Shown piece after piece: positions 1-64,000 of a DNA stretch of 64,000 nucleotides; positions within the stretch are counted from its first letter, which is position 1; each line of letters starts with the position of its first letter. This DNA is from a virus. The notes under the pieces were generated by a model. That model worked only from the letters and a program-made list of their open reading frames with translations, had not been told where the DNA came from and did not search any database. The stretch covers positions 18,520 through 82,519 of the IMG/VR virus record IMGVR_UViG_3300036851_000321; one strand, given 5' to 3'. Made by a program: the position numbers and the translations under genes.

Positions 1-16
1 GTTCCCTTCTTGCGAC

Positions 17-169
17 TCAACTCGGCCATCTGTCCTCCAGCTGCATGAGGTAATCGGCGTGAAAACTCGCGAGCTCCAACACGAGCCCTTCGGGGTAGAC
101 GCCGCCGTGTAGGTAGCGGGCGAGGTCGAAGCACAGGCCTCGGAGGTGGGAGGCGTAGCGGGGGTCCAT
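17..169 (-). CDS. Small hypothetical protein (50 aa, MDPRYASHLRGL...)
   Basis: Translated by hand; start overlaps the stop of 169-435. Confidence 0.5.
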   Translation of the reverse strand: MDPRYASHLRGLCFDLARYLHGGVYPEGLVLELASFHADYLMQLEDRWPS

Positions 170-435
170 TAGGAAGCCCTCTTGCGCTGAAGCGAAGCGC
201 GCCTGTCATATTCAGAAATCACCATCTCCCTCGTCTCCCTCGAGGGCTCCCGACACCCGGCAAGCGCCGCGTACGCCGCCCAGTCAGCCGCGTGAAACAG
301 CCGGAGCCAGGCAGCGATCACGTGGGCGTCGGCGAGGATGTCAACGCGGGCTTCTACGCGCTCGCGGTCGATGGCGGAGATGAGGGCGCGGGATTTGTTG
401 AGGCGGGCGATGCGCTCGAAGTTGTTGGCGCTCAC
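169..435 (-). CDS. Hypothetical protein, leftward early operon
   Basis: Start/stop overlaps with both neighbours. Confidence 0.7.
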   Translation of the reverse strand: MSANNFERIARLNKSRALISAIDRERVEARVDILADAHVIAAWLRLFHAADWAAYAALAGCREPSRETREMVISEYDRRASLQRKRAS

Positions 436-632
436 GGCTGCACCTCTGCCGGTTTGATGTCACACTTCCGGTCGATCGCGATGGTGAGCGGGTTGCGCGT
501 CGCCGTAAGGACGACGGGCATCCCAGTGGCCGTCTTGCGTCGCACCCAGGCCGGCAGCCACTTGCCGCCGAACAGGATCTCGACGCGCTGCCGCACGCTG
601 TAGGCGTCTTGCCAACGGGCGCGTACCTTCAT
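432..632 (-). CDS. Hypothetical protein
   Basis: ATGA overlap with upstream gene; GGAGG-type RBS. Confidence 0.7.
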   Translation of the reverse strand: MKVRARWQDAYSVRQRVEILFGGKWLPAWVRRKTATGMPVVLTATRNPLTIAIDRKCDIKPAEVQP

Positions 633-784
633 GGTTCCTCCTTTTCGCAGCAGTCGTCACAGACGTTGTCGTCCGGATGTCCCGGCTCGAAGTCCTCGCC
701 GCACACGTCGCACGTGTAGATGTCAGCCAGATCCTCTGATTCGCTGTACTCAGCGTCCGCTCCTCCGAAATCCCAGTCGGTCAT
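629..784 (-). CDS. Small acidic Zn-finger protein (51 aa)
   Basis: MTDWDFGG...CDVC...CDDC; start re-chosen at ATGA overlap. Confidence 0.65.
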   Translation of the reverse strand: MTDWDFGGADAEYSESEDLADIYTCDVCGEDFEPGHPDDNVCDDCCEKEEP

Positions 785-1224
785 GGCGACGCCTTCGGCG
801 CGTGAACGAAACCGGCTGCACGAATCCGCCGAACGCACTCGGGGCACGTGACGAAGGCCGCCTCCCGGCTTTTCTTGCTCTTCAGCGTGGCGAAGGGGTG
901 GAGGCCGCCGCTCGCCTCGTGCGCGTCCTCGAGCCCACGACCACAGACGAGCTCGACCTGACCGCTCCTGAGCTTGCGCTCCTGGTAGACACGGCGACCG
1001 GACCAGCAACTATCGCCGCCAGAGAAGCCCACGAAGGTCGCCGAGCGCGCATGGATCGGCTCGGGCTCGACGCTGGCGATCCGAGCGTCGTCGCCATTAC
1101 GACGAGCCTCGGCCTGGAGCGCGATGCACTCCTCCTTCGTGCCGCGCCCGCTCTCGAGGAACTCGCCACGAACGAAGACGAGTACCCGGTGGGTAGCAGC
1201 CACTATGGCGACTGCGGCGCTCAC
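781..1224 (-). CDS. Hypothetical protein with C-terminal CPEC motif
   Basis: Start re-chosen at GTGA overlap with 1221-1673. Confidence 0.6.
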   Translation of the reverse strand: MSAAVAIVAATHRVLVFVRGEFLESGRGTKEECIALQAEARRNGDDARIASVEPEPIHARSATFVGFSGGDSCWSGRRVYQERKLRSGQVELVCGRGLEDAHEASGGLHPFATLKSKKSREAAFVTCPECVRRIRAAGFVHAPKASP

Positions 1225-1673
1225 GATCCAGCCCTCCCGCACATCGCCCCAACCCCGCCAAACAACTCCGCCCGATCCCACACCCAAAACGTCTGCCGGA
1301 ATCCCGACCCCGTCATCCCGGTACGGTTCCGGCTCGCGCATTCGAGGTCGGCCGCCTCACGGGTCGCGTGCTCGCCGTGGTGCGTCGTGGCGTTGAAGCC
1401 CGGGTGGTCCTCGACGACAACGAAGCGGGAGGCCAGGCGGTTCTCGATGATCTGGTGCGCGCGCTTGATCTCCGAGGCGGTCGGGTAGCCTGAGCGAGAG
1501 AGCGCCAGGAGCTCGCGGGAGAGCGAGGGGGAGGCGATCGGGCGGACGGGGGCGAGCGGGGGGAGGCCTTCGACCAGGGAGATCGTTGGGACCCGGGGCG
1601 GCCGAAGGGGGCTCGCTACGGGGGTGAGGTCGGTCGGGAGGGCTGGAACGGTTGGGGTGGAGAGGGTTTGCAT
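1221..1673 (-). CDS. Hypothetical protein, Pro-rich N-terminus; first gene of leftward operon
   Basis: ORF begins just downstream of the operator at 1694-1716. Confidence 0.6.
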   Translation of the reverse strand: MQTLSTPTVPALPTDLTPVASPLRPPRVPTISLVEGLPPLAPVRPIASPSLSRELLALSRSGYPTASEIKRAHQIIENRLASRFVVVEDHPGFNATTHHGEHATREAADLECASRNRTGMTGSGFRQTFWVWDRAELFGGVGAMCGRAGS

Positions 1674-1693
1674 GGGGTGCTCTGTGCTGACTC

Positions 1694-1716
1694 GTAAAGG
1701 TAAACATACCTTGACC
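1694..1716. promoter_or_regulatory. Putative repressor operator (left copy)
   Basis: GTAAAGGTA-aaca-TACCTTGACC; palindromic core AAGGTA-N4-TACCTT; same motif at 2192-2214. Confidence 0.75.
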
Positions 1717-1766
1717 GTCTTGGCAAAGAGAAATCGACCTACGCGGTGCGTTATTTCACCCTAGGG

Positions 1767-2126
1767 CTACCCCGTGGGCTTGTGGCTCGGGCGCTCTTCG
1801 GACTCAGGAGCGACGCTGTCTCCGCGTCGCTTCCTGGCGAATTCCATGACCTTTCGGTCGCGGTACTCCCGCCCTTGCCGCTCCCACCACCCTAGCGCGT
1901 CGTCCAGGATCTGGCCCGGCGATCTGCCGTCTAGTTTGGCCAGGCGGATGAGCGTCCACACTCCGCCTCCGGGTTTCCCCGTTCGGATCTGCGAGACCTG
2001 GGCCTTGCTGACCCCCGTGCGTCGCTGGATCTCTGGTCCGTTGATGCCAGCGCGGTCCCAGTTCTCGAGCAATAGCCCGAGGTACCAAAAAAGAGCTTCC
2101 CCCCGGTCGTCGTCCGGGTTTGCCAT
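1767..2126 (-). CDS. CI-like immunity repressor (XRE-type HTH)
   Basis: GPEIQRRTGVSKAQVSQIRTGK HTH; divergent from a Cro-like gene. Confidence 0.75.
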   Translation of the reverse strand: MANPDDDRGEALFWYLGLLLENWDRAGINGPEIQRRTGVSKAQVSQIRTGKPGGGVWTLIRLAKLDGRSPGQILDDALGWWERQGREYRDRKVMEFARKRRGDSVAPESEERPSHKPTG

Positions 2127-2191
2127 TGGGCGCGCGACACACTCTAGCGTCAAGCCGACCTTACGCTAAAAGAAAGTACTTGCACGTTCCG

Positions 2192-2214
2192 GTAAAGGTA
2201 TGCTTACCTTGACC
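2192..2214. promoter_or_regulatory. Putative repressor operator overlapping the rightward promoter
   Basis: GTAAAGGTA-tgct-TACCTTGACC ends 4 nt before the cro ATG; TTGCAC at 2180-2185. Confidence 0.75.
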
Positions 2215-2218
2215 CGAG

Positions 2219-2542
2219 ATGAGCGACGCCGAGTTCCCGGGCCCGGAGCTGTTTGAGGGGTTCCTCACGGCTCATGACATCAAGCGGGAGGCGGCCGGCG
2301 AGGCGCTTGGCGTCTCCAGAATGACCATCTGGTCCTGGATAAACCGCGAGTCGGTTCCGTCTGAGCAGTCGCGCCACGACATCGGAATTTGGACGAATGG
2401 CGCGGTACCGGCCGAGAGCTGGCCCCCGTCTGCCGATCGCCGGAAGAGGGTCGTCGAGGTGGCGCCGTTTGAGCCGAAGCCGTCGGACGACGATCCGCCC
2501 GCCTCCGAATCAAAGCCAAACGGACACGAGGGGGCGGCTTGA
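2219..2542 (+). CDS. Cro-like HTH regulator
   Basis: REAAGEALGVSRMTIWSWINRESVP HTH; C-terminal VPAESW as in Cro-like proteins. Confidence 0.8.
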   Translation: MSDAEFPGPELFEGFLTAHDIKREAAGEALGVSRMTIWSWINRESVPSEQSRHDIGIWTNGAVPAESWPPSADRRKRVVEVAPFEPKPSDDDPPASESKPNGHEGAA

Positions 2543-3492
2543 GACGCCTGGCGCGCCCCACCACCGACACCGAACGCGCCGAGGGCTCGCGGTATGGCCG
2601 CTGGGTGCTCGTCGAGCGAGCGTCCGGCATGAAGGTTCGCGCCCGTTGCGACTGTGGCAACGAGAAGGTTGTTTACTTCTTCAATCTCCGAAGCGGAATG
2701 TCGCGGTCGTGCGGCTGTCTCGCCCGCGAGGTGTGCAGCGCGAATGCCCGCACCCACGGCGGCACGGGGACAGCCATCTACCGGATTTGGGCGGGCATGA
2801 AGGCCCGGTGTCACGGATCGCCAAGGCTGAAGCAGTTCAAGGACTACGGCGGGCGCGGGATCGCGGTCTGTCCGGAGTGGCTCGGCGATGGAGGATTCGA
2901 GCGCTTCGTAGCGGACATGGGGCCACGTCCGTCGCCGAAGCACTCGCTCGATCGCTATCCCGACAACAACGGGAACTACGAGCCGGGAAACTGTCGGTGG
3001 GCGACCGACAAGGAGCAGGCGCGCAACACTCGCAGAAACGTCTGGCTCGAGCACGGCGGTCGCCGGATGCTCGCCACCGACTGGGCGACGGAGCTCGGCA
3101 TCTCGCGTCAGGCCATCGAGCAACGAATCCGTTGGGGCTGGTCGGAGGAAAAAATCTGTACGACGCGGGGTCCCAAGCTTGCAGACGTTCTGCGCGGGCG
3201 CGTTCCCGGAACACGTAAGCTTGTGTGCAACGGAGTCCGCGACACAGTCGCGGGCTGGGAGCGACGGACCGGCGTCAACCACCGAACGATACTCACGCGT
3301 CTGAAAGCCGGTCGCTCGGTTGAGGAAGCATTGACGGTTGGCCGGCTTCCGGTGCGCCGCCGCCCGCGCGAGGCGGTTCCTCGTGTTCGGTATGACCATC
3401 CGCGCCCTCCGCGCAAACGTACCCAGTGCAGCCGATGCGCCGGCTTCGGCCACAACAAGGCCACCTGCGAAAACCAGATCAAGGCCGCCTAG
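2539..3492 (+). CDS. HNH homing-endonuclease-like protein with C-terminal CCHC zinc knuckle
   Basis: RCDCG...SRSCGC, YRIWAGMKARC, YGGRGI, SLDRYPDNNGNYEPGNCRWAT; ends CSRCAGFGHNKATC. Confidence 0.85.
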   Translation: MRRLARPTTDTERAEGSRYGRWVLVERASGMKVRARCDCGNEKVVYFFNLRSGMSRSCGCLAREVCSANARTHGGTGTAIYRIWAGMKARCHGSPRLKQFKDYGGRGIAVCPEWLGDGGFERFVADMGPRPSPKHSLDRYPDNNGNYEPGNCRWATDKEQARNTRRNVWLEHGGRRMLATDWATELGISRQAIEQRIRWGWSEEKICTTRGPKLADVLRGRVPGTRKLVCNGVRDTVAGWERRTGVNHRTILTRLKAGRSVEEALTVGRLPVRRRPREAVPRVRYDHPRPPRKRTQCSRCAGFGHNKATCENQIKAA

Positions 3493-3495
3493 CCC

Positions 3496-3624
3496 ATGCG
3501 CACTCTCGCCCGCACCACCCTTCTCGTCACCGTAGCCGTCGGCATCGTCGCGGTCACGGTGGCTGGGTTTGCGTTTGAGCGTCTGTATCAGGTGTTGGAG
3601 AAGAAGCCGAAGGAGGACGCTTGA
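3496..3624 (+). CDS. Small single-TM protein (42 aa)
   Basis: Hand translation MRTLARTTLLVTVAVGIVAVTVAGFAF...; stop overlaps next start. Confidence 0.55.
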   Translation: MRTLARTTLLVTVAVGIVAVTVAGFAFERLYQVLEKKPKEDA

Positions 3625-3926
3625 GCGCCCACACCTCTGAGCGTCCGTCGGGACCTGGTCTCGCGAAGTGTCCATCATTCTCCGAGGACGAGAACAGCAA
3701 CTTGCGCGCCAAGGTTCAGTTCGAGGCGCGCATCGTCGCGGTTGGTCTCGGTGGCCGCTCTGTTCGCTGGCTCGCCGACAACGTGTTCAAGGTCCCGCAC
3801 ACGACACTGGCGGAGCGCAGATCTCGCCGTCGTCTCGATCTGGCGCCGAAGGAAGAATGGTTCCGCGCGCTGAACGAGTGGGCGGACTGGCAGCGGCTCG
3901 GATCGAAGTTTGGAGCGTCGCGCTGA
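3621..3926 (+). CDS. Hypothetical, possible DNA-binding protein (CII position)
   Basis: AGGAGG RBS; SVRWLADNVFKVPHTTLAERR is HTH-like. Confidence 0.5.
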   Translation: MSAHTSERPSGPGLAKCPSFSEDENSNLRAKVQFEARIVAVGLGGRSVRWLADNVFKVPHTTLAERRSRRRLDLAPKEEWFRALNEWADWQRLGSKFGASR

Positions 3927-4062
3927 TGGTCTTTTTTTTGGCCCCACCGTGTCCGCGTACAGCAATCTTTGCGCACGATCGCCAAACCACGCAACGCGCG
4001 TGGGTGAAGGTTCGCTCAGGGTCCACGAATGTTGCGCGTCGCGTATGTTCAGGGGGTGAGTC

Positions 4063-4404
4063 GTGATCAGCACCCGTCAACGCGAGGCCCTCTGTGCCCT
4101 CGGCCGTGATGAATGGGTCGTCGCGTCGGAGGTAGCAAAGCGCGCCGGGATGTCTTCCGCCTATGGCCCGCTGACGCGACTGATGCGCATGGGCCTGGTC
4201 GAGCTCGACGGCTCAACGTGGCCGCATCGTTGGCGACGCACTGGCGCGAACGTTCGCTTCAACGACGGCGGCCCCCCGTGGGAAACCGCCTGCTCAAGTT
4301 TCGAGCCTGGCGACGAACTGACTCCGTTACCGGACGACATCTGCGGCGCGTGCGGGCGATCCCACGCAGAGCACGCGTCCACCCTTTCAGCCGGAGCCGC
4401 GTAG
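4063..4404 (+). CDS. Winged-HTH protein with C-terminal Cys/His cluster
   Basis: ASEVAKRAGMS...LTRLMRMGLVE; CGACGRSHAEH. Confidence 0.6.
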   Translation: MISTRQREALCALGRDEWVVASEVAKRAGMSSAYGPLTRLMRMGLVELDGSTWPHRWRRTGANVRFNDGGPPWETACSSFEPGDELTPLPDDICGACGRSHAEHASTLSAGAA

Positions 4405-4512
4405 CCGAATGCCTTCCCCGACTACGCGCACACGTGTCCCCGCTGGTGGGATCCAAATGCACTGGGAATCCTGCCGTATCGGCATGCCCGCCTTGAACTG
4501 CAACGGAGGTGG

Positions 4513-4734
4513 GTGATGGGTCGCCCGTTTCTCGCCCAGCTCGTCATCGACATCGCCAAGAACCTTGGCGCGCACGTCTGCGTGTCATGCGGCACGTGGT
4601 CGTTTCGCTCGTGGGAGCGGTTGCGCGAACGCGGCTGGTGGCACGGGACGTGGGGCGCCCCGCCCTACGACGGGATCACGCTCTGCGATGACTGCCACCA
4701 AAACAGCGAGGGCGCCGATGTGCCGCTCGGGTAA
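4513..4734 (+). CDS. Small Zn-finger protein
   Basis: CVSCG and CDDCH pairs; GGAGGT RBS. Confidence 0.55.
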   Translation: MMGRPFLAQLVIDIAKNLGAHVCVSCGTWSFRSWERLRERGWWHGTWGAPPYDGITLCDDCHQNSEGADVPLG

Positions 4735-5110
4735 GACCATGCTCTGCTACGTACCGATTCCCGGCAGGTTGAGTCACACCGGCGAGCGTCGGTGGTCGTG
4801 GAAACCGGTGGACTGGTGCATCGCCGAACTCGTGTGCGAGCTCAACCGAGCGGGAGAACTCACGGCCGGTTCGTGCTGTGGCCATCGGCGCGGCGCACCG
4901 GGTTCCGTTGTGTTCCACGACGGGCGGGATCTCACCGTCAAGGAGGCGACGGGGCTTCTTTCGACCCACGGCGTTGTGCTCCAGAAGCACATCCATCCGG
5001 CCGATCCATCGCGCGGCGACGGCACGGGTTCGGTCTACTACCCAGAGCGCGATCAGTTCCGAGACTTCTCGCGGCCGTCGCACCGCGCGCGCAGCTTGGG
5101 GGAAACGTAA
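4718..5110 (+). CDS. Hypothetical phage protein
   Basis: VDWCIAELVCELNRAGELTAGSCCGH motif. Confidence 0.6.
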   Translation: MCRSGKTMLCYVPIPGRLSHTGERRWSWKPVDWCIAELVCELNRAGELTAGSCCGHRRGAPGSVVFHDGRDLTVKEATGLLSTHGVVLQKHIHPADPSRGDGTGSVYYPERDQFRDFSRPSHRARSLGET

Positions 5111-5114
5111 GCCG

Positions 5115-5345
5115 ATGTCTCTCTCGATGAACGCCCCCCTAACCCGACTCGACAGAAACGGCCACCACTCCCTAGCCGCGCCGCTGTCCCGCACTTCCCA
5201 GCTCTCCCGCCTTCTGCTCGAGGCCGCCATCGTCTTCGCGATCGTCGGGGCTGCTCTCGTGTACATCGGGTGGTTGGCCGAAGGGTTTGTGCCGGTGTGG
5301 GTGGAGCGGGAGAGCGGGGACGAGATGCGAACGGAGGAGCCGTGA
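5115..5345 (+). CDS. Small membrane protein
   Basis: Hydrophobic AAIVFAIVGAALVYIGWL; stop overlaps next start. Confidence 0.5.
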   Translation: MSLSMNAPLTRLDRNGHHSLAAPLSRTSQLSRLLLEAAIVFAIVGAALVYIGWLAEGFVPVWVERESGDEMRTEEP

Positions 5346-5569
5346 GCGACGAAGCCAGGATCCTGATTCTCGGCTTGGCGATCCCGATCTTCGCCTTTGC
5401 TGGGCTTTGGTCCGGCATGCGCCGCGGGAAAATCGATGCCTGGGACGCCACCACCACCGCGATCGAAAACGACAGGTGCGCCCTCCGCGGTCTCGTGCTC
5501 CTCCGTGGCCAAGCCGGCGAGTTCGTCTGCGTGCAGCCCGGGGCGGAGAAGTATCGGGGGAAGCGGTGA
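5342..5569 (+). CDS. Small membrane protein
   Basis: GGAGGAG RBS; ILILGLAIPIFAFAGLW TM segment. Confidence 0.55.
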   Translation: MSDEARILILGLAIPIFAFAGLWSGMRRGKIDAWDATTTAIENDRCALRGLVLLRGQAGEFVCVQPGAEKYRGKR

Positions 5570-5862
5570 GCCTCCCCGTCGTCCTGATTCCACACCCTCA
5601 CGTCCGAATGGACGCGAGCGTCATGAACGGGAGCCCGTACGTCGTCGGTTCGCGCGTTCCGGTGCGTCGGATCTACGGGTTCTTCAAGGGCGGATCCAGC
5701 TTGGAGCGCATCGTCAAACGTTACCCGCAGCTCGGTGCCGCCAAGGTGATCGACGCGCTCGCCTTCGCGCTCGACAACACGGACCTGTTGGAGGCGGACA
5801 TCGCTCGGGAGCAGGCCAATATCGACAGGGTGACAAGGGGCACGGAGGCGCCGAAGCCGTGA
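5566..5862 (+). CDS. DUF433-family protein (antitoxin-like HTH)
   Basis: VMNGSPYVVGSRVPVRRI...GSSLERIVKRYPQL...VIDALAF matches the DUF433 pattern. Confidence 0.85.
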   Translation: MSLPVVLIPHPHVRMDASVMNGSPYVVGSRVPVRRIYGFFKGGSSLERIVKRYPQLGAAKVIDALAFALDNTDLLEADIAREQANIDRVTRGTEAPKP

Positions 5863-6013
5863 TGCGCCCCACCCTCTTCACCATCCGCGCAATCCGCGCC
5901 TACTCCCGCCCGCCACGCATCTGGCTCACGTACGGGCTCGATGGCGCGGTCCGGCGGTTGCGGAGGGAGCAGAGGCGGAGCGACGAGCGGCGAACGGATT
6001 CAAGCGTTGGGAG

Positions 6014-6196
6014 GTGGTGTTGAAACTACCCGCCGACCTCACCTTCGCCGAGCTCCGGGAGATCGTCCGTGGCATCGTCCGTGAAGAGCGCGCAGCCGAG
6101 CGTAAGCTCCGGTCCGTGAAGGCACCGACGCGCAAGGCTTCGCCGAAGCGCGTCGCCCAGGTCCGCCGCTCACTTCGTCAGTTGGGGGTCGGATGA
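6014..6196 (+). CDS. Small basic protein upstream of int (possible directionality factor)
   Basis: 60 aa, Arg/Lys-rich, ATGA-coupled to integrase. Confidence 0.45.
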   Translation: MVLKLPADLTFAELREIVRGIVREERAAERKLRSVKAPTRKASPKRVAQVRRSLRQLGVG

Positions 6197-7470
6197 GGCG
6201 CCAGGCCGCCACCGTCGAAGAGCACCCGAGGGGATCGGGGCGGTTCCGCGTGCGAGCTCGCGTGAAGGGCAAGCGCCCGGTCATCGCGAGGGGCCTCGGT
6301 GAAGCAGAGGCGCACGAGATCGCTGATGCCTATCACGTGGTCCGCCACGAAACCGACCAGCAGGACCGGCTCACCCTGGCGGAGTTCGGTGAGAGCTTCC
6401 TGAAGCGCCGCGAACGATCCGGCGTCCGCGCTATCCGGACGGATCGGTCTCGCTGGAGCAAGCACATCGCGAAGGCACAGATTGGTGAACTCCCGGTGGC
6501 TCAGCTCCACAGCCGCGATGTTTGGGGGTGGCTCGACGGCCTGACGGACCTCGCGTACCGCACCCAGCTCCGCCTCCTGAACCTGCTCCGGGTGGCCCTC
6601 CAAGAAGCCGTCCGCCGGCGCGTGGCCGAGACCAACCCGGCCCGAGACGTGGAAATCCACAAGGCGGCTGCCGCTCGAGCGACGGACGACCTGGAGGGCA
6701 TCCTGAACCCCGCCGAGCAACAAGCTCTAGTTGCCGCCGTACCCGTCCGGGAGCGACCCACCGTCGTCTTTGCTCTCTGCACCGGCCTCCGTCAGGCCGA
6801 GCAGTGGTGGCTCAAGTGGGAGGACGTGAAGCCCGACCGGGTGGTCGTCTCCCGCTCCGCCGATGGCCTGCCGACGAAGAGCGGGAAGCCTCGCCCGGTG
6901 CCCCTGCTGCCTCCAGCGCTCGCCGCCCTGGAGGCCCTCCCGCGGCGCTCCCCGTGGGTCTTCCCTGCCCTTCGCGGGTCACGCCGAGCGAACGGCAAGC
7001 CGCCTCGCGGCTGGGCGAAGTGGGTCAAGGCGGCCGGTATCAAGCGCCCGATCCGCTGGCACGATCTCCGGCACACCTGCGCGACCTCGCTCCTAGCGGG
7101 TTGGTGGGGACGGAAGTGGTCGCTCGACGAAGTTTGCTCGCTGCTCGGACACTCGTCGGTGCAGGTGACGGAGCGGTACGCGCGGAAGCTAGACAGCACG
7201 CTGGAGGCCGCAGTCATTGGGACCACTGGTCCCACGGTCCCGACGCTGAAAGCGTCTAACCACTTGAGCCGACTGTCGGATTTGAACCGACGACCTGTGC
7301 TTTACGAAAGCGCTGGAGAGGGGAAGGAAAACGCGAGGGTAGGTAAGCCGGTGGTCACACCCAGTGACCTCCATGACGACGCCGACTACTCCTTCGAGTG
7401 GGCCGCCACCCTAGCCGAACACCAAGAGCGGGCTGAGGCCTTCGCCGCCATCGGGGGAGGGTCGAGGTGA
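6193..7470 (+). CDS. int: Tyrosine integrase
   Basis: TGLRQAE (R), TKSGK (K), HDLRH, LLGH, TERYA (Y) catalytic motifs. Confidence 0.95.
   Translation: MRRQAATVEEHPRGSGRFRVRARVKGKRPVIARGLGEAEAHEIADAYHVVRHETDQQDRLTLAEFGESFLKRRERSGVRAIRTDRSRWSKHIAKAQIGELPVAQLHSRDVWGWLDGLTDLAYRTQLRLLNLLRVALQEAVRRRVAETNPARDVEIHKAAAARATDDLEGILNPAEQQALVAAVPVRERPTVVFALCTGLRQAEQWWLKWEDVKPDRVVVSRSADGLPTKSGKPRPVPLLPPALAALEALPRRSPWVFPALRGSRRANGKPPRGWAKWVKAAGIKRPIRWHDLRHTCATSLLAGWWGRKWSLDEVCSLLGHSSVQVTERYARKLDSTLEAAVIGTTGPTVPTLKASNHLSRLSDLNRRPVLYESAGEGKENARVGKPVVTPSDLHDDADYSFEWAATLAEHQERAEAFAAIGGGSR
7264..7313 (-). other. attP core: 3' half of tRNA-Thr(CGT), inside the int coding sequence
   Basis: Minus strand reads anticodon loop TTCGTAA, variable loop AGGTC, T-arm GTCGG-TTCAAAT-CCGAC, acceptor strand AGTCGGC-T; no D-arm or 5' half. 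Confidence 0.85.
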
Positions 7471-8210
7471 GCCAACTGGTCCTCTCCCTGTTCCCCGGCG
7501 CCGACCTGCTCGGGATGGCCTTTGAGCTCGAGGGCTTCTGCGTGGTCCAAGGTCCCGACGTTCAGTTCGGGCGGGACGTAAAGGACTTTCATCCGCCGGC
7601 GGGAAGGTTCGACGGGGTGATCGGGGGGCCGCCCTGCCAGGCGTTCTCGCAGCTTCGGACCCAGCACCCAGGGCGCGCGCCGGCGTGGAACGGGATCCCC
7701 GAGTTCGAGCGTGTCGTCGCGGAGGCGCGCCCGGACTGGTTCGTCATGGAGAACGTCCGACAGGCGCCGCTACCAGTGGTCACCGGCTACGCGACGACCG
7801 CCGCACTCTTTCAGAATCGCTGGCTCGGTGAGGAGCAGAGCCGTCTCAGACGCTTCACGCTCGGAGCTCGCGGCGCCAGTACCCCCCCCTCGCTCTACTC
7901 GGCACTGACGCACGACTTCGTCGTCTTCGAGAACGTCGACAAGGCCGGGTGCTTCACGGCGAACGGTTCACAGTGGGAGCCCGGCATCGACAACGGCAAC
8001 CGAAAGGGTCGCTCCCGCTCCGTCCGTACCGACGCCGAATTCCGCCGCGGGTGCCGGCTCCAGGGCTTGCCCGAGACGTTCCTGGAAGACGCACCGTTCA
8101 CCGTCGAAGGCAAGATCCGCCTCGTCGGCAACGCTGTGCCTTTGCCCATGGGTCGGGCCGTTGCCCGGGCGGTGAAGCGGTGTCTTGGCCTGGAAACGGA
8201 GGCCGCATGA
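7467..8210 (+). CDS. DNA cytosine-C5 methyltransferase
   Basis: SLFPGA (variant motif I), GGPPCQAFS, ENV, QSRLR, GNAV. Confidence 0.9.
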   Translation: MSQLVLSLFPGADLLGMAFELEGFCVVQGPDVQFGRDVKDFHPPAGRFDGVIGGPPCQAFSQLRTQHPGRAPAWNGIPEFERVVAEARPDWFVMENVRQAPLPVVTGYATTAALFQNRWLGEEQSRLRRFTLGARGASTPPSLYSALTHDFVVFENVDKAGCFTANGSQWEPGIDNGNRKGRSRSVRTDAEFRRGCRLQGLPETFLEDAPFTVEGKIRLVGNAVPLPMGRAVARAVKRCLGLETEAA

Positions 8211-8725
8211 CGCAGCACGCGCTCTTTCTCGACCCGTCGGAGCCGTCGTGCGCGCTCTCTGCGTGCGGACGTTACCGCTACACGCTGCGCATTCCGCTCA
8301 CCGCCGATCGTCGCGGGGTCTGCCTGTTCGTGATGGCCAATCCGAGCACCGCGATCGTCACGGACGGCGTCTTTGCGTCCGACCCGACCGTCACGCGCTG
8401 CATGAACTTCGCGCGACGCTGGGGCTGCGGGACGCTCATCGTGGAGAACGTGCGGGCGTGGCGGGAAACGGACCCGGACAAGGTGCCGCCTGACCCGTTG
8501 GCAATCGGACCGGAGAACGACGCGCGGATCCGGCGCTCTGCCAAGGAGGCCGACATCGTGGTTTGCGGTTGGGGAAAGCTCGGTGGTGAGCGAGGCCGCG
8601 CAGTCCTCCGAATGCTCGCCGAAGTGTGCGCGCCGACGGCGCTGAAGCTCAACGGCGATGGGAGCCCTGCGCACCCGCTCTACCTCGCGGCTGACCTCAA
8701 GCCGTTCCCGATGGGGGCCGCATGA
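8207..8725 (+). CDS. DUF1643-family protein
   Basis: CGRYRYTL, MANPSTA, DPTVTRC, VVCGWG, HPLY; start at ATGA overlap. Confidence 0.85.
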   Translation: MTQHALFLDPSEPSCALSACGRYRYTLRIPLTADRRGVCLFVMANPSTAIVTDGVFASDPTVTRCMNFARRWGCGTLIVENVRAWRETDPDKVPPDPLAIGPENDARIRRSAKEADIVVCGWGKLGGERGRAVLRMLAEVCAPTALKLNGDGSPAHPLYLAADLKPFPMGAA

Positions 8726-8973
8726 GCGCCAAGGTCATCCCGATTTCGGACCGCGTCGCCCGCCTCCTTTCCCCACCCACCGGTGGCGTCCGCTTCGAAG
8801 CCGTCGTGGGCGGCGGCATCTGCTTCACCTGGCGGAACGATGACGGGGAGGTCGACCTCTACTTCGGGATCGATGAGGCGGCGGGGCTTGCGCGGCAGCT
8901 TGCCGACGCAATCGACCTCGCGGCGGAGTTGGTGAGGGCGGAGCGGGAGGAGAGGGGCGGGTGTGAGACGTGA
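8722..8973 (+). CDS. Hypothetical protein whose 3' end is duplicated downstream of tnpB
   Basis: Coupled on both sides; ends DLAAELVRAEREERGGCET. Confidence 0.75.
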   Translation: MSAKVIPISDRVARLLSPPTGGVRFEAVVGGGICFTWRNDDGEVDLYFGIDEAAGLARQLADAIDLAAELVRAEREERGGCET

Positions 8974-10148
8974 CCAGGAGCCAGTCCCTGTGCCGCGCCA
9001 TGCGATTCCGCGTCTACCCGACGGTGCATCAGGAGCGCCGACTTTTGGCATGGGAGTCGGCGCTGCGCTTCGTCTGGAATCTGGCGAACGAACAAAGGCT
9101 GATGGGCCTCGCTGGGCCATGGGGCGAGCGCGTCTTTCCGTCTGAGTTCTCTCAATCGCGCGAGGCGACCGAACTCCGCGCTGTGCTGCCATGGCTTTCG
9201 GACCTTCCGCGCGAGTCGATAACGTTTGTTCTGCGCCGGCTCCACGACGCCTGGCGTCGCTGTTTCTCACGCGTCAGCAAGCGCCCAGGCTTCAAGGTGA
9301 AGAGGCGCGACGTTGTGAGCATCGGGCTCAACCACCGGTACTGCCGCATTGAAGGCCAGACGGTGAAGCTGCCGAAGCTCGGCCCGTTGCGCATCGTCGC
9401 CCACCGCCCGCTGGTTGGGAAGTCGCGCGCGGTCTCTCTCGTTCGCGAAGGCGACCAGTGGTTCGCGGTGTTCGTTCGTGAGATAGAGGCGCCGAAGCCC
9501 GCTCGCCTCCCCGGCGCTGTCGCCCTCGACCGCGGCATCGTCTCCCTGGTCACCGACTCCGACAGCAAGACGATCGAAGGCCCCCGCTTCGCCGAGCGCT
9601 CCGCTCGCAAGCTGAAGCGGGCACAGCGCGCTCTCGCGCGCACCAAGAAAGGTTCTAGCAACCGAGCGAAGGCTCGGGAGCGACTGGCGCTGGTCCACCG
9701 AACGGTGAGGCGCCAGCGGGCATGGCTCCAGCATCAGATCAGTCACGACTACGCCAATAGCCACGGCACGGTCGTCATTGAGAAGCTGGAGACCGCCCGG
9801 ATGACCCGAAGCGCCAAGGGTTCCGTCGATGCACCCGGACGGAACGTCAAGGCGAAGGCCGGCTTGAACCGAAGCATTCTCGACGCCGGATGGTCCGGCC
9901 TTGCGGAAAAGCTCCGGTACAAGCTGGAAGAGCGAGGTGGCGAGCTCGTCGAAGTTCCGGCCGCCTACAGCTCGCAAACGTGCTCCGCGTGTGGCGTCGT
10001 TGACGCTGCCTCGCGCCGCACACAATCCGCGTTCTGCTGTGTTGCTTGCGGGCACCAGGAGAACGCGGACACGAACGCTGCGCGGGTGATTCTCAGCCGG
10101 TGGAACCCACCGGTTCAGCCTGTGGAGGCATGCGATGGCGCGGCCTGA
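8970..10148 (+). CDS. tnpB: TnpB RNA-guided endonuclease (IS200/IS605 family), no tnpA in window
   Basis: N-terminal RFRVYPT...LRFVWNLA; RuvC ALDRG / VIEKL / NADTNAA; CSACG...CVACG Zn finger; KAGLNRSILDAGW. Confidence 0.95.
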   Translation: MTRSQSLCRAMRFRVYPTVHQERRLLAWESALRFVWNLANEQRLMGLAGPWGERVFPSEFSQSREATELRAVLPWLSDLPRESITFVLRRLHDAWRRCFSRVSKRPGFKVKRRDVVSIGLNHRYCRIEGQTVKLPKLGPLRIVAHRPLVGKSRAVSLVREGDQWFAVFVREIEAPKPARLPGAVALDRGIVSLVTDSDSKTIEGPRFAERSARKLKRAQRALARTKKGSSNRAKARERLALVHRTVRRQRAWLQHQISHDYANSHGTVVIEKLETARMTRSAKGSVDAPGRNVKAKAGLNRSILDAGWSGLAEKLRYKLEERGGELVEVPAAYSSQTCSACGVVDAASRRTQSAFCCVACGHQENADTNAARVILSRWNPPVQPVEACDGAA

Positions 10149-10199
10149 GAAGCAGGAAGCGGAGCGATCTGCGGGTTACGACCTGGCAACGGAGCTCTT
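10090..10199 (+). ncRNA. Predicted TnpB omega-RNA (scaffold to about 10179, guide from about 10180)
   Basis: CCGGTGG-AAC-CCACCGG hairpin (10097-10113), GCCTGTGGAG...GAAGCAGGAA, GCGGA-GCGA-TCTGC hairpin, end GGTTAC; 5' boundary uncertain. Confidence 0.65.
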
Positions 10200-10233
10200 A
10201 AAGGCCGAGCGCGAGGGGGGCGAAGGGAAATGA
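10180..10233 (+). pseudogene. Orphaned copy of the 3' end of gene 8722-8973 (DLATELLKAEREGGEGK*)
   Basis: 9 of 12 codons give the same amino acid as 8914-8949; its TGA overlaps the ATG at 10230. Confidence 0.75.
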
Positions 10234-10658
10234 GCGACCTTGTCGTAACCGTTCCGAAGCCGATCTGGCTAGACTGGATCTACGAGGGCGATGCCGCGGG
10301 CGAGCCGGCCACCGGAGAGGAGTGGGGCTTCTTCCTCGGTGGAGCACGCCCCGCCGCGCTTCCAGGCGACCGACTTTACATCGTGGCTCACGGCCTGCTC
10401 CGTGGCTACGCACCGATCACGCGTATCGCACGCACGGAGCGCGGCTGGGCAATCTGCCGGAACCACGGCGCCCAAGCGGTAACGATTGCGGGCGAGATCC
10501 ACGGCTTCCGCGGGTGGCGAAAGCGCTGGTGGGACCGGGCGCAAGAGATCCCCTTCCCCGATTGGAAGATCGCGGGGGTGAAACCGCAATCGCGCGAGGA
10601 CCAGTACACGCTCGACCGGCTATTTCGAGAGGCCGTTTCGTTGCCGGGGGCGGAATAG
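10230..10658 (+). CDS. Hypothetical protein, possibly PUA/ASCH-like
   Basis: Trp-rich; PGDRLYIVAHGLLRGYA and GFRGWR; fold is inference. Confidence 0.55.
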   Translation: MSDLVVTVPKPIWLDWIYEGDAAGEPATGEEWGFFLGGARPAALPGDRLYIVAHGLLRGYAPITRIARTERGWAICRNHGAQAVTIAGEIHGFRGWRKRWWDRAQEIPFPDWKIAGVKPQSREDQYTLDRLFREAVSLPGAE

Positions 10659-11065
10659 TGAGCGCCCCCATCCGCTTCCAGCTCTCCCGTCGCAAGGGCT
10701 ACCGCAAGCCAGAGGGTGGCGTCGTGTGTACGCGTGCGAGCCGATGGGGCAACCCGCACAAGGTAGCGGACGTGTTTCTCGAGATGCTTCGCGCGATTCC
10801 AGAGAGCGAGCGACCGAAGTATCGAAGCATTGACCACGGGAATCTGCTTCTTGAGGCCACGCGCGCCGCGATCAATCGATTCAGCGCCGACCTCTACGCC
10901 GGCAAACTCCGGGTGACCGTTGATGACGTGAGGCGTGAATTACGGGGAAAGTCGCTCGGCTGTTTTTGCGCGCTCCCGGCCGAGGGACAGTTGGACTTGT
11001 GCCACGCGGCGATCCTACTTGAAATCAGCAACCAGGAGGACGACGGCGGTGCCGAAGAAGCTTGA
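10658..11065 (+). CDS. DUF4326-family protein
   Basis: RRKGYRKPEG..CTRASRWGNP...LRGKSLGCFC...CHAAIL. Confidence 0.85.
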   Translation: MSAPIRFQLSRRKGYRKPEGGVVCTRASRWGNPHKVADVFLEMLRAIPESERPKYRSIDHGNLLLEATRAAINRFSADLYAGKLRVTVDDVRRELRGKSLGCFCALPAEGQLDLCHAAILLEISNQEDDGGAEEA

Positions 11066-11675
11066 GCTATCTGGCATGTCATTCGGCAGGCTCTCTGTCA
11101 TCTCTGAATCTGGCCGTGACAAGCACGGAGCCACGCTGTGGGCTTGTCGCTGCGCTTGTGGTGCCACGTCCGTTGTGCGTGGCGCAACCCTGGCAAGCGG
11201 TCGCGCTCGGTCTTGCGGGTGTGGTGTTCTGGAAGCAGCCCGGCTTCCAAAGAAGCATGGCGCAACCAAGTCAGCGCTCTACCGCCGTTGGCAAGCAATG
11301 AAGGCCAGGTGCGGCAACGAAAAAGGCTCCGAGTTCCACAACTACGGCGGACGTGGGATAACTGTGTGTCCGCGCTGGCTGCATTCGTTCGAGAACTTTG
11401 CTGCCGACATGGTGGCTGAGTTCTCAGAAGACCTGGAACTCGATCGCGTCGACGTGAACGGCAACTACGAGCCGGGCAACTGTCGCTGGGCGACCCGCAA
11501 AGTTCAACAGCGAAACAAGCGCGACAACCACTTCGTCACAATTGGAGCCAAGACCCAGACCGTTCAGGATTGGGCTGAACAACTAGGGATCAAGCCCAAT
11601 ACCATTGTGACCAGGTTGCGCCGCGGGTGGGACGTTGCTGATGCATTGAAGGTCGCGAACGGAGGCGAGCCATGA
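11049..11675 (+). CDS. HNH homing-endonuclease-like protein
   Basis: FGRLSV, WACRCACG, WQAMKARC, YGGRGI, LDRVDVNGNYEPGNCRWAT. Confidence 0.85.
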   Translation: MPKKLELSGMSFGRLSVISESGRDKHGATLWACRCACGATSVVRGATLASGRARSCGCGVLEAARLPKKHGATKSALYRRWQAMKARCGNEKGSEFHNYGGRGITVCPRWLHSFENFAADMVAEFSEDLELDRVDVNGNYEPGNCRWATRKVQQRNKRDNHFVTIGAKTQTVQDWAEQLGIKPNTIVTRLRRGWDVADALKVANGGEP

Positions 11676-11821
11676 CCACCCTGACCCGCCTCCGCATCGC
11701 CCCCTACTTCCTCGCCGGCCACACCTTCCGCGGTTGCGCCCGAAAGTACCGGTGCACCGTCAGGCAGGCCGAGGAAGCTGTCCGCGTTACGTCGCGGGAG
11801 ATGCGCGGGAGGAAGCGGTGA
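11672..11821 (+). CDS. Small hypothetical protein (49 aa)
   Basis: Hand translation MTTLTRLRIAPYF...; overlaps at both ends. Confidence 0.5.
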   Translation: MTTLTRLRIAPYFLAGHTFRGCARKYRCTVRQAEEAVRVTSREMRGRKR

Positions 11822-12132
11822 GCGAAACCGAGATCTCCCTCAACATCCGCCGAGCCCTGAAGCTGGCCGGCTTCTGGTGCGAGCGTGTGAACAGCGGGAA
11901 GGTGCCGACGCGGGGCGGGTTCTTCCAAGGGGCAAGCAAGGGCACGCCCGACACCGTCGTCGTCTCCCCGGTGTACGGCTGGCTCGAGACCAAAACGCCC
12001 GAGGGGAAGCTCAGCGACGGGCAGCGCAAGTGGCACGCGAAGGCAAAAGCCCGTTGCGTTCGCATCGCCGTCGTCATGAGCGCGTCAGAGGCGATCGCGG
12101 TGGTTAGGGGATGGCGGAGGGAGGCCACATGA
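11818..12132 (+). CDS. VRR-NUC domain nuclease (resolvase-like)
   Basis: SETEI...GTPD...WLETKTPEGKLSDGQRKW. Confidence 0.85.
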   Translation: MSETEISLNIRRALKLAGFWCERVNSGKVPTRGGFFQGASKGTPDTVVVSPVYGWLETKTPEGKLSDGQRKWHAKAKARCVRIAVVMSASEAIAVVRGWRREAT

Positions 12133-12341
12133 GTGAGCTTCGTCGCAGCGTCGGCGCACTCGTGCTCTTCCACGGGGCGACGATCGAGCGCGCGCTCAGG
12201 TTCTCCGCTTCACAGATGGAGCTTGCCGAGCGCTCGGAGGCAACTGATCCGGAGCTCCGTGACGCAGCGGGGGAACAGCTAGCCAAGATCGACGCTGCAC
12301 TCGAGGCGTTCCTGGCGCTCGGGAAGGAGCTGCAGAAGTGA
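12129..12341 (+). CDS. Hypothetical helical protein
   Basis: GGAGG RBS; overlaps at both ends. Confidence 0.55.
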   Translation: MSELRRSVGALVLFHGATIERALRFSASQMELAERSEATDPELRDAAGEQLAKIDAALEAFLALGKELQK

Positions 12342-13135
12342 TGGCTGAGGGTAGCTTGCGGGCGGTGGTGGAGGGGGAGGCAACGTGGGCGATCGTGCAT
12401 GGGGATTGTCGCGAAGTGCTCGCCACGCTCCCGGATCGCTCCGTCGACCACGTGATTACGGATCCGCCGTACGACGAGCACACCCAGGCAAACATCTCGT
12501 CCGGTACCGCGTTCAAGCGGCAGCTCGACGGGTTCACGTCAGGCTCCGGGATCCCACGCGTCGACCTTGGGTTTGCCCCGCTTGAATCGTGCGACTTCGC
12601 CCGGGACCTCGTCCGCGTTTCTCGCCGCTGGACCATCTGCTTTTCCAGCATCGAGAACATCGGCGCCTACCGCGACGCCGTTGGCTCCGAGCACTGGGTG
12701 CGCGGTGGAGTTTGGTACAAGCCGAACTCGATGGGTCAGCTCACGGCGGACAGGCCGGCGAGCGCATGTGAGTTCCTGGCCATCATGCACGCCGCGGGTG
12801 AGAAGCGGTGGAACGGGAAGGGCTCATATGCGCACTGGGTGTTCAACGGGACCCGCGGAGAACTCGAGCGTCACCCCTGCCAAAAGCCGCTCGATCTGAT
12901 GCTGCGCCTCGTCGAGCAGTTCACCGATCCGGGTGACGTGATCCTGGACGCGTTTTGCGGGTCCGCCGCAACCGGGATCGCCGCGCTCAGGCTCGGGCGT
13001 CGGTTCATCGGCATCGAGTGTGATCCGCCATGGGTCGAGCTCGCGCGTGACAGGTTGATCGCGGAGACCGAGAACTCAACGGTTGCGGCACGAAGAGCAG
13101 GGCAGGTCGCGCTCTTCTCGGAGGTCCCCCAGTGA
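12338..13135 (+). CDS. DNA N6-adenine/N4-cytosine methyltransferase (beta class)
   Basis: HGDC, ITDPPY, HPCQKP, ILDAFCGSAAT, RRFIGIE. Confidence 0.9.
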   Translation: MMAEGSLRAVVEGEATWAIVHGDCREVLATLPDRSVDHVITDPPYDEHTQANISSGTAFKRQLDGFTSGSGIPRVDLGFAPLESCDFARDLVRVSRRWTICFSSIENIGAYRDAVGSEHWVRGGVWYKPNSMGQLTADRPASACEFLAIMHAAGEKRWNGKGSYAHWVFNGTRGELERHPCQKPLDLMLRLVEQFTDPGDVILDAFCGSAATGIAALRLGRRFIGIECDPPWVELARDRLIAETENSTVAARRAGQVALFSEVPQ

Positions 13136-14199
13136 GCGCGCAACTCCTCGCCCCGTACCCCTACTTCGGAGGCAAGCGCGACGTCGCGCCCATGATCTGG
13201 TCTCGCCTCGGACGCCCGAAGCACTACATCGAACCGTTCTGCGGGTCCGCTGCCGTTCTTCTTGCGGCACCCGAGCCCGCTTCGCTTGAGGTCATCGGCG
13301 ACATGAACGGCTTCATCGCGAATTTCTGGCGCTCGGTTGTTCACCAGGCCGCCGAGGTCGCGAAGTGGGCTGACTACCCGGTCTCGCATGTGGACCTCGG
13401 TGCGCGTCACGGGTGGCTGATGGAGCAGCGTGGCGCCATCGAAGCGGGCCTACAAGATCCGAACTGGCCGGGTGACGCGAAGGTCGCCGGTTGGTGGCTC
13501 TGGGGTCAATGCTGCTGGATTGGCTCTGGGTGGTGTGATTGGGACAAGGGCGAGCGGCGCTCGAAGTGGGACCAGCGACCGCACATCACGACTCCAGGCA
13601 TGGGAGTTCAAGCGAGTCAGCGACGCCGGGAGGGGGATTCAGGCGACCGGGCAGGTGCCGACGTCACCTCCGCCGGGATGGGCATTCAAGCCGCCGGCAA
13701 GGTGCCACACGTCAGCGACGCCGGGAGGGGGATTCAGGCGACCGGGCAGGTGCCGCACGTCGGCAACGCCGATCCTAGCTTCTGGACCTCCTCCGGAGCC
13801 GTCGCACATCGCTGGCTCGGAATCTTGGCGACTCGCCTCGAGCGCGTCCGCGTTGTGCACGGCGAGTGGTCACGGTGCCTCAACAACCATTACGGCGCTG
13901 AGCGGACCGCAATCTACTTCGACCCGCCGTACGAGAGCTTCGAAGGCATCTACGGCGTCAAGAACAGCGTCGCCCAAGACGTCGCCGATTGGTGCCGAGA
14001 GCACGCCGATCTCGCGATTGCGCTGTCCGGCCACGTTGGCGACTACGACCTTCCTGGATGGGACGCTGTCCAATGGGAGCGCTCCGGTAACACCTACTCG
14101 GGCAGCGGCACGAAGGACCAGGAGATGATTTGGTTTGCTCCCGCGTGTCTGCCAGCGACGCCGCCAGCTCAGCGGTCGCTTTTCCAGGAGGTCTCCTGA
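13132..14199 (+). CDS. Dam-like DNA adenine methyltransferase with internal repeat insert
   Basis: YPYFGGK, YIEPFCGS, EVIGDMN, YFDPPY. Confidence 0.9.
   Translation: MSAQLLAPYPYFGGKRDVAPMIWSRLGRPKHYIEPFCGSAAVLLAAPEPASLEVIGDMNGFIANFWRSVVHQAAEVAKWADYPVSHVDLGARHGWLMEQRGAIEAGLQDPNWPGDAKVAGWWLWGQCCWIGSGWCDWDKGERRSKWDQRPHITTPGMGVQASQRRREGDSGDRAGADVTSAGMGIQAAGKVPHVSDAGRGIQATGQVPHVGNADPSFWTSSGAVAHRWLGILATRLERVRVVHGEWSRCLNNHYGAERTAIYFDPPYESFEGIYGVKNSVAQDVADWCREHADLAIALSGHVGDYDLPGWDAVQWERSGNTYSGSGTKDQEMIWFAPACLPATPPAQRSLFQEVS
13616..13755 (+). repeat. Exact 45-bp direct repeat (13616-13660 and 13711-13755)
   Basis: GTCAGCGACGCCGGGAGGGGGATTCAGGCGACCGGGCAGGTGCCG present twice, 95 bp apart. Confidence 0.9.
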
Positions 14200-14288
14200 T
14201 GCCCGCCAAGCGCCAGGGGTGGAGGGGTGGGGTTGCCAGCGCGGGCGGAGGTGTGCTCAATGGAGGATGTCCGGGCGAGAGCCTGGTC

Positions 14289-14337
14289 CGTCGGCTCGGG
14301 CTCGCTGTAGTAGGCAACGCTCGAGCCGACGTTTTTT
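14289..14337 (+). terminator. Terminator-like hairpin with T-tract
   Basis: CGTCGGCTCGGGC...GCTCGAGCCGACG followed by TTTTTT. Confidence 0.65.
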
Positions 14338-14475
14338 GTCGCAATCTTCCTTGTGATCGCTCACCCGAGCGGGTTACATTACGACGTTCCCGGACCTACT
14401 ACCGGGAGACATCGTCCCCACTTAGTGGGCGAGTGCTGCTTCGCGATGGCGGGGCGGGAAGGCGGGAGTGTGTCC

Positions 14476-14940
14476 ATGGACGGTGACGGTCGCAAGCCCA
14501 TCACGATGCGCGAAGTGTGCCGCGGGTGCTCGTGCCCCGATGGCTACATCACCGAGACTGGCGCGCAAGACGTGGTCCGTTGCGTGGATTGCGATCGGTT
14601 TTGCTACAACGCGCCGCGCACGGAGACGGGTAAGAAAGTCCGCAGCGTCCAGACTGTGCACGAGGCGATCAAACCCAAGCTTCGGGCACGAGTGATCACT
14701 AGTGCCAATGGGCGCTGCCAGCTCTGCGGCAAGGGGCCTGACTCCGGCGCCACGATGCACGTGGCTCATATGGTGAGCGTAAAACAAGGCCTAGAGAGCG
14801 GCATGACGGACGCCGAAATGAATTCGGAAGCGAATCTCATTTGCGCCTGTGACGAGTGCAACCTGGGGATCGGTGAGGACACGATCCCGCTGCGTCTCGC
14901 GCTGGCGATGATCATGGCGAAGACGAGGGTGAAGCCTTGA
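14476..14940 (+). CDS. HNH endonuclease with N-terminal Zn ribbon
   Basis: CRGC/CVDC; RCQLCG...MHVAH...NLICACDECNLG. Confidence 0.8.
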   Translation: MDGDGRKPITMREVCRGCSCPDGYITETGAQDVVRCVDCDRFCYNAPRTETGKKVRSVQTVHEAIKPKLRARVITSANGRCQLCGKGPDSGATMHVAHMVSVKQGLESGMTDAEMNSEANLICACDECNLGIGEDTIPLRLALAMIMAKTRVKP

Positions 14941-15917
14941 TCATTGTGAAGGAAGAGTTCCTAAGTAGCGTCAAGACGAAGCTCGCGGTGCGCCTCGGCG
15001 GCTGGCAGGCGATCGCTGTGTGGCTCGCGCTCAAGGGCTACGTCTCACAGAGCAACTCGGGCGGCTTTATCCCCGACGACGTGATCGACGATCTGCCCGG
15101 CATACCGGAGGCGTGGGGCCGCGCAATGAACGGACTACTTGGCTGCGGCAAGATGCGCGACGACGGCACGCGGGGCCCCGGGCTCGTGCTGAAGGTTGAG
15201 CACGGGTACCGACTGCATGACCACGACGACCACGGCACGGCGGTCGAGGTTGAGGAGTTCCGGCGGCGCAAGGCGAGGGAGCAGAAGCGGCGACGGCGCG
15301 AGGAGCTGAAACGCTTACTCGAAGCCGGACAGTCCTGCGGACAACAACCGGACACGGCAACGGACGGTCCGTCGGACACAGCAACGGACGGAGACGGACA
15401 GTCCGAACCGGACAGTCATGCGGACAGCCCCCGCGCGCGAGCGGGCACACGCCCGCGCGAGCACGCCCACGCGCGCGCTCCCAGCCCAACCCAGCCCCCT
15501 CCGGAGGAAGAAAATCCCCCTACCCCCAAGCCGAGGGACCGGATGCTCGAGAGCCTAACCGGGAACGCGCCGAAGCAACGGGCGGACGTTCTGGCCCTCT
15601 TCGAAGCCTGGAAAGCGACATTCGGTTTCACCGACGCGAAGCTTGGCGTCGGTATCTGGAACAGCGACGCCGAAACCCTGGCTGAGTGTATCGATGCGCA
15701 CGGGGCGGAGGCGTGCGACCTGGTTCTGAAGCACGCGATGGGAGACGGCATGGTGAACGGGCGAGACGACGACAAGCGTCAGGCGCACGACTCGATCGCG
15801 TACATCTTCGGAAACCAAAACGCGTTCAACCGGATACTTCGCGTGGCACGCAAGGCGGCAATATCTGGTGCGCTCACTCCCGCCGAAAAGATCCGCCTCG
15901 CCGGAGAACTTCGATGA
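14937..15917 (+). CDS. Phage replication initiator (O-like)
   Basis: Directly upstream of helicase; RRRKAREQKRRRR helix followed by a low-complexity linker carrying DNA repeats. Confidence 0.65.
   Translation: MIIVKEEFLSSVKTKLAVRLGGWQAIAVWLALKGYVSQSNSGGFIPDDVIDDLPGIPEAWGRAMNGLLGCGKMRDDGTRGPGLVLKVEHGYRLHDHDDHGTAVEVEEFRRRKAREQKRRRREELKRLLEAGQSCGQQPDTATDGPSDTATDGDGQSEPDSHADSPRARAGTRPREHAHARAPSPTQPPPEEENPPTPKPRDRMLESLTGNAPKQRADVLALFEAWKATFGFTDAKLGVGIWNSDAETLAECIDAHGAEACDLVLKHAMGDGMVNGRDDDKRQAHDSIAYIFGNQNAFNRILRVARKAAISGALTPAEKIRLAGELR
15326..15427 (+). repeat. Iteron-like array, putative replication origin
   Basis: CGGAC at 15326, 15338, 15349, 15361, 15373, 15385, 15395, 15409 and 15421 (10-14 bp spacing). 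Confidence 0.7.
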
Positions 15918-17848
15918 TCATCACCCTCTGGAATCGCCTCTTCGACCCAAGCGGAACAGAGCGCGAGCTCACGTGGAACGAACTCGAGCTCATGCTCTCG
16001 ACGCGGGCAGAATTTCTCGGCGGCGACCACCATCCGGGGTGGAGCCCGACGCGCTTTGAACCATGCCAGCGCGCGAAGGAGAACGCTCGCGCGGTCTGCG
16101 CCGCATGCTTCGACTTCGACAAGGGCGAATCGATCGCCACGGTGCTCGACCGCGTCCGTCCGATTGCGCGCGGCCTCTTGCACACGAGCCGAAAGCATCG
16201 CGAGCAGGGGCATGGTGACCGATTCCGCGTGGTCTTCCCGCTCTCCCGCTCGGCTTCGTGGTTTGAGTTCGAGGAACTTTGGAAGCGCCTCGCGCCAGCC
16301 GTTGGGAACGTGGATCCGGCACCGAAGGACGCGAGTCGCTTCTGGTACCTCCCGGGCACGGTGAGCGGAGCCGAGTGGCACGCGGAGAGCTGGGACGGTC
16401 CGGACATCGACGTCGACGCATGGCTCCGAAAGCCGGATCCGACGGTGCGCGCGCTGCCCGTCGTAGTCTCGCGCTCTGAGCGAACCAACACCGAGGAGCG
16501 AGCTCGCAGGTACATCGCGAAGATGGACCCAGCGGTTTCGGGCCAGAAGGGTCACCAGTCAACGTGGGACGTTGCGCTCGTGCTCATCCGTGGGTTCTCG
16601 CTCAGCGAGGATCGCGCGTACGCGTTGCTCTGTGAGTACAACACGAGATGCGTTCCGCCGTGGAGCGAGCGTGAGCTGAAGCACAAGATCAAGGGCGCTC
16701 TCGCGTCCGAAAAGGTGCCGCGTGGATTCCTGCTCGATCGCCCAGACGAGTGGAAAACCTACAAGAGCAGCATGCCCGCGATGCCGCCCGACGACGGGCA
16801 CGTGCTCGAGCCGCCGAAGGACTGGGAAGACCGTTACGCGGGCCCAGAAGAGAGTAACGAGGGTGCCCACGAGTCCGAGTCTGAGCGCGAACCGGGTGCC
16901 GACGAAGGCGAGACCCAGGGCTACGTAAGCGCCGAGCAGCGGTTCGGCGTGGTGGACATCCGGACGCTTTGCTTCGAGGTGCTCTCGGCCGTGAAGAGCG
17001 GCGTTGCTGCGCGCGGCCATACGACGGGACACGCTGACATCGACGCGCTCCTCTGCGGCCTTCGCCCCGGCATGGTCTCGCTCGTCGCCGCGAGTACGAG
17101 CTGGGGCAAGTCGAGCTGGGGAATCATGGTGGCCGACGAGAACCTACGCCGCGGCGTGCCGGTGCTCGTGGTGAGCGTGGAGGACGCGCAGCTCACGTAC
17201 GGGAAGCGCATCGTGGCTCGCCGCTCCGGCGTGAACGCGATCCGTATCCGCGACAACACATGCGACGAGGGAGACATCAAGAAGATCGAAAGGGTCGCCA
17301 TGCGGGCACCCAGTGATCCGTTTTACCTGAACGCAATCGGAAAGACCGTGGAGTGGTGCGCGGAGGCCATCGGAGCGATCTGCAAAGAGCGATCGATCGG
17401 TGTCATCGTGTGTGACTACGCCCAGCGCTTCCGGACGAAGAAGAACTTCGGAAGCGATCGGCGCTCCCAGGTGACCTACGTGGCGGAAGTGTTGAGCGAC
17501 GCCGGTCGCGTCGGTGGTGCGCACACACTGATCCTTTCGCAGCTCAAGCGCATCGAGGGACGCGAGCCGATGATGGACGACGTGAAGGAATCGGGGGACC
17601 TCGAGAACATGGCGGATCATGTGCTCCTGGGTCACAAGTTGCCGACCGGCGCGCGTTACTCCGAAGGGGAGGAGAAGCCAATGAAACGCGTGATGAAGGT
17701 CCACAAGAACAAGGACGGCCCAACGTTCACGGACGCTTGGATCGACATGCCGTTCGACCTGGTGACCGCGAGTTTCGTGACCGTAACGGGTGAAGAACAA
17801 ATCAACCGCGCGCACGACGACGGAGAGCGCGCACTAGGGAGTTACTGA
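15914..17848 (+). CDS. Primase-like domain fused to DnaB-like helicase
   Basis: N-terminal FDFD, HTS..H, RFRVVFP, KDASRFWY; CVPPWSERELKHK; C-terminal STSWGKS, DYAQ, LSQL, ESGDLENMAD, KNKDG. Confidence 0.85.
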   Translation: MIITLWNRLFDPSGTERELTWNELELMLSTRAEFLGGDHHPGWSPTRFEPCQRAKENARAVCAACFDFDKGESIATVLDRVRPIARGLLHTSRKHREQGHGDRFRVVFPLSRSASWFEFEELWKRLAPAVGNVDPAPKDASRFWYLPGTVSGAEWHAESWDGPDIDVDAWLRKPDPTVRALPVVVSRSERTNTEERARRYIAKMDPAVSGQKGHQSTWDVALVLIRGFSLSEDRAYALLCEYNTRCVPPWSERELKHKIKGALASEKVPRGFLLDRPDEWKTYKSSMPAMPPDDGHVLEPPKDWEDRYAGPEESNEGAHESESEREPGADEGETQGYVSAEQRFGVVDIRTLCFEVLSAVKSGVAARGHTTGHADIDALLCGLRPGMVSLVAASTSWGKSSWGIMVADENLRRGVPVLVVSVEDAQLTYGKRIVARRSGVNAIRIRDNTCDEGDIKKIERVAMRAPSDPFYLNAIGKTVEWCAEAIGAICKERSIGVIVCDYAQRFRTKKNFGSDRRSQVTYVAEVLSDAGRVGGAHTLILSQLKRIEGREPMMDDVKESGDLENMADHVLLGHKLPTGARYSEGEEKPMKRVMKVHKNKDGPTFTDAWIDMPFDLVTASFVTVTGEEQINRAHDDGERALGSY

Positions 17849-18330
17849 TGGCCGATGGACTCAACAGATGTATGCTTCTTGGGAATCTAGGCGCTGACCC
17901 GGAACTCAGGATGACGAGCGGCGGACAGGCCGTTCTCAAGTTGCGGCTTGCCACGAGCGAGACGTACCTCGATCGCAACAAGGTCCGCCAGGAGCGCACG
18001 GAGTGGCACAGCGTCGTCATCTGGGGGAAGCGCGGCGAAGCCCTGGCGAAGATCCTCGCCAAGGGCTCGCGCATTTTCGTCGAAGGTGGGCTCAGGACAT
18101 CGAGCTACGACGACAAGGAGGGTCACAAGCGCTACAAGACCGAGGTCGTGGCGAACAACATCATCCTTTCGGGTGGTGCGCGCGGTGGTGACAAGGGGCC
18201 TAGCGAATCGCCGACGACAGCAGGCGGCGGATACAGCGACGAGGACTACGGGGTGAAGCCACCGGGGAGCGACGATGAAATCCCGTTTGCCTTCGTGACA
18301 TACGGTAGCCGCGAGGCGTGGTGGCCATGA
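17848..18330 (+). CDS. ssb: Single-stranded DNA-binding protein
   Basis: LNRCMLLGNLGADPELR...TEWHSVVIWGK...DDEIPF. Confidence 0.97.
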   Translation: MADGLNRCMLLGNLGADPELRMTSGGQAVLKLRLATSETYLDRNKVRQERTEWHSVVIWGKRGEALAKILAKGSRIFVEGGLRTSSYDDKEGHKRYKTEVVANNIILSGGARGGDKGPSESPTTAGGGYSDEDYGVKPPGSDDEIPFAFVTYGSREAWWP

Positions 18331-18854
18331 CGAGACGAAAAAACATCGAGGAAGCTAGACCGGGTCGTCATGACGATCTTGTGGCAGAGCTTCTGAAAAA
18401 CTCGAACGCGGTTGTGCAAGCTGCCGGTTGGGCGAGTGCACCAGGTAAGCCTTTGATTGTAGTGGAGAGGCCGTGCGGGAAGGGACACATCGACATCTGC
18501 ATGTCATGGAAATGTCGTCTCTGTGCGGAGCACGACAAGGCAATCGGTTTCCGAGGAATAATAGTCGAAGTAAAAAGCGAGCTGGAGCAGTGGTCGGCGG
18601 GCGACGTTATCCGCCAACTGAAGGGGTACAAGAAAAACTTCGACCAGAGGTCGACCGGTTGGTTCTACGACGACGAGGGAACCAGGATAGGTGACACGTC
18701 AGAATGCTTCCGCTGCAAACTGCGCGAATCAACGCTGGCTTTGTTTTCCGGGCGCGCCCTGACTGAATCGGAGAGGCTGCTTCTGCGCCACGAGCGCGTA
18801 TTCATAGTCGAGCCGAAGTGGCGTGCCGTGGAGGGGATAGCGCATGCGAACTGA
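18327..18854 (+). CDS. PD-(D/E)xK nuclease-like protein
   Basis: GHIDI...IIVEVK...IRQLKGY; visibly more AT-rich than neighbours. Confidence 0.6.
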   Translation: MTRRKNIEEARPGRHDDLVAELLKNSNAVVQAAGWASAPGKPLIVVERPCGKGHIDICMSWKCRLCAEHDKAIGFRGIIVEVKSELEQWSAGDVIRQLKGYKKNFDQRSTGWFYDDEGTRIGDTSECFRCKLRESTLALFSGRALTESERLLLRHERVFIVEPKWRAVEGIAHAN

Positions 18855-19017
18855 CATTCCGCCCGACCTCGCCCGCAAGGCCGCGTCCGTCGATCCAGCG
18901 CTCCTCCGCTGGCTCGAGACGGCCTATCCGACCGACGAGGAGCAGGCCGAGCGCGAGCGACGTCGACGCGGACAGCGCAACCAGCTCCCGATCCGCTTCC
19001 CGAAGAGCGCAGCATGA
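18844..19017 (+). CDS. Small hypothetical protein (57 aa)
   Basis: Hand translation MRTDIPPDLARKAA...; GGAGGGG RBS. Confidence 0.5.
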   Translation: MRTDIPPDLARKAASVDPALLRWLETAYPTDEEQAERERRRRGQRNQLPIRFPKSAA

Positions 19018-19189
19018 CCCCCGCCGACCCCAACCCCACCCGTACCCGCCGCCCCCTCCACGGCGCCTTCAACCCGAGGCCACGCTCCGGGACGCTTTCG
19101 GGGGAGAGGGTGGCGATGCCGGGGAGGACGGTGCCGGAGTTGGCTGAGTCGATCAGAAGGCCAGCGTTGCCGCCGCATAGGAGGCGGAA

Positions 19190-19570
19190 GTGATGAGTCA
19201 CTCGGATTTGATCCGCAGAATGATGGACGGTGTCGAGCGGCATACCGCCAAGATGTTCGAGCGCTCATGGTGGTGCGCCGATCGCCTGGAGCGACGGGCG
19301 CGGCTACAGACGATCGTGGAGCTGTCCGTCGAGCTGACGAAGATTCGTTCGGTGAACATGTTCTCGACGCTGCTCGGTGAGGCCGCGATCGGTGACGTGA
19401 TCGAGGGCGACTGGGACGGTTTGAAGATGTGGATCGACCACTTCACGTTCGCCGACGAGGGCCCGGAGATCCGTGAGGTGTACGCGCCGATCTGGTCGCA
19501 CTTTCGAGACCTGCTCGCCGCGGCGCACGGGTCGGCAATGGCGAGGACGAAAGGACAACTGAAGTCATGA
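19190..19570 (+). CDS. Hypothetical protein
   Basis: AGGAGG RBS; GC3-rich codons. Confidence 0.7.
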   Translation: MMSHSDLIRRMMDGVERHTAKMFERSWWCADRLERRARLQTIVELSVELTKIRSVNMFSTLLGEAAIGDVIEGDWDGLKMWIDHFTFADEGPEIREVYAPIWSHFRDLLAAAHGSAMARTKGQLKS

Positions 19571-19628
19571 CCCACCCTCCCCCTCCCTCCCGCCTCTGCA
19601 ACCGGCCGTGTCCGCGAAGGGGGATGCG

Positions 19629-19841
19629 GTGAGCGAGCAGCAAGACGTGTTGTGGGCTATCTACATCGTGAGCGATCGCGGCACCCGCGTCGTCAATCGA
19701 CGATTCACCGTGCGCAGCGAGGCGGACATTCTCTACGCGAGCGAGCGCGCCCGGCTTTACGAGAGGGCTAGGTGGCACGTGGAGATGGATCGCGAAGTGT
19801 GGCGTGGGAGCGAGATGATCTCGACGGAGAACGTGCTTTGA
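19629..19841 (+). CDS. Hypothetical protein
   Basis: RBS; stop overlaps next start. Confidence 0.5.
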   Translation: MSEQQDVLWAIYIVSDRGTRVVNRRFTVRSEADILYASERARLYERARWHVEMDREVWRGSEMISTENVL

Positions 19842-20398
19842 CCACCAACGGCCCCCCCACCCAGTCCCCGCCCCCAGAGGCTCCCCGCGAACCCACCATG
19901 CGCATCTTCGTCGAAGTGAGCACGCCCGAGGGCATGCGCGAAGTTTGGGATCCGGACGACGAGATGATGGGGGCGCTCGGGTGGGAACGAAAGCCTGTGG
20001 TGCCGCCGGGCGATGCCGTTGTGCACGGGGACGACAAGACCGGCGCCTACACGAACGGCTACACGCTCAGCGACGATGAGCTGAGCCGCGCGGCCGAGGC
20101 GAGAGGCGACGACGAATTCGGCAAGCTCGTAGAAGACACGTGCTCACCCGAGGAAGCAGAGAGGCGGATCGCGTGGGCGAAGCGTGAGCTTCAGAGAATG
20201 AGCGACGATCCGCCCACCGGCGAAACCGAGCACGGGGACAAGGTGTACAGCGTGAAGCCGGCGGGGAAGCTCCCGAGTGATCGCCTGGACGAGATGCGAG
20301 CTGAACGCTTCCCGCGCCATGACCCGGACGCCTTCGAGGTGCTCGCACTCATTGGGTCGTACCTCGACGAACAGGCGCGGGAGAGGAGCGGAGGGTGA
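19838..20398 (+). CDS. Acidic hypothetical protein
   Basis: Overlaps at both ends. Confidence 0.6.
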   Translation: MTTNGPPTQSPPPEAPREPTMRIFVEVSTPEGMREVWDPDDEMMGALGWERKPVVPPGDAVVHGDDKTGAYTNGYTLSDDELSRAAEARGDDEFGKLVEDTCSPEEAERRIAWAKRELQRMSDDPPTGETEHGDKVYSVKPAGKLPSDRLDEMRAERFPRHDPDAFEVLALIGSYLDEQARERSGG

Positions 20399-20589
20399 TG
20401 AAAGCCACCATCGGCGACATCACCCTCACCAGCGCGAACGGCTACGAGTTCGACGCCTTCGTGATCGGCTGGTGCTTCTGGCGCTGGTTCCGTTGGTGGA
20501 TGAGCGAAGAGCGCGGGTGGGTGACGGTGACAGCGGCTGACGGCGGCGAGAGGAAGATTCTAGTTGTGAGAACGAAAGGCAAGTCATGA
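20395..20589 (+). CDS. Hypothetical protein
   Basis: Overlaps at both ends. Confidence 0.6.
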   Translation: MMKATIGDITLTSANGYEFDAFVIGWCFWRWFRWWMSEERGWVTVTAADGGERKILVVRTKGKS

Positions 20590-21026
20590 GCGAGCAGGCG
20601 ATCCAAACGGTGAACCTCGAAGACGCGGCGAAGCAGCTTCGGGAAAAGATCCGACTCGCGTTCGTTGATCTCATTCCACCCGAGCAGTGGGACGCGATGG
20701 TGAAAACGGAGCTCGAGGCCTTCACCAAACCGCGTCCGCCGGAGCGCGATCAGTGGGGACACGTTCGCGTAAATGAGCGCCCGAGCGTGTTCCACGAGGT
20801 GGCCGAGCAGGTGTATCGAGAGCACCTGAAAGAGCTGGTCAAAGCGGAGCTACAGAAGCCGGAGTGGTGCGGGCAGTGGGACAGCTCCGAGGGGCGCTAC
20901 GTCTTCGGGGAAAAGGTGAACGCGTGGCTCACGGAGAACTCGGCGGCGATTATGCACACGATGCTGCGGGAGATGTTTGGAGCGGTGGCGCAGGGGATGG
21001 TTGAGCGGCTACGAAACGGAATGTGA
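20586..21026 (+). CDS. Hypothetical protein
   Basis: ATGA overlap; IRLAFVDLIPPEQW segment. Confidence 0.7.
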   Translation: MSEQAIQTVNLEDAAKQLREKIRLAFVDLIPPEQWDAMVKTELEAFTKPRPPERDQWGHVRVNERPSVFHEVAEQVYREHLKELVKAELQKPEWCGQWDSSEGRYVFGEKVNAWLTENSAAIMHTMLREMFGAVAQGMVERLRNGM

Positions 21027-21042
21027 GAACGAAAGGCACCCC

Positions 21043-21261
21043 ATGACCAAGAAGCAGACCAAGAAGAAACCGAAGGCGCGGAAGAGGACGGGGCGTACCA
21101 GCCGAAGCGTCGCCAGCACAGCGGGTAAGCTGCTCGCCGAGCTGAAGAGCGGGAAGCGGATCTACCTAGCGGACGGTAAGAAGCCGTGGCGCGACATTAC
21201 AGACCGGGCTGAGCGGGTGTTTGCGAGCGCCTTGGTGCAGCGGGAGAGTCGGGCGAAGTGA
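21043..21261 (+). CDS. Small basic protein
   Basis: MTKKQTKKKPK...TSRSVASTAGKLL...ASALVQ. Confidence 0.6.
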   Translation: MTKKQTKKKPKARKRTGRTSRSVASTAGKLLAELKSGKRIYLADGKKPWRDITDRAERVFASALVQRESRAK

Positions 21262-21611
21262 GACTTCCAGACCACATCCGCGACGCCCAGAACGAAGTAT
21301 TTGGGCAACAGATTGAGCTCTGCGGGTTGCTAGCGGCGGCGTTCTGGCAAAAGTACGGAAGCGTGCGGATGACCGTTCGAGAGTCCGGAGATGGCGAATC
21401 GTGCATCCACGAGCCAGTGCCGGCGGAGCCGGTTGTTTGCGCCGAGCCACTCGTGTGGAAGGCGCGCGCCGAGCAGTACCGGCGCGTCTGCGACATCCCG
21501 CCGGAGGAGTGCGTCGTCGTCACTCGGTACCTTGCGGGCGGCCGTGGGACTGTTGGTTTCGAGCGCAAGAGGATGCCCGTGTTGCTTGGGCCGATACCGG
21601 AGGCGAAGTAG
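21258..21611 (+). CDS. Hypothetical protein
   Basis: Overlaps at both ends. Confidence 0.55.
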   Translation: MRLPDHIRDAQNEVFGQQIELCGLLAAAFWQKYGSVRMTVRESGDGESCIHEPVPAEPVVCAEPLVWKARAEQYRRVCDIPPEECVVVTRYLAGGRGTVGFERKRMPVLLGPIPEAK

Positions 21612-22069
21612 TGCCGCGGGAGAAGTGGCCGACACACGAGTGGGACGCGTACGAGGCCGCGGAGCCGAAGCTCCGTCTGCTAAAGCCGCAGATCCGGGTG
21701 ACCGAAGCCGTCGGCCAACGCTTGCTTGCCATGCGTCGCATCGAGTTTGAGCACAACCACATGCTTCTCCTGATGTTTGACTCCGGGTTCGTGGCCATCG
21801 AGTCGACCCAGGAAGACGAGGCGTTCCACGAGGTCTGGACTGGGCTATCCGACTTGGACATGGACGCACGGGACTCGCTCAATTGCCTAGCTGAGCTGGT
21901 TGGCCTCGGCGTCATCGATGAGACCGAAGCAGAAGACTGGCCGCCCAAGTGGCACGCTTGGAACAAGGACGGCCAGGCATACTTCGATCACCGAGACGAC
22001 AAGCGGTGGCTCGTCGGCTTTCGGGAGCGGAATGCCGCGCGGCGGGAGGCCCAAGAAAAAGCCCGCTGA
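21611..22069 (+). CDS. Hypothetical protein
   Basis: Start overlaps previous stop. Confidence 0.55.
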   Translation: MPREKWPTHEWDAYEAAEPKLRLLKPQIRVTEAVGQRLLAMRRIEFEHNHMLLLMFDSGFVAIESTQEDEAFHEVWTGLSDLDMDARDSLNCLAELVGLGVIDETEAEDWPPKWHAWNKDGQAYFDHRDDKRWLVGFRERNAARREAQEKAR

Positions 22070-22125
22070 CCTTTCGGCGCGGGCTCCTTCCGGTTCCTGG
22101 CGGGACTTGGAAGGAAGTTAGCACG

Positions 22126-22860
22126 ATGGCCGATGGTGAAGCTACCGGGCTGGACCCGGTGACCGATTCAAAGACCAAACGACCCCGAAAAGCACCCGAG
22201 GAACACTACGACTCGGACGCCGAATGGCTCGTGCTGATGGGCGACACGGCGATGGGGGAACGCGGGACGCTCGCGAGCACCGTTGCCCAACTCGAGCACG
22301 GCGGGCCGTTCACGGGCATCCCCAACACGGACCCGTACTCGGATCAGCAGGTCGGCTGGGGGAAGACCCAGATCGGGCTCGTGGAGAAGCATCGGCACCT
22401 GACGGTCGCGCGGCAGCTCGTCACCCCTGAGTGTTGGGCGGACCTCGTGCTTCGCTACACCGCACCGCCCGCGGTGCTCCGCTCGGACGAGGGCTTTGGT
22501 GCCCGCGACGCCTGCCCGACCGCCGAGGACATCGAGCACAACCGAGCGATCGAGACGCAGAAGCCCACGGCCTTTCACACCAGGCGTGGCACAGAGGCCC
22601 AGCTGGGGGCTTTCGCGGCCCTCGCGCTCCGGCATTGCGACGACCCGGAAAAGCTCATGGTGGCCTGCCTGGACCCGCAGAAGGGCCGACACTCGCGGGT
22701 CATCAACGCCGCCCTCGAGAAGGCCAAGAAGATCAGTGCGGCGCGTCACACGGAGTGGCGAGCGGCGAAGGATCTAGCGTCACGCCCGCGGCGAATCGGC
22801 GAGCGCCGAGCGCTCCTGCCGGCGCACGTTCCGCATTTGCCGGAGTCCGAGGTCGAATGA
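22126..22860 (+). CDS. Hypothetical protein, possible late-transcription regulator
   Basis: AAGGAAG RBS; lies at the early/late boundary (function from position only). Confidence 0.5.
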   Translation: MADGEATGLDPVTDSKTKRPRKAPEEHYDSDAEWLVLMGDTAMGERGTLASTVAQLEHGGPFTGIPNTDPYSDQQVGWGKTQIGLVEKHRHLTVARQLVTPECWADLVLRYTAPPAVLRSDEGFGARDACPTAEDIEHNRAIETQKPTAFHTRRGTEAQLGAFAALALRHCDDPEKLMVACLDPQKGRHSRVINAALEKAKKISAARHTEWRAAKDLASRPRRIGERRALLPAHVPHLPESEVE

Positions 22861-23282
22861 CCGAGCCCCGCGCGGACCGGTGGATCCGCCTGTACGACCT
22901 CGGCGTGATCCTCCGAAAAACCCACACGGACCTACAGGGCTTGTCGCGGCGAGTGCTCCGGCAGCGCGTCTACCGAATCGTGCGCACGGCCGAGAGTTTC
23001 CATGAGCGCCGGTTCACAAAGCTCTGGCGAGGGAGGCTCTACGTGAGCGTCAACGCGCTCGACGAGATCAAGCCGCCCGACGATCAGCGGCTCGGCCAGA
23101 TCGAGATCAACCAGGTGGACGCTCGTACAAAAATCGCCCGTCTCGAGCGGCAAAGTAATTCGCACGGTGCAAGAATCCGCAATCTCGAAAAGTGGCGCGA
23201 GCTTACGCAGCAATATATGGCCGACGTTGCGGCCCTCGAGTGCGCCGAGAATGACTCAAAACTGCACACCAGGTCCGGGTAG
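22857..23282 (+). CDS. Basic protein with coiled coil, possible DNA-binding regulator
   Basis: WIRLYDLG...; RTKIARLERQ...IRNLEK heptads. Confidence 0.55.
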   Translation: MTEPRADRWIRLYDLGVILRKTHTDLQGLSRRVLRQRVYRIVRTAESFHERRFTKLWRGRLYVSVNALDEIKPPDDQRLGQIEINQVDARTKIARLERQSNSHGARIRNLEKWRELTQQYMADVAALECAENDSKLHTRSG

Positions 23283-23289
23283 GGTGTAG

Positions 23290-23540
23290 GGGCTCGCGCG
23301 GTACCAGGAGAAATCCTGAGGGCCGCCCAGACGCCCCGGCCATCCCAACGGTTCCGGCCCGCACCGGCATGACCTACCAGCTCGACACCCGCCGCGACTC
23401 CCTGAAAGCGAAGCGCGAGCGGACACGAGCCCACGGGTGGAACGTCTCCTCCCTCCGCTCCGAGTCAGCATCGCCGATCGCCTACGGGTGAAGGCGGAAG
23501 CGGAGGATGAGGCGGGGGACAGGGCGGATGAAGTGCTGAG
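23290..23540 (+). ncRNA. Candidate structured RNA / late-operon leader
   Basis: About 275-nt gap with CAGGA-GAAA-TCCTG, TCGCC-TACG-GGTGA and long-range GGGCTCG/CGAGCCC pairings. Confidence 0.45.
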
Positions 23541-23558
23541 CCAGGCGGGGATGTCAAC

Positions 23559-23864
23559 GTGACCGTCGAGCCGGCCACGGAGTTCTTCACGCTGCTCAGG
23601 TACGGCGAGGACGACCGCTGGTACGTGCTCGGGGTGGCCACCGACGACGCGCTCCTGGTGCTCGCGGTGATGCTCGGCTTCGGCATGGCGTTCGAAAGCC
23701 TGAAACAACAGATTTGGCCGGCAGGGCTCACGCCCGAGTGGAGTCGTTCGCGGCTCCCGCCGGTTGCTAAGCGGTTCCGGGAAAGGCCGGCTGCCAGTTC
23801 GAGACTGGTGAATCGCACCTGGACCTACATGCGGGGACCGAACGCCCATAGAGACCGAACATGA
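23559..23864 (+). CDS. Hypothetical protein
   Basis: Stop overlaps the terminase small subunit start. Confidence 0.5.
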   Translation: MTVEPATEFFTLLRYGEDDRWYVLGVATDDALLVLAVMLGFGMAFESLKQQIWPAGLTPEWSRSRLPPVAKRFRERPAASSRLVNRTWTYMRGPNAHRDRT

Positions 23865-24355
23865 CCACGGCCGACGAAGACCGGATAGCGGCCAGACGAG
23901 CTGAGGCGATTCGGCTCCGGGTGCGCGGCAAGACGATTCGCGAGATCGCGGACGCGCTCCAAATCGGGGTGGCGACGGCGCACGACGACGTTCGAACGGC
24001 CATGCGAGAGACGGCCAAGCAGGCCGAGGACGACGTGCAGGCCGAGCTTGGCCTCGAGCTTCGCCGGCTGGAACGGGCGCTCGACATCGTCGAGAAGGTC
24101 CTGACTGGCGGCAACTCCGCGGACCCCGAAGACGGTGACGAGCTGACGCTCAAGGCCCTCGATCGCCTCGTCAAAATCCAAGATCAGCGCGCGAAGCTGC
24201 TCGGTCTCTACGCTCCCGAGAAGCGTGACATCAACGCGAAGGTCTCGGCGGTCGGACTCGATGAGCTCGACGAGATGAGGCGCGGGGCGGAAGCGAACGC
24301 AGCATGCCCGCCGACGGAGCCGGAACCGACAGACGACAGCGAGCCGAGTTCCTAG
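23861..24355 (+). CDS. terS: Terminase small subunit
   Basis: RRAEAIRLRVRGKTIREIADALQI HTH; RAKLLGLYAPEK; upstream of terL. Confidence 0.85.
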   Translation: MTTADEDRIAARRAEAIRLRVRGKTIREIADALQIGVATAHDDVRTAMRETAKQAEDDVQAELGLELRRLERALDIVEKVLTGGNSADPEDGDELTLKALDRLVKIQDQRAKLLGLYAPEKRDINAKVSAVGLDELDEMRRGAEANAACPPTEPEPTDDSEPSS

Positions 24356-25830
24356 CCTGGGCGCTCGCCGACTTTCGACGGTTCTGCGGCTTACTTCAAA
24401 TACAGCCCAAGGGCGGCGGCGGGCGGATTCGATTCGCGCTTTCGCCGATTCAGCGGCAGTACGACGCGCAACGCACGGCGCGGGACATCATCCTCAAGCC
24501 GCGCCAGGTCTACATCACGACGCTCGAGGCGGCGCGTGACCTCTGGTTCTTTGTTACTCGTCCCGGCGCCCGCGTTGTCGTGGTCTGCCAGTCGCAGACG
24601 GACGGCGCGCCCTTCAAGGACATCGCGGACAAGTTCCGCTTGTTCTTTGATTCGCTGGCCCGCGCCGGGCTTCGGCTCGACTTCGGGCGTGAGGCCGTCG
24701 GCGAGTGGTCGCTCCCGGCGCGCGACTCGACGATGCGCATCATCCAGGCCGGCGCATCCGAGGCAGCGGCGGCGAAGAAGGGGCGCGGCGGCACGGTCAA
24801 CCGACTCCACGTCACAGAGGCCGCGTTCTTCGAGCGCGCCGAAACAACCTTCAACTCCCTGTTGGAGTCGGTACCCGGACCCGAGCACGGCTCCGAGATC
24901 GTGAACGAGTCAACGCCCAACGGCGTTGGCGGGTTCTATTACGACCAGTGGCAAGCGGCGATCCGCCACGAGAGCGGCTACCGCGCGCACTTCTTCCGCT
25001 GGTGGGACCACCCGGAGTACACGCTTGAGCTCGACGTTGGCGAGGCCATCACGCCAGCGTCCGAGCAGGAAGAAAAGCTCGTCGCGCTTGGGGTCAACCC
25101 GGCGCAGCTGAAGTGGTACCGGCGCAAGGTCGCCGAGAAGGGGAAGGCCCTTACCACTCAGGAGTATCCGAGCGATCCGGAAACCTGCTTCCTCGTTTCC
25201 GGGCGCGCGTTCTTCGACGCCGAGGTGACCGCGGCGCTCGGCACGAAGCGAGCTGCGCCGATCGAACTTCGTGAACGCGCTCGCGTTCGGTTGTTTCGTC
25301 GGTACGAGCCCGGCAAATCCTACATCCTCTCCCTCGACACTTCCGAGGGCGGCGGCGGTGACCCGAGCGGCGGCATCCTTCGGGAGCGTTCAACCGGCGA
25401 GCACTGCGCGACGATCGTCGGCCAGTACCAGCCGTGGGAGCTCGCGAAGTCCGCGGCCACAATCGGCCGCGAGTTCGGCGACGCACTGATTGCCGTTGAG
25501 CGAAACAATCACGGCCACGCCGTGCTCCAGGCGCTCGAGCGTGAAGAGAAGTACAAGAAGATTTACGTCCACGCGGACGAAAAGCCCGGCTGGCCCACCA
25601 ATGCGGTGACGCGGCCGACCATGCTTGACGCGCTCGAGGACGCGCATCGGCGCGGTCTTTGGAAGACGCGCGATGAGCTGGTGCTTGAGCAGTTCCGCAC
25701 CTTCGTGATCACCGACTCCGGCAAGGCCGAAGCGCAGCACGGTGCACAAGACGACCTCGTGATGGCCGAAGCGATCGGCTGGGCGGTCCGGCAGATCCCA
25801 GTGTTCAGCTACCGCCGCGTGCAATCGTGA
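24304..25830 (+). CDS. terL: Terminase large subunit
   Basis: LKPRQVYITT, LHVTEAAF, NESTPNG, QEYP, LDTSEG, VERNNHG, DDLVMA. Confidence 0.95.
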   Translation: MPADGAGTDRRQRAEFLAWALADFRRFCGLLQIQPKGGGGRIRFALSPIQRQYDAQRTARDIILKPRQVYITTLEAARDLWFFVTRPGARVVVVCQSQTDGAPFKDIADKFRLFFDSLARAGLRLDFGREAVGEWSLPARDSTMRIIQAGASEAAAAKKGRGGTVNRLHVTEAAFFERAETTFNSLLESVPGPEHGSEIVNESTPNGVGGFYYDQWQAAIRHESGYRAHFFRWWDHPEYTLELDVGEAITPASEQEEKLVALGVNPAQLKWYRRKVAEKGKALTTQEYPSDPETCFLVSGRAFFDAEVTAALGTKRAAPIELRERARVRLFRRYEPGKSYILSLDTSEGGGGDPSGGILRERSTGEHCATIVGQYQPWELAKSAATIGREFGDALIAVERNNHGHAVLQALEREEKYKKIYVHADEKPGWPTNAVTRPTMLDALEDAHRRGLWKTRDELVLEQFRTFVITDSGKAEAQHGAQDDLVMAEAIGWAVRQIPVFSYRRVQS

Positions 25831-25894
25831 TCATCTTCAAGAGTCGCAGCGCCGGACCGAGCATGAGCGCGCTGATCTGCTGGGGACCCCCAAC

Positions 25895-27466
25895 TTGCCG
25901 ACCTACGCCCAGCTCAACCAACGTCACCCGAGCCACAACGAAGCGCGACGCGCGGAGCTGTGCGGACTCTACGAGGGTGCCGAGAAACTCGAGCGGCTCT
26001 ACCCGACGCTGCTGCCCCAGCGCGAGCGTGAGCGCCCGCAGCGATACGCCACGCGCCTGAAAGAGGCGCAGTATCGCAACTACCTCGGCCCGATCATTGA
26101 CTACTTCGCCTCGATGCTGTTCGTCTCCCGGACGGTCAGCAAGGCGAAGCGAGACGAGAAGCCGGTCGAGTCGCCCGGGGATTACTGGTCTGAATTCCGT
26201 GAGGACTGCGACCGCGGCGGAACCGACCTCGACGACCTATTCAAGTCGCTCCTCACCTCGGCAATGGTCGAGCGCTCCGGGTGGCTCCGGCTGCACCAGC
26301 CGACCGACGGCGGCCCGACTCCCGAAAGCGCCCTCGACTTTGAGGCCCGCAAGCTCGGGGACTGCTGGGTCGAGAATCTCGACGGCTGCGACGTGCTCGA
26401 CTGGGACACCGGCGAGGACGGGCGGCTCCTCTGGGCGGTAACGCATCACGAGGAGCGGAAGCGCCAGGGGCTATCCGGCGACCGGAAGCGCGTCGTCGAG
26501 ACCTGGCACTACCTCACGCCCGAGAGCGTCGAGACCTACCGCGTCGAATACGACTCGGACAAGAAGCCTCACGCGGACGACGAGATCGGCCGCTTCGGCG
26601 AGCCGATACCTCACAACTTCGGACGAGTGCCGCTCGTCTGCCTCGACCTCCCGCCCGCGCTCTGGGTGGCAAACCGACTGCGTTCCCCGCAGCTCGCGCA
26701 CTTCCGGAAGGTAAACGCGCTCTCGTGGTCGCTCGCTTCGACCTGCTACGCGATGCGCGAGTACTTCGTTACCAGTCCCGACGACTTCGAGAAGCAGATC
26801 AGTGGCGCCGGGTACGAGATCGTCCTCCACAAGGACGACAAGACGGCCTGGTCCGCCCCTCCCGGCGATCACTTCGCCGCACTCGACACCGAGATCAAAG
26901 CCGAGAAGGACGAGATTTTCCGCATCGCGCACCAGATGGCGCTCGGCGTGGAGAACAACGCCGCGGCCGTCGGGCGCTCCGCCGAGAGCAAGGCGAGCGA
27001 CGCCGAGTCAACGCGGGTCGTGCTCGTCGCGTTCTCCCACATCGTCCGCGAGACCATCAAGTACACGCTCGACCTCATCAGCCGGGCGCGCGGGGAAGAC
27101 TTCACGTGGTCTGTTGAGGGACTCGACGACTTCGCGGCGCTCGACGCGGCGGCATTCATCGAGAACCTGAAGGCGCTCTCCGAAGCGGGGCGCACGATCC
27201 CGAGCAAGACGTTCCAGGTCGCGATCAACGAACGCACCGCGGAACTCCTGCTCCCTCACATGGACGAGCAGCTGAAGACGACCGTCCGCGAGGAAATCCA
27301 AGCTGGCACAACTGACCCCGCGGAAGATGCCGAACGGGAGCGCGAGCTCGCCGCAGAGGTTTTCGGCAAGCGACCGGGAGAAGCACCGAGCGGCGCTAAA
27401 CGGCCTGGCAAGGTTGCTCAGCCACCAAAGCCACCCTCGGGTGGTGATAGCGGGCGGGCCCCGTAG
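25895..27466 (+). CDS. Portal protein
   Basis: Follows terL; 523 aa; LLPQRERE..RYATRL, HNFGRVPLV, SAESKASD. Confidence 0.9.
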   Translation: MPTYAQLNQRHPSHNEARRAELCGLYEGAEKLERLYPTLLPQRERERPQRYATRLKEAQYRNYLGPIIDYFASMLFVSRTVSKAKRDEKPVESPGDYWSEFREDCDRGGTDLDDLFKSLLTSAMVERSGWLRLHQPTDGGPTPESALDFEARKLGDCWVENLDGCDVLDWDTGEDGRLLWAVTHHEERKRQGLSGDRKRVVETWHYLTPESVETYRVEYDSDKKPHADDEIGRFGEPIPHNFGRVPLVCLDLPPALWVANRLRSPQLAHFRKVNALSWSLASTCYAMREYFVTSPDDFEKQISGAGYEIVLHKDDKTAWSAPPGDHFAALDTEIKAEKDEIFRIAHQMALGVENNAAAVGRSAESKASDAESTRVVLVAFSHIVRETIKYTLDLISRARGEDFTWSVEGLDDFAALDAAAFIENLKALSEAGRTIPSKTFQVAINERTAELLLPHMDEQLKTTVREEIQAGTTDPAEDAERERELAAEVFGKRPGEAPSGAKRPGKVAQPPKPPSGGDSGRAP

Positions 27467-27812
27467 CGGAAAAAGTCACTTGGCTCAGAAGATCGCCGCG
27501 GGCCGCATGGTCCACGACGGCGAGGAGCTAAAGGGCATCGAGTGGTCCGCCGGCTCTGAGAAGGCTTCACGCTGGCTCGATGTGCCGGGACCCTGGGTCT
27601 GCGAGAACGTCGCGATGGCGCGGGCCCTTCGAAAGTGGTTGCTCCGTAACCCCACGGGGTTGCCGGCCGACCTCTTCATCCAGCTCGACACGCAGGTGGC
27701 CGAGCGGGTCCCCGGACAGGAAGCGATGGCCGTCGGCTGTCGGACCGTCTGGGATCAGATTGAACCCGAGCTTGTCAGGCGCGGGGCGAAGATTTTGAGA
27801 GCGAGACTTTAG
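27327..27812 (+). CDS. Small P-loop kinase-like protein (start uncertain; overlaps portal 3' end)
   Basis: VVIAGGPRSGKSHLA Walker A; NMP-kinase-like size. Confidence 0.65.
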   Translation: MPNGSASSPQRFSASDREKHRAALNGLARLLSHQSHPRVVIAGGPRSGKSHLAQKIAAGRMVHDGEELKGIEWSAGSEKASRWLDVPGPWVCENVAMARALRKWLLRNPTGLPADLFIQLDTQVAERVPGQEAMAVGCRTVWDQIEPELVRRGAKILRARL

Positions 27813-27813
27813 G

Positions 27814-28260
27814 ATGAGCGGAAGCTGGGATCTTAGCGGCACAAGCCCCGCCGCAGCCAGCACGGTTGCTGGAGCGTCGGCGTCAGGCCTTTCGAGCTGC
27901 CTAGAGCTCATGGTCGAGGCGCAGCTCGTTGGCGCAACGGGCGGCACGCTCGACGTGTGGCTTCAACGCAAGGTCGGCCCGAACCTTTGGGTTGACTGGG
28001 TCCACTTTCCCCAGCTTGCGGCCGGCGCTTCAGCGATCCGGTACTCGTTCGCGGTGAAGAACGCGGCAACGGCGACCGGGGCACTGACCGCCGTCACGAC
28101 CGTCGGCACGGATGCGGCGCCTGCGGTTGGTGCAGGCGTAGGTCTCATAACCAACGGGCATCCGGGCGACTTCGTGCGCGTCGTCTACGTCGCCGGCGCG
28201 AGCACATCAGCCGGGGCACTTGCCAGGATCATCATCACGGGTATCGGCCCGAGCCGCTAG
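27814..28260 (+). CDS. Putative virion beta-sandwich protein
   Basis: GTLDVWLQ...WVDWVHF...VRVVY; Ala/Gly/Thr-rich. Confidence 0.6.
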   Translation: MSGSWDLSGTSPAAASTVAGASASGLSSCLELMVEAQLVGATGGTLDVWLQRKVGPNLWVDWVHFPQLAAGASAIRYSFAVKNAATATGALTAVTTVGTDAAPAVGAGVGLITNGHPGDFVRVVYVAGASTSAGALARIIITGIGPSR

Positions 28261-28787
28261 ACGCTGATGCGTGACGGCTTCACGGCCCGCAGAACGAACG
28301 CCAGCTGCGCATCGTTCTCCCAGATTGTCTCAGGCTCGAAGTCGGCCCGGTAGAACTCACGGAAGTCGCTCATCGGGGTCTTTCCGATCTGCTTCGTGTA
28401 CTCGGCCTGCGAGAGGAACACGAGCGTTGCGGACGAGATGATCCGAGTGTGTGACGGGTCGCCCCAGGCCCAAACGGATTTCCACGAAGGACACGTGCCG
28501 CAGAGCAGGCCGCCCGGCTTCAACACCCGCCAGTAGTCGGCGAATTGGCCGAGCAGGCAGCGGGCGTCTCCTTGCGGGCCGAGGTGCTCCAAAACCTCGT
28601 ACGCGTGCAATTCGTCGAACGAATCGTCGTCGAACGGCAAGCGCGGCTCTCGCAGATCGTGAAGCACGTCGGGCTTGTGCGTCGCGACGTTGTCGAGCGT
28701 GACGAGCTCGCCCCACTCCTTGCGGCCACCCGCCGCAATCACTCTCTCGCGGCGCGTGCCGCAGCCAATCAATAGGTCACGAGGCAT
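28257..28787 (-). CDS. Class I SAM-dependent (non-DNA) methyltransferase, antisense in the head module
   Basis: LLIGCG, LPFDDDSFD, EVLEHL, WRVLKPGG, AWGDPSH. Confidence 0.85.
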   Translation of the reverse strand: MPRDLLIGCGTRRERVIAAGGRKEWGELVTLDNVATHKPDVLHDLREPRLPFDDDSFDELHAYEVLEHLGPQGDARCLLGQFADYWRVLKPGGLLCGTCPSWKSVWAWGDPSHTRIISSATLVFLSQAEYTKQIGKTPMSDFREFYRADFEPETIWENDAQLAFVLRAVKPSRISV

Positions 28788-28936
28788 CTGCTGAGTGTAC
28801 CTGAACACCCGGGAGACCGGGTGCGCGGGATTCCAGGCCACCCGTCAACGGCCCGGCGAGACGCCGATCGCAACGGCGCGCGGTGACACCGACCGGATCG
28901 GTGCGAGGCCCCCTGCCAAGGGCCGGAAGGATTGGC

Positions 28937-29740
28937 ATGCGTACGTTTGGAACCACCATCCCCCTGTTCGACAAGGCCGGAGACACCGGCACCGGAAGCG
29001 GCGGCGGTGACCCCGCGAAGCCCTTCACGGACGAACAGCAGGCCGCCATCGGCGCGGCCATCAGTGGCGCGCTCAAGAGCGAGGGCAAGCGCCTCGTTTC
29101 GGCAGCCGTTGGCGAGGCCGTAAAGGCAGCACTCGGCGACCTGAAGATCGGCGAGCAGATTGCGGCCGAGGTCGCGAAGCTCAAGCCCGAGCCACCCGAG
29201 CCGAAACCCGGCGACAAGAAGCCTGACCCCGAGGTCGCCGCCCTGAAGGCGAAGCTCGAAGAGGTCACGGCGAGCCTCAATAACGAAGCCGAAGAGCGGC
29301 AAAAGGCCGTTCTGCTCGCGCGCGACGAGAAGGCCATGGCGACGCTGAAGAGCGCGCTTGCGCCGCTGGTTCGCCCCGAGGCGCTCGAGATCGCCGCGTC
29401 TCATCTCTTCGTCGCGCAGAAGCGCGTCACGTTCGACGAGCAGGGGAACCCGCTCCTGACCGTTCGCAAGGCGCCGTACGCAGGCCAGGCGGAAGAGGAC
29501 CTCCCGCTGCCGCTCGCCGATGGCGTCCAGCATTGGGTCAAGTCGAGCGAGGGCAAGTTCTTCGCTCCCGCCCCGACCGGTGGCGGCGACACGAAGGGCG
29601 GAGGCGCACCGCGCCGCGTGCAGGCCGGCTCCGACGGGATGCCTCGCTACGACGCCGAAGCCGCGAGCGACGACGAACGCGATCGGCGCGCCGAAGAGCG
29701 CGTCGCTGCCTACAAGCAGCGCTTTCCGAATCTCACCTGA
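28937..29740 (+). CDS. Capsid scaffolding protein
   Basis: Precedes MCP; LFDKAGDTGTGSGGG, coiled coil, FFAPAPTGGG. Confidence 0.8.
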   Translation: MRTFGTTIPLFDKAGDTGTGSGGGDPAKPFTDEQQAAIGAAISGALKSEGKRLVSAAVGEAVKAALGDLKIGEQIAAEVAKLKPEPPEPKPGDKKPDPEVAALKAKLEEVTASLNNEAEERQKAVLLARDEKAMATLKSALAPLVRPEALEIAASHLFVAQKRVTFDEQGNPLLTVRKAPYAGQAEEDLPLPLADGVQHWVKSSEGKFFAPAPTGGGDTKGGGAPRRVQAGSDGMPRYDAEAASDDERDRRAEERVAAYKQRFPNLT

Positions 29741-29844
29741 GCTCGCCCGTTTCCCCACGCTCAATGACGAGCTGGGTGCTGCGCGCGGGCGACCAACAAC
29801 GACCGTCCGAATAGCCCGCCGCGCGGGAGAGAAAGAGCAGACCC

Positions 29845-30852
29845 ATGGCTGATACGCCGCAAACCCTTGCCCTCATCGTCCAGGCCCAGGAATACCGGGG
29901 CCGCATCGTCCAGAACATCAACCGTCGGACGGTGCTCCTGAAGACGCTTCCGATCGTTCGCGGCGGAGGGAAGAACGTCTCGTGGGTGGCGCAGTCCTCT
30001 GGTCACATCGCGGAGAACTACACGGACGGCGCAACGGCCGCGAACTTCGGGAGCGACGCGCAGGACGACGCGATCCTGTCGTGGGCGCTCTACCGCGGCA
30101 ACATCCACGTCACCAAGCTGGCGATGGACTCGGCCGCGACCTCGAACACGCCGGCCGGGAACAAGCGCCTCTGGGTGAAGAACCAGGTCGACGCGATGAG
30201 CACGCTCGCCGCGCTCGTCGAAGACGAGCTCTTCAACGGGCTTGGCACCGGCACGCTCATCGCCGGGCTCGACGTTGCCATCGGCGACGACACGAACACC
30301 TACGCGACGATCGATCGCACGACTTCGACGTACTGGAAGCCGTACGTGGTGGATCCGGGCTCCCTCACGGCGCCCACGATCGCTCTCATCCGCGCGGATC
30401 TCGGTGCGATCTACGACTCGTGTGGCGAAACGCCCGACATGGCGGTCTGCCCGACTGCCGTGTTCAACAAGATCGCGGGTCTCTTCGACCCGAACCGCCG
30501 TTGGACCACGATGGACACGTCGCGCGGTCGCATCAGTCTCGATGCCGGCTACGAGGGCATCCAGATCGACAACTGCATGTTCCTGAAGTCGAAGGACGCG
30601 ACGGCGAACCAGATTTACTACATCAACTCGAACTACGTTCACATCGAGACGCTACCCGACTCCGAGGTGCCGCTCGAGATCCAGGACGCGGTTCCGGCAA
30701 CGGACGGCTACGGGTCGGTCCCGCTCGACATGAAGTTCCATCCGCTTGCCGAGGTCGGCCCGGCCAAGCGCGCCGAGGTTCTGGCGAACTGCCAGCTCAT
30801 CGTCGAGAAGCCGAAGAGCTGCGGCGTCCGTAAGAACGTCGCGACCACGTAA
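29845..30852 (+). CDS. Major capsid protein
   Basis: 335 aa after scaffold; LFNGLG, IAGLDVAI, YATIDR; strongly biased codons. Confidence 0.9.
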   Translation: MADTPQTLALIVQAQEYRGRIVQNINRRTVLLKTLPIVRGGGKNVSWVAQSSGHIAENYTDGATAANFGSDAQDDAILSWALYRGNIHVTKLAMDSAATSNTPAGNKRLWVKNQVDAMSTLAALVEDELFNGLGTGTLIAGLDVAIGDDTNTYATIDRTTSTYWKPYVVDPGSLTAPTIALIRADLGAIYDSCGETPDMAVCPTAVFNKIAGLFDPNRRWTTMDTSRGRISLDAGYEGIQIDNCMFLKSKDATANQIYYINSNYVHIETLPDSEVPLEIQDAVPATDGYGSVPLDMKFHPLAEVGPAKRAEVLANCQLIVEKPKSCGVRKNVATT

Positions 30853-30878
30853 GCCTGAAAGGGCTCCGGGAAACACCC

Positions 30879-31415
30879 ATGGCATACACCACGCGCAATT
30901 TGCCCGACGAGATGATCTTCTCGCTCGTGGCGGCCCACAATCTGCGACAGGAAGAGGCGGTCGCGTCGTTCTTCCACGCGGACACGACGCAGGTCACGAG
31001 CGGCGACTACCGCGCGCGAACCGTAGCGGACGACACTCCGGCCCTGAGCATCGGGGGTAACCCCACCGACTCGACGACCGTCATTTCGTTCACGAACGGC
31101 CTCAGGAAGCTGATCAACCGGCATTTCGCCGACACCCGGGCGCACAACACGGCCGTCAGTGCCGCCACGGCCGCAGCGGTCGCCACTGATCTCACCACCG
31201 CCATCACGGCGATGAACCTGATGAAGGCCGAGTACGGCACTCACCTCTCGGCGTCGAACGTGCACTTCAACAACGACGGCACGAACACGATCGCGGCGGC
31301 CGACGCCACGAACCAGACGACCGCCATCACGCTCCTCACGGAGATGCGGACGGACGTTGGTGCGCACGTCGTGAGCGCTCCGCTCGGCGCGATGATCCAA
31401 CTCGTGGACGCCTGA
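30879..31415 (+). CDS. Putative head-associated protein
   Basis: Follows MCP; repeated AATDLTTAIT / DATNQTTAIT units. Confidence 0.6.
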   Translation: MAYTTRNLPDEMIFSLVAAHNLRQEEAVASFFHADTTQVTSGDYRARTVADDTPALSIGGNPTDSTTVISFTNGLRKLINRHFADTRAHNTAVSAATAAAVATDLTTAITAMNLMKAEYGTHLSASNVHFNNDGTNTIAAADATNQTTAITLLTEMRTDVGAHVVSAPLGAMIQLVDA

Positions 31416-31416
31416 C

Positions 31417-31941
31417 ATGCGGTTCTACAACCAGGGCAAGAACGCGCTCTCGTGGGACATGGGAGGCGAACGCTTCTCGTGCGAGCCATGGGGCGCGGTC
31501 GAAATACCGGATGCCCTGGTGCCAGCCGTGCGCTCGCGCGGTCTCCCGCTCGACGTGACCCCGACGGCGCCCGAGCTCCGGGCGCAGGTTCGGGTTGCTG
31601 ACGAGCGGGCGGCTTCCGACGCGGCGCCGCTTCTCGCCTTGCGAAAGCAGGCGGACGACGCGGCGGCTGCGGAGCGCGCGGCAAAGGCAGAGGTTGAGGC
31701 CCTGAGCGTCGAGATTTCTGCCGAGCGCGGTAAGCTACGCGACGCGCGCGAGCAGATCGCGGAGCTGACGAAGAAGCTCAAGGCGGCGGCATCGGACAAG
31801 GACGCGGCCGAAAGGCTGCTCACCGAGGCGAGCGCACAAGCGACCGCGTCGGAGGAGCGCGCGATCAAGGCCGAGGCACTGCTCGCTGAGCGGACGAAGG
31901 GCGGCAAACCCGAGAAACAGAAGTCTGCCGAGCCGAGGTAG
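31417..31941 (+). CDS. Coiled-coil protein
   Basis: Long Ala/Glu/Lys heptad region. Confidence 0.65.
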   Translation: MRFYNQGKNALSWDMGGERFSCEPWGAVEIPDALVPAVRSRGLPLDVTPTAPELRAQVRVADERAASDAAPLLALRKQADDAAAAERAAKAEVEALSVEISAERGKLRDAREQIAELTKKLKAAASDKDAAERLLTEASAQATASEERAIKAEALLAERTKGGKPEKQKSAEPR

Positions 31942-31944
31942 CCG

Positions 31945-32349
31945 ATGGCCTTTACGGCTGCCCAAGAGGACCAGATCCGGCAGTACCTCGGATTCGCGGC
32001 TGGGTTTTACGACCTCAACACGCGATTCGAGAGCATGCTGGACACGATCGGCGCCGACGCGGTCGCACAAGCGAGCGTCGAGGCCATCATGGCCAAGATC
32101 GTACTCGCCGAGGCGGCAATCGCGGCGGGCGGCACGAGCTCGAGCGCAACCGGATCGCTCAAGGCGATTGTCGGTGACGTTGAGTGGTACTCCGTCGGTG
32201 AGAGCGAAGGCGCCGTCACCACCTCGCGCGACTACGGCCGCATCCTGATCAATCGCCTCGCCGCTCGCTTCGGCTTCACTCGTGAAGAGCTCCCGAGCGA
32301 CTACTTCGGCGAAGGCGGCTGGCGCGGGGGGGAGATGGCGCTCGGATGA
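31945..32349 (+). CDS. Head-tail adaptor-like protein
   Basis: MAFTAAQEDQIRQYLGF; size and position. Confidence 0.65.
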   Translation: MAFTAAQEDQIRQYLGFAAGFYDLNTRFESMLDTIGADAVAQASVEAIMAKIVLAEAAIAAGGTSSSATGSLKAIVGDVEWYSVGESEGAVTTSRDYGRILINRLAARFGFTREELPSDYFGEGGWRGGEMALG

Positions 32350-32987
32350 CCTTCAGTCCCTACATCGCGACCCCGACCCACGACGCCCGTGTTCACGGCG
32401 TCTACATGGTAGGCGTCATCGCGGCTTCGCACACGTTCGAGGGTTGCGACTGGGCCATCATCAACGGGACGGGGCTCATGCGGCAGCGTGACAACCTCGT
32501 TGCGCGGTTCCTGGACGGCAAGTGCTCGCACCTCCTGTTCGTGGACTCGGACATCGGGTGGTGCCCGGCCGACGCCCAAAGACTTTTCGATACTGGTGAA
32601 GATTTCGTTGGCGGCACCTACTGCCGCAAGTCCCCCGGCAAGGCTCCTACCGCCATTCTGCTCCCCAATCGGAAGGGTGAGCTCTACGAGGCAACGCACG
32701 TTGGTACCGGGTTTCTGCTGATCTCCCGCTCCGCCATCGAGCGCATGGTCGAGCGGTTCGCCGCGGACACCTACCAGAGCGCCGGAGAGAGCTACGCGGC
32801 GCTCTTTCACCAGACTATTCACGAAGGCACCGAAGACCTCGCGTTCTGCCGGAAGTGGCGCGAGTGCGGCGGCAAGGTGTGGATGCACACCGGAGTCGTG
32901 CTCCCTCACTACGACGGGAACACGCCCTACGTCGCCGACGTGAGCGAGCTTCGAAAGCCGGTCGAGGCTGAGCGAGCGGCGGCGTGA
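32346..32987 (+). CDS. GT-A (family 2-like) glycosyltransferase
   Basis: YIATP, RDNLVARFL, HLLFVDSD (DxD), GTGFLLI, EDLAFC, VLPH. Confidence 0.85.
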   Translation: MTFSPYIATPTHDARVHGVYMVGVIAASHTFEGCDWAIINGTGLMRQRDNLVARFLDGKCSHLLFVDSDIGWCPADAQRLFDTGEDFVGGTYCRKSPGKAPTAILLPNRKGELYEATHVGTGFLLISRSAIERMVERFAADTYQSAGESYAALFHQTIHEGTEDLAFCRKWRECGGKVWMHTGVVLPHYDGNTPYVADVSELRKPVEAERAAA

Positions 32988-33430
32988 CTCTCGCCGACGA
33001 CCTTCTCCCTGTTGTATTTGACGCACGGTCGATTGCTGGTGACCTCGGCTTCCGCCCGCATTCGGTGGCGGTGGTCATCGAGTACGCGAACGAGACGACT
33101 GGGCAGGGCGGGATCACCAGCGAGCGCACCCCGATCGTCGAGGCGCAGAGCCAGAATCCGCGGATCGTCTGGGAGAAATCCGACGACGTGCCGTTCGGCA
33201 ACGCGCCATCAAACATCATCATGGTCGGGCCGGTCACCCCGAGTGACTCGCTCGACGAGATCTTTACCCGTGAGCTTGGGGCCGGCGAGAGTCGGCTCCT
33301 CATAGTCACGGGACCGAACAACCCGGACGGCGAACGGTTCGCGATCGTCGACTACGACGCCTCGCGTCCACTGCGCCGGATGATCCGCGCGCAAGGCATG
33401 GAGCAAGCGCTCCAGGGCTTCACCACCTGA
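32984..33430 (+). CDS. Head closure/stopper-like protein
   Basis: Neck-module position; beta-rich. Confidence 0.55.
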   Translation: MTLADDLLPVVFDARSIAGDLGFRPHSVAVVIEYANETTGQGGITSERTPIVEAQSQNPRIVWEKSDDVPFGNAPSNIIMVGPVTPSDSLDEIFTRELGAGESRLLIVTGPNNPDGERFAIVDYDASRPLRRMIRAQGMEQALQGFTT

Positions 33431-33906
33431 TGCCGCTCTTCGGGGATTTCCAGACGCTCAAGCGCTGGGAAAAGAGCATCGGGCAACTCGCGTCGCGCGG
33501 ACTCGCGTTCGATTGCGCCAACGAGATGGCGGAGGCGCACCTTCGTCAGGTGGCGCGCGAGTTCGAGACCGAAAGAGACCCGTTTGGCAAGCCCTGGAAG
33601 CCAAAGAAGCGCCCCGACGGCCGCAAGATCCTTCGCGGCAAGACCGGAAACCTTCGGCGGTTCCGCAAAGCCACGATCAATCAGCGCGGGTACAAGATCG
33701 GCACGACGGCGCCCTACCTCCGGTTCCACCAGTCGGGGACGAGTCGAATGGCGCAGCGCCGCGTGCTCCCCGGCAAACGACTCCCGACGCAGCTCGCCTC
33801 CGAGTTCCGCTCGATCTTCACCAAATACTGCCGGCAACGGCTGAGGCTCATCGGTGGCGGAATCCGAGTTTCGGGCACTGGTTCAGGCGGTACACGCGCA
33901 GCTTGA
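33430..33906 (+). CDS. Virion morphogenesis / tail completion protein (Mu G-like)
   Basis: FETERDPFGKPWKP, KILRGKTGNL, IGTTAPY..FHQSG, MAQRRVLP. Confidence 0.85.
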   Translation: MPLFGDFQTLKRWEKSIGQLASRGLAFDCANEMAEAHLRQVAREFETERDPFGKPWKPKKRPDGRKILRGKTGNLRRFRKATINQRGYKIGTTAPYLRFHQSGTSRMAQRRVLPGKRLPTQLASEFRSIFTKYCRQRLRLIGGGIRVSGTGSGGTRAA

Positions 33907-34450
33907 AACGATCCTGACGGCCGAAGGGCGCGCGGTTCCCGAGCTCGTGCTTGAGCGCAAGGTCTGGAACGACGCGATCGATCCCTCGCCACCGCGCATC
34001 TGCTGGATCGAAATGGGCGGGAGGTTTGCCCGTACGGCGAACCCGGTCGTGCCAGCCACGCTGACCGAGCCAATCGCGCCGCAGCCCACTTTCCTCGGTG
34101 CGCGCGAGGCGCTCGCCGGCATCAAGATTTGGCACACGTCCGAGGAGCACGCGACAAGGGTGCTCGATCGCCTCTGGATGGCGGCCGACCGTACCTACCC
34201 TGACCGCTTCATGTGGGACGCGGCGGGTACGGAGTACGAGTTCCGATCGCAAGTGGTCGGCCCGGGAATGCGCCACGGAGTCGAGGTCGTCACCGTCAAG
34301 GTACCGATCTGGATCCCGGTGGCCAAGAACTACGACGGCGAGTTCGAGATCGTCACCGTCGAAGGCCACCAGCTCCGCGTCGGCATCGCGAATCCTCCTG
34401 ACGAAGCGGACGCGACGGTCGAATTCGATCTGAACCGCTGGTCCGGCTGA
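33854..34450 (+). CDS. Tail terminator-like protein
   Basis: Position before sheath; PPRICW. Confidence 0.55.
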   Translation: MAESEFRALVQAVHAQLETILTAEGRAVPELVLERKVWNDAIDPSPPRICWIEMGGRFARTANPVVPATLTEPIAPQPTFLGAREALAGIKIWHTSEEHATRVLDRLWMAADRTYPDRFMWDAAGTEYEFRSQVVGPGMRHGVEVVTVKVPIWIPVAKNYDGEFEIVTVEGHQLRVGIANPPDEADATVEFDLNRWSG

Positions 34451-34517
34451 GCGCGCCGTCCCGCAAAAACAAGCCACTTCCTCACCGCAGCTCCCGCGCT
34501 GCCGAGGCCGAAGTTTC

Positions 34518-35033
34518 ATGAGCGACGAAGCGAAAGCATCGACGAAGGCGGAGAAGTCCACTCCGCAACCCGCGACGGCACCTGCCGCCACGGAGAAGCG
34601 CAGCCCGCGCGAGTGGGCGCTTGCCCTCGGTCACGGCCCGAAGCCGAAAAGGCCGCAACTTGTCGACGAGGGCACGGTCCAGATGCTTTCCAGCCTGCTG
34701 GGCTCAGCCAAGCACGAGGCCGCGAAAGCGCTCCATGGCTGGGACGACCACGAGCACAACGAGGGCGCGCCGATCGAACTCACGAGCGAGGACTACCTCG
34801 CCGCGCTCGCCGCATCTCACCCGGTCGACGTGTACCTGAAGAAGGGCACCAAAGACGAGCGCACGCCCGACGCTGAAGAGGCGGCGCGCGACCGGTGGGG
34901 AAACCCGGTTCTTCACCCGAAATTCGACGGCACGCCGAAGCCGCACCCGGGCGCCCTGTCCAAGCACAAGGGCAACAAGGTGCGCGTCGGCAAGGACGGC
35001 CGCGAATACCGCATCGGTGAGAAGGCGAACTGA
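34518..35033 (+). CDS. Hypothetical protein preceding sheath
   Basis: AAKALHGW...LTSEDYLAALAA; TGATG-coupled to sheath. Confidence 0.6.
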   Translation: MSDEAKASTKAEKSTPQPATAPAATEKRSPREWALALGHGPKPKRPQLVDEGTVQMLSSLLGSAKHEAAKALHGWDDHEHNEGAPIELTSEDYLAALAASHPVDVYLKKGTKDERTPDAEEAARDRWGNPVLHPKFDGTPKPHPGALSKHKGNKVRVGKDGREYRIGEKAN

Positions 35034-36526
35034 TGTCCTACCCCGCGCAATTCGACGTCCAGATCGCAGACGGCGGCCTCGCCCTCGGCGCCGAGCCGGC
35101 GGAAGTCCCGCTCGTCATCGGCTGCTCGAGCGCCGGCACGGTCGCGACCCTCTACGACTTCACGAGCGCGAGCGCCGACGACCAGACCACGGGCGTCAAG
35201 GCGACGCTCGGCTACGGGGCCCTTACCGAGGTCGGCATGCCCGTCCTCAGGGTGGCGGGCCGCGCGCTCTTCCTGAAGCTCACTGGCTCCGTCGCGGCCA
35301 CCAATTCGGCCGTCACCGCGACTCGTATCGGCACCTCGGTCGGCACGATCACGCTCTCCGGAGCGGCAACGCGCGACTTCCGCGGTACCGTCGAGATCAC
35401 GGCCACGACGGCCGCCCTGGGCGACGGGAAGTTCCGCTTCTCACTCGACAACAGGAACACCTGGTCGGAGGAGATCACGATCCCGAGCGGCGGGACGTAC
35501 CTGATGCCCAATTCCGGCATCACGCTCACGTTCAACCTCCAGGCCGGAACGCCGGACTTTGAGGACGACGACCTGCACACGTTCACGTGCACGCAGGCGC
35601 ACTGGAACACCACCAACCTCTCCGACGGCATCACGGCGCTCCTCGCGTCGGCACTCCTCATCGGCAAGAAGATCCGGAAGGTCTACTTCACGGGCATCCC
35701 GCTGGACGCGGCGGCGGCGGCCACGAACGCGGCGGCAATCGCTACCCACATGGCGACGCTCGAGGGGTTAGACCACTTCGCGCGGGCCATCATGGATTGC
35801 GGGTCGCTCGACACGACCACGAACGTCCTAGCGAACTACGTCGCCGCCTTCTCGGATACTCGAGTCGCCGCCTGTTACGGCCGCTGCGAGATGACGAGCG
35901 CGCTCCCCACCGTGGGATTCGGGCTCCCGTTCGTCTCGATCATGCAGCCGGTCGCGGTGCGCGCAAGCGAGGCCGAGATCAGCGAGAACCTCGGGCGCGT
36001 GAAGTCGGGTGCCCTCCGCAGCGTCAAGACGACGACGCTTTCGCACGACGAGGGCCGATCAACGGCGTTCTCGGCGAGCAACAAGATCATCACCCTGATG
36101 ACCCGCCGCAACCAGACGGGCGGCGCGTACATCACGACCGGCTTCCTGAAGAGCGGCGTCGGCTCGGACTTCCTCTTCTGGGATTACGGCGTCATCACCG
36201 ACGAGATGAGCACCCAGATGGTCATGGCGGCCGACAACTGGGTGAACAGCAAGCTCCGGGCGCTCACGGACGGCTCGGGGAATCTCCATCCCGTGGACGC
36301 GCTCCGTGTCCAGATGAGCCTCACGGGCCCGGTCAAGAGCAAGCTCGACCGGCCGACGAAGGACGGCTTGCCGAGCCACGCGAGCGGTTGGCAGATCATC
36401 GTACCGACCGACTTCGACTTTCTCACCTTGCGCGAGCTCCGGATGACGGGGCGCATCGTGCCAACGGTGCCAATCGAGGGCGGAACGATCGTCATCGGGC
36501 TCACTCGTCAGCTGGAGGCCGCGTAG
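35033..36526 (+). CDS. Tail sheath protein
   Basis: 497 aa; IADGGL...VIGCSSAG; ENLGRVKSGAL; followed by tube gene. Confidence 0.85.
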   Translation: MSYPAQFDVQIADGGLALGAEPAEVPLVIGCSSAGTVATLYDFTSASADDQTTGVKATLGYGALTEVGMPVLRVAGRALFLKLTGSVAATNSAVTATRIGTSVGTITLSGAATRDFRGTVEITATTAALGDGKFRFSLDNRNTWSEEITIPSGGTYLMPNSGITLTFNLQAGTPDFEDDDLHTFTCTQAHWNTTNLSDGITALLASALLIGKKIRKVYFTGIPLDAAAAATNAAAIATHMATLEGLDHFARAIMDCGSLDTTTNVLANYVAAFSDTRVAACYGRCEMTSALPTVGFGLPFVSIMQPVAVRASEAEISENLGRVKSGALRSVKTTTLSHDEGRSTAFSASNKIITLMTRRNQTGGAYITTGFLKSGVGSDFLFWDYGVITDEMSTQMVMAADNWVNSKLRALTDGSGNLHPVDALRVQMSLTGPVKSKLDRPTKDGLPSHASGWQIIVPTDFDFLTLRELRMTGRIVPTVPIEGGTIVIGLTRQLEAA

Positions 36527-36527
36527 C

Positions 36528-37019
36528 ATGCCCGCGCAAGTTCAAAAGGCCGCGTTCGACTTCCAATCGCAGACCGTCACGATCGACCTCTGTGTCATCG
36601 AGGGCGATCAGCTGCGTCTGCTCCTGTCACTGCCCTTCGCGGACGGTGTTCGCGAGTGCAACTACACGGACACGGCAGAGTTCGAGGCCATGTACGGTTC
36701 GAATCGCCTACCTCAGGATTTCACGGACAGCGTGTTTTCGTTCGAGGGCTCGCTCACGTTCGAACGCTATTGGACCAACTACATCGAAGACGTGCTCGAG
36801 GACTTGGGCATCGGGTACGCGATGGCGCGACTCAATATCGCGTCGAACCTTTACCGCGGCGGCAGCATCCCCGCGCGCCAAGACGTGCTCTGGAGCTGCA
36901 AGGTCAAGAGTTGGGAGTCTGCTTTCAAGCAGGGCCCCGAGGCCATGATGGTCCCACTCAGCCTGACGCCGCTCAACATCTACCGGAACGGGCGCGACCC
37001 GTTCGGGAACACGCTCTGA
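36528..37019 (+). CDS. Tail tube protein
   Basis: 163 aa after sheath; FDFQS, NYTD, MYGS..P, EGSLTF. Confidence 0.8.
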   Translation: MPAQVQKAAFDFQSQTVTIDLCVIEGDQLRLLLSLPFADGVRECNYTDTAEFEAMYGSNRLPQDFTDSVFSFEGSLTFERYWTNYIEDVLEDLGIGYAMARLNIASNLYRGGSIPARQDVLWSCKVKSWESAFKQGPEAMMVPLSLTPLNIYRNGRDPFGNTL

Positions 37020-37063
37020 CGAACAAGTAGACGCAATTTAGCGCCTACCACGGAGGCACACAC

Positions 37064-37426
37064 GTGGCAGACGAACAAACCCCCAGTCCATCCCCAGAAC
37101 TCACGCCCGAAGAGCGGCGCCAGGTCGACGAGCTCAAGAAGAAGCACGGGCTCGTCCGTCCGATGCGGATCCATGGACGCCTCACGGTGTTCCGGAAGCC
37201 GACTCGCGCGGAGTGGGCCAGGTTCGAAGGCGAGCCGCGCAAACACCCGCCCGGGCGCTTCGACGAGTACACACACGAGGACAATCTCATCCTCGCGATG
37301 TGTTGCGTCGGCGACGCGACGGCCATCCTCGAGGAAGCCCCGGCTCTCCACGACCTCTTGTTCCAGGCGGTGAAGGATCTGGCTTTCGGCCAGAGGGTGG
37401 ACGTTCAACTCCTGGGAAAAGACTAG
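37064..37426 (+). CDS. Tail assembly chaperone
   Basis: ELKKKHG, VFRKPTRAEW; between tube and tape measure. Confidence 0.8.
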   Translation: MADEQTPSPSPELTPEERRQVDELKKKHGLVRPMRIHGRLTVFRKPTRAEWARFEGEPRKHPPGRFDEYTHEDNLILAMCCVGDATAILEEAPALHDLLFQAVKDLAFGQRVDVQLLGKD

Positions 37427-37608
37427 AAACGGCCCGAAGCGACCTCCTAGAGGGCGCTCGGGCCGTTTTGGCTTTGTCGGGTACGTACGAGCGCGACGAG
37501 TACGGCGACCCCACCGAGGACGCGCTGCTCGGTGCGCTGATGGTGGCCGACGATCAAGCCACGAACGCGACGATCGCGCGGCTCATACACAAGGCCTGGT
37601 TCAAGTAA
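37414..37608 (+). other. -1 programmed frameshift site and extended chaperone frame
   Basis: G GGA AAA at 37414-37420 just before the stop; -1 frame open to TAA at 37608, next to the tape measure start. Confidence 0.85.
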
Positions 37609-37609
37609 C

Positions 37610-39124
37610 GTGGCAGCCGACACCGCAGACTTCTACCTACGCCTGCATGAGCAGGTGAATGCGCCGGCGCGACGCGCAGAGGCGGCCGTGCGCCGTCTGT
37701 CGGGTGGGCTCGTCACGTCGCGACGGGAGCTCGGCCGCACGGAAGCGGCGATGCGCAAGCACTTCGCGCTGGAGCAGAAGAACGCGGGCGACGTTGGGCC
37801 TGTTTTCGGCGGCAAGCTGTCCGCGTATGGCGTCGCCGCGATCACAGGCGCGGCACTTGCGGCCACGGCAGCAGTGGCGGCCATTGGCGTCTCTTTCGCC
37901 ACCGCAACGGCGCACGCCCTCGACTTCGGCCAACGCTCCCGCCTGGCCTTCGGCTCCCTCATGGGCGACGCCCGCCTGGGGCGCGAGGAGTTCAACTTCG
38001 TCCGCGGCGAAGCGCAGCGGCTGGGCCTCGACATCGAGGATACGACCGACGACTACCGGAAGCTCCTCGCTGCCCAATTCGAGGTAGGCCAGGCTCGCGA
38101 GCTGCTCCGCGCGTCCGCCGACATGCAGGCGCTCGGCGCCACGGCCGACGACGTGAAGGGCATCCTTCGCGCGATCAGCCAGATCAAGATGAAGGGCGTC
38201 CTCCAGGCGGAGGAGCTCACGGGGCAGCTCGCCGATCGCGGCATCTCGGCTGAGCTCGTTTACCGAGAGCTAGAAAAGCGGCTTGGCAAGACTCGCAAGG
38301 AGATCCTTGCGATGCAGAAGGGCAAGGAGATCACCTCCGAGTTCGCCATCCCCGCGATCATCCAAGCGATCAAGATCAAGGCTCACGAGGAGAACGTCGG
38401 CGACATAGCGACCAAGTTCGCGAGCACGAAGATCAGCGGCATGCTCGCCCAGATGAAGGGGGCGATCAAAAACACCCTCATCGACATCGGGAGCGAACTT
38501 GAGGCGCCGACGACGAACCTCGTGGCGCGCATATTCGAGGACTTCCAGCGGGACCTCCCGATCATCAAGAACACGATGAGCGTCGTCGCCAACGAGATGT
38601 TCTTCCTGCTCTCCGCGGGTGCCGACAAAGTCAAAAACGACATCGGGGGACTGGGCAACGTTGCGCTCTTCCTCGGCGAAGCCTTCTTCTTCGCAGAAGA
38701 CGCCGTGCGGGCGCTCTTCTACGCGTTCTCGCCCCTCAAGGTGGTGCTCGCCGGTATCGAGGCTCTCGTGTTCGCGATTCAGGGTGATTTCGACATGGCG
38801 GCGAAGGCCGGGAAGGCTTTCATGACGGGCCGCTCGGACGTTTCGCGCTGGAACATCGCCACCTCGGAGGAGCGCATCGCTGAGCGCATGGATCTGAACA
38901 CCCGCGCGGAGGCGCTCAGGCTCCGCGGCACGACCGCTGGACTCGAGAATCGCGGCGTGGCGTCAGCCCCGGGCGCGGCTGGCGGCAAAGTCGTCAACAT
39001 CGGCACCCTGAACCAGACGACCAACGTCGAAGCGGTCGATCACAAGGGCGACCCGAACGCGGCCGGTGAAGAGGTCGGCGCCGCGGCCCTCAAGAAGTTT
39101 CTCGGCGCGATCGAGACCGCCTGA
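37610..39124 (+). CDS. Tape measure protein (504 aa)
   Basis: RAISQIKMKGVLQAEELTGQLADRGI tape-measure motif; Ala-rich helices. Confidence 0.9.
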   Translation: MAADTADFYLRLHEQVNAPARRAEAAVRRLSGGLVTSRRELGRTEAAMRKHFALEQKNAGDVGPVFGGKLSAYGVAAITGAALAATAAVAAIGVSFATATAHALDFGQRSRLAFGSLMGDARLGREEFNFVRGEAQRLGLDIEDTTDDYRKLLAAQFEVGQARELLRASADMQALGATADDVKGILRAISQIKMKGVLQAEELTGQLADRGISAELVYRELEKRLGKTRKEILAMQKGKEITSEFAIPAIIQAIKIKAHEENVGDIATKFASTKISGMLAQMKGAIKNTLIDIGSELEAPTTNLVARIFEDFQRDLPIIKNTMSVVANEMFFLLSAGADKVKNDIGGLGNVALFLGEAFFFAEDAVRALFYAFSPLKVVLAGIEALVFAIQGDFDMAAKAGKAFMTGRSDVSRWNIATSEERIAERMDLNTRAEALRLRGTTAGLENRGVASAPGAAGGKVVNIGTLNQTTNVEAVDHKGDPNAAGEEVGAAALKKFLGAIETA

Positions 39125-39864
39125 TGAAGCTCACGCGGCGGGCGTTCCTTCTGGCGCCACTCGCCGCCTTCGTCACCACCGAAAACACCCACGCAATGGC
39201 CGCCACCGAACCCGCCGGCACGCCCGCATGGGACGGCTCGCACGCGAATTCCAAGGACTGGGACAACCCCATCCTCGGCGAAGCGAAGCTCCCGGGCTTC
39301 TGGTCCGTGCAGGGCCTCAAGCTCGCCATCGAGGTGCAGACCAAGAAGGCGAAGGGTAGCGACCAGCCGACGAGCAAAGACCTCGGCTCGGAGTCGTCGA
39401 AATTCAAGCTCGTCGGCGAGATGAACACGAGCCACCTCGCGGCCTACGAGGGCGTGCTCACACAGATCAATCCGCGGCGCCCAGGTCGTGAACGTGCGCC
39501 GGTCGGCATCATTCACCCCCTTGTAAACCTTCACGGCATCGTCGCCGTCCGCATTCTATCGATCGATACCGACCAACCGAAAGCCGGCAAACCCTGGGTC
39601 GTCACGATCCACCTCGAGGAGTGGTTCGACGCACCCAAGGAAACGAAGAACGTGAAGAAGCTCCAACCGCCCGCGGGCCGCGGATCGATGACCAATCGCG
39701 AGGCGGCAAACGTCCTACTAGCGGACAAGCTGGCGCGCGATGCGATTGAGCGGAATCGAAGGGACGGGCTGAAAAACTTGAGTGCGATGCCCGACAACCC
39801 CGAGACGGTCATGGACAGCTTCAACGACGACGATCTCGGCGCTGGCGGCGGCAGAGGATTCTAG
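39124..39864 (+). CDS. Tail tube initiator / baseplate protein (alternative start 39196)
   Basis: Follows TMP; WD...LPG, KKAKGSD, IIHP, VTIHLEEW. Confidence 0.65.
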   Translation: MKLTRRAFLLAPLAAFVTTENTHAMAATEPAGTPAWDGSHANSKDWDNPILGEAKLPGFWSVQGLKLAIEVQTKKAKGSDQPTSKDLGSESSKFKLVGEMNTSHLAAYEGVLTQINPRRPGRERAPVGIIHPLVNLHGIVAVRILSIDTDQPKAGKPWVVTIHLEEWFDAPKETKNVKKLQPPAGRGSMTNREAANVLLADKLARDAIERNRRDGLKNLSAMPDNPETVMDSFNDDDLGAGGGRGF

Positions 39865-41445
39865 TTGGCGCTCTCACTCACGCAGCGAAAGAAGATCGAG
39901 GCCGCGGTCGGCATCGCCGTCGAAAAGGCGATCCCGGCGGAGCTCTCGGCTCAGCTCTCGCTCGACGCTACAGCCCTCGCGTCACTCGGCGGCGCCCTCA
40001 CCACTTCCGTTCGGTCAAAGCTTGCGGCCGAGCTCGGGATCGGCGCGGTCGCGACCGTCGGGACTGGTGTCGAGGTGACCGGCGCGGTGAGTCTGAATGC
40101 CTCCGTGTCAGCTGGAGCCGCTTCGCCCACGTTCGGAGTCGCCGCCGTCGGGCGCCTGCAATCGAGCCTAAACGCCAAGCTGACGGCCGCCATCGAGGCC
40201 TCGCTCCTCGGCATCGGCCTATCAACGTCCGAGCGAGAAGAGGCGCGCCGAACCCTCACGCCGAGGCTCACCGATGCCCTCGCGCGCGGTGTCCGCTCGG
40301 CCGTCGCCTCGCCGACCGCCTACCCGAGCGGCGCCGGGGCACCAGTTCTCGACGCCGAGGTGACGATGCAGCGCGTCGGCACGTGGCACGCCGAGGTGAC
40401 GCTCGATCTCGACGAGGAACAGGCGCCGAGCGGGCTTCTCGTCTTCCAGATCGATGGCATCGAGTTTCGCGGGACCGTTTTGCCGTCCCGCTCCGGCGCG
40501 CACGCAGGCAAGACGAAGGTCAAGGTCGTTGGTGGAGCCGGCGGTCTCCAGCGCGACCTCGACCCACGAAACTACGCGGGCGGCGTCACGCGCGTGCGGA
40601 CGGTCGTGGCGGACATCCTCCGGGATGCCGGCGAAACGCTCTCCACCGAGTCGCAGGCGTCTGTCCTCGACGCCCAGATCCCCGCCTGGCAGCGCTCGAA
40701 GGGCCCCGGGCAAGTGGCGCTCACCAAGCTACTCGACCGGCAGGGCGCGACGTGGCGCACGCTCCGTGACGGCACCATTTGGGTCGGCGTGGACGGTTGG
40801 CCCGAGGTCACCCCGACCGGCGTCGTGACGGACGAGGATTGGGCTACGGGATCGATCACCATCGAACCGAACGAGCCCAGCATCGTTCCCGGCGTCATCT
40901 GCCGAGGGCAGCGCGTCGAGTCCGTTACGCACCGGGTCGGGCGCCGCGGGTCCACGCAAGAGCTGAATGCCAACGGCGTGCGGTCAGCAATGGACGCGTT
41001 TCTCAGGCGCATCCGCTCCGAGACGGAGTATGCCTACCGGTACCGCTGCAAAGTGGACCGACAGAAGGCGAGCGGCCGGGTCGACGTCACGGTCACGGAC
41101 GACCGCATGAAGGGGCGCGGCGTCGGTGACTGCAACGTCCGCGTCGGCATCCCGATCGCGACGCTCAAGCTGCTCCCCGGTGCGACTTGCTTGGTTGGCT
41201 GGGAAGATGGTGATCCGGCGATACCGTACGTAACGGGTTTCGACCAAGGGGCGTTCGCGACGAGCATTCAAGTCGGCGACCAGGCGCGCGGGGCGGCTTA
41301 CGTGGGTGGCACAGTCACGGTCCCCTGGCCGCCTGTTTTGCCATTCTCGGGCACGGTTGGCGGCGCTCCCGCGGTGGGCGTGATCACGGTCGTAGAGGCC
41401 GGCGTTGGCATCATCGAGACGGGCTCTGACCAGCTCTTGGTGTAG
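39865..41445 (+). CDS. Baseplate hub with fused spike-like C-terminal region
   Basis: RVGTWHAEV, VVGGAGG, WRTLRDGTIWVG; C-terminal GATCLVGWEDGDPAIPYV. Confidence 0.7.
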   Translation: MALSLTQRKKIEAAVGIAVEKAIPAELSAQLSLDATALASLGGALTTSVRSKLAAELGIGAVATVGTGVEVTGAVSLNASVSAGAASPTFGVAAVGRLQSSLNAKLTAAIEASLLGIGLSTSEREEARRTLTPRLTDALARGVRSAVASPTAYPSGAGAPVLDAEVTMQRVGTWHAEVTLDLDEEQAPSGLLVFQIDGIEFRGTVLPSRSGAHAGKTKVKVVGGAGGLQRDLDPRNYAGGVTRVRTVVADILRDAGETLSTESQASVLDAQIPAWQRSKGPGQVALTKLLDRQGATWRTLRDGTIWVGVDGWPEVTPTGVVTDEDWATGSITIEPNEPSIVPGVICRGQRVESVTHRVGRRGSTQELNANGVRSAMDAFLRRIRSETEYAYRYRCKVDRQKASGRVDVTVTDDRMKGRGVGDCNVRVGIPIATLKLLPGATCLVGWEDGDPAIPYVTGFDQGAFATSIQVGDQARGAAYVGGTVTVPWPPVLPFSGTVGGAPAVGVITVVEAGVGIIETGSDQLLV

Positions 41446-41448
41446 CCC

Positions 41449-41982
41449 GTGGCCGCCACCTACGTAGCGGGCGGCTCAATCGGGACGCTGCTCCCGATGA
41501 CGATGCAAGGCGTCATCGCGCTTGAGTCATCGACGGCGCTGATCCTGCCACAACTGGCGGCAAAACTCGCGGGCGCCCTCAAGTCGCAACTCGCGCTGGT
41601 GCTGAAGCCGCCGGGCGTCGTCGCAAGCATCGACGTTGCGACCCGCGTCCTGGCGAGCTTGAACCTAGCCATCACGGCACCGGGCGCCGTCGTGGACTTT
41701 TCCGCGATTGCCGCGTTGATCGCTGAAGTGGTCGCCGCGATTGCAGGACTCTCGGCGTCGGCAGCCCTGGCTGTCGAACTCACCGCCACGCTAGGGCGCG
41801 CCGGAATTCATCTGATCACGCTCGAGGGGCGCGTCGGTGACTGGTCGAATGATCTCGGGACCATCACAAACGGTGGCCTTCCCGGCGGAACCGCCGATGA
41901 CCAAGGCTTCGCGCTCGTGCTCGCTTGCGGAGCTGACCCGGGCACGATCGCGACCCTGAAGCTCGTCGCGGGTCTCGCGTGA
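41449..41982 (+). CDS. Hydrophobic helical tail-module protein
   Basis: Ala/Leu-rich; coupled to next gene. Confidence 0.6.
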   Translation: MAATYVAGGSIGTLLPMTMQGVIALESSTALILPQLAAKLAGALKSQLALVLKPPGVVASIDVATRVLASLNLAITAPGAVVDFSAIAALIAEVVAAIAGLSASAALAVELTATLGRAGIHLITLEGRVGDWSNDLGTITNGGLPGGTADDQGFALVLACGADPGTIATLKLVAGLA

Positions 41983-42962
41983 CCGACTGGGCCGAGGTCG
42001 CCGGAGCGATTGAGGCGCAGCTTCCGAGCGAGACGGGCTTCCGTGTCCCGCACGGCGAAGCGCTCGCGGACAGGCTGCGAACGTACGGCGCTTTTCGCGA
42101 CGAGCTCGAGCGGGAGAAGGCATACGACGAGGCCGTTGCGGCGACGCAGGCGATCGATCCTATCGAGCCGACGCCCGCCGTTTCGGCGACGCTCACGATC
42201 GGCGGGCTCACCCTGACCGCCCGTCCGCCCGGGGCGAGCGGCAACGGGATCGCGGTCACCGTAGCGAACGGAGCCGCCGCATCGTTCACTGTCGCGCCAA
42301 TCGATCCGGACATCGCCGAGCAGCACCGGCAATCGGCCATCACCGCGCTATCTGGCACCATTGAGCATCTCTCCACAGACCCGGCGCTCGCTGCGTTGCA
42401 GCAAGAGGCCGCCGCGTACCTCGGATCACTCGATCCTGGGACGCGCGCCCGAGCCGAAGAGATCATCACCGAGCGGTGGCCAGACTACCGGGTGGCACGA
42501 GCTGGGCTTGCCGTGCCTCGTGAGCGCAAAAAGCTTGAGGATGCGCTCGACTCCCTGGGTCTCGACGCCGAAGTGAAGACTTCCGCGCTCCAGACGTGGG
42601 ACGCGCGCGATACGGCGTTTGCGGAAGCGGCTCAGCAGGTTTTCACGCTCACGATCTCGCAGGGCGAGGTCATCGAAACCTATTCTGAGGTCGTGCCGGG
42701 CTACGACTTTCGGATTGCATCGTCGGTACTCATTCAATCGGCCGCGTGGGACGGGAACACGAGGCCTCCGAACGGAACCTACGCTCTTGCCGCTGGCGTG
42801 AACGGAACGCCTGGCCGCGCCGGCAGAAAAGCGCCGAAGCCCATCGGGGAATACGTGTTTCACGTGGACTCCGAGCGGGTGTTTACTCTCGAGGAGCTTC
42901 GGGAGATCGTGGCTCAGGCGATCGAGGGTGGGCGGGAGTGGCTTGCTGGTTCCGGCGCGTGA
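41979..42962 (+). CDS. Tail-module protein with a sheath-like beta domain
   Basis: LTLTARPPGASGNGIAVTV ... FTLTISQGEVIETY. Confidence 0.55.
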   Translation: MTDWAEVAGAIEAQLPSETGFRVPHGEALADRLRTYGAFRDELEREKAYDEAVAATQAIDPIEPTPAVSATLTIGGLTLTARPPGASGNGIAVTVANGAAASFTVAPIDPDIAEQHRQSAITALSGTIEHLSTDPALAALQQEAAAYLGSLDPGTRARAEEIITERWPDYRVARAGLAVPRERKKLEDALDSLGLDAEVKTSALQTWDARDTAFAEAAQQVFTLTISQGEVIETYSEVVPGYDFRIASSVLIQSAAWDGNTRPPNGTYALAAGVNGTPGRAGRKAPKPIGEYVFHVDSERVFTLEELREIVAQAIEGGREWLAGSGA

Positions 42963-43062
42963 CGAAGTAAACGATCGCGACGATGCCGGCGACCGGGGCG
43001 ACGCACGCGGCAAGTACCACAAGGATCACGAGCAGCCAGTGAACCGCCGACAGTGTCCCCAT
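42883..43062 (-). CDS. Small membrane protein (59 aa), not in the ORF track
   Basis: MGTLSAVHWLLVILVVLAACVAPVAGIVAIVYFVTRR...; TGATG-coupled to the lipoprotein gene. Confidence 0.65.
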   Translation of the reverse strand: MGTLSAVHWLLVILVVLAACVAPVAGIVAIVYFVTRRNQQATPAHPRSPEPRSPEAPRE

Positions 43063-44012
43063 CAGAGAAAACTCACGTCATCGACCCAGAGCTCGACGTC
43101 TGGGCCGCCTGAGACGAACATCACGCCGATCACCGACTCCACATCAAAGGCGCGCGGCTCACCCGTCGGCTGCGGCTTCATCGGTGGCGTCCCGATCACC
43201 TGGTCGCCACGGAGTTCCTCCCACGTAACGCTCGCTTGGGTCCACGACTCTGCCGCGGCAAAACCCTTGCCGCGGGATTCTGCGGGAGGCCACGACGGGT
43301 CGACAACGACCACAACCCGAACCGCCGCGCCGCGGTATCGGAAGGTGAGCCCGGCATACGTTGAAACGTCGTACGGCTTTGGGGTGTCGCCGCATCGGTG
43401 CAAGTCGAATGCGACCCATGCCTCCAAGCAGTCGAAGCCCGAGGTTGTAGCGGCGAGATTCCCGTCCCCATCTTCTTCCGGCGTGAGCTCGCCGGTTGTC
43501 TGCAGGCACAGGCCCGGCGACGAGTTACCGGCCGACCAGATGCCGAAGCGAGCGGGCGGCTCCGGGTCGCGCTCCCCGTTCCCCACGATACCGTCCCCGT
43601 CCTCTAGATCGTCGATTGTCTTGTAGCCCGGCGAGCCGTAGGCAAGCCCGCACTGCTCGGCACCAGCCGCCCCAGCGGTGTCCATGCCCGCCATGCCCGC
43701 CATGGGCTCTCCAGCTGAGCCACCGCTTCCACCCATGGGCGGCTCTCCCCCGGTGCCAGCGACATCACCAGCGCGGCCGCCATTGCCCGCCGCGGTCTCT
43801 CCGGAATTACCCGCGCCACCGGTTGAACCGGCGCCGGCCATCTGCGCCCCGCCGCTCCCCGCCTGCTCTCCCGCGGTACCGCCCGCACCGGCGAGACCGG
43901 CACTACCAGCGAGGCCTTCGCCCGCTGAGCCCGCTCCACCACGTGGTCCGTCTCCCGCGCTGAAGGATGAGCCGCAGCCGAGCAGGAAGAGTGCTGTACC
44001 CAGCAGCCTCAC
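43062..44012 (-). CDS. Lipoprotein with Gly-rich linker and carbohydrate-binding-like (CBM11/galactose-binding-like) domain
   Basis: MRLLGTALFLLGC lipobox; GAGG linker; IDDLEDGD, YDVSTYAGLTF, LWVDDVSF. Confidence 0.75.
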   Translation of the reverse strand: MRLLGTALFLLGCGSSFSAGDGPRGGAGSAGEGLAGSAGLAGAGGTAGEQAGSGGAQMAGAGSTGGAGNSGETAAGNGGRAGDVAGTGGEPPMGGSGGSAGEPMAGMAGMDTAGAAGAEQCGLAYGSPGYKTIDDLEDGDGIVGNGERDPEPPARFGIWSAGNSSPGLCLQTTGELTPEEDGDGNLAATTSGFDCLEAWVAFDLHRCGDTPKPYDVSTYAGLTFRYRGAAVRVVVVVDPSWPPAESRGKGFAAAESWTQASVTWEELRGDQVIGTPPMKPQPTGEPRAFDVESVIGVMFVSGGPDVELWVDDVSFL

Positions 44013-44416
44013 GTCAGGCTCCGGACGAACTCGCAGACGCGGCGCATCAGCGCGGCATTCACCGACGAGCCCATGAAACGCCGGTTCATTGCGGCGGTGC
44101 CGGGCCGGTCGACGCGACCGGCGCCGATGATCCGGAAGTGCCACCCGATCAGGGCACCATGCCGAACCTCGACCACACGGTCCGTGTCGCGGACTCGGTA
44201 GAAGGCCGTCTGCTCGTCACCGTCCTGAACATCGTCAAGGAGCGGCAGATCCCCAGTGGGAATACTGGGCTCACTCGCCTCCCACTCGGTCTGCTCAAGC
44301 TCAGCCTTCAGGCGCGCGCCGTCTATCTCCGCCGCCATGTTCTGCAAAGCATTGCGCGCCTCAGAGGAAGAGCGTCCGAAGTCGCGGCAAGCGTCCAAAA
44401 ACTCGTCGCGGCTCAT
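44009..44416 (-). CDS. Hypothetical protein (moron operon)
   Basis: ATGA/GTGA overlaps on both sides. Confidence 0.6.
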   Translation of the reverse strand: MSRDEFLDACRDFGRSSSEARNALQNMAAEIDGARLKAELEQTEWEASEPSIPTGDLPLLDDVQDGDEQTAFYRVRDTDRVVEVRHGALIGWHFRIIGAGRVDRPGTAAMNRRFMGSSVNAALMRRVCEFVRSLT

Positions 44417-44616
44417 TCGTAAAGCCCCCGAATACACCGCTCGCGAGCCCACTTCGTCGGCCGCTCCGCACACCTTCTGACCGCGCGTTCCCAGCTCCAC
44501 CGGTCTCCGTGGCTCTTCCACGAGTCCGGCATGGGCGGGATCACTACGTCGTAGGCGAGCGCGCTCCCGGCGCTCAGCGCCATTGCAACCATGAACCCCA
44601 TCGCTATTGTTCGCAT
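44413..44616 (-). CDS. Small secreted protein (67 aa)
   Basis: MRTIAMGFMVAMALSAGSALA signal peptide; two Cys in the mature part. Confidence 0.65.
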   Translation of the reverse strand: MRTIAMGFMVAMALSAGSALAYDVVIPPMPDSWKSHGDRWSWERAVRRCAERPTKWARERCIRGLYE

Positions 44617-44690
44617 GTCGGGACTAACTCTCCCGGCCGGGCCCGGGCTGCTGAACACAGTGCCGGGCCGACCTACATTCAAAGTGTAGC
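44617..44690 (-). promoter_or_regulatory. Antisense promoter plus hairpin leader (copy A)
   Basis: TACACT -10 (44683-44688); GGCCCGG/CCGGGCC hairpin; GGAGAGTTAGTCCC before ATG. Confidence 0.55.
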
Positions 44691-44692
44691 CG

Positions 44693-45148
44693 ATGGCCCG
44701 CGTTTTCTCCACGCAGGCCGAGATTTCGGCCGCAAAAGCCCTGCTCGCCTCGGGGGATCGCTCCGCCGCCGCGACGGTTGACCTGTTCCACGATGGCGAC
44801 ATCACGCCCGAGTGCCCGGAAGTGGCCGGGCCGATCGCGCTTGCTCAGCGGATCGCGCGCCGACTCCGGACCTCCAACGGGTTCTTCCCGTGGTGGCCAA
44901 ACGAGGGCCTCAACGTCTCCGACTACCTGCTTTCTCGTGCGCCAACCTGGCAGATCGAGAACCAGATCAAAGAAGAGGTGAAGCGCGATCAGGGCGTCGT
45001 CGACGCGGTCGTGATCGCGACGCTTTCCTCCGGCGGTCGCGATCTCCGCGTCGAGATCTTTGTCTCGTCAGTCTTTGGTCCGCTTGAGCTGACGATGACA
45101 GCAAGCGAAGCGAGCTCGAAGCTGCTCGACATCCGCCGCGCTGCGTAA
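44693..45148 (+). CDS. Baseplate wedge / sheath initiator (gp25/W-like)
   Basis: LAQRIARRLRT..G.FPWWPNEG; precedes J-like gene. Confidence 0.75.
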   Translation: MARVFSTQAEISAAKALLASGDRSAAATVDLFHDGDITPECPEVAGPIALAQRIARRLRTSNGFFPWWPNEGLNVSDYLLSRAPTWQIENQIKEEVKRDQGVVDAVVIATLSSGGRDLRVEIFVSSVFGPLELTMTASEASSKLLDIRRAA

Positions 45149-45153
45149 CCCCG

Positions 45154-46338
45154 ATGGCAAGTCTCAACTGGAACGACCTCGTCGAGCTCACCGAGGAGGA
45201 AGGGCAGCAAGATGTGCTTTCGCTCCTCGAAGATCAGGGGCTCACGGCGACGGCATGGCAGCCATTCTCGATCGCGCCGATCGTCACATTCCTCGGCGCC
45301 GAGATCATGGTGCGCGGCTCGAAGGTCGGGGTGCTCATCAAGGAGTCGCACCACCCGGACACGGCGACCAATGACGCCCTAAAGCGGGTATTCAGCGGCT
45401 TCTATAACAAGGAGCACGAGCCGGCCGTCGAGGCTCAGCTGCTCGTCACGCTCTCGTGTCTTGCGACGAGCGGCCCACATAGCATTGCGCTTGGTGATCT
45501 CGTGCTCTCGAACGTGAGCGGCGGCACCTACCGCAACGTCGAGGGAAACGGCATCAGCTACCCGGTGACGCTCACCGCGGGCGGCACGCAGGAGCTCCTA
45601 TTCGAGGCCGAGGTGGCCGGCACTGCGGCCAACATCGCCGACGCGCTCACCGAGGCGACCGTCGCGCTCGAGATGGTGACCACGCTTTCGGGCGTCACCA
45701 TCACCACCTACACGCTCGAGCAGTCCGGTCAGGACGAGGAGAGCGACGACCGAATCAAAGAGCGGGCGCAGCTTCGCTGGTCGGAGCGCTCGATCTCCAA
45801 GTCAGACGACGCGCTCAAGCAGCGGGCTCTTGACGTGGCCCCCGGCGTCGTCAGCGTTGCCGTGGACTCCACGAATCCACGTGGGCCGGCAACGACCGAC
45901 GTTTACATTGCGGGACTCGACTCGACCGCGAGTGCCGACGAGGTTTCTGCCGTCCAGATTGCGCTTGACCTCGCGACTTTTGGGCGCAAGGCCACCCCGA
46001 AGACGGTGCAAGTCTACGCGGCACCGGAGGTCCCACTGGGCGTTACCGGGGTAGCGCACTTCGCCGGCATCGACACCACCACGGCGTCTACCGCCGTCGA
46101 CGCGGCACTCCTGGCCTTCGTGCGCGCAACGCCACCTGGCGGCTTCGACTTCTCACCAGGCCCGAGCGGCGTCGTGCGGGTCAACGATATCGAGACCGCG
46201 ATCAAGAACGCATTGACTGGCGCTGGCGCGACCAAGGCGACTGTGACACTCACCGTGCCGAGTGCGGACGTTGTGCTCTCCGCCTACGACAAGGTTGTCC
46301 AGGGCACCTGGAACATCACCTACACCGTGCTGAACTGA
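45154..46338 (+). CDS. Baseplate J-like protein
   Basis: FEAEVAGTAAN, GQDEESDDRIKER, RGPATTDVYI. Confidence 0.9.
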   Translation: MASLNWNDLVELTEEEGQQDVLSLLEDQGLTATAWQPFSIAPIVTFLGAEIMVRGSKVGVLIKESHHPDTATNDALKRVFSGFYNKEHEPAVEAQLLVTLSCLATSGPHSIALGDLVLSNVSGGTYRNVEGNGISYPVTLTAGGTQELLFEAEVAGTAANIADALTEATVALEMVTTLSGVTITTYTLEQSGQDEESDDRIKERAQLRWSERSISKSDDALKQRALDVAPGVVSVAVDSTNPRGPATTDVYIAGLDSTASADEVSAVQIALDLATFGRKATPKTVQVYAAPEVPLGVTGVAHFAGIDTTTASTAVDAALLAFVRATPPGGFDFSPGPSGVVRVNDIETAIKNALTGAGATKATVTLTVPSADVVLSAYDKVVQGTWNITYTVLN

Positions 46339-46339
46339 C

Positions 46340-47134
46340 GTGGCGGAAGACGACTACGCGCCGCCAAACACGTTCCGCGCGCTCGTTGAGCTCCGGTCGC
46401 CCGACTGGATGTCCGAGCCCGAGGCGCCGCTTATGGCTGCGTTCGTCGGCATCACGCTTGGAGTCACGCAGGATCAGCAGGTCGAGGCGTGGATCCTCGC
46501 CACGCGGATGCACCTGCTCGACGATCCGGAAAGCCCGGACGACGTGCTCCCGGTCATCGGCCGGGACAGGCGCCTGCCCCAGTACCACCTTGAAACTAGC
46601 GCCCAGTACCGCGAGCGCCTGAAGGCCGCCTGGGAAATCTACGAAGAAGGCGGCACCGAAGAGGTCATCGAAAAGCAGCTACTCGCCGCTGGCTACGGGC
46701 CGACAACGACAATGGGGTCGTGGGGCGGTCCCGGAGCTGACTGGGGCGAGGCCGGCTACTACTGGAACGACCGCGGCGCTTACGTGCAGTTCCGGCCAAC
46801 GGCGCCGGGCCCGCGTGGAGAACCGCCGCCGTATCGCACCCAATTTTGGGTCGTCTTTCAGAACGGATTTCACCCGGTCACGGGACTCCCGATCCCCTGG
46901 GGTGACTTCGTCTGGGGAGATACGAGCACGGGAGTTTGGGGGCCGCAGGGATACGACCGTGACTTCCAGCAAACGGTTGAGGGCATCGTCTACAAGTGGA
47001 AGCCGCACGAGTGGATCTTTCGTGGGTTCCTCTTCAAGATTGGTCTCGGTCTATGGGGTGAGGGTTCTCCGTGGGGAGATCCGCTCGGCGTCGTGTGGGG
47101 CGGCGGCGTCGAAGTGCAAGTTCCACTGAGGTAG
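46340..47134 (+). CDS. Baseplate wedge protein (P2 I-like) with Trp-Gly repeats
   Basis: PDDVLPVIGRDRRL, ETSAQYRERL, WKPH. Confidence 0.75.
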   Translation: MAEDDYAPPNTFRALVELRSPDWMSEPEAPLMAAFVGITLGVTQDQQVEAWILATRMHLLDDPESPDDVLPVIGRDRRLPQYHLETSAQYRERLKAAWEIYEEGGTEEVIEKQLLAAGYGPTTTMGSWGGPGADWGEAGYYWNDRGAYVQFRPTAPGPRGEPPPYRTQFWVVFQNGFHPVTGLPIPWGDFVWGDTSTGVWGPQGYDRDFQQTVEGIVYKWKPHEWIFRGFLFKIGLGLWGEGSPWGDPLGVVWGGGVEVQVPLR

Positions 47135-47138
47135 CGCC

Positions 47139-47894
47139 ATGCGCCGCCTACTGCTCGCGCTCTCCCTCGTCGGGTGTCGCGGCGAATCGACCACTTACAT
47201 CACCGAGGACGTGCCGTCGTGCGTCCGCAGCATCTGCGAAGTAACCATGAGTACAGTCCTAACCGGCACTCCCGCAAACGCGAACTTTGGAACGGGACTC
47301 ACGCGTCCGGACAGCGGAGAAGATCCGTCTATTTGGTCGTCCATTCTAGAGCAGCAGCTGCAGCAGATCGAGGATCGCGAGCAGTGGCTGAAGCTGTGGC
47401 TTCCGACTAGTCGCCTGCTGACAGTTCCGATCGCTTACTCGCTCATCAACACGTCGACCCGGTTTGATCTCACTACTTCAGGCGGGGCCCACTACTGGCT
47501 TCAAAGCAGCGTAGCCAGCGCCGGCCTGCTGATGTTTGAGGTGCCGTGGATGCCGCCAGGCGTGGTTATCAAGGGCGCGCATGCGTGGATTGGAAACGGT
47601 AGCGCAACGAACCTGACGGGCCTCACCAAGCCGACGCTTGAGCTCAACAAGTCAGTGCTGACGGTCGGCGGAGACCCCATTGTTAGCAACACAGAGGTCT
47701 CGATTGGCACGGCCTCGGATGCCACCACCGTTCTCGCGACCTACCAACTTCTACACAAGGTCGAGATCACGGGCCTGTCGGAAACCGTGACGGACAACAC
47801 GATCTACCGCGTGCGGTTCACTGGGGAGACCGCGGGTAGCGCGACCCCCAACCTGGCCATGTCGGGGATCTTCGTTACCGTGGAAAGGCCTTAG
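47139..47894 (+). CDS. Tail fibre-associated protein (alternative start 47247)
   Basis: LQQIEDREQWLK fibre N-terminal motif; beta-rich C-terminus. Confidence 0.6.
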   Translation: MRRLLLALSLVGCRGESTTYITEDVPSCVRSICEVTMSTVLTGTPANANFGTGLTRPDSGEDPSIWSSILEQQLQQIEDREQWLKLWLPTSRLLTVPIAYSLINTSTRFDLTTSGGAHYWLQSSVASAGLLMFEVPWMPPGVVIKGAHAWIGNGSATNLTGLTKPTLELNKSVLTVGGDPIVSNTEVSIGTASDATTVLATYQLLHKVEITGLSETVTDNTIYRVRFTGETAGSATPNLAMSGIFVTVERP

Positions 47895-47900
47895 CGGTCC

Positions 47901-48677
47901 ATGAGCGCCCCCGTCACCGAATCCGACACGTTCCCCTCGGCGATCAACGCGCCGGAGGTGAACGACACGAACTACCCTGCGGTAGTTACGCAGCTCACAA
48001 CGGATCTCGCCAACCGGACCAAGCATCTCAAGAACACGCTCACGACCGGCGGCTCGACCGAGCTCTTTACGGCCAACGGTCAGGATCCGGTCCTTGCCGA
48101 CCTAACGCTGCCCGCGGCTGGCCGCGCGGACATGATCCGGAACCTCGGGATCGCGCTGCACAAGCAGATCCGTTGGGTGCGCGAGCGACTGCTCGGGACT
48201 GGGGCGTCAGCGACGACGATCCTCTGGCAACCCGCGCTCATCGGCGGAACTAGCACCTACTGGGGCTCGGACTCCGTTGCTTCGGCGGTCACGGTCCCAT
48301 ACATCAACCAGAAGACGGCGGATGTGAACTACGCGTCCCTTACGATGCCGCACGTCATGCCTGGACTCGTATTTGGGACGCTAACAGCAACCGTGCAGTC
48401 GGCCACCAGCCACGGTGGCAGCCTCCCGGCGAGTATGCCGCGCCTTGCGCTCGGTGGGGTCGATTCCACCGGAACGGCCATTGAGATCGCCGGCGCGCTG
48501 GATACGTCGGGTAGCGCCGCGGCGTTCGAGGCGATGCATACGATCTCGTGCCCCATCAACTCGCTCGTGCAGACGGGACTCTCCTACTTCGTAGCCGTAC
48601 GCGGCGAGGGCTCCACGAACGCACAGAACAACAGCTTCAAGGTCCACCGATTGAGCCTGACGGTCTGGTACGTTTGA
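47901..48677 (+). CDS. Tail fibre-associated protein
   Basis: LANRTKHLK motif typical of myovirus fibre N-termini. Confidence 0.7.
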   Translation: MSAPVTESDTFPSAINAPEVNDTNYPAVVTQLTTDLANRTKHLKNTLTTGGSTELFTANGQDPVLADLTLPAAGRADMIRNLGIALHKQIRWVRERLLGTGASATTILWQPALIGGTSTYWGSDSVASAVTVPYINQKTADVNYASLTMPHVMPGLVFGTLTATVQSATSHGGSLPASMPRLALGGVDSTGTAIEIAGALDTSGSAAAFEAMHTISCPINSLVQTGLSYFVAVRGEGSTNAQNNSFKVHRLSLTVWYV

Positions 48678-48808
48678 TCCCCCGCTAGAGAGCTGCCCCG
48701 CCTCGGCGCTCCTGTTCGGTTGTGTGCCAACTCTCCCGCGCGGACGTTCGCGTCGGGGCGGCTCTGTGGCGGGCGCTTACCTATTTTCGCTGAAAGCACG
48801 AACGCAGA

Positions 48809-50896
48809 ATGACCATCTGGACCGCAAAGATGCGCGGCGTAAAAGCCGAGCAGGATGGTGAGCAGGTAGCGGGCACGGGCCGCGTTGCGACCCTGAACTT
48901 CCGCAGTCTACTGACCGAGTACGACGCGGCCACGGGTACGCTCAGCATCGGCCCCGAGTCCAACACCACTCGCGCCGAAGTCAACGCCGCCACTACCGCG
49001 GCCCTCGCCGCAAACACGCGCACGGGCAACACGCTCACGGCGGACGCAAACGGTGCGCTGGCTGCGATCGACGGCGTCACCCTCACGACGAATAACCGGC
49101 TGCTGGTCAAAGACGAGGCGTCCACGCTCAAGAACGGCTGGTACTACGTCGCCGATCCGGGAAGCGCGTCCACACCGTGGCAGTTGACGCGGACGGCGGA
49201 TGCGGATGCTTCGGCGGAGTTCGTCAGTGGGGCGATTACGCGGGTGCTTGCGGGCACGGTGAACGCGGGGACTAGCTACGTCCTCACGGTCGGCGGCGGG
49301 TTCACGCTGAACACCGATGCCGTCACGTTTACGCTCTACAACCTGAACGCGATCGAGCAGGGGGTCAATGTTGGAGATGTGCCCCAGTTCGAGGGGACCA
49401 CATACGTCCCGCGCCGTTTCTGGATCACCCCCGACATCGACCTGACGGGCACGACCGACGCTACGGCAGCAATTCTGGCCGCAGCGCAAGAGCGGGTCGG
49501 GGCTTGCGTGTATCTGCCAGATGGTGTGATCCGTATGAATAGTGGAATCACCCTTCCGCAAGGTGCCTGCATCACTGGCCGTGAGCGCGGGATGGCGCGG
49601 GGGCACCGTGGAACCGGCGGAACACCCCTGCTGAACACGGGGACCCTGATCCACGTCTACGGGACGGGCAAGCTCTTCACGATGGGCATGCAGAGCGCCG
49701 TGAGGAATCTCGAACTCTACTATCCGAGCCAGGTCACGACGGGGACGCCCACAGCGTACGATTACGCCTTCTACTGCGGGTCAAACGCCGATGGCTGCAC
49801 GATCGAGAACATCACAGCGATCAACCCGTACGACCTGATCCATATCGACACTCAGGGTGGCGGCGGCGCTCGCATCGACAACGTCTGGGCCTTCCCGTTC
49901 TCGCACGGTATCCGGCTCGGGCGGGTTGCCGACGTGGCCCGCATCTCGAACGTCCACTTCAACCCAGCTAACAACGATAGCGGTGCGCCGACTGCTTGGG
50001 TGCTCGCCAACGGGATCGCCTTCCTTGTCGATGGCGCCGAGCAGTTCAGTTTTACGGACTGTTTCGCTTACGGCTACCTTCGCGGCCTGCTCCTGATTGA
50101 CGCCGACGCGGACAGTTTCCAGGGGGTCTATGGCGACTGGAAGGGCGGTGGCTTTGACCAGTGTGAGGTCTGCGTCCTGATCGCCGATCCGACGGGCCTT
50201 TGCATGCGTGGACTGAAGATGAGCGACGTGTCGTTCATCCCGATCGACACCACGGGCTACGGCATCGTCTCGCAGGATGACACAGCGGCGAGCATACCGG
50301 ACAACCGGCCCACCATCTACGTCACCAACTGCCAGTTTTCTGGGACGAGCCATCCGAAAAACGTCTGGCTGTTTCCAAACAGCAATGCGCGCGTTGTCAT
50401 CAAGGGCGGGAGCATGCAGGGCGCGTCCACCCAGCACTGTCACGCGGAGGGGACCGCGTCGATAATCGATCTTGACGATGTCATCACAACTGGCGCCGTC
50501 ACGCGCATCTCTGGCGGCGGCAAGTGGAGCGATCGCAACGGACGCAAGCAGGTCGCTGGCGAGATGGGACCGAGCTACCGCAACGGGGACGAGTCTCTCG
50601 GAGCGGATCTGACCGATGCGGACGCAACCATCACGATCGCGGGCGCGGCCTGGCGGGTCTTGCCACCCGCGACGCTCTCGACAAATCGCGTGGTGGACAT
50701 CGATAACACGTCGGCTGTCGACGAAGAGACGATCACGATCGATCGGCAGGACACGACGGCTAACACGTTGACCATTCGCGACAATGCAAACGCGACCATC
50801 TTCACCTTCCCCGCGTCAACCGCGATGAAGTGCGTCTTCCGGAAAGCGGCCGGCGGGAACTTCGTTCCGCTGCGCGCGACCCGCACCACGGGCTAA
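48809..50896 (+). CDS. Fibre/tailspike with pectate-lyase-like beta-helix (depolymerase candidate)
   Basis: IDGVTL..NRLLVKD..NGWY virion domain; GTTDATAAI...VYLPDG; repeated IENI/IDNV/ISNVHF. Confidence 0.75.
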   Translation: MTIWTAKMRGVKAEQDGEQVAGTGRVATLNFRSLLTEYDAATGTLSIGPESNTTRAEVNAATTAALAANTRTGNTLTADANGALAAIDGVTLTTNNRLLVKDEASTLKNGWYYVADPGSASTPWQLTRTADADASAEFVSGAITRVLAGTVNAGTSYVLTVGGGFTLNTDAVTFTLYNLNAIEQGVNVGDVPQFEGTTYVPRRFWITPDIDLTGTTDATAAILAAAQERVGACVYLPDGVIRMNSGITLPQGACITGRERGMARGHRGTGGTPLLNTGTLIHVYGTGKLFTMGMQSAVRNLELYYPSQVTTGTPTAYDYAFYCGSNADGCTIENITAINPYDLIHIDTQGGGGARIDNVWAFPFSHGIRLGRVADVARISNVHFNPANNDSGAPTAWVLANGIAFLVDGAEQFSFTDCFAYGYLRGLLLIDADADSFQGVYGDWKGGGFDQCEVCVLIADPTGLCMRGLKMSDVSFIPIDTTGYGIVSQDDTAASIPDNRPTIYVTNCQFSGTSHPKNVWLFPNSNARVVIKGGSMQGASTQHCHAEGTASIIDLDDVITTGAVTRISGGGKWSDRNGRKQVAGEMGPSYRNGDESLGADLTDADATITIAGAAWRVLPPATLSTNRVVDIDNTSAVDEETITIDRQDTTANTLTIRDNANATIFTFPASTAMKCVFRKAAGGNFVPLRATRTTG

Positions 50897-50966
50897 TCTC
50901 ACCCACCCGCCCGCCGTCCCGCGGTGCCCTGCTCTCCCACCAGAGCGAGGCGAAGGGGCGGCAACT

Positions 50967-51146
50967 CTACCAGGTCTCCGGATCGTCCGGATCAATCTCT
51001 GGACCGAATACGTACACGGTGAGAGTTCCGTCAGGGGCGACGATGACATCAGAAGCCGGTTCGTCCGAGCCGATGCCGCACTGCTCCCGTAGGCTCCGCT
51101 CTTCTTCCGGAGTCAGCGGGCGGTAGCGAGGGGCCGGCGTCATCAC
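50967..51146 (-). CDS. Small acidic protein
   Basis: Coupled to 51143-51364; VAPDGTLTV motif. Confidence 0.55.
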   Translation of the reverse strand: MMTPAPRYRPLTPEEERSLREQCGIGSDEPASDVIVAPDGTLTVYVFGPEIDPDDPETW

Positions 51147-51364
51147 GATCGCACCAGCGGGATCCTCACCCACCCGTCCGCATCCGGCACGACCTCGCGG
51201 CCGTCGCCCCAGGTCGCCGAACCGTCAGGGCGCACGAACATTCGCGGCTCGCCCTTCCGTTCATCGATCACGATGGCGACATCCAGGAGCCCGGGCATCT
51301 CGCGCAAACGCCGACCCTGCTCCGCGGTGAGCCGGAAGCGACTCGTCAACACGAAACTCGTCAT
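51143..51364 (-). CDS. Small hypothetical protein, probably leaderless
   Basis: TAAGCT 7 nt before ATG; VRPDGSATW. Confidence 0.55.
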   Translation of the reverse strand: MTSFVLTSRFRLTAEQGRRLREMPGLLDVAIVIDERKGEPRMFVRPDGSATWGDGREVVPDADGWVRIPLVRS

Positions 51365-51399
51365 GAGCGAAAGCTTACGCGCGCGAGCGCAAGACAGCA

Positions 51400-54300
51400 A
51401 TGGCTGACACCGTTGTCGTCAACGCCGGAGGACCAGGCTCCGATGATTTCCCGCGCAAATGCTGCGGCGAATCGCTCGTCTGGACGAGCTCGACCGTCGG
51501 CTATTTCTTCTACGTCGATTCAAGCAATGATCTAAAGTACATCAAAAGCACTGACGCGGGGCTGACGTTTGGGTCGGCGGTCAACGTCAAGACGGGGACG
51601 ATCGGGTGCTTTGCGATCTGGTTCGACAAATGGACCCCCTCGCTCACCGGCACGAAGATTTACTGTGCTTACACCGACACGACCGCCAACGACTTCCTTT
51701 ACCGCGGGCTCGAGACATCGACCGACACGCTCGACACCGAGCAGATCATCAGCAATGCGACCGACCTCCGCGGTTCGGGCGGCACGATGGCTCAGCGCTC
51801 GTGCTCGATCACTAAAGCGGTAGGCGGAAATCTATACGCGACCTTCATTGACGATCTAACGGCGGTCGAAAGCGGGTTCTTCCGCTCGACCGACGACGGC
51901 GCGACGTGGGGCGCGCGCACCAACCTCACGACCGTCACGCCGGCAGCAGGCGATCGGATGCGCCTGTTCCCGGGCAATGCCGCGGACAACCAGGACGTGT
52001 GGATGCTGTTCTTCGACGCCTCGGCGTCGGACCTGCTTTTCGCGACGCACGACGACAGCGCGAATACGACGACCAGCACAGCGATCAACACGTCGATCGC
52101 TATCAGCGGTGCCCTTCACGACATGGGCTTTTCGGGGGCGGTGCGCCACTCTGATGGGCACCTTTTCGCGGTGGCGTGGACGGCCGTCGATAGCGCCTCC
52201 GGTGACTTCCTCGCCTACCAGATCAACGGCTCGGCCTCGATCACACAGCGCACCAACGTAGTAACCGACCAGGACGACACATTCGGCGGCGGCTGCTATT
52301 TCGATCAACAGACCGGCTCGCTCACCGTCTTCTATTACGGCACGAGCTCTGAGGTCTACAACTCGGCGGTCCATGTCCGCTATCGCACGAGCACGGACGG
52401 CGCCGTCTCGTGGGGCCGGCAATGGCGCATCGACGTAGATACAACTCGCGACACTCGGTACGTGACGGGCGGAATGAGCGTCGGCTCAAGCAACGCCGGC
52501 CCCTTTCGCCCGATCTGGATCGCGGACGCCTCCGCCTACTCGAACGTCGCGCCGCTCTCGGCGATGTTCGACCGCCCGCCGATCCAATGCACGGACATCA
52601 ACCCGTACGTCAATGCAAGCGGCGTCGCGAGCGACACGAACGAGGTCAAGGCCGGCGTCACCGACTGGCTGCGCACCGAGGGCTACCCGGGTGCGCCGGC
52701 CAAATACAGCGGGATCGGCGAGGTGATCGAAAGCGGAGCGCCTCAGCCCACACTGACCTCCCGCATCGGCGGCAGCACGCCGCTTGCGCTCGACTATGAC
52801 CCTGCGGCCGGCGCGGGCGGGCCCGCAACGCTGTGGACCGCGGGCGGCGCTGGCGAAAACAACGAAAACGTCACGACGGCGATCTGGCCGCGGCGAGATG
52901 CGGCCGGCTGGGTCGTCTTCAACCACCGCGGCAACAACGGAAACCCGCGCCAAGGCGTCGGCAAATACAATACGAGTTATGACTTCCAAACGGGGTGGAC
53001 TGAGCTCGGATCTCCGCCCCTGATCGACGTTGGTAGCGGCGGCACTTGGGACGACGCGAACGTCCCTGATTTGAACGGTTGGACTTGGATCGGGAACAAG
53101 CTCGTCGGTTTCTATCGCGGCCATGATGGATCCATCACGCAAGTCGGCCGCGTTGATGCGACGTGGGATGGTGCGGTCGGTTCGTTCCCCGGGCTTACGA
53201 AGTACGGATCCAACCCCGTCATCACCTCGAGCGCGGCGCCGTGGATCACGACGAACAACGGCTGCGTTCCCGGCTCGATCTGGATCGATCCTGCCGGCCG
53301 GTGGTGGATGTATTTGTCGTGTAACTCGCCCAACGCGGCGGGCTTGTCGTACTCCGACGACCTCGGCTTCACGTGGGTGGTCGGTCAGTACGCGACCATC
53401 ACGCCCGTTAGCCCGCAGACGAGCTGCGGTGACGGCGTCGCGATCTGTATCGACGACACTCCACATCGGGCATACGGCGCGAGCTTCGTTTGGATCGACT
53501 CCGGCTCTCAAGGCGCGGCCACGCTCGAGGGTCGGTATCTGTACTTCTTGCCGTTCGAAAAAACGGCAGCGCAGATCACGAAGAAGGGAAAGTCCTACTT
53601 CCCGAACGGGTCCCCGTACTCGGGCGCCGCGCTCGCGAGCGGAGGCGTGCAGGGCACGAATAGCTTCGCCCTCGCCGGTAGGTTCCGCGTTCCGCGCTGC
53701 GTTCGAACAAGCGATCTTCACACGATCTACCAGCAGGGCGTCGATGGTTCGGACGTTATGGTTTATGTCCGGATCGGCAGCACCGGGCTTTTGACTGCCT
53801 TTTGGAGCACGACGACAACCGCAGCCGCCGGCCCCCCGTTCGACAAGACGCTGACCGGCGCCTCCGCAGTGGACGACGCGGAGTGGTGGGACTTCTGTTT
53901 TGCGCGCTTCGGCGCAAACGACTTCCGGCTCTACACGCGGCGGGCCGGCGGCGCTTGGGTGCTCGACGCAACCAACACCGCAGAGGACGGCGGTACTACG
54001 AGCAGCACACAGAACGCTGCGATCGGAAACGGATTCCCCACGAACGGCTTTGGCAATTCCCCATGCCGCGGCGTCATCAGTGACCTCGTTTTCATGACGG
54101 GGGCGCCGCCGGACACGAGCTTGACGGCTACCGGAGCCGCGTTCGCCGGGATGCTCCACTCCTCGCGGACTGCCTACTCGGGAGGCACGTTCCAGTGGGA
54201 CGAATCAAACGCGCAATGGGTGGACAACGGCGACGTTGTGCTGGTCGAGGCAATCGACTCCACCGATCTGCCAACGATCTCCACCGACGGCAGCACGGGG

Positions 54301-54954
54301 ACGAGCGACCACACGGCGAGCGGCGTCCTGTTCTTGCCGGCCTCGAGCGAACGCGGCCGGATCGTCTGGCTCGACGTGGAGTTCAAAAACGTTAGCACGG
54401 GCGTCACCGCGATCACATTCGACGGCGTCACGATGACGCTCGCGCACTCGCGCACGGTCTCCACCGCGGGAGTGGCCACCTATTACCTGCTTTCTGACAG
54501 CCTGCCGGCCACCGCGGGTCCCTACACGTGGAGCGTGACGGTTGACGGCGCTTCGGGCCAAGTCAACGCCGCCTGCTCTTACAAGCCGGGAATGCTTCAG
54601 GGTGGTCCGTTTGCCACCGGCGGCGCCGACAACACGAGCACAAGCATCAGCGCAACGCTCAACGCGCCCTCGAACGGCTGGATCCGCGACGTGCTCTACA
54701 ACGTGACCGGTACGGACGACGCGACGCCGCACCCGACGCAGACCGAGACGGCAGACTTCTCGACCGACAGTGCGAATGCCGGGCGGATTGCAACGTCCAT
54801 GCGCCAATCGTGGGTGCAGGCCTCGTTCGACATGAGCTGGACCAGCATCACGACGGCCGAGCAGCACATCTTGATTGCTACGTCTTGGCAGGTCGAGGAA
54901 CCGCCGGTCCTCGCCCTACAGCAGCCGATGGTGCCCGCCAATAGAGCGGCCTGA
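51400..54954 (+). CDS. Large multidomain adhesin/glycosidase-like virion protein (Asp-box propellers plus LamG-like domain)
   Basis: STDAGLTF, STDDGATW, STDGAVSW, SDDLGFTW; KYGSNPVI; VDDAEWW...GVISDL. Confidence 0.75.
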   Translation: MADTVVVNAGGPGSDDFPRKCCGESLVWTSSTVGYFFYVDSSNDLKYIKSTDAGLTFGSAVNVKTGTIGCFAIWFDKWTPSLTGTKIYCAYTDTTANDFLYRGLETSTDTLDTEQIISNATDLRGSGGTMAQRSCSITKAVGGNLYATFIDDLTAVESGFFRSTDDGATWGARTNLTTVTPAAGDRMRLFPGNAADNQDVWMLFFDASASDLLFATHDDSANTTTSTAINTSIAISGALHDMGFSGAVRHSDGHLFAVAWTAVDSASGDFLAYQINGSASITQRTNVVTDQDDTFGGGCYFDQQTGSLTVFYYGTSSEVYNSAVHVRYRTSTDGAVSWGRQWRIDVDTTRDTRYVTGGMSVGSSNAGPFRPIWIADASAYSNVAPLSAMFDRPPIQCTDINPYVNASGVASDTNEVKAGVTDWLRTEGYPGAPAKYSGIGEVIESGAPQPTLTSRIGGSTPLALDYDPAAGAGGPATLWTAGGAGENNENVTTAIWPRRDAAGWVVFNHRGNNGNPRQGVGKYNTSYDFQTGWTELGSPPLIDVGSGGTWDDANVPDLNGWTWIGNKLVGFYRGHDGSITQVGRVDATWDGAVGSFPGLTKYGSNPVITSSAAPWITTNNGCVPGSIWIDPAGRWWMYLSCNSPNAAGLSYSDDLGFTWVVGQYATITPVSPQTSCGDGVAICIDDTPHRAYGASFVWIDSGSQGAATLEGRYLYFLPFEKTAAQITKKGKSYFPNGSPYSGAALASGGVQGTNSFALAGRFRVPRCVRTSDLHTIYQQGVDGSDVMVYVRIGSTGLLTAFWSTTTTAAAGPPFDKTLTGASAVDDAEWWDFCFARFGANDFRLYTRRAGGAWVLDATNTAEDGGTTSSTQNAAIGNGFPTNGFGNSPCRGVISDLVFMTGAPPDTSLTATGAAFAGMLHSSRTAYSGGTFQWDESNAQWVDNGDVVLVEAIDSTDLPTISTDGSTGTSDHTASGVLFLPASSERGRIVWLDVEFKNVSTGVTAITFDGVTMTLAHSRTVSTAGVATYYLLSDSLPATAGPYTWSVTVDGASGQVNAACSYKPGMLQGGPFATGGADNTSTSISATLNAPSNGWIRDVLYNVTGTDDATPHPTQTETADFSTDSANAGRIATSMRQSWVQASFDMSWTSITTAEQHILIATSWQVEEPPVLALQQPMVPANRAA

Positions 54955-54970
54955 TTACCGAGGAAACAAC

Positions 54971-55408
54971 ATGGCACGATTCTCAATCGCTGGTCGCTCA
55001 ACGGTGGCCGGCACGACCTTGCGCGCGGTGGCGTCGCTGTTCGCCGTCGCGAGCCGCACGCTGAAACTACGCGAGGTCGGCGTCACCAACACGACCTCTA
55101 CAGCCGTTGCTGTGGCGCTCGTGCGATTCACGAACGCAACGGGCGTAGGCGCTGGCCTGACGGAGGTGGCGTACGATGAGGCGGGGCCGGCTCCGAACGG
55201 CACCGGGTTTGCTGGGCACACGGCGGACGGCGCGGTCGGATCGCCGCTCCGCCAGACTGTTCTCGGGGCAAGCGTTGGATCCGCCCACATCTGGACGTTC
55301 GGCGACACGGGGATCCTCGTGGCGGCCGGTACGGCGAACGGCATTGGCCTCATCTGTCCGACCGGCACGGGACAGATCTTAGACTATTGGTTTGACTGGG
55401 ACGAATGA
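54971..55408 (+). CDS. Putative virion beta-sandwich protein
   Basis: GAGGA RBS; ILVAAGTANGIGL...FDWDE. Confidence 0.65.
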   Translation: MARFSIAGRSTVAGTTLRAVASLFAVASRTLKLREVGVTNTTSTAVAVALVRFTNATGVGAGLTEVAYDEAGPAPNGTGFAGHTADGAVGSPLRQTVLGASVGSAHIWTFGDTGILVAAGTANGIGLICPTGTGQILDYWFDWDE

Positions 55409-55422
55409 CGGGGGGCCGGTAG

Positions 55423-56436
55423 ATGGCGATCTACAACCGGGCCAAGCCTCGCGCCGATACCCGGGCCAGGTCGCGCGTTGTTGCGATCACGGGCGCAGCC
55501 GGCGGGAGCATCGAATCCGCCGATGGCGCATCAGCGGTTGTCTGCTCCGCTTCTGGTGTCGGGGCGAGCACAGCGGAAGCCGCCGGGTCCTGCGCCATTG
55601 TCGTCACGGGGGCCGGCGTCGGGGAGGGTAACACCAGCTCAGTCGGCGCCGGAGCGGTCGTCTGCACAGCGACCGGAGTCGGGAGCTCAACCTCCGCGGC
55701 GGACGGAGCCGGAGCCGTTGTCGTTTCATGCGCTGGCGCAGGCGGCTCGACTGCTGCGTCCGCCGGCGCTTCCGCCATCGTCGTCGCCGGTGCAGGCGCC
55801 GGCGCGTCGACTTCGGCATCGGACGGATCGTCCTCCGTAATCCTGACCGCGTCCGGCGTCGGCTCGACCACCGCTGCCTCCAGCGGCGCCTCCTCAATCG
55901 TGGTCGGCGCCGCTGGCGTCGGGACCGAGGTAGGCACGGACCCGGCCGCCGGTGCGTCAGCGATCGTTTGCACCGGTACCGGCGTCGGCGCCTCGACAGC
56001 CGCGAGCACCGGAGCCGGAGCCATCGCGATTGCGGGCGCGGGAGCTGGCTCATCGATAGTAGCGGGCGCGGGCACTTCCGCAGTTGTCTGCACGGCTTCC
56101 GGAGCAGCCGAGGAGCTCCGGTGGGGCACCGGGGTCTCCTCGTGTGTCGTCTCCGCCGCTGGCGTCGGAGTATCGACCTCCGCCGCCGCCGGCTCAAGCG
56201 CGATCGTCATCGCCGGATCGGGCGTCTCCGGGCAAACCATAGAGGCCGTGGGCGCGTCGGCGATCGTCGTCTCGTGCGCAGCCGTGAGCGCCAGCATCAT
56301 TCCGCCCAATCCACCGATCACCACGGCATGGACGCGTCCGGCGAACGAACCGGTCGTTGCTACGCAGGTCGTGTCAGGGCGCACCGTCACCACCTGGACA
56401 AAAAACCAAGACGAGGAGCTGCCATTGGCAGCGTGA
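55423..56436 (+). CDS. Gly/Ala/Ser-rich fibre-shaft protein with about 13 repeats of 20 aa
   Basis: GASAIVxxxxGVGxSTxxxx units. Confidence 0.7.
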   Translation: MAIYNRAKPRADTRARSRVVAITGAAGGSIESADGASAVVCSASGVGASTAEAAGSCAIVVTGAGVGEGNTSSVGAGAVVCTATGVGSSTSAADGAGAVVVSCAGAGGSTAASAGASAIVVAGAGAGASTSASDGSSSVILTASGVGSTTAASSGASSIVVGAAGVGTEVGTDPAAGASAIVCTGTGVGASTAASTGAGAIAIAGAGAGSSIVAGAGTSAVVCTASGAAEELRWGTGVSSCVVSAAGVGVSTSAAAGSSAIVIAGSGVSGQTIEAVGASAIVVSCAAVSASIIPPNPPITTAWTRPANEPVVATQVVSGRTVTTWTKNQDEELPLAA

Positions 56437-56449
56437 AGGAAAGCAAATC

Positions 56450-56881
56450 ATGAGCGACGCATCCGACGCATTCGAGAACGCAGCGGCACTACTCTTTTTC
56501 AACGCGACCAACTGGGCGAACGTTGCCGACAATGCCGCGACATCTCCGTTCACCAACTGGTACCTCGGGCTGCACACGTCCTCGCCGGGTGAAGCGGGCA
56601 ACCAGACATCGAACGAGATTGGTTACACGAGCTACGCCCGCGTGGCCCGCGCGCGAACGTCGGGTGGATTCACCGTGACCGGTGGCTCGACCGTGCTTGC
56701 AGCAAACGCCGATTTCCCCGCTGGAACTGGCGGCTCCGGCACGGCCACGCATCTCGGGCTTGGCTCGGCGTCCAGCGGTACCGGGATCCTCGAGATCCTT
56801 GGCACGGTCACGCCCAATATCGTGTGCGGGAGCGGCGTGACGCCGCGGCTCACGACTGCCACGGCGTTTACTATCGCCTAA
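56450..56881 (+). CDS. Small fibre-associated virion protein
   Basis: YLGLHTSSPGEAGNQTSNE..YTSYARV...FP...GVTPRL. Confidence 0.75.
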   Translation: MSDASDAFENAAALLFFNATNWANVADNAATSPFTNWYLGLHTSSPGEAGNQTSNEIGYTSYARVARARTSGGFTVTGGSTVLAANADFPAGTGGSGTATHLGLGSASSGTGILEILGTVTPNIVCGSGVTPRLTTATAFTIA

Positions 56882-56885
56882 CGCC

Positions 56886-57323
56886 GTGCTTCCGGTACTC
56901 CAAACCTGGCGCGACTTCCGCGAGTTCGTCGCGGCCAAGAAGCGGAAGCGCGAACCGCTCTGCTTCAAGGGCCGCGGCGTCGCGGAGGCGTCCTACCGTC
57001 CGCGGCACGCTCAGGGCTTCGCGAACTTCCGCGCGTCGCTCCGTGGTGTCGGCAGCTGGGGGCAGGCGAGTGAGCGGGTCGACGCACTTGAGCACGCTCT
57101 CCATGCTCGCCACGGGGTCGGTCTGCCGCTGCCGCGCAAGGTGATCCAAAATTCTGACAAGTCCCTGTCCCTGTGGTGGGGACCGTCGAGCCATCTGATG
57201 GTGCGAGCCCTCCCGGATGGATTCACGAGCCTGATCGGCGGCGCGCGCGGGGTTGTGGCCAAGTGCATCACCAACGAATTGCTTGATGCTCTCGCGTTCC
57301 AGCGGCGGATACAGAGCCAGTGA
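56886..57323 (+). CDS. Hypothetical protein
   Basis: GC3-rich codons on the plus strand; competes with a minus-strand ORF. Confidence 0.5.
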   Translation: MLPVLQTWRDFREFVAAKKRKREPLCFKGRGVAEASYRPRHAQGFANFRASLRGVGSWGQASERVDALEHALHARHGVGLPLPRKVIQNSDKSLSLWWGPSSHLMVRALPDGFTSLIGGARGVVAKCITNELLDALAFQRRIQSQ

Positions 57324-57325
57324 TG

Positions 57326-57922
57326 TCACTCGACGTGCTTCCAGATCTGACAGAGCGCTACCATAGCGACCAGCCTGGGACTGATGCCAAGTCTGGACGC
57401 AACGACCCTGTGCGTTTCGCCGCGTTGGACAGATTCTCGGATTTGCCTCACGAGTGGCTCCGTGAGTTTTGCGTTAGGAACGGCCGCGCCGCGCCGCTGG
57501 CGACCCTTCTGTACCTTGTCGAGCATGTTGTCGGCAGTGGTCCCCTCGAACAGGTGAGCAACTCTCACGCAACCAAGCGCCCCGCCGTCGCACCTGTGGA
57601 GAGCCTGGGGGTCAGGCCATCGCCCATGTTCCAGGTACCAAGCAACGCGATGAGAATATTCGGGCTTGCCCAAGAACCGCACGCGCCCGTAACCACGGAT
57701 GGCGCATCCGGTCCACACCCAGCATGGGCCAAGTTCCGGCACGAGCACGGGGCCGTCCTTGTTGACGTATGCCCAGAAGCGCTCCTCGTCGCTGACGGTC
57801 CCGTGGGGACGAACGCATGCGCGACAATTCGGCGCCCTACCACCGCTAGCGCTGTGCCCGAAGCTCCTGATCGATTTCTCTCTCCCGCATCGCGAGCAGC
57901 GTCGTACCGTAGCCATGTCCAT
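57326..57922 (-). CDS. HNH endonuclease (His-Cys box type)
   Basis: RFWAYVNK, CWVWTG, GYG, HRVAW, LHRCD, CVRVAHL, NAKLT. Confidence 0.9.
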   Translation of the reverse strand: MDMATVRRCSRCGREKSIRSFGHSASGGRAPNCRACVRPHGTVSDEERFWAYVNKDGPVLVPELGPCWVWTGCAIRGYGRVRFLGKPEYSHRVAWYLEHGRWPDPQALHRCDGGALGCVRVAHLFEGTTADNMLDKVQKGRQRRGAAVPNAKLTEPLVRQIRESVQRGETHRVVASRLGISPRLVAMVALCQIWKHVE

Positions 57923-57995
57923 GGGAACTCAACCTTCCTGTTGGGCCACGTCCCCGGTCGTGTAGCAGCGACGCGGGGACACTTGGTTTGTAGCA
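57923..57995 (-). promoter_or_regulatory. Antisense promoter plus hairpin leader (copy B)
   Basis: GTCCCCG-C-GTCG-loop-CGAC-CGGGGAC; AGGAAGGTTGAGTTCCC-ATG. Confidence 0.55.
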
Positions 57996-58014
57996 CAAGG
58001 CCGGTGCGGCCATC

Positions 58015-58389
58015 ATGACCACCCCGAACGCACCCACGACGCTCCCCCCACACATTCGCGGAGACACGTTCTCCTACTCCTTCACGCTCGGTAATTCGTG
58101 GCTCGGCTCGACGTTTACGGGCGGCGTGAAGTTCACGCTCAGGAGCTCCGAGGCGAGCACAGCGACCGTTACCGACGCGGACGCGGTCCATCAGGCGACC
58201 GTGGTGAACGGGCAGATCACTTTCGTCGGTGCCGTGGGTACGATCTTGATTCCGGCTTCGGCGACTACAGCCTGGCCTAAAGGGCGGCTCTTCTGGGATC
58301 TGCAAGGCTCGGTCTCCGGCGTACCAACCATCTATACGATCGACTACGGCCGGATCCTCATCATCGCCGACGTGACGCGCGCCCCGTAG
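58015..58389 (+). CDS. BppU N-terminal-like virion protein
   Basis: IRGDTF, VKFTLR, IPASATTAW, LFWDLQ, G..I.ADVTR. Confidence 0.75.
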   Translation: MTTPNAPTTLPPHIRGDTFSYSFTLGNSWLGSTFTGGVKFTLRSSEASTATVTDADAVHQATVVNGQITFVGAVGTILIPASATTAWPKGRLFWDLQGSVSGVPTIYTIDYGRILIIADVTRAP

Positions 58390-58448
58390 CCGCGCCCCGC
58401 GTTCCACTTTGCCGCGGCCCTCCCGACGCAACCACGGAGATCCATCCA

Positions 58449-59237
58449 ATGCCCGAAAACCTCCTCTCCTACCTCCCGCAAGTCACCGCGATCCTCCTCG
58501 CCGCGACCCGCATGATCCCCCGCCTCGGCCCGCTCTGGTCCCGCGTCCTGCCGCCGAAATGGCAGTGGGTCCCGGGCGTCGCCGTGCTCGCTCTCCCGCA
58601 GATCGCCGACTCGCTCGGCCTGGTAAAGAGCCCGCTCGACCTCGTCGAAACCGTGACGCTCGCCATTGCGCTGATGGTGCCCGGTGCGCGGTCGTCGGCG
58701 CATGTGGCGTTGGCGAAGGATGCGGCGCCCCCGACTCCGAAGACGGGCGCGGGGGCGGCTCCACTCGCGCTCTTGCTGCTCGCCGGGACGATCGCGGTTT
58801 CGCCGGGTCTGACTTCCTGCTCGCCATCCGCTTCCCCCGAAGCCAGCGGCGCCCAAGCAATGGACGTTACGCGAGCCGCATTCAACGTGGCGGCCGTCAG
58901 CGTGAAGGCGCTCGACGAGGTGAACGCCGCTTGGATCAACGCCGTTGCCAACACGGGTGACGCCGCCCTTGCGAACGCTGCTCTAGAGCCGGCGCGCAAG
59001 ATCACGGCTGCCGTGAACGCTGCTCGGGATGAGCTCGCGAAAGCTCGTGCGGAGCTCGAGGGCGGAAGCGAAGCGAAAGCCCGCGCCTACCTCGTGGACG
59101 CGATCGGCTACGCGGACGCTGCGCTGATGGTGCTCGACATGGCTGGTCAAGGCGGAAGGGTCCCGAAAGAGGTGAAGGATGCGCTCGCGTTCCTTCGCGG
59201 GTTCGTCAGCCGTAGCGCCGCGGGAGGCGCCTCGTGA
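58449..59237 (+). CDS. Membrane protein, holin/spanin candidate
   Basis: N-terminal hydrophobic segments; internal LLLLAGTIAVSPGLTSC lipobox-like motif; helical C-terminus. Confidence 0.5.
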   Translation: MPENLLSYLPQVTAILLAATRMIPRLGPLWSRVLPPKWQWVPGVAVLALPQIADSLGLVKSPLDLVETVTLAIALMVPGARSSAHVALAKDAAPPTPKTGAGAAPLALLLLAGTIAVSPGLTSCSPSASPEASGAQAMDVTRAAFNVAAVSVKALDEVNAAWINAVANTGDAALANAALEPARKITAAVNAARDELAKARAELEGGSEAKARAYLVDAIGYADAALMVLDMAGQGGRVPKEVKDALAFLRGFVSRSAAGGAS

Positions 59238-59557
59238 GCGCGCTCACCTCAGCCGCCCGCGTACTCGCCGAGGTGGCAAAGCACGGACCTGGTGTGCTCG
59301 ACACCGCGCACGAGGTAGCCAAATTCGGCAAATCCGCCGTCGAGGCGGTGAACGCCTGGGTGAACGGGGACGGGCCTGAGCCGGCAGAGCTGCAGTCGCT
59401 CCCGGAGACCACGAAGAGCACGCTTGCTTTGGCGAGGCTCGAGCGGGTGGCGGCGGGGCCGGAGTACTGCAAACACTGTCCGTTCGCGAAGCACGTTCAC
59501 TTCGAGCGTGACGGAAGGCTCGTCACGGACAGCTGCCCGGGGTTCGAGGCACAGTGA
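59234..59557 (+). CDS. Hypothetical protein with C-terminal Cys/His cluster
   Basis: GTGA overlaps at both ends; CKHC...H...CPGF. Confidence 0.6.
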   Translation: MSALTSAARVLAEVAKHGPGVLDTAHEVAKFGKSAVEAVNAWVNGDGPEPAELQSLPETTKSTLALARLERVAAGPEYCKHCPFAKHVHFERDGRLVTDSCPGFEAQ

Positions 59558-59892
59558 AGAAGTGGCTCCTCGGCCTCCTCCTAGTCCTCGGTATTGGCGG
59601 GGCGATGGCGGCTTGTGTGCATAGGCGGGAGCGGGGTGACGCGCCGCCGCTGCCAGGCCCCGCACCGACGCCGACTGGACCGCTCAAGCTCGCGCGTGCC
59701 TACGACGAATGCGTGCCGGTGCTGACCGAGGAAGAGCGTCACCGGCTCCGCGAGCAGTGCCGAAGCGAGGGCCGCTCTCCGTCTTTCGGCCTGTCGCTCG
59801 TTCGCTGCCACGAGCTCGACGCCAACCAGACCGAGGCCTGGCACGTCAGCGCACGAAGCCTCGAACTCGGCGCCCCGGTGTTCATCCGATGA
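59554..59892 (+). CDS. Putative lipoprotein
   Basis: MKKWLLGLLLVLGIGGAMAAC followed by a Pro-rich stretch. Confidence 0.6.
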   Translation: MKKWLLGLLLVLGIGGAMAACVHRRERGDAPPLPGPAPTPTGPLKLARAYDECVPVLTEEERHRLREQCRSEGRSPSFGLSLVRCHELDANQTEAWHVSARSLELGAPVFIR

Positions 59893-60383
59893 TCCCCATC
59901 GCCTCCGTCTCCGCCGCCCTCGCAATCCTCCCAGTCTACCACGAGGATCGGGACAACCCCTACAAGGGCGCCCAGCTCGCGACCGTTGCTCGAGCCGTGG
60001 CCGCCGTGTCCAGGAGCCGGGAAGAGGCCGCGTACCTGATCACGATTGGCCATCACGAGTCCGGTCACTCGTTCCGCATTCACTTCGGGCTGTGCAAATC
60101 GTTTGAGTGTGACCATGGACGGGCACGTGGCTTGTTCCAAAATCACCAGAACGGACGGAGCCAACAGGAGTGGGACGGGTTCGTAGGCCTCACGCTGGAG
60201 GCGACCACGGCGTCCACGGTGGCGGCGCTACAGCATGTCAGATTTGCGCAAAGGGTTTGTCGGGGTGAGCCTGACCCGGTCATTGCAACATTTCGTGCAT
60301 ATGCCGGCCGAGGGTGCCGCGGCTCCCTGCCGGGAGAGAACAAGCGCGTGATGACGTTCCAGGCTGTCATGAGGAAGCTGTGA
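59889..60383 (+). CDS. Lysozyme-fold / transglycosylase-like protein
   Basis: ITIGHHESG, ARGLFQ, AYAG. Confidence 0.65.
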   Translation: MIPIASVSAALAILPVYHEDRDNPYKGAQLATVARAVAAVSRSREEAAYLITIGHHESGHSFRIHFGLCKSFECDHGRARGLFQNHQNGRSQQEWDGFVGLTLEATTASTVAALQHVRFAQRVCRGEPDPVIATFRAYAGRGCRGSLPGENKRVMTFQAVMRKL

Positions 60384-60385
60384 GT

Positions 60386-61330
60386 CTAGGTCACGTACTT
60401 CCAGCTTTTGCGCTTGCCGATGTTGCAGGCCGTGCCAGCGGTGCAGCCGAACTTGCGCCCGAGTTCGCTCGGCCCAACTCCGGAGTCGTAGAGGGAACGC
60501 AAATCGCGCACCTGCTCGAGCGTGAGCCTGGTGTGCCCGTGGCTCTCGCCGCTTCCCCCGCGCCCCTTCGAGCGCATGTCACGCAGGTTATCTTGCTTGG
60601 TCCCGAGAAACAGGTGTGCCGGACGCACGCAGCGCGGATTGTCACACTGATGCAGGACCTCCAGTCCGCCGCGGATCTCGCCATTGTGCATGACCCACGA
60701 GAGCCGGTGGGCGTACTCGGACCCGCCGCCTGGCCTTCCGATCTTCCCATAACCGAACTCGTGGGCACCGGCGGTCCACACCCAGCACGCCCCAAGCCCG
60801 GGCGCATGCGAAGGCGTCGGCCCCCACTTGTTCACCTTCGACCAGAAGCGATCGGTAAGCGGGATGCTCACGTTGCGCCATGCGCCCGAGTTTCGCGCGC
60901 AGCGCATCGAACAGAAGCGCGCACGCTTCCCCCTGTGGCCGAGGTCACGCTGGCAGCTTGCGCAAGCCCGCACCATGGTGATCTTGGCGGGCGCAATGTC
61001 GGCGCGCGTCCCGAGAAACAGATGAGCCGGGTTGACGCAGCGCCGGTTGCCGCAGTGGTGAAGGGGCAGCAGCCCAGCTGGCACGCTCCCGTTCGCGAGC
61101 TCCCAGGTGACGCGGTGCGCGTAGACCATTGTTCCGGCGCTGCCGTCGACGCGAATGCGCCCATAGCCGCCTGTCGTCGCGCCGCCTCGCCACTGCCAGC
61201 AGTTGCCAAGTTCGGGACGGCCGACAGGAACGGGGCCGCGCTTGTCCACCTTGCCCCAGATGCGAGCGTCGGGTGGCGTGACTGGTCGTTTGCCGCGCGG
61301 TCGTCGCGGTGCTCTCTTCGTGTTGTCCAT
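60386..61330 (-). CDS. HNH endonuclease with two tandem HNH domains
   Basis: Two W.KV.K...CW.W...GYG...AHR..W...LH.C.N..CV.PAHL units. Confidence 0.9.
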   Translation of the reverse strand: MDNTKRAPRRPRGKRPVTPPDARIWGKVDKRGPVPVGRPELGNCWQWRGGATTGGYGRIRVDGSAGTMVYAHRVTWELANGSVPAGLLPLHHCGNRRCVNPAHLFLGTRADIAPAKITMVRACASCQRDLGHRGKRARFCSMRCARNSGAWRNVSIPLTDRFWSKVNKWGPTPSHAPGLGACWVWTAGAHEFGYGKIGRPGGGSEYAHRLSWVMHNGEIRGGLEVLHQCDNPRCVRPAHLFLGTKQDNLRDMRSKGRGGSGESHGHTRLTLEQVRDLRSLYDSGVGPSELGRKFGCTAGTACNIGKRKSWKYVT

Positions 61331-61401
61331 GGACTCAACTCCTTGGGCCGGGCCTCGGCAGGTGACACTGCGCGAGGCCGTTTCGTGGAGGGAGTTTAGC
61401 A
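61331..61401 (-). promoter_or_regulatory. Antisense promoter plus hairpin leader (copy C)
   Basis: TGcTAAACT extended -10; GGCCTCG-C-GCAG-loop-CTGC-CGAGGCC; AAGGAGTTGAGTCC-ATG. Confidence 0.6.
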
Positions 61402-62228
61402 TGTACGAATCCGTACGTGAGGTGTGGGCGGTCTACTCGGAGCCGCTCGAGGGCAGAATTCCGTCCATGTACTTGGATATTTTGGGCTTGATCACATGCG
61501 GCGTCGGCAACTTGATAGATCCGGTCTCCGAAGCGCTGAAGGTTCCGTTCTACCGCGACAGCGACAACGAACGAGCGACACCCGATCAGGTGCGCGCGGC
61601 CTGGCATGCGCTGAAGGCTCGACAGGATCTCAAGAAGCGCGGGGTTCAACACGCTCGCGCTTTGACGGGCCTGCACATGCGGGACGTTGACATCGACGAT
61701 CTCGTGGCCTCGCGGCTCGCGAGCAACGAAGCATTCATCTGCAAGTGGCTCCCGTCCTTCCCGACAATTCCGGCGGACGCGCAGCTCGGGATCTTGTCGA
61801 TGGCCTGGGCCGTGGGCGCCGGATTCAACCGCAAGTTCCCGACGTTCACGAAGGCCGCGCTTGCCGGTGACTGGTTCGCGGCTCATTCGTCCTGCACGAT
61901 CCGCGAGGCCGGAAACCCCGGGGTCGTTCCCCGCAACAGAGCAAACCGCGTTTGCTTCATGAATGCGAACCTCGTCGCTCAGCACGGGCTCGAACCGTCA
62001 ACCCTGCACTGGCCAGCCCCCGTGAGTTCCTCGGTAGCCGAGGCGAGCGCGAATGCCGAGCGGGCGCAACGGGTGACAGACGAAGACCGCGCGCGCGCCG
62101 ACGCCGCCTTCGTTGAGGCGACGCGCAACGCGCAGCCGGACGATCTGCGGGAGACGCTTCGCGGGCTTTCGGACTTGGACGATCCCGGAGACGAAGACTC
62201 CGCCACCCACGGAGACCCGGTAGCGTGA
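61401..62228 (+). CDS. Endolysin, phage lysozyme (GH24-like)
   Basis: EGRIPSMYLDILGLITCGVGNL (E-x8-D-x5-T); AQLGILSMAW; GGAG RBS. Confidence 0.8.
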   Translation: MYESVREVWAVYSEPLEGRIPSMYLDILGLITCGVGNLIDPVSEALKVPFYRDSDNERATPDQVRAAWHALKARQDLKKRGVQHARALTGLHMRDVDIDDLVASRLASNEAFICKWLPSFPTIPADAQLGILSMAWAVGAGFNRKFPTFTKAALAGDWFAAHSSCTIREAGNPGVVPRNRANRVCFMNANLVAQHGLEPSTLHWPAPVSSSVAEASANAERAQRVTDEDRARADAAFVEATRNAQPDDLRETLRGLSDLDDPGDEDSATHGDPVA

Positions 62229-62344
62229 GTTCCCCCCGCGACGCGAACGCATCCGGCGCCGTTGCCATCGCGGCAATCATCCTGCTCCTCATCGGCCTCG
62301 GCGCCTGGAAGTTCCTCGAGTTGTGTCTGGGGCTGGCGCGCTGA
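62225..62344 (+). CDS. Small single-TM protein (39 aa)
   Basis: Hand translation MSSPRDANASGAVAIAAIILLLIGLGAW...; overlaps at both ends. Confidence 0.55.
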   Translation: MSSPRDANASGAVAIAAIILLLIGLGAWKFLELCLGLAR

Positions 62345-62688
62345 TGTCAGCCCTGGGCGTCCGAACGCGCAACGTGCTCGACCACGTCGGTCTGCCGGAT
62401 CCAACGCCAGAGTACGTCGTTTCGTGGATCCGAGCCAACGTCCCGCCGGGTCACAACGATCAGCAACGGATGCGCGCGTTCCTGCTGAAGCAGAAGAACT
62501 GCGGACCGGAGATGGCGCAAGAGATCCTCGCGTTCGCATTCGGGGACGAGTACCTGAAGCGACTCCGGATCCGCGTAGTCTGCTCGGCGTGCGGAGCGGC
62601 GGCAAACCTTCAAGCGAGCGGCACCACGTGCGACAAGTTCACACAGTGGTGGGCATCCGAGCACAAGCACGAGGAGAACCATGGGTAA
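62344..62688 (+). CDS. Hypothetical protein with C-terminal Zn-binding motif
   Basis: CSACG...W..EH.H; TGATG coupling. Confidence 0.6.
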   Translation: MSALGVRTRNVLDHVGLPDPTPEYVVSWIRANVPPGHNDQQRMRAFLLKQKNCGPEMAQEILAFAFGDEYLKRLRIRVVCSACGAAANLQASGTTCDKFTQWWASEHKHEENHG

Positions 62689-62887
62689 CTGGAACATCAC
62701 GATCCGAGGCGTAGGAATTCACCACAACACGAGCAATCCGGCTGACGCGAACATCATGACCGCGGCATTCGTCCGGGCACTCAAGGACGCTGGACACTCC
62801 GTGATCGCCGCGTCGTTCACCTACGGCGCGGAAGAGGACATGACAGCGATTCCGAAGACACCAGCGGAGCCTCAGTCGCCAGAATGA
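62681..62887 (+). CDS. Small hypothetical protein
   Basis: GAGGAG RBS; MGNWNITIRGVGIHHN. Confidence 0.7.
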   Translation: MGNWNITIRGVGIHHNTSNPADANIMTAAFVRALKDAGHSVIAASFTYGAEEDMTAIPKTPAEPQSPE

Positions 62888-63078
62888 GCCACGGCGCGCT
62901 GATGGACTCCTCCCTCCCGCCGCCGGTCGAAGACCGCCACTGCTACACCTACGCGGAGATCGGCGCCGAGATGGGGATCAGCGGTGAGCGGGTGCGCCAG
63001 ATCGAGCATCGAGCCTTGAGAAAGCTTGCCCGCGTGCACCGGTTTCGAAAGTTGCTGACGGAGATGCTCGAGCCGTGA
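62884..63078 (+). CDS. Stand-alone sigma-70 region-4 HTH protein
   Basis: TYAEIGAEMGISGERVRQIEHRALRKL. Confidence 0.85.
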   Translation: MSHGALMDSSLPPPVEDRHCYTYAEIGAEMGISGERVRQIEHRALRKLARVHRFRKLLTEMLEP

Positions 63079-63335
63079 TCGACCGCGAAGCCGAAACCCT
63101 GCTCCCGCCGCCAGCGAGCATACCGGACGATCTCCGCTCCACCGTGGCCGCCCTTGCGTTCGGCTGGCGCGGCATGGCCGACACGGATCGCGTGACCTAT
63201 CACGAGGCGCGGGCGCTCCGAGGTTGCGCGGACGAAGTAGATGCGGCGCTTGCGCGGCACTCGCCTACCGACCCAGCTCCACCGCCGAGTGCGAGAGAGA
63301 CGATGGAGACGATTCCGGATGGGAGGCGCGGGTGA
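63075..63335 (+). CDS. Hypothetical protein
   Basis: GTGA overlaps at both ends. Confidence 0.55.
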   Translation: MIDREAETLLPPPASIPDDLRSTVAALAFGWRGMADTDRVTYHEARALRGCADEVDAALARHSPTDPAPPPSARETMETIPDGRRG

Positions 63336-63730
63336 ACGAGTCCGACATGCGACTACTCCGCGATGCGCTCGCCTACGAGCTCCGGCCCATCAAGGACCAG
63401 CTCGAGAGGTTCTCGGGGCTCCCGCAGACCGTCACGGACCTCACCGATCAGGTCGTGAAGCTGACCTCGTTGGTCGAGCGGCTCGAGCTCCGGGACCAGG
63501 AGCACACCGCGGAATTCCTCGCCGTGGGAAAGGCGCTCCGAGAGATGAAACCGACCTTCGAGCGCGTGTCCGTCATCGGCGGAGAAACGATCCCCGAGCT
63601 CGTCGGACGCGTCGAGAGGATCGCTGATCAGCTCGACCGCAACGAAGCCACGAACAAGGCCGAGCACAAGGGAATGCTTGGCGAGATCCATCGATTGGAG
63701 AGCGATCGTGCCGCCGGAGCCAAGCCATGA
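63332..63730 (+). CDS. Coiled-coil protein
   Basis: GGAGG RBS; heptads LTDQVVKLTSLVERLE. Confidence 0.6.
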   Translation: MNESDMRLLRDALAYELRPIKDQLERFSGLPQTVTDLTDQVVKLTSLVERLELRDQEHTAEFLAVGKALREMKPTFERVSVIGGETIPELVGRVERIADQLDRNEATNKAEHKGMLGEIHRLESDRAAGAKP

Positions 63731-64000
63731 TGCCGCGCTCGTTCTGTTGGTTGACGACACCGAGAGCGCCCGTGAGGTTGCCGAGCGGCGCCTGCGTCGT
63801 GCCGGCTACCGTGTGATCTCCGTCGCGAATCGGGGGGCCGCTCTCGAGGTGCTGATTCGTCACCCGGTGGCGACGGTCATTGCGGACTTCGAGCTCGGGC
63901 GGGGGCTGCCAAGCGGGCTCGACCTGCTCGAGCAGGTGGGCAAAAGACGAAAAGAATGCGGTCGCGTGCTCTGGTGTGCGGATCCACATTGGTGCAACCT
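63708..64000 (+). CDS. Response-regulator receiver (CheY-like) protein, cut by the window end
   Basis: Hand translation: VLLVDDTESAREVAERRLRRAGYRV...VIADFELGRGLPSGLDLL; GGAGAG RBS. Confidence 0.8.
   Translation, partial: MPPEPSHDAALVLLVDDTESAREVAERRLRRAGYRVISVANRGAALEVLIRHPVATVIADFELGRGLPSGLDLLEQVGKRRKECGRVLWCADPHWCN

Follow-up and report, generated by a model that had tools for sequence, protein, structure and literature searches.

What is the role of an RNA-guided nuclease gene that sits in a phage genome without a transposase, at the 3' end of a small gene whose last codons recur in altered form directly behind it? The question is raised by tnpB (8970-10148, + strand) in the window, the 64,000-nucleotide stretch of virus DNA analysed here. 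The frame encodes 392 amino acids from the GTG at 8970, or 382 if read from the ATG at 9000. Pfam families PF07282 (9.3e-21), PF01385 (3.8e-20) and PF12323 (2.7e-06) were all matched above their cut-offs, and the domain architecture of TnpB was present, comprising HTH, OrfB_IS605 (RuvC) and zinc-ribbon TNB domains. The NCBIfam guided_TnpB model (NF040570) scored 238 bits against a cut-off of 100, and the IS200/IS605-type TnpB model scored 190 bits compared to 110 bits for the IS607-type model, for which the cut-off (IS607_TnpB) is 350. The RuvC residues D187, E271 and D367 were kept, and D/E/D was invariant in 12 aligned sequences. The protein also matched the solved chains 8h1j and 8bf8 at approximately 5e-23, and the three residues aligned to their DxG, E and D motifs; we take them to be the equivalents of ISDra2 D191, E278 and D361. 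Judged by its sequence, tnpB is an intact TnpB with catalytic residues. Neither PF01797 (Y1 HUH TnpA), for which control genomes were matched, nor PF00239 (serine recombinase) was found in the 82.5 kb record, which is approximately 82% complete according to CheckV, and the initial annotation's description of the cassette as transposase-less holds for that record.

The gene that tnpB follows, gene 8722 (8722-8973, + strand), is a small soil-phage gene of 83 amino acids that is whole thanks to its upstream tail copy (8914-8973, + strand). This copy is the expressed C-terminus, ending in ...DLAAELVRAEREERGGCET and a stop, and its TGA overlaps the GTG at 8970 that opens the tnpB frame (GTGA). The downstream, displaced tail copy (10180-10233, + strand) reads DLATELLKAEREGGEGK followed by a stop and keeps the frame of gene 8722. 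Its stop, a TGA, shares bases (ATGA) with the ATG at 10230 of the next phage gene, gene 10230 (10230-10658, + strand; 142 amino acids, no family), whose start and ribosome-binding region lies in or after the displaced tail. The initial annotation had reported the repeat, its substitutions and this retained stop-start overlap, and each was found as described when the sequence was re-read. Between 8914-8949 and 10180-10215, 26 of 36 bases and 9 of 12 residues are identical. Mismatches fall at positions 6, 9, 10, 16, 18, 19, 21, 23, 27 and 33 of the repeat, the first 20 nt accounting for six. Of the ten, six are synonymous, lying in five codons with an unchanged residue, and the other four lie in three changed codons. 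Position 10180 shares its absolute frame with gene 8722, and the interval 8914-10179 measures 1266 nt (3 x 422). Excising it would give an in-frame gene of family length, with a stop that overlaps the ATG of the next gene.

No Pfam or PHROG family was matched by gene 8722, and none by the genes flanking tnpB either in the window or at a related locus, L009. A family of ten small homologues (76-88 amino acids) was nevertheless assembled for gene 8722; in one homologue search, 11 of 13 matches were dropped as compositional, being proteins of 608-6651 amino acids matched over several stretches each. The ten homologues share the C-terminal motif [DE][LM]Ax[EG]F[LVA][KR]E, of which the upstream-copy segment forms part in the family alignment. 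Both tails fit this motif. They resemble each other more than either resembles any other family member, and the 'LK' state of the downstream tail is common to 7 of the 10. On this comparison both tails look like natural ends of a real phage gene family.

Two stretches rich in Ala, Glu, Leu and Arg might resemble each other by chance in G+C-rich DNA, the more so in a window of 65% G+C and for so short a segment of low complexity. However, among the 128,000 positions on both strands of the window the 36-mer has no other match of at least 24 of 36, and the next best on the + strand reaches 22 of 36. When the 250 nt before tnpB were aligned locally with the 120 nt after 10179, the score was reached by 1 of 500 shuffles, and with wider flanks by none of 300. 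Moreover, the repeat begins exactly at the scaffold boundary, runs in frame, ends in a stop-start overlap and fits the family motif in both copies. Chance resemblance is effectively refuted and hardly deserves credence.

The 3' part of an omega-RNA-like scaffold (10030-10179, + strand) overlaps the 3' end of tnpB and ends in ...GGGTTAC, with a terminal 5-bp hairpin (10159-10172, + strand) 7 nt ahead of the boundary. The stem of this hairpin is kept in L009 and L014, with different letters. The arrangement GAAGCAGGAAGCGG-hairpin-G(G/T)TTAC was kept at five independent sites (the window, L012, L014, the group L008/9/10 and the element pair L011/L013, which are near-identical but have different right flanks), and the sequence diverged directly after it. 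Since the scaffold is kept as far as ...TTAC (10179) and divergence lies beyond, the displaced tail begins at guide position 1; comparison with relatives thus agrees with the earlier observation, made on the window alone, that the tail copy starts exactly after the scaffold end GGTTAC. The consensus fold, built from three sequences only, contained 49 pairs, 5 of which were changed on both sides, and the single-sequence fold gave z = -2.2. Rfam held no family match for the scaffold. Two scaffold-pattern matches in viral contigs were set aside as chance, the genes concerned looking like terminase and tape-measure genes.

According to Karvelis 2021 (PMC8612924), TnpB takes a guide of approximately 16 nt from the right flank and cuts in a TAM-dependent manner. 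The predicted guide template in the window is accordingly placed at 10180-10199 (+ strand), the first 16-20 nt past the right end, and these same positions are the only match to the predicted guide with three or fewer mismatches in the window. Between the functional, upstream tail and the predicted guide there are mismatches at 6 of 20 positions, three of which are among the first 10, and the carrier allele therefore differs from the predicted target at the recognition site, as a homing element requires. In the uninterrupted predicted target the preceding bases are ...CAATC, the candidate place of a TAM.

How the two tails came to differ bears on what the cassette is. Ten random substitutions kept at least 9 of 12 residues in 0.75% and 0.60% of 100,000 trials, so that synonymous changes are over-represented between the copies (P ~0.007), which argues that both tails diverged while coding. 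Mismatches were no denser in the guide-matched bases (6 of 20) than in the bases that follow (4 of 16), and beyond 36 nt the copies diverge further, with an indel. This even density and the later indel fit an imported, diverged allele better than recoding. The initial annotation had seen in the upstream tail a recoding selected for escape from the guide, a view that the equal density inside and outside the guide match does not bear out; from the pattern of substitutions, the spare upstream tail looks like an imported allele and not a recoded one. Codon usage in the displaced tail carried no clear signal (4 of 17 codons ending in A, P = 0.16; one rare TTA).

The ends of the element were compared with those of other TnpB loci. 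At three phage loci or groups in GenBank (L016, L019 and L022/23), flank similarity was found because these loci carry matching left-end and right-end hairpins. That account was ruled out for the repeats in the window, whose copies are coding and lack an inverted repeat. No inverted repeat that could form a left-end hairpin was found in 8800-9060, and only the right end has a small hairpin. Ahead of the start codon, the window and L009 had no conserved sequence in common except AC, and AC stands at both junctions, before the start codon and at the scaffold end, in both loci. With left flanks available from two close loci, the left boundary falls at 8914 if the spare tail belongs to the cassette, or at 8970 if the element is a transposon.

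The second placement would make 8970-10179 a transposon proper, lying between tandem tail copies that pre-existed or arose from aberrant transposition or duplication. TnpB would then guard only the donor joint of copy 1 and copy 2 after excision, its standard retention role. Left homology between the window and L009 does begin only at AC and the start codon, and left flank and scaffold both end in AC, in the manner of the shared dinucleotide of IS607 elements, which are described (PMC10690162) as having neither palindromic ends nor a target duplication. If the ends are indeed IS607-like, this also counts against homing, for only the junction of copy 1 and copy 2 would have both TAM and target. 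Yet the transposon explanation calls for two coincidences, a diverged, out-of-frame tandem duplication (copy 1 being 56 nt) and an insertion exactly at its junction. The synonymous bias is hard to square with a second copy that was non-coding and shared a genome with the first, the NCBIfam scores point to the IS200/IS605 type of TnpB and not the IS607 type, and two shared nucleotides are weak evidence. We therefore regard a transposon of 8970-10179 as quite unlikely.

A tnpB-free allele ending in the displaced-type tail was sought among relatives. No tnpB-free relative was found when the gene 8722 protein was searched against viral contigs, nor did a two-sequence profile find any there, and a degenerate DNA pattern of the 12-residue repeat gave 0 matches in the same contigs. 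A word-index protein search with gene 8722 returned gene 8722 itself only. The family profile found none in six whole viral records with relatives of gene 10230 or TnpB, and tblastn against all loci gave a best E of 0.35 or worse. In the collections searched, then, there was no close relative of the gene tail and no tnpB-free allele, the ten family proteins all being too distant. Homologues of gene 10230 (48-67% identity) were present in five viral contigs, each behind a different, unrelated upstream gene, and are for that reason uninformative on the junction. The stretch itself occurs in one sequencing run only (DNA), its probable source. The contigs of that run, which drop rare variants, contained no joint across the cassette, and the only pieces of the run lying over the cassette were short, approximately 80% alike and taken as unrelated.

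Relatives of the TnpB itself (70-86% identity) differ from it in their right flanks (L009 and L014, and the read-through tails of P0003 and P0004); the tail of P0003, back-read by hand, showed no gene-8722-like tail in any frame. That TnpBs 83-86% identical carry other guides means that the lineage has moved between sites, as an insertion sequence does. Flank duplication was absent at L009 and L012, where 417 and 54 of 500 shuffles, respectively, reached the observed scores. Related contigs, matched by their equal lengths of 70033 and 71136, seem to pair a TnpB of 83-86% identity with a gene-8722 homologue that is only 43-44% identical, which hints that tnpB spread more recently than the neighbouring gene 8722 diverged. 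Further TnpB loci of the clade were few: the viral contigs gave one at 28% identity, and neither a profile search nor a search of genome contigs gave any. The single DNA-pattern match for a clade tnpB was a chance match inside an unrelated gene.

Much of this would also be expected of an inert scar. A TnpB insertion sequence may have hit the gene tail, after which the gene was made whole again, and the left end lost, through illegitimate or homeologous recombination with a related phage, leaving the duplication as a by-product and a module that neither cuts relevantly nor spreads. The absence of a left end and of a transposase is consistent with such a history, as are a divergence pattern that fits two alleles joined by recombination, the occupation of other sites by close TnpBs and the lack of an empty allele in the searches. 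A scar would not, however, be expected to keep every catalytic residue and a scaffold conserved to its last base, which points to selection still acting on the ribonucleoprotein, and the displaced tail has remained intact and in frame. We consider an inert scar rather unlikely.

The explanation that we tentatively prefer, with confidence falling somewhat short of even, is that a tnpB-only TnpB/omega-RNA module was incorporated into the 3' end of a phage gene that is small and conserved, and acts there as a homing cassette. The TnpB ribonucleoprotein would be programmed against uninterrupted alleles with the displaced-type tail, and the functional tail of the carrier would be safe because of its six mismatches to the guide listed above (positions 6 to 19). 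During mixed infection, or recombination with a resident prophage, the cut allele would be repaired from the carrier. Repair would copy in the block of spare tail, tnpB and scaffold, or the rival genome would simply be lost. The displaced tail would serve as the right homology arm and re-template the guide. The most likely source of the spare tail is a diverged allele of another phage, acquired via recombination, in-place recoding being less likely. Both homology arms for copying are present, the gene body on the left and the displaced tail with the next gene on the right.

The homing interpretation of the initial annotation stands in part: an intact TnpB, a guide templated by the displaced tail, diverged tails and the lack of a transposase all agree with it, and the recoding does not. 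Several findings weigh against homing, namely that mismatches are not concentrated in the guide part, that close TnpB relatives at other sites indicate a lineage moving like an ordinary insertion sequence, that L009 and L012 are free of flank duplication, and that the arrangement is known from one genome. The architecture is real and its layout is that of a cut-and-copy homing element, so far as can be read from the DNA; homing itself is partly supported.

The same anatomy, identical in every part, would suit a weapon of competition that does not home. The guide would destroy co-infecting relatives with the displaced-type allele, and the cassette would pass on vertically only; phage homing endonucleases are indeed described as killing competitors in a review (PMC13565253). 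The present data do not separate a weapon from homing, and both arms needed for copying exist. We think it improbable that the cassette is purely a weapon.

If the homing cassette is accepted, a broader reading is possible, although we hold it as doubtful. The block of spare tail, tnpB and scaffold may be a natural RNA-guided 'cut and rescue' phage cassette that moves by break-induced recombination, like the mobile endonuclease open reading frames (mORFs) of fungi. At each new site the recipient's displaced tail would become the new guide template, so that conserved and possibly needed genes could be invaded without inactivation and the cassette re-aimed at the allele it had replaced.

TnpB reinstates its transposon after excision. 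It also drives insertion sequences through plasmid populations, as a preprint reports (PMC11870625). In the literature searched, there was no report that a TnpB module in nature brings along a substitute for the gene segment it displaces. If true, homing at this locus would explain how a TnpB that lacks a transposase persists and spreads in phages, would provide a counterpart of the fungal mORF elements that is guided by RNA and would mean that rescue-type gene drives have a precedent in nature. It would also be directly testable, since one locus reveals the guide, the predicted target and the predicted immune allele.

Among known systems, synthetic cleave-and-rescue and home-and-rescue drives use a nuclease that hits the wild-type allele together with a linked rescue copy too diverged for the guide to match. 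They are engineered Cas9 systems in insects, whereas the arrangement in the window is natural and the need for gene 8722 is putative. A gene drive by IS200/IS605 TnpB in multicopy plasmids (Mears et al. 2025 preprint, PMC11870625) shares with the proposed cassette a guide that records the insertion site, the cutting of replicon copies free of the insertion sequence and the success of the carrier. It differs in that complete insertion sequences on plasmids were used and no interrupted gene had a rescue copy. Phage homing endonucleases of the free-standing kind (SegF, MobE and others; intronless homing, PMC13565253) likewise lie between conserved phage genes, and their self and target alleles are set apart by substitutions in a nearby conserved gene, with co-conversion of flanking markers. 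In contrast, DNA is recognised by protein contacts in these systems, and no templated target copy is left beside the gene.

IS607 TnpB elements, as described for CboIStron (PMC10690162), are without palindromic ends, and the last two bases of their scaffold equal the last two bases of the TAM. The likeness in the window consists of the AC before the start codon and at the scaffold end; unlike those elements, the window has a TnpB that scores lower with the IS607-type model (110 compared to 190 bits), no serine recombinase and no intron. The TnpB/omega-RNA systems of IS200/IS605 (ISDra2, PMC8612924; homing and retention, Meers 2023, bioRxiv 10.1101/2023.03.14.532601) share with the window the protein family, the RuvC residues, a scaffold over the 3' end of tnpB, a guide from the DNA just past the right end and an uninterrupted site as the expected target. 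The window differs in being part of a phage record without TnpA or a left-end hairpin, in the overlap of the tnpB start with the stop of the host gene and in the completion of the interrupted gene by a second copy.

The closest precedent is the fungal mitochondrial mORF with a foreign C-terminal copy, described (PMC3630166) for Allomyces atp6 and for Glomus atp6, atp9, cox2 and nad3. The order is the same as in the window: gene core, inserted C-terminal, endonuclease ORF and displaced native C-terminal. For the inserted copy, an origin in another lineage is assumed there too (PMC3630166). The copies of Glomus atp6 are 63.5% identical in nucleotides and 91% in amino acids (PMC3630166), compared to 72% and 75%, respectively, over 12 codons in the window. 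The fungal elements encode a nuclease of the LAGLIDADG or GIY-YIG type, which recognises DNA directly (PMC3630166), whereas the TnpB of the window is RNA-guided. The host here is a phage and not an organelle and, unlike its fungal counterparts, the displaced tail of the window doubles as the predicted guide template.

The window covers bases 18520-82519 of an IMG/VR virus record, which is 82.5 kb in length, classed as linear and has an estimated completeness of 82% (CheckV). Among public sequencing runs, a soil metagenome alone contained the sequence and is its probable source. A putative integrase-like ORF (6193-7470), recognized from its translation, is followed in the window by a C-5 cytosine methylase gene (7467-8210), a gene for a DUF1643 protein, an 83-aa gene (gene 8722, 8722-8973), tnpB (8970-10148), a 142-aa gene (gene 10230, 10230-10658) and a gene for a DUF4326 protein. 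At 12338-13135, an ORF of 265 aa containing DPPY resembles N6/N4 DNA methyltransferases and, if it is one, would be a second methylase-like gene near the integrase-like ORF.

The features described in the initial annotation were all present and in place when the sequence was read. The end of gene 8722 (upstream copy, from 8914) recurs after tnpB (displaced copy, from 10180), and over 36 nt the two tails agree at 26 positions and in 9 of the 12 encoded residues, with mismatches at repeat positions 6, 9, 10, 16, 18, 19, 21, 23, 27 and 33. Nowhere else in the window, on either strand, was there a match to the downstream 36-mer of at least 24 positions (the runner-up had 22), and the local alignment of flank against flank outscored 499 of 500 and 300 of 300 shuffles in two tests. 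Past the 36 nt, the copies continue with an indel (EERGGCET versus GGEGK, each followed by the stop), and the upstream copy's stop overlaps the tnpB start (GTGA), the displaced copy's stop that of gene 10230 (ATGA). The displaced copy shares its absolute frame with gene 8722, 8914-10179 being 1266 nt and a multiple of three. A coding-tail duplication of this kind was found in none of the 11 other TnpB loci tested. The architecture of the locus is solid in this one genome, and from it activity is predicted.

A HMMER scan of 1.84 billion representatives returned one small homologue of gene 8722 (P0124, 79 aa, 49% identity); a two-sequence profile added eight and a cluster listing one more, to give ten homologues of 76-88 aa. 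All ten end in LADA[IL][DE][LM]Ax[EG]F[LVA][KR]E followed by 3-6 residues, and the insertion falls between I and D, inside this motif, the most strongly conserved one in the family. Both window tails match the family pattern. ELxxAERE is common to both and absent from every other member, while LK occurs in the displaced copy and 7 of the ten members, and VR in the upstream copy and one of the ten. The fit to the family C-terminus ruled out that the upstream copy is junk encoded by the end of the element. Each copy is a true gene end, and the alleles from which they come are closely related.

When 10 random substitutions were placed on either copy, at least 9 residues survived in only 0.6-0.75% of 100,000 trials, indicating that the differences arose mostly under protein constraint. 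The initial annotation had proposed a recoded gene end, and this was not supported: the mismatches are evenly spread, with 6 in the 20 guide-matched bases versus 4 in the next 16, which is not the pattern needed for guide escape, for which a change or two close to the TAM (the motif 5' of the target) would suffice. In our reading, the two alleles would have diverged in separate phages and been brought together later, rather than having been recoded in place.

The ORF at 8970-10148 contains three Pfam TnpB domains and passes the NCBIfam TnpB model, and its product aligns full-length with solved TnpB chains. Residues D187, E271 and D367 are kept and did not vary when 11 relatives (65-85% identity) were aligned with it. 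Because tnpB opens with GTG or ATG followed by A in the window, in the related locus L009 and in the TnpB proteins P0002 and P0004, 8970 is probably the correct start. The 5' coding part of tnpB contains a perfect inverted repeat (9034-9064) of 10 bp around a loop of 11 nt, and L009 has a 7-bp inverted repeat nearby, at non-homologous codons. In P0003, P0004, P0005 and P0010 the usual stop is missing or the 3' end is frame-shifted, and the predicted proteins cross the scaffold into the flank; such read-through tails report the guide region at the protein level, without DNA. By tblastn, TnpB relatives, all below 60% identity, were found in 544 of 50,697 GenBank phage records, 182 of them Salinibacter phages, a possible set for carrier and empty alleles.

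For the boundary comparison, the DNA of seven related loci from metagenome contigs was used. GAAGCAGGAAGCGG, followed by a 5-bp hairpin and then by G(G/A)GGTTAC, was kept in the window, in L014 and in the group L008, L009 and L010, whose three contigs represent one site; the more distant L011, L012 and L013 had an extra hairpin and the end GTTTAC. Homology stopped directly after TTAC in every locus compared. The terminal hairpin was preserved with differing letters in the three close loci, whose consensus fold had 49 pairs, 5 of them changed on both sides (covariation from three sequences, a thin basis); in the same three-sequence fold, the final GGGTTAC paired with a conserved upstream GTGATTC. 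A sharp end of conservation at differing right flanks is the standard way of placing a TnpB guide. Here conservation ended sharply at five different right flanks, in agreement with the scaffold boundary proposed initially, and the predicted guide template starts where the displaced tail does, at 10180. The RNA of ISDra2 is described as carrying approximately 16 nt of flank, and the target is cut only if a motif lies 5' of it (PMC8612924).

L008, L009 and L010, on contigs from different JGI data sets, contain one and the same TnpB element, and their right flanks are identical; the left flanks of L008 and L009 are identical too, and the L009 element lies in a phage-like region, adjoining a putative AAA ATPase-like gene. 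Within the conserved 3' end of the window tnpB, an ATG opens a 32-aa ORF (10135-10233, MARPEKQEA...) that crosses the scaffold into the displaced tail and terminates on the ATGA of gene 10230. The corresponding ATG in L009 opens a 239-aa ORF (5145-5864) extending into the flanking gene. The right end of a TnpB element may provide a restart codon or translational coupling for downstream sequence.

The description of the element as transposase-less was borne out, as neither a Y1 transposase nor a serine recombinase was found in the 82.5 kb record. No inverted repeat was found within 170 nt upstream of tnpB, and AC was all that the window had in common with L009 (70% identical TnpB) ahead of the start codon. 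The element can be drawn in two ways. As a cassette, it would span 8914-10179, and removal of this segment would leave a clean in-frame gene of family length whose stop overlaps the next start. As a transposon, it would span 8970-10179, preceded by AC on the left flank and ending, like the scaffold, in AC; the empty site would then have the tails in tandem with nothing between them, and the TAM and target would occur only at the tail-tail junction. The AC at both junctions resembles IS607 elements, which are described as having no palindromic ends and two bases common to the TAM and the scaffold end (PMC10690162), but two common bases are weak evidence and, of the two protein models, IS200/IS605 gives a higher score than IS607. 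The two drawings are compatible: the transposon proper may have arisen through transposition and a larger block later moved by recombination.

Matching left-end and right-end hairpins were found in four of eight GenBank phage TnpB loci sampled (L016, L019, L022 and L023, from phages phiKX1, P1312, Crumble and Cabrinians), with near-identical motifs on either side of tnpB. These are canonical IS200/IS605 ends, and automated screening of TnpB loci for duplicated flanks must mask them first.

Three TnpBs (P0002, P0003 and P0004) are 83-86% identical to that of the window. P0002 and the gene-8722 homologue P0140 (43% identical) each occur on three contigs, the longest of 70,033 nt, and for both P0003 and the homologue P0136 (44% identical) the longest contig is 71,136 nt. 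From these equal figures we infer that related phages carry both genes. The tails of P0003 and P0004, in which the stop codon is lost and the scaffold read through, are unlike the window's flank. Five different guides were present among TnpBs of at least 70% identity (P0003, P0004, L009, L014 and the window), indicating that the lineage changes sites like an insertion sequence. Conservation is far higher in tnpB than in its neighbour, a hint of recent spread, although a small fast-evolving neighbour could also explain the gap. Searches for relatives found no tnpB-free allele.

The mechanism that we favour over the others, though we hold it somewhat short of probable, is that the locus directs RNA-guided targeting of displaced-type alleles, followed by loss of the cut rival or its repair from the carrier. 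The ribonucleoprotein would be aimed at uninterrupted alleles carrying the displaced-type tail, and six mismatches, three of them in the first ten guide positions, would protect the carrier's working tail. A cut rival genome would be lost, or repaired from the carrier with the gene body as the arm on the left and, on the right, an arm made up of the displaced tail and gene 10230, so copying in the spare tail, tnpB and scaffold.

TnpB-driven spread without a transposase has been demonstrated for plasmids (PMC11870625) and a 2026 review considers that it might also occur in phages (PMC13565253); the literature searched yielded no account of a TnpB with a spare gene tail. The copying proposed here follows the manner described for endonuclease ORFs of fungal mitochondria (PMC3630166). 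There, the core gene is followed by an inserted foreign C-terminal, the endonuclease ORF and the native C-terminal, the C-terminal copies are alike as protein and diverged as DNA, and in Allomyces mobility is attributed to the endonuclease (PMC3630166).
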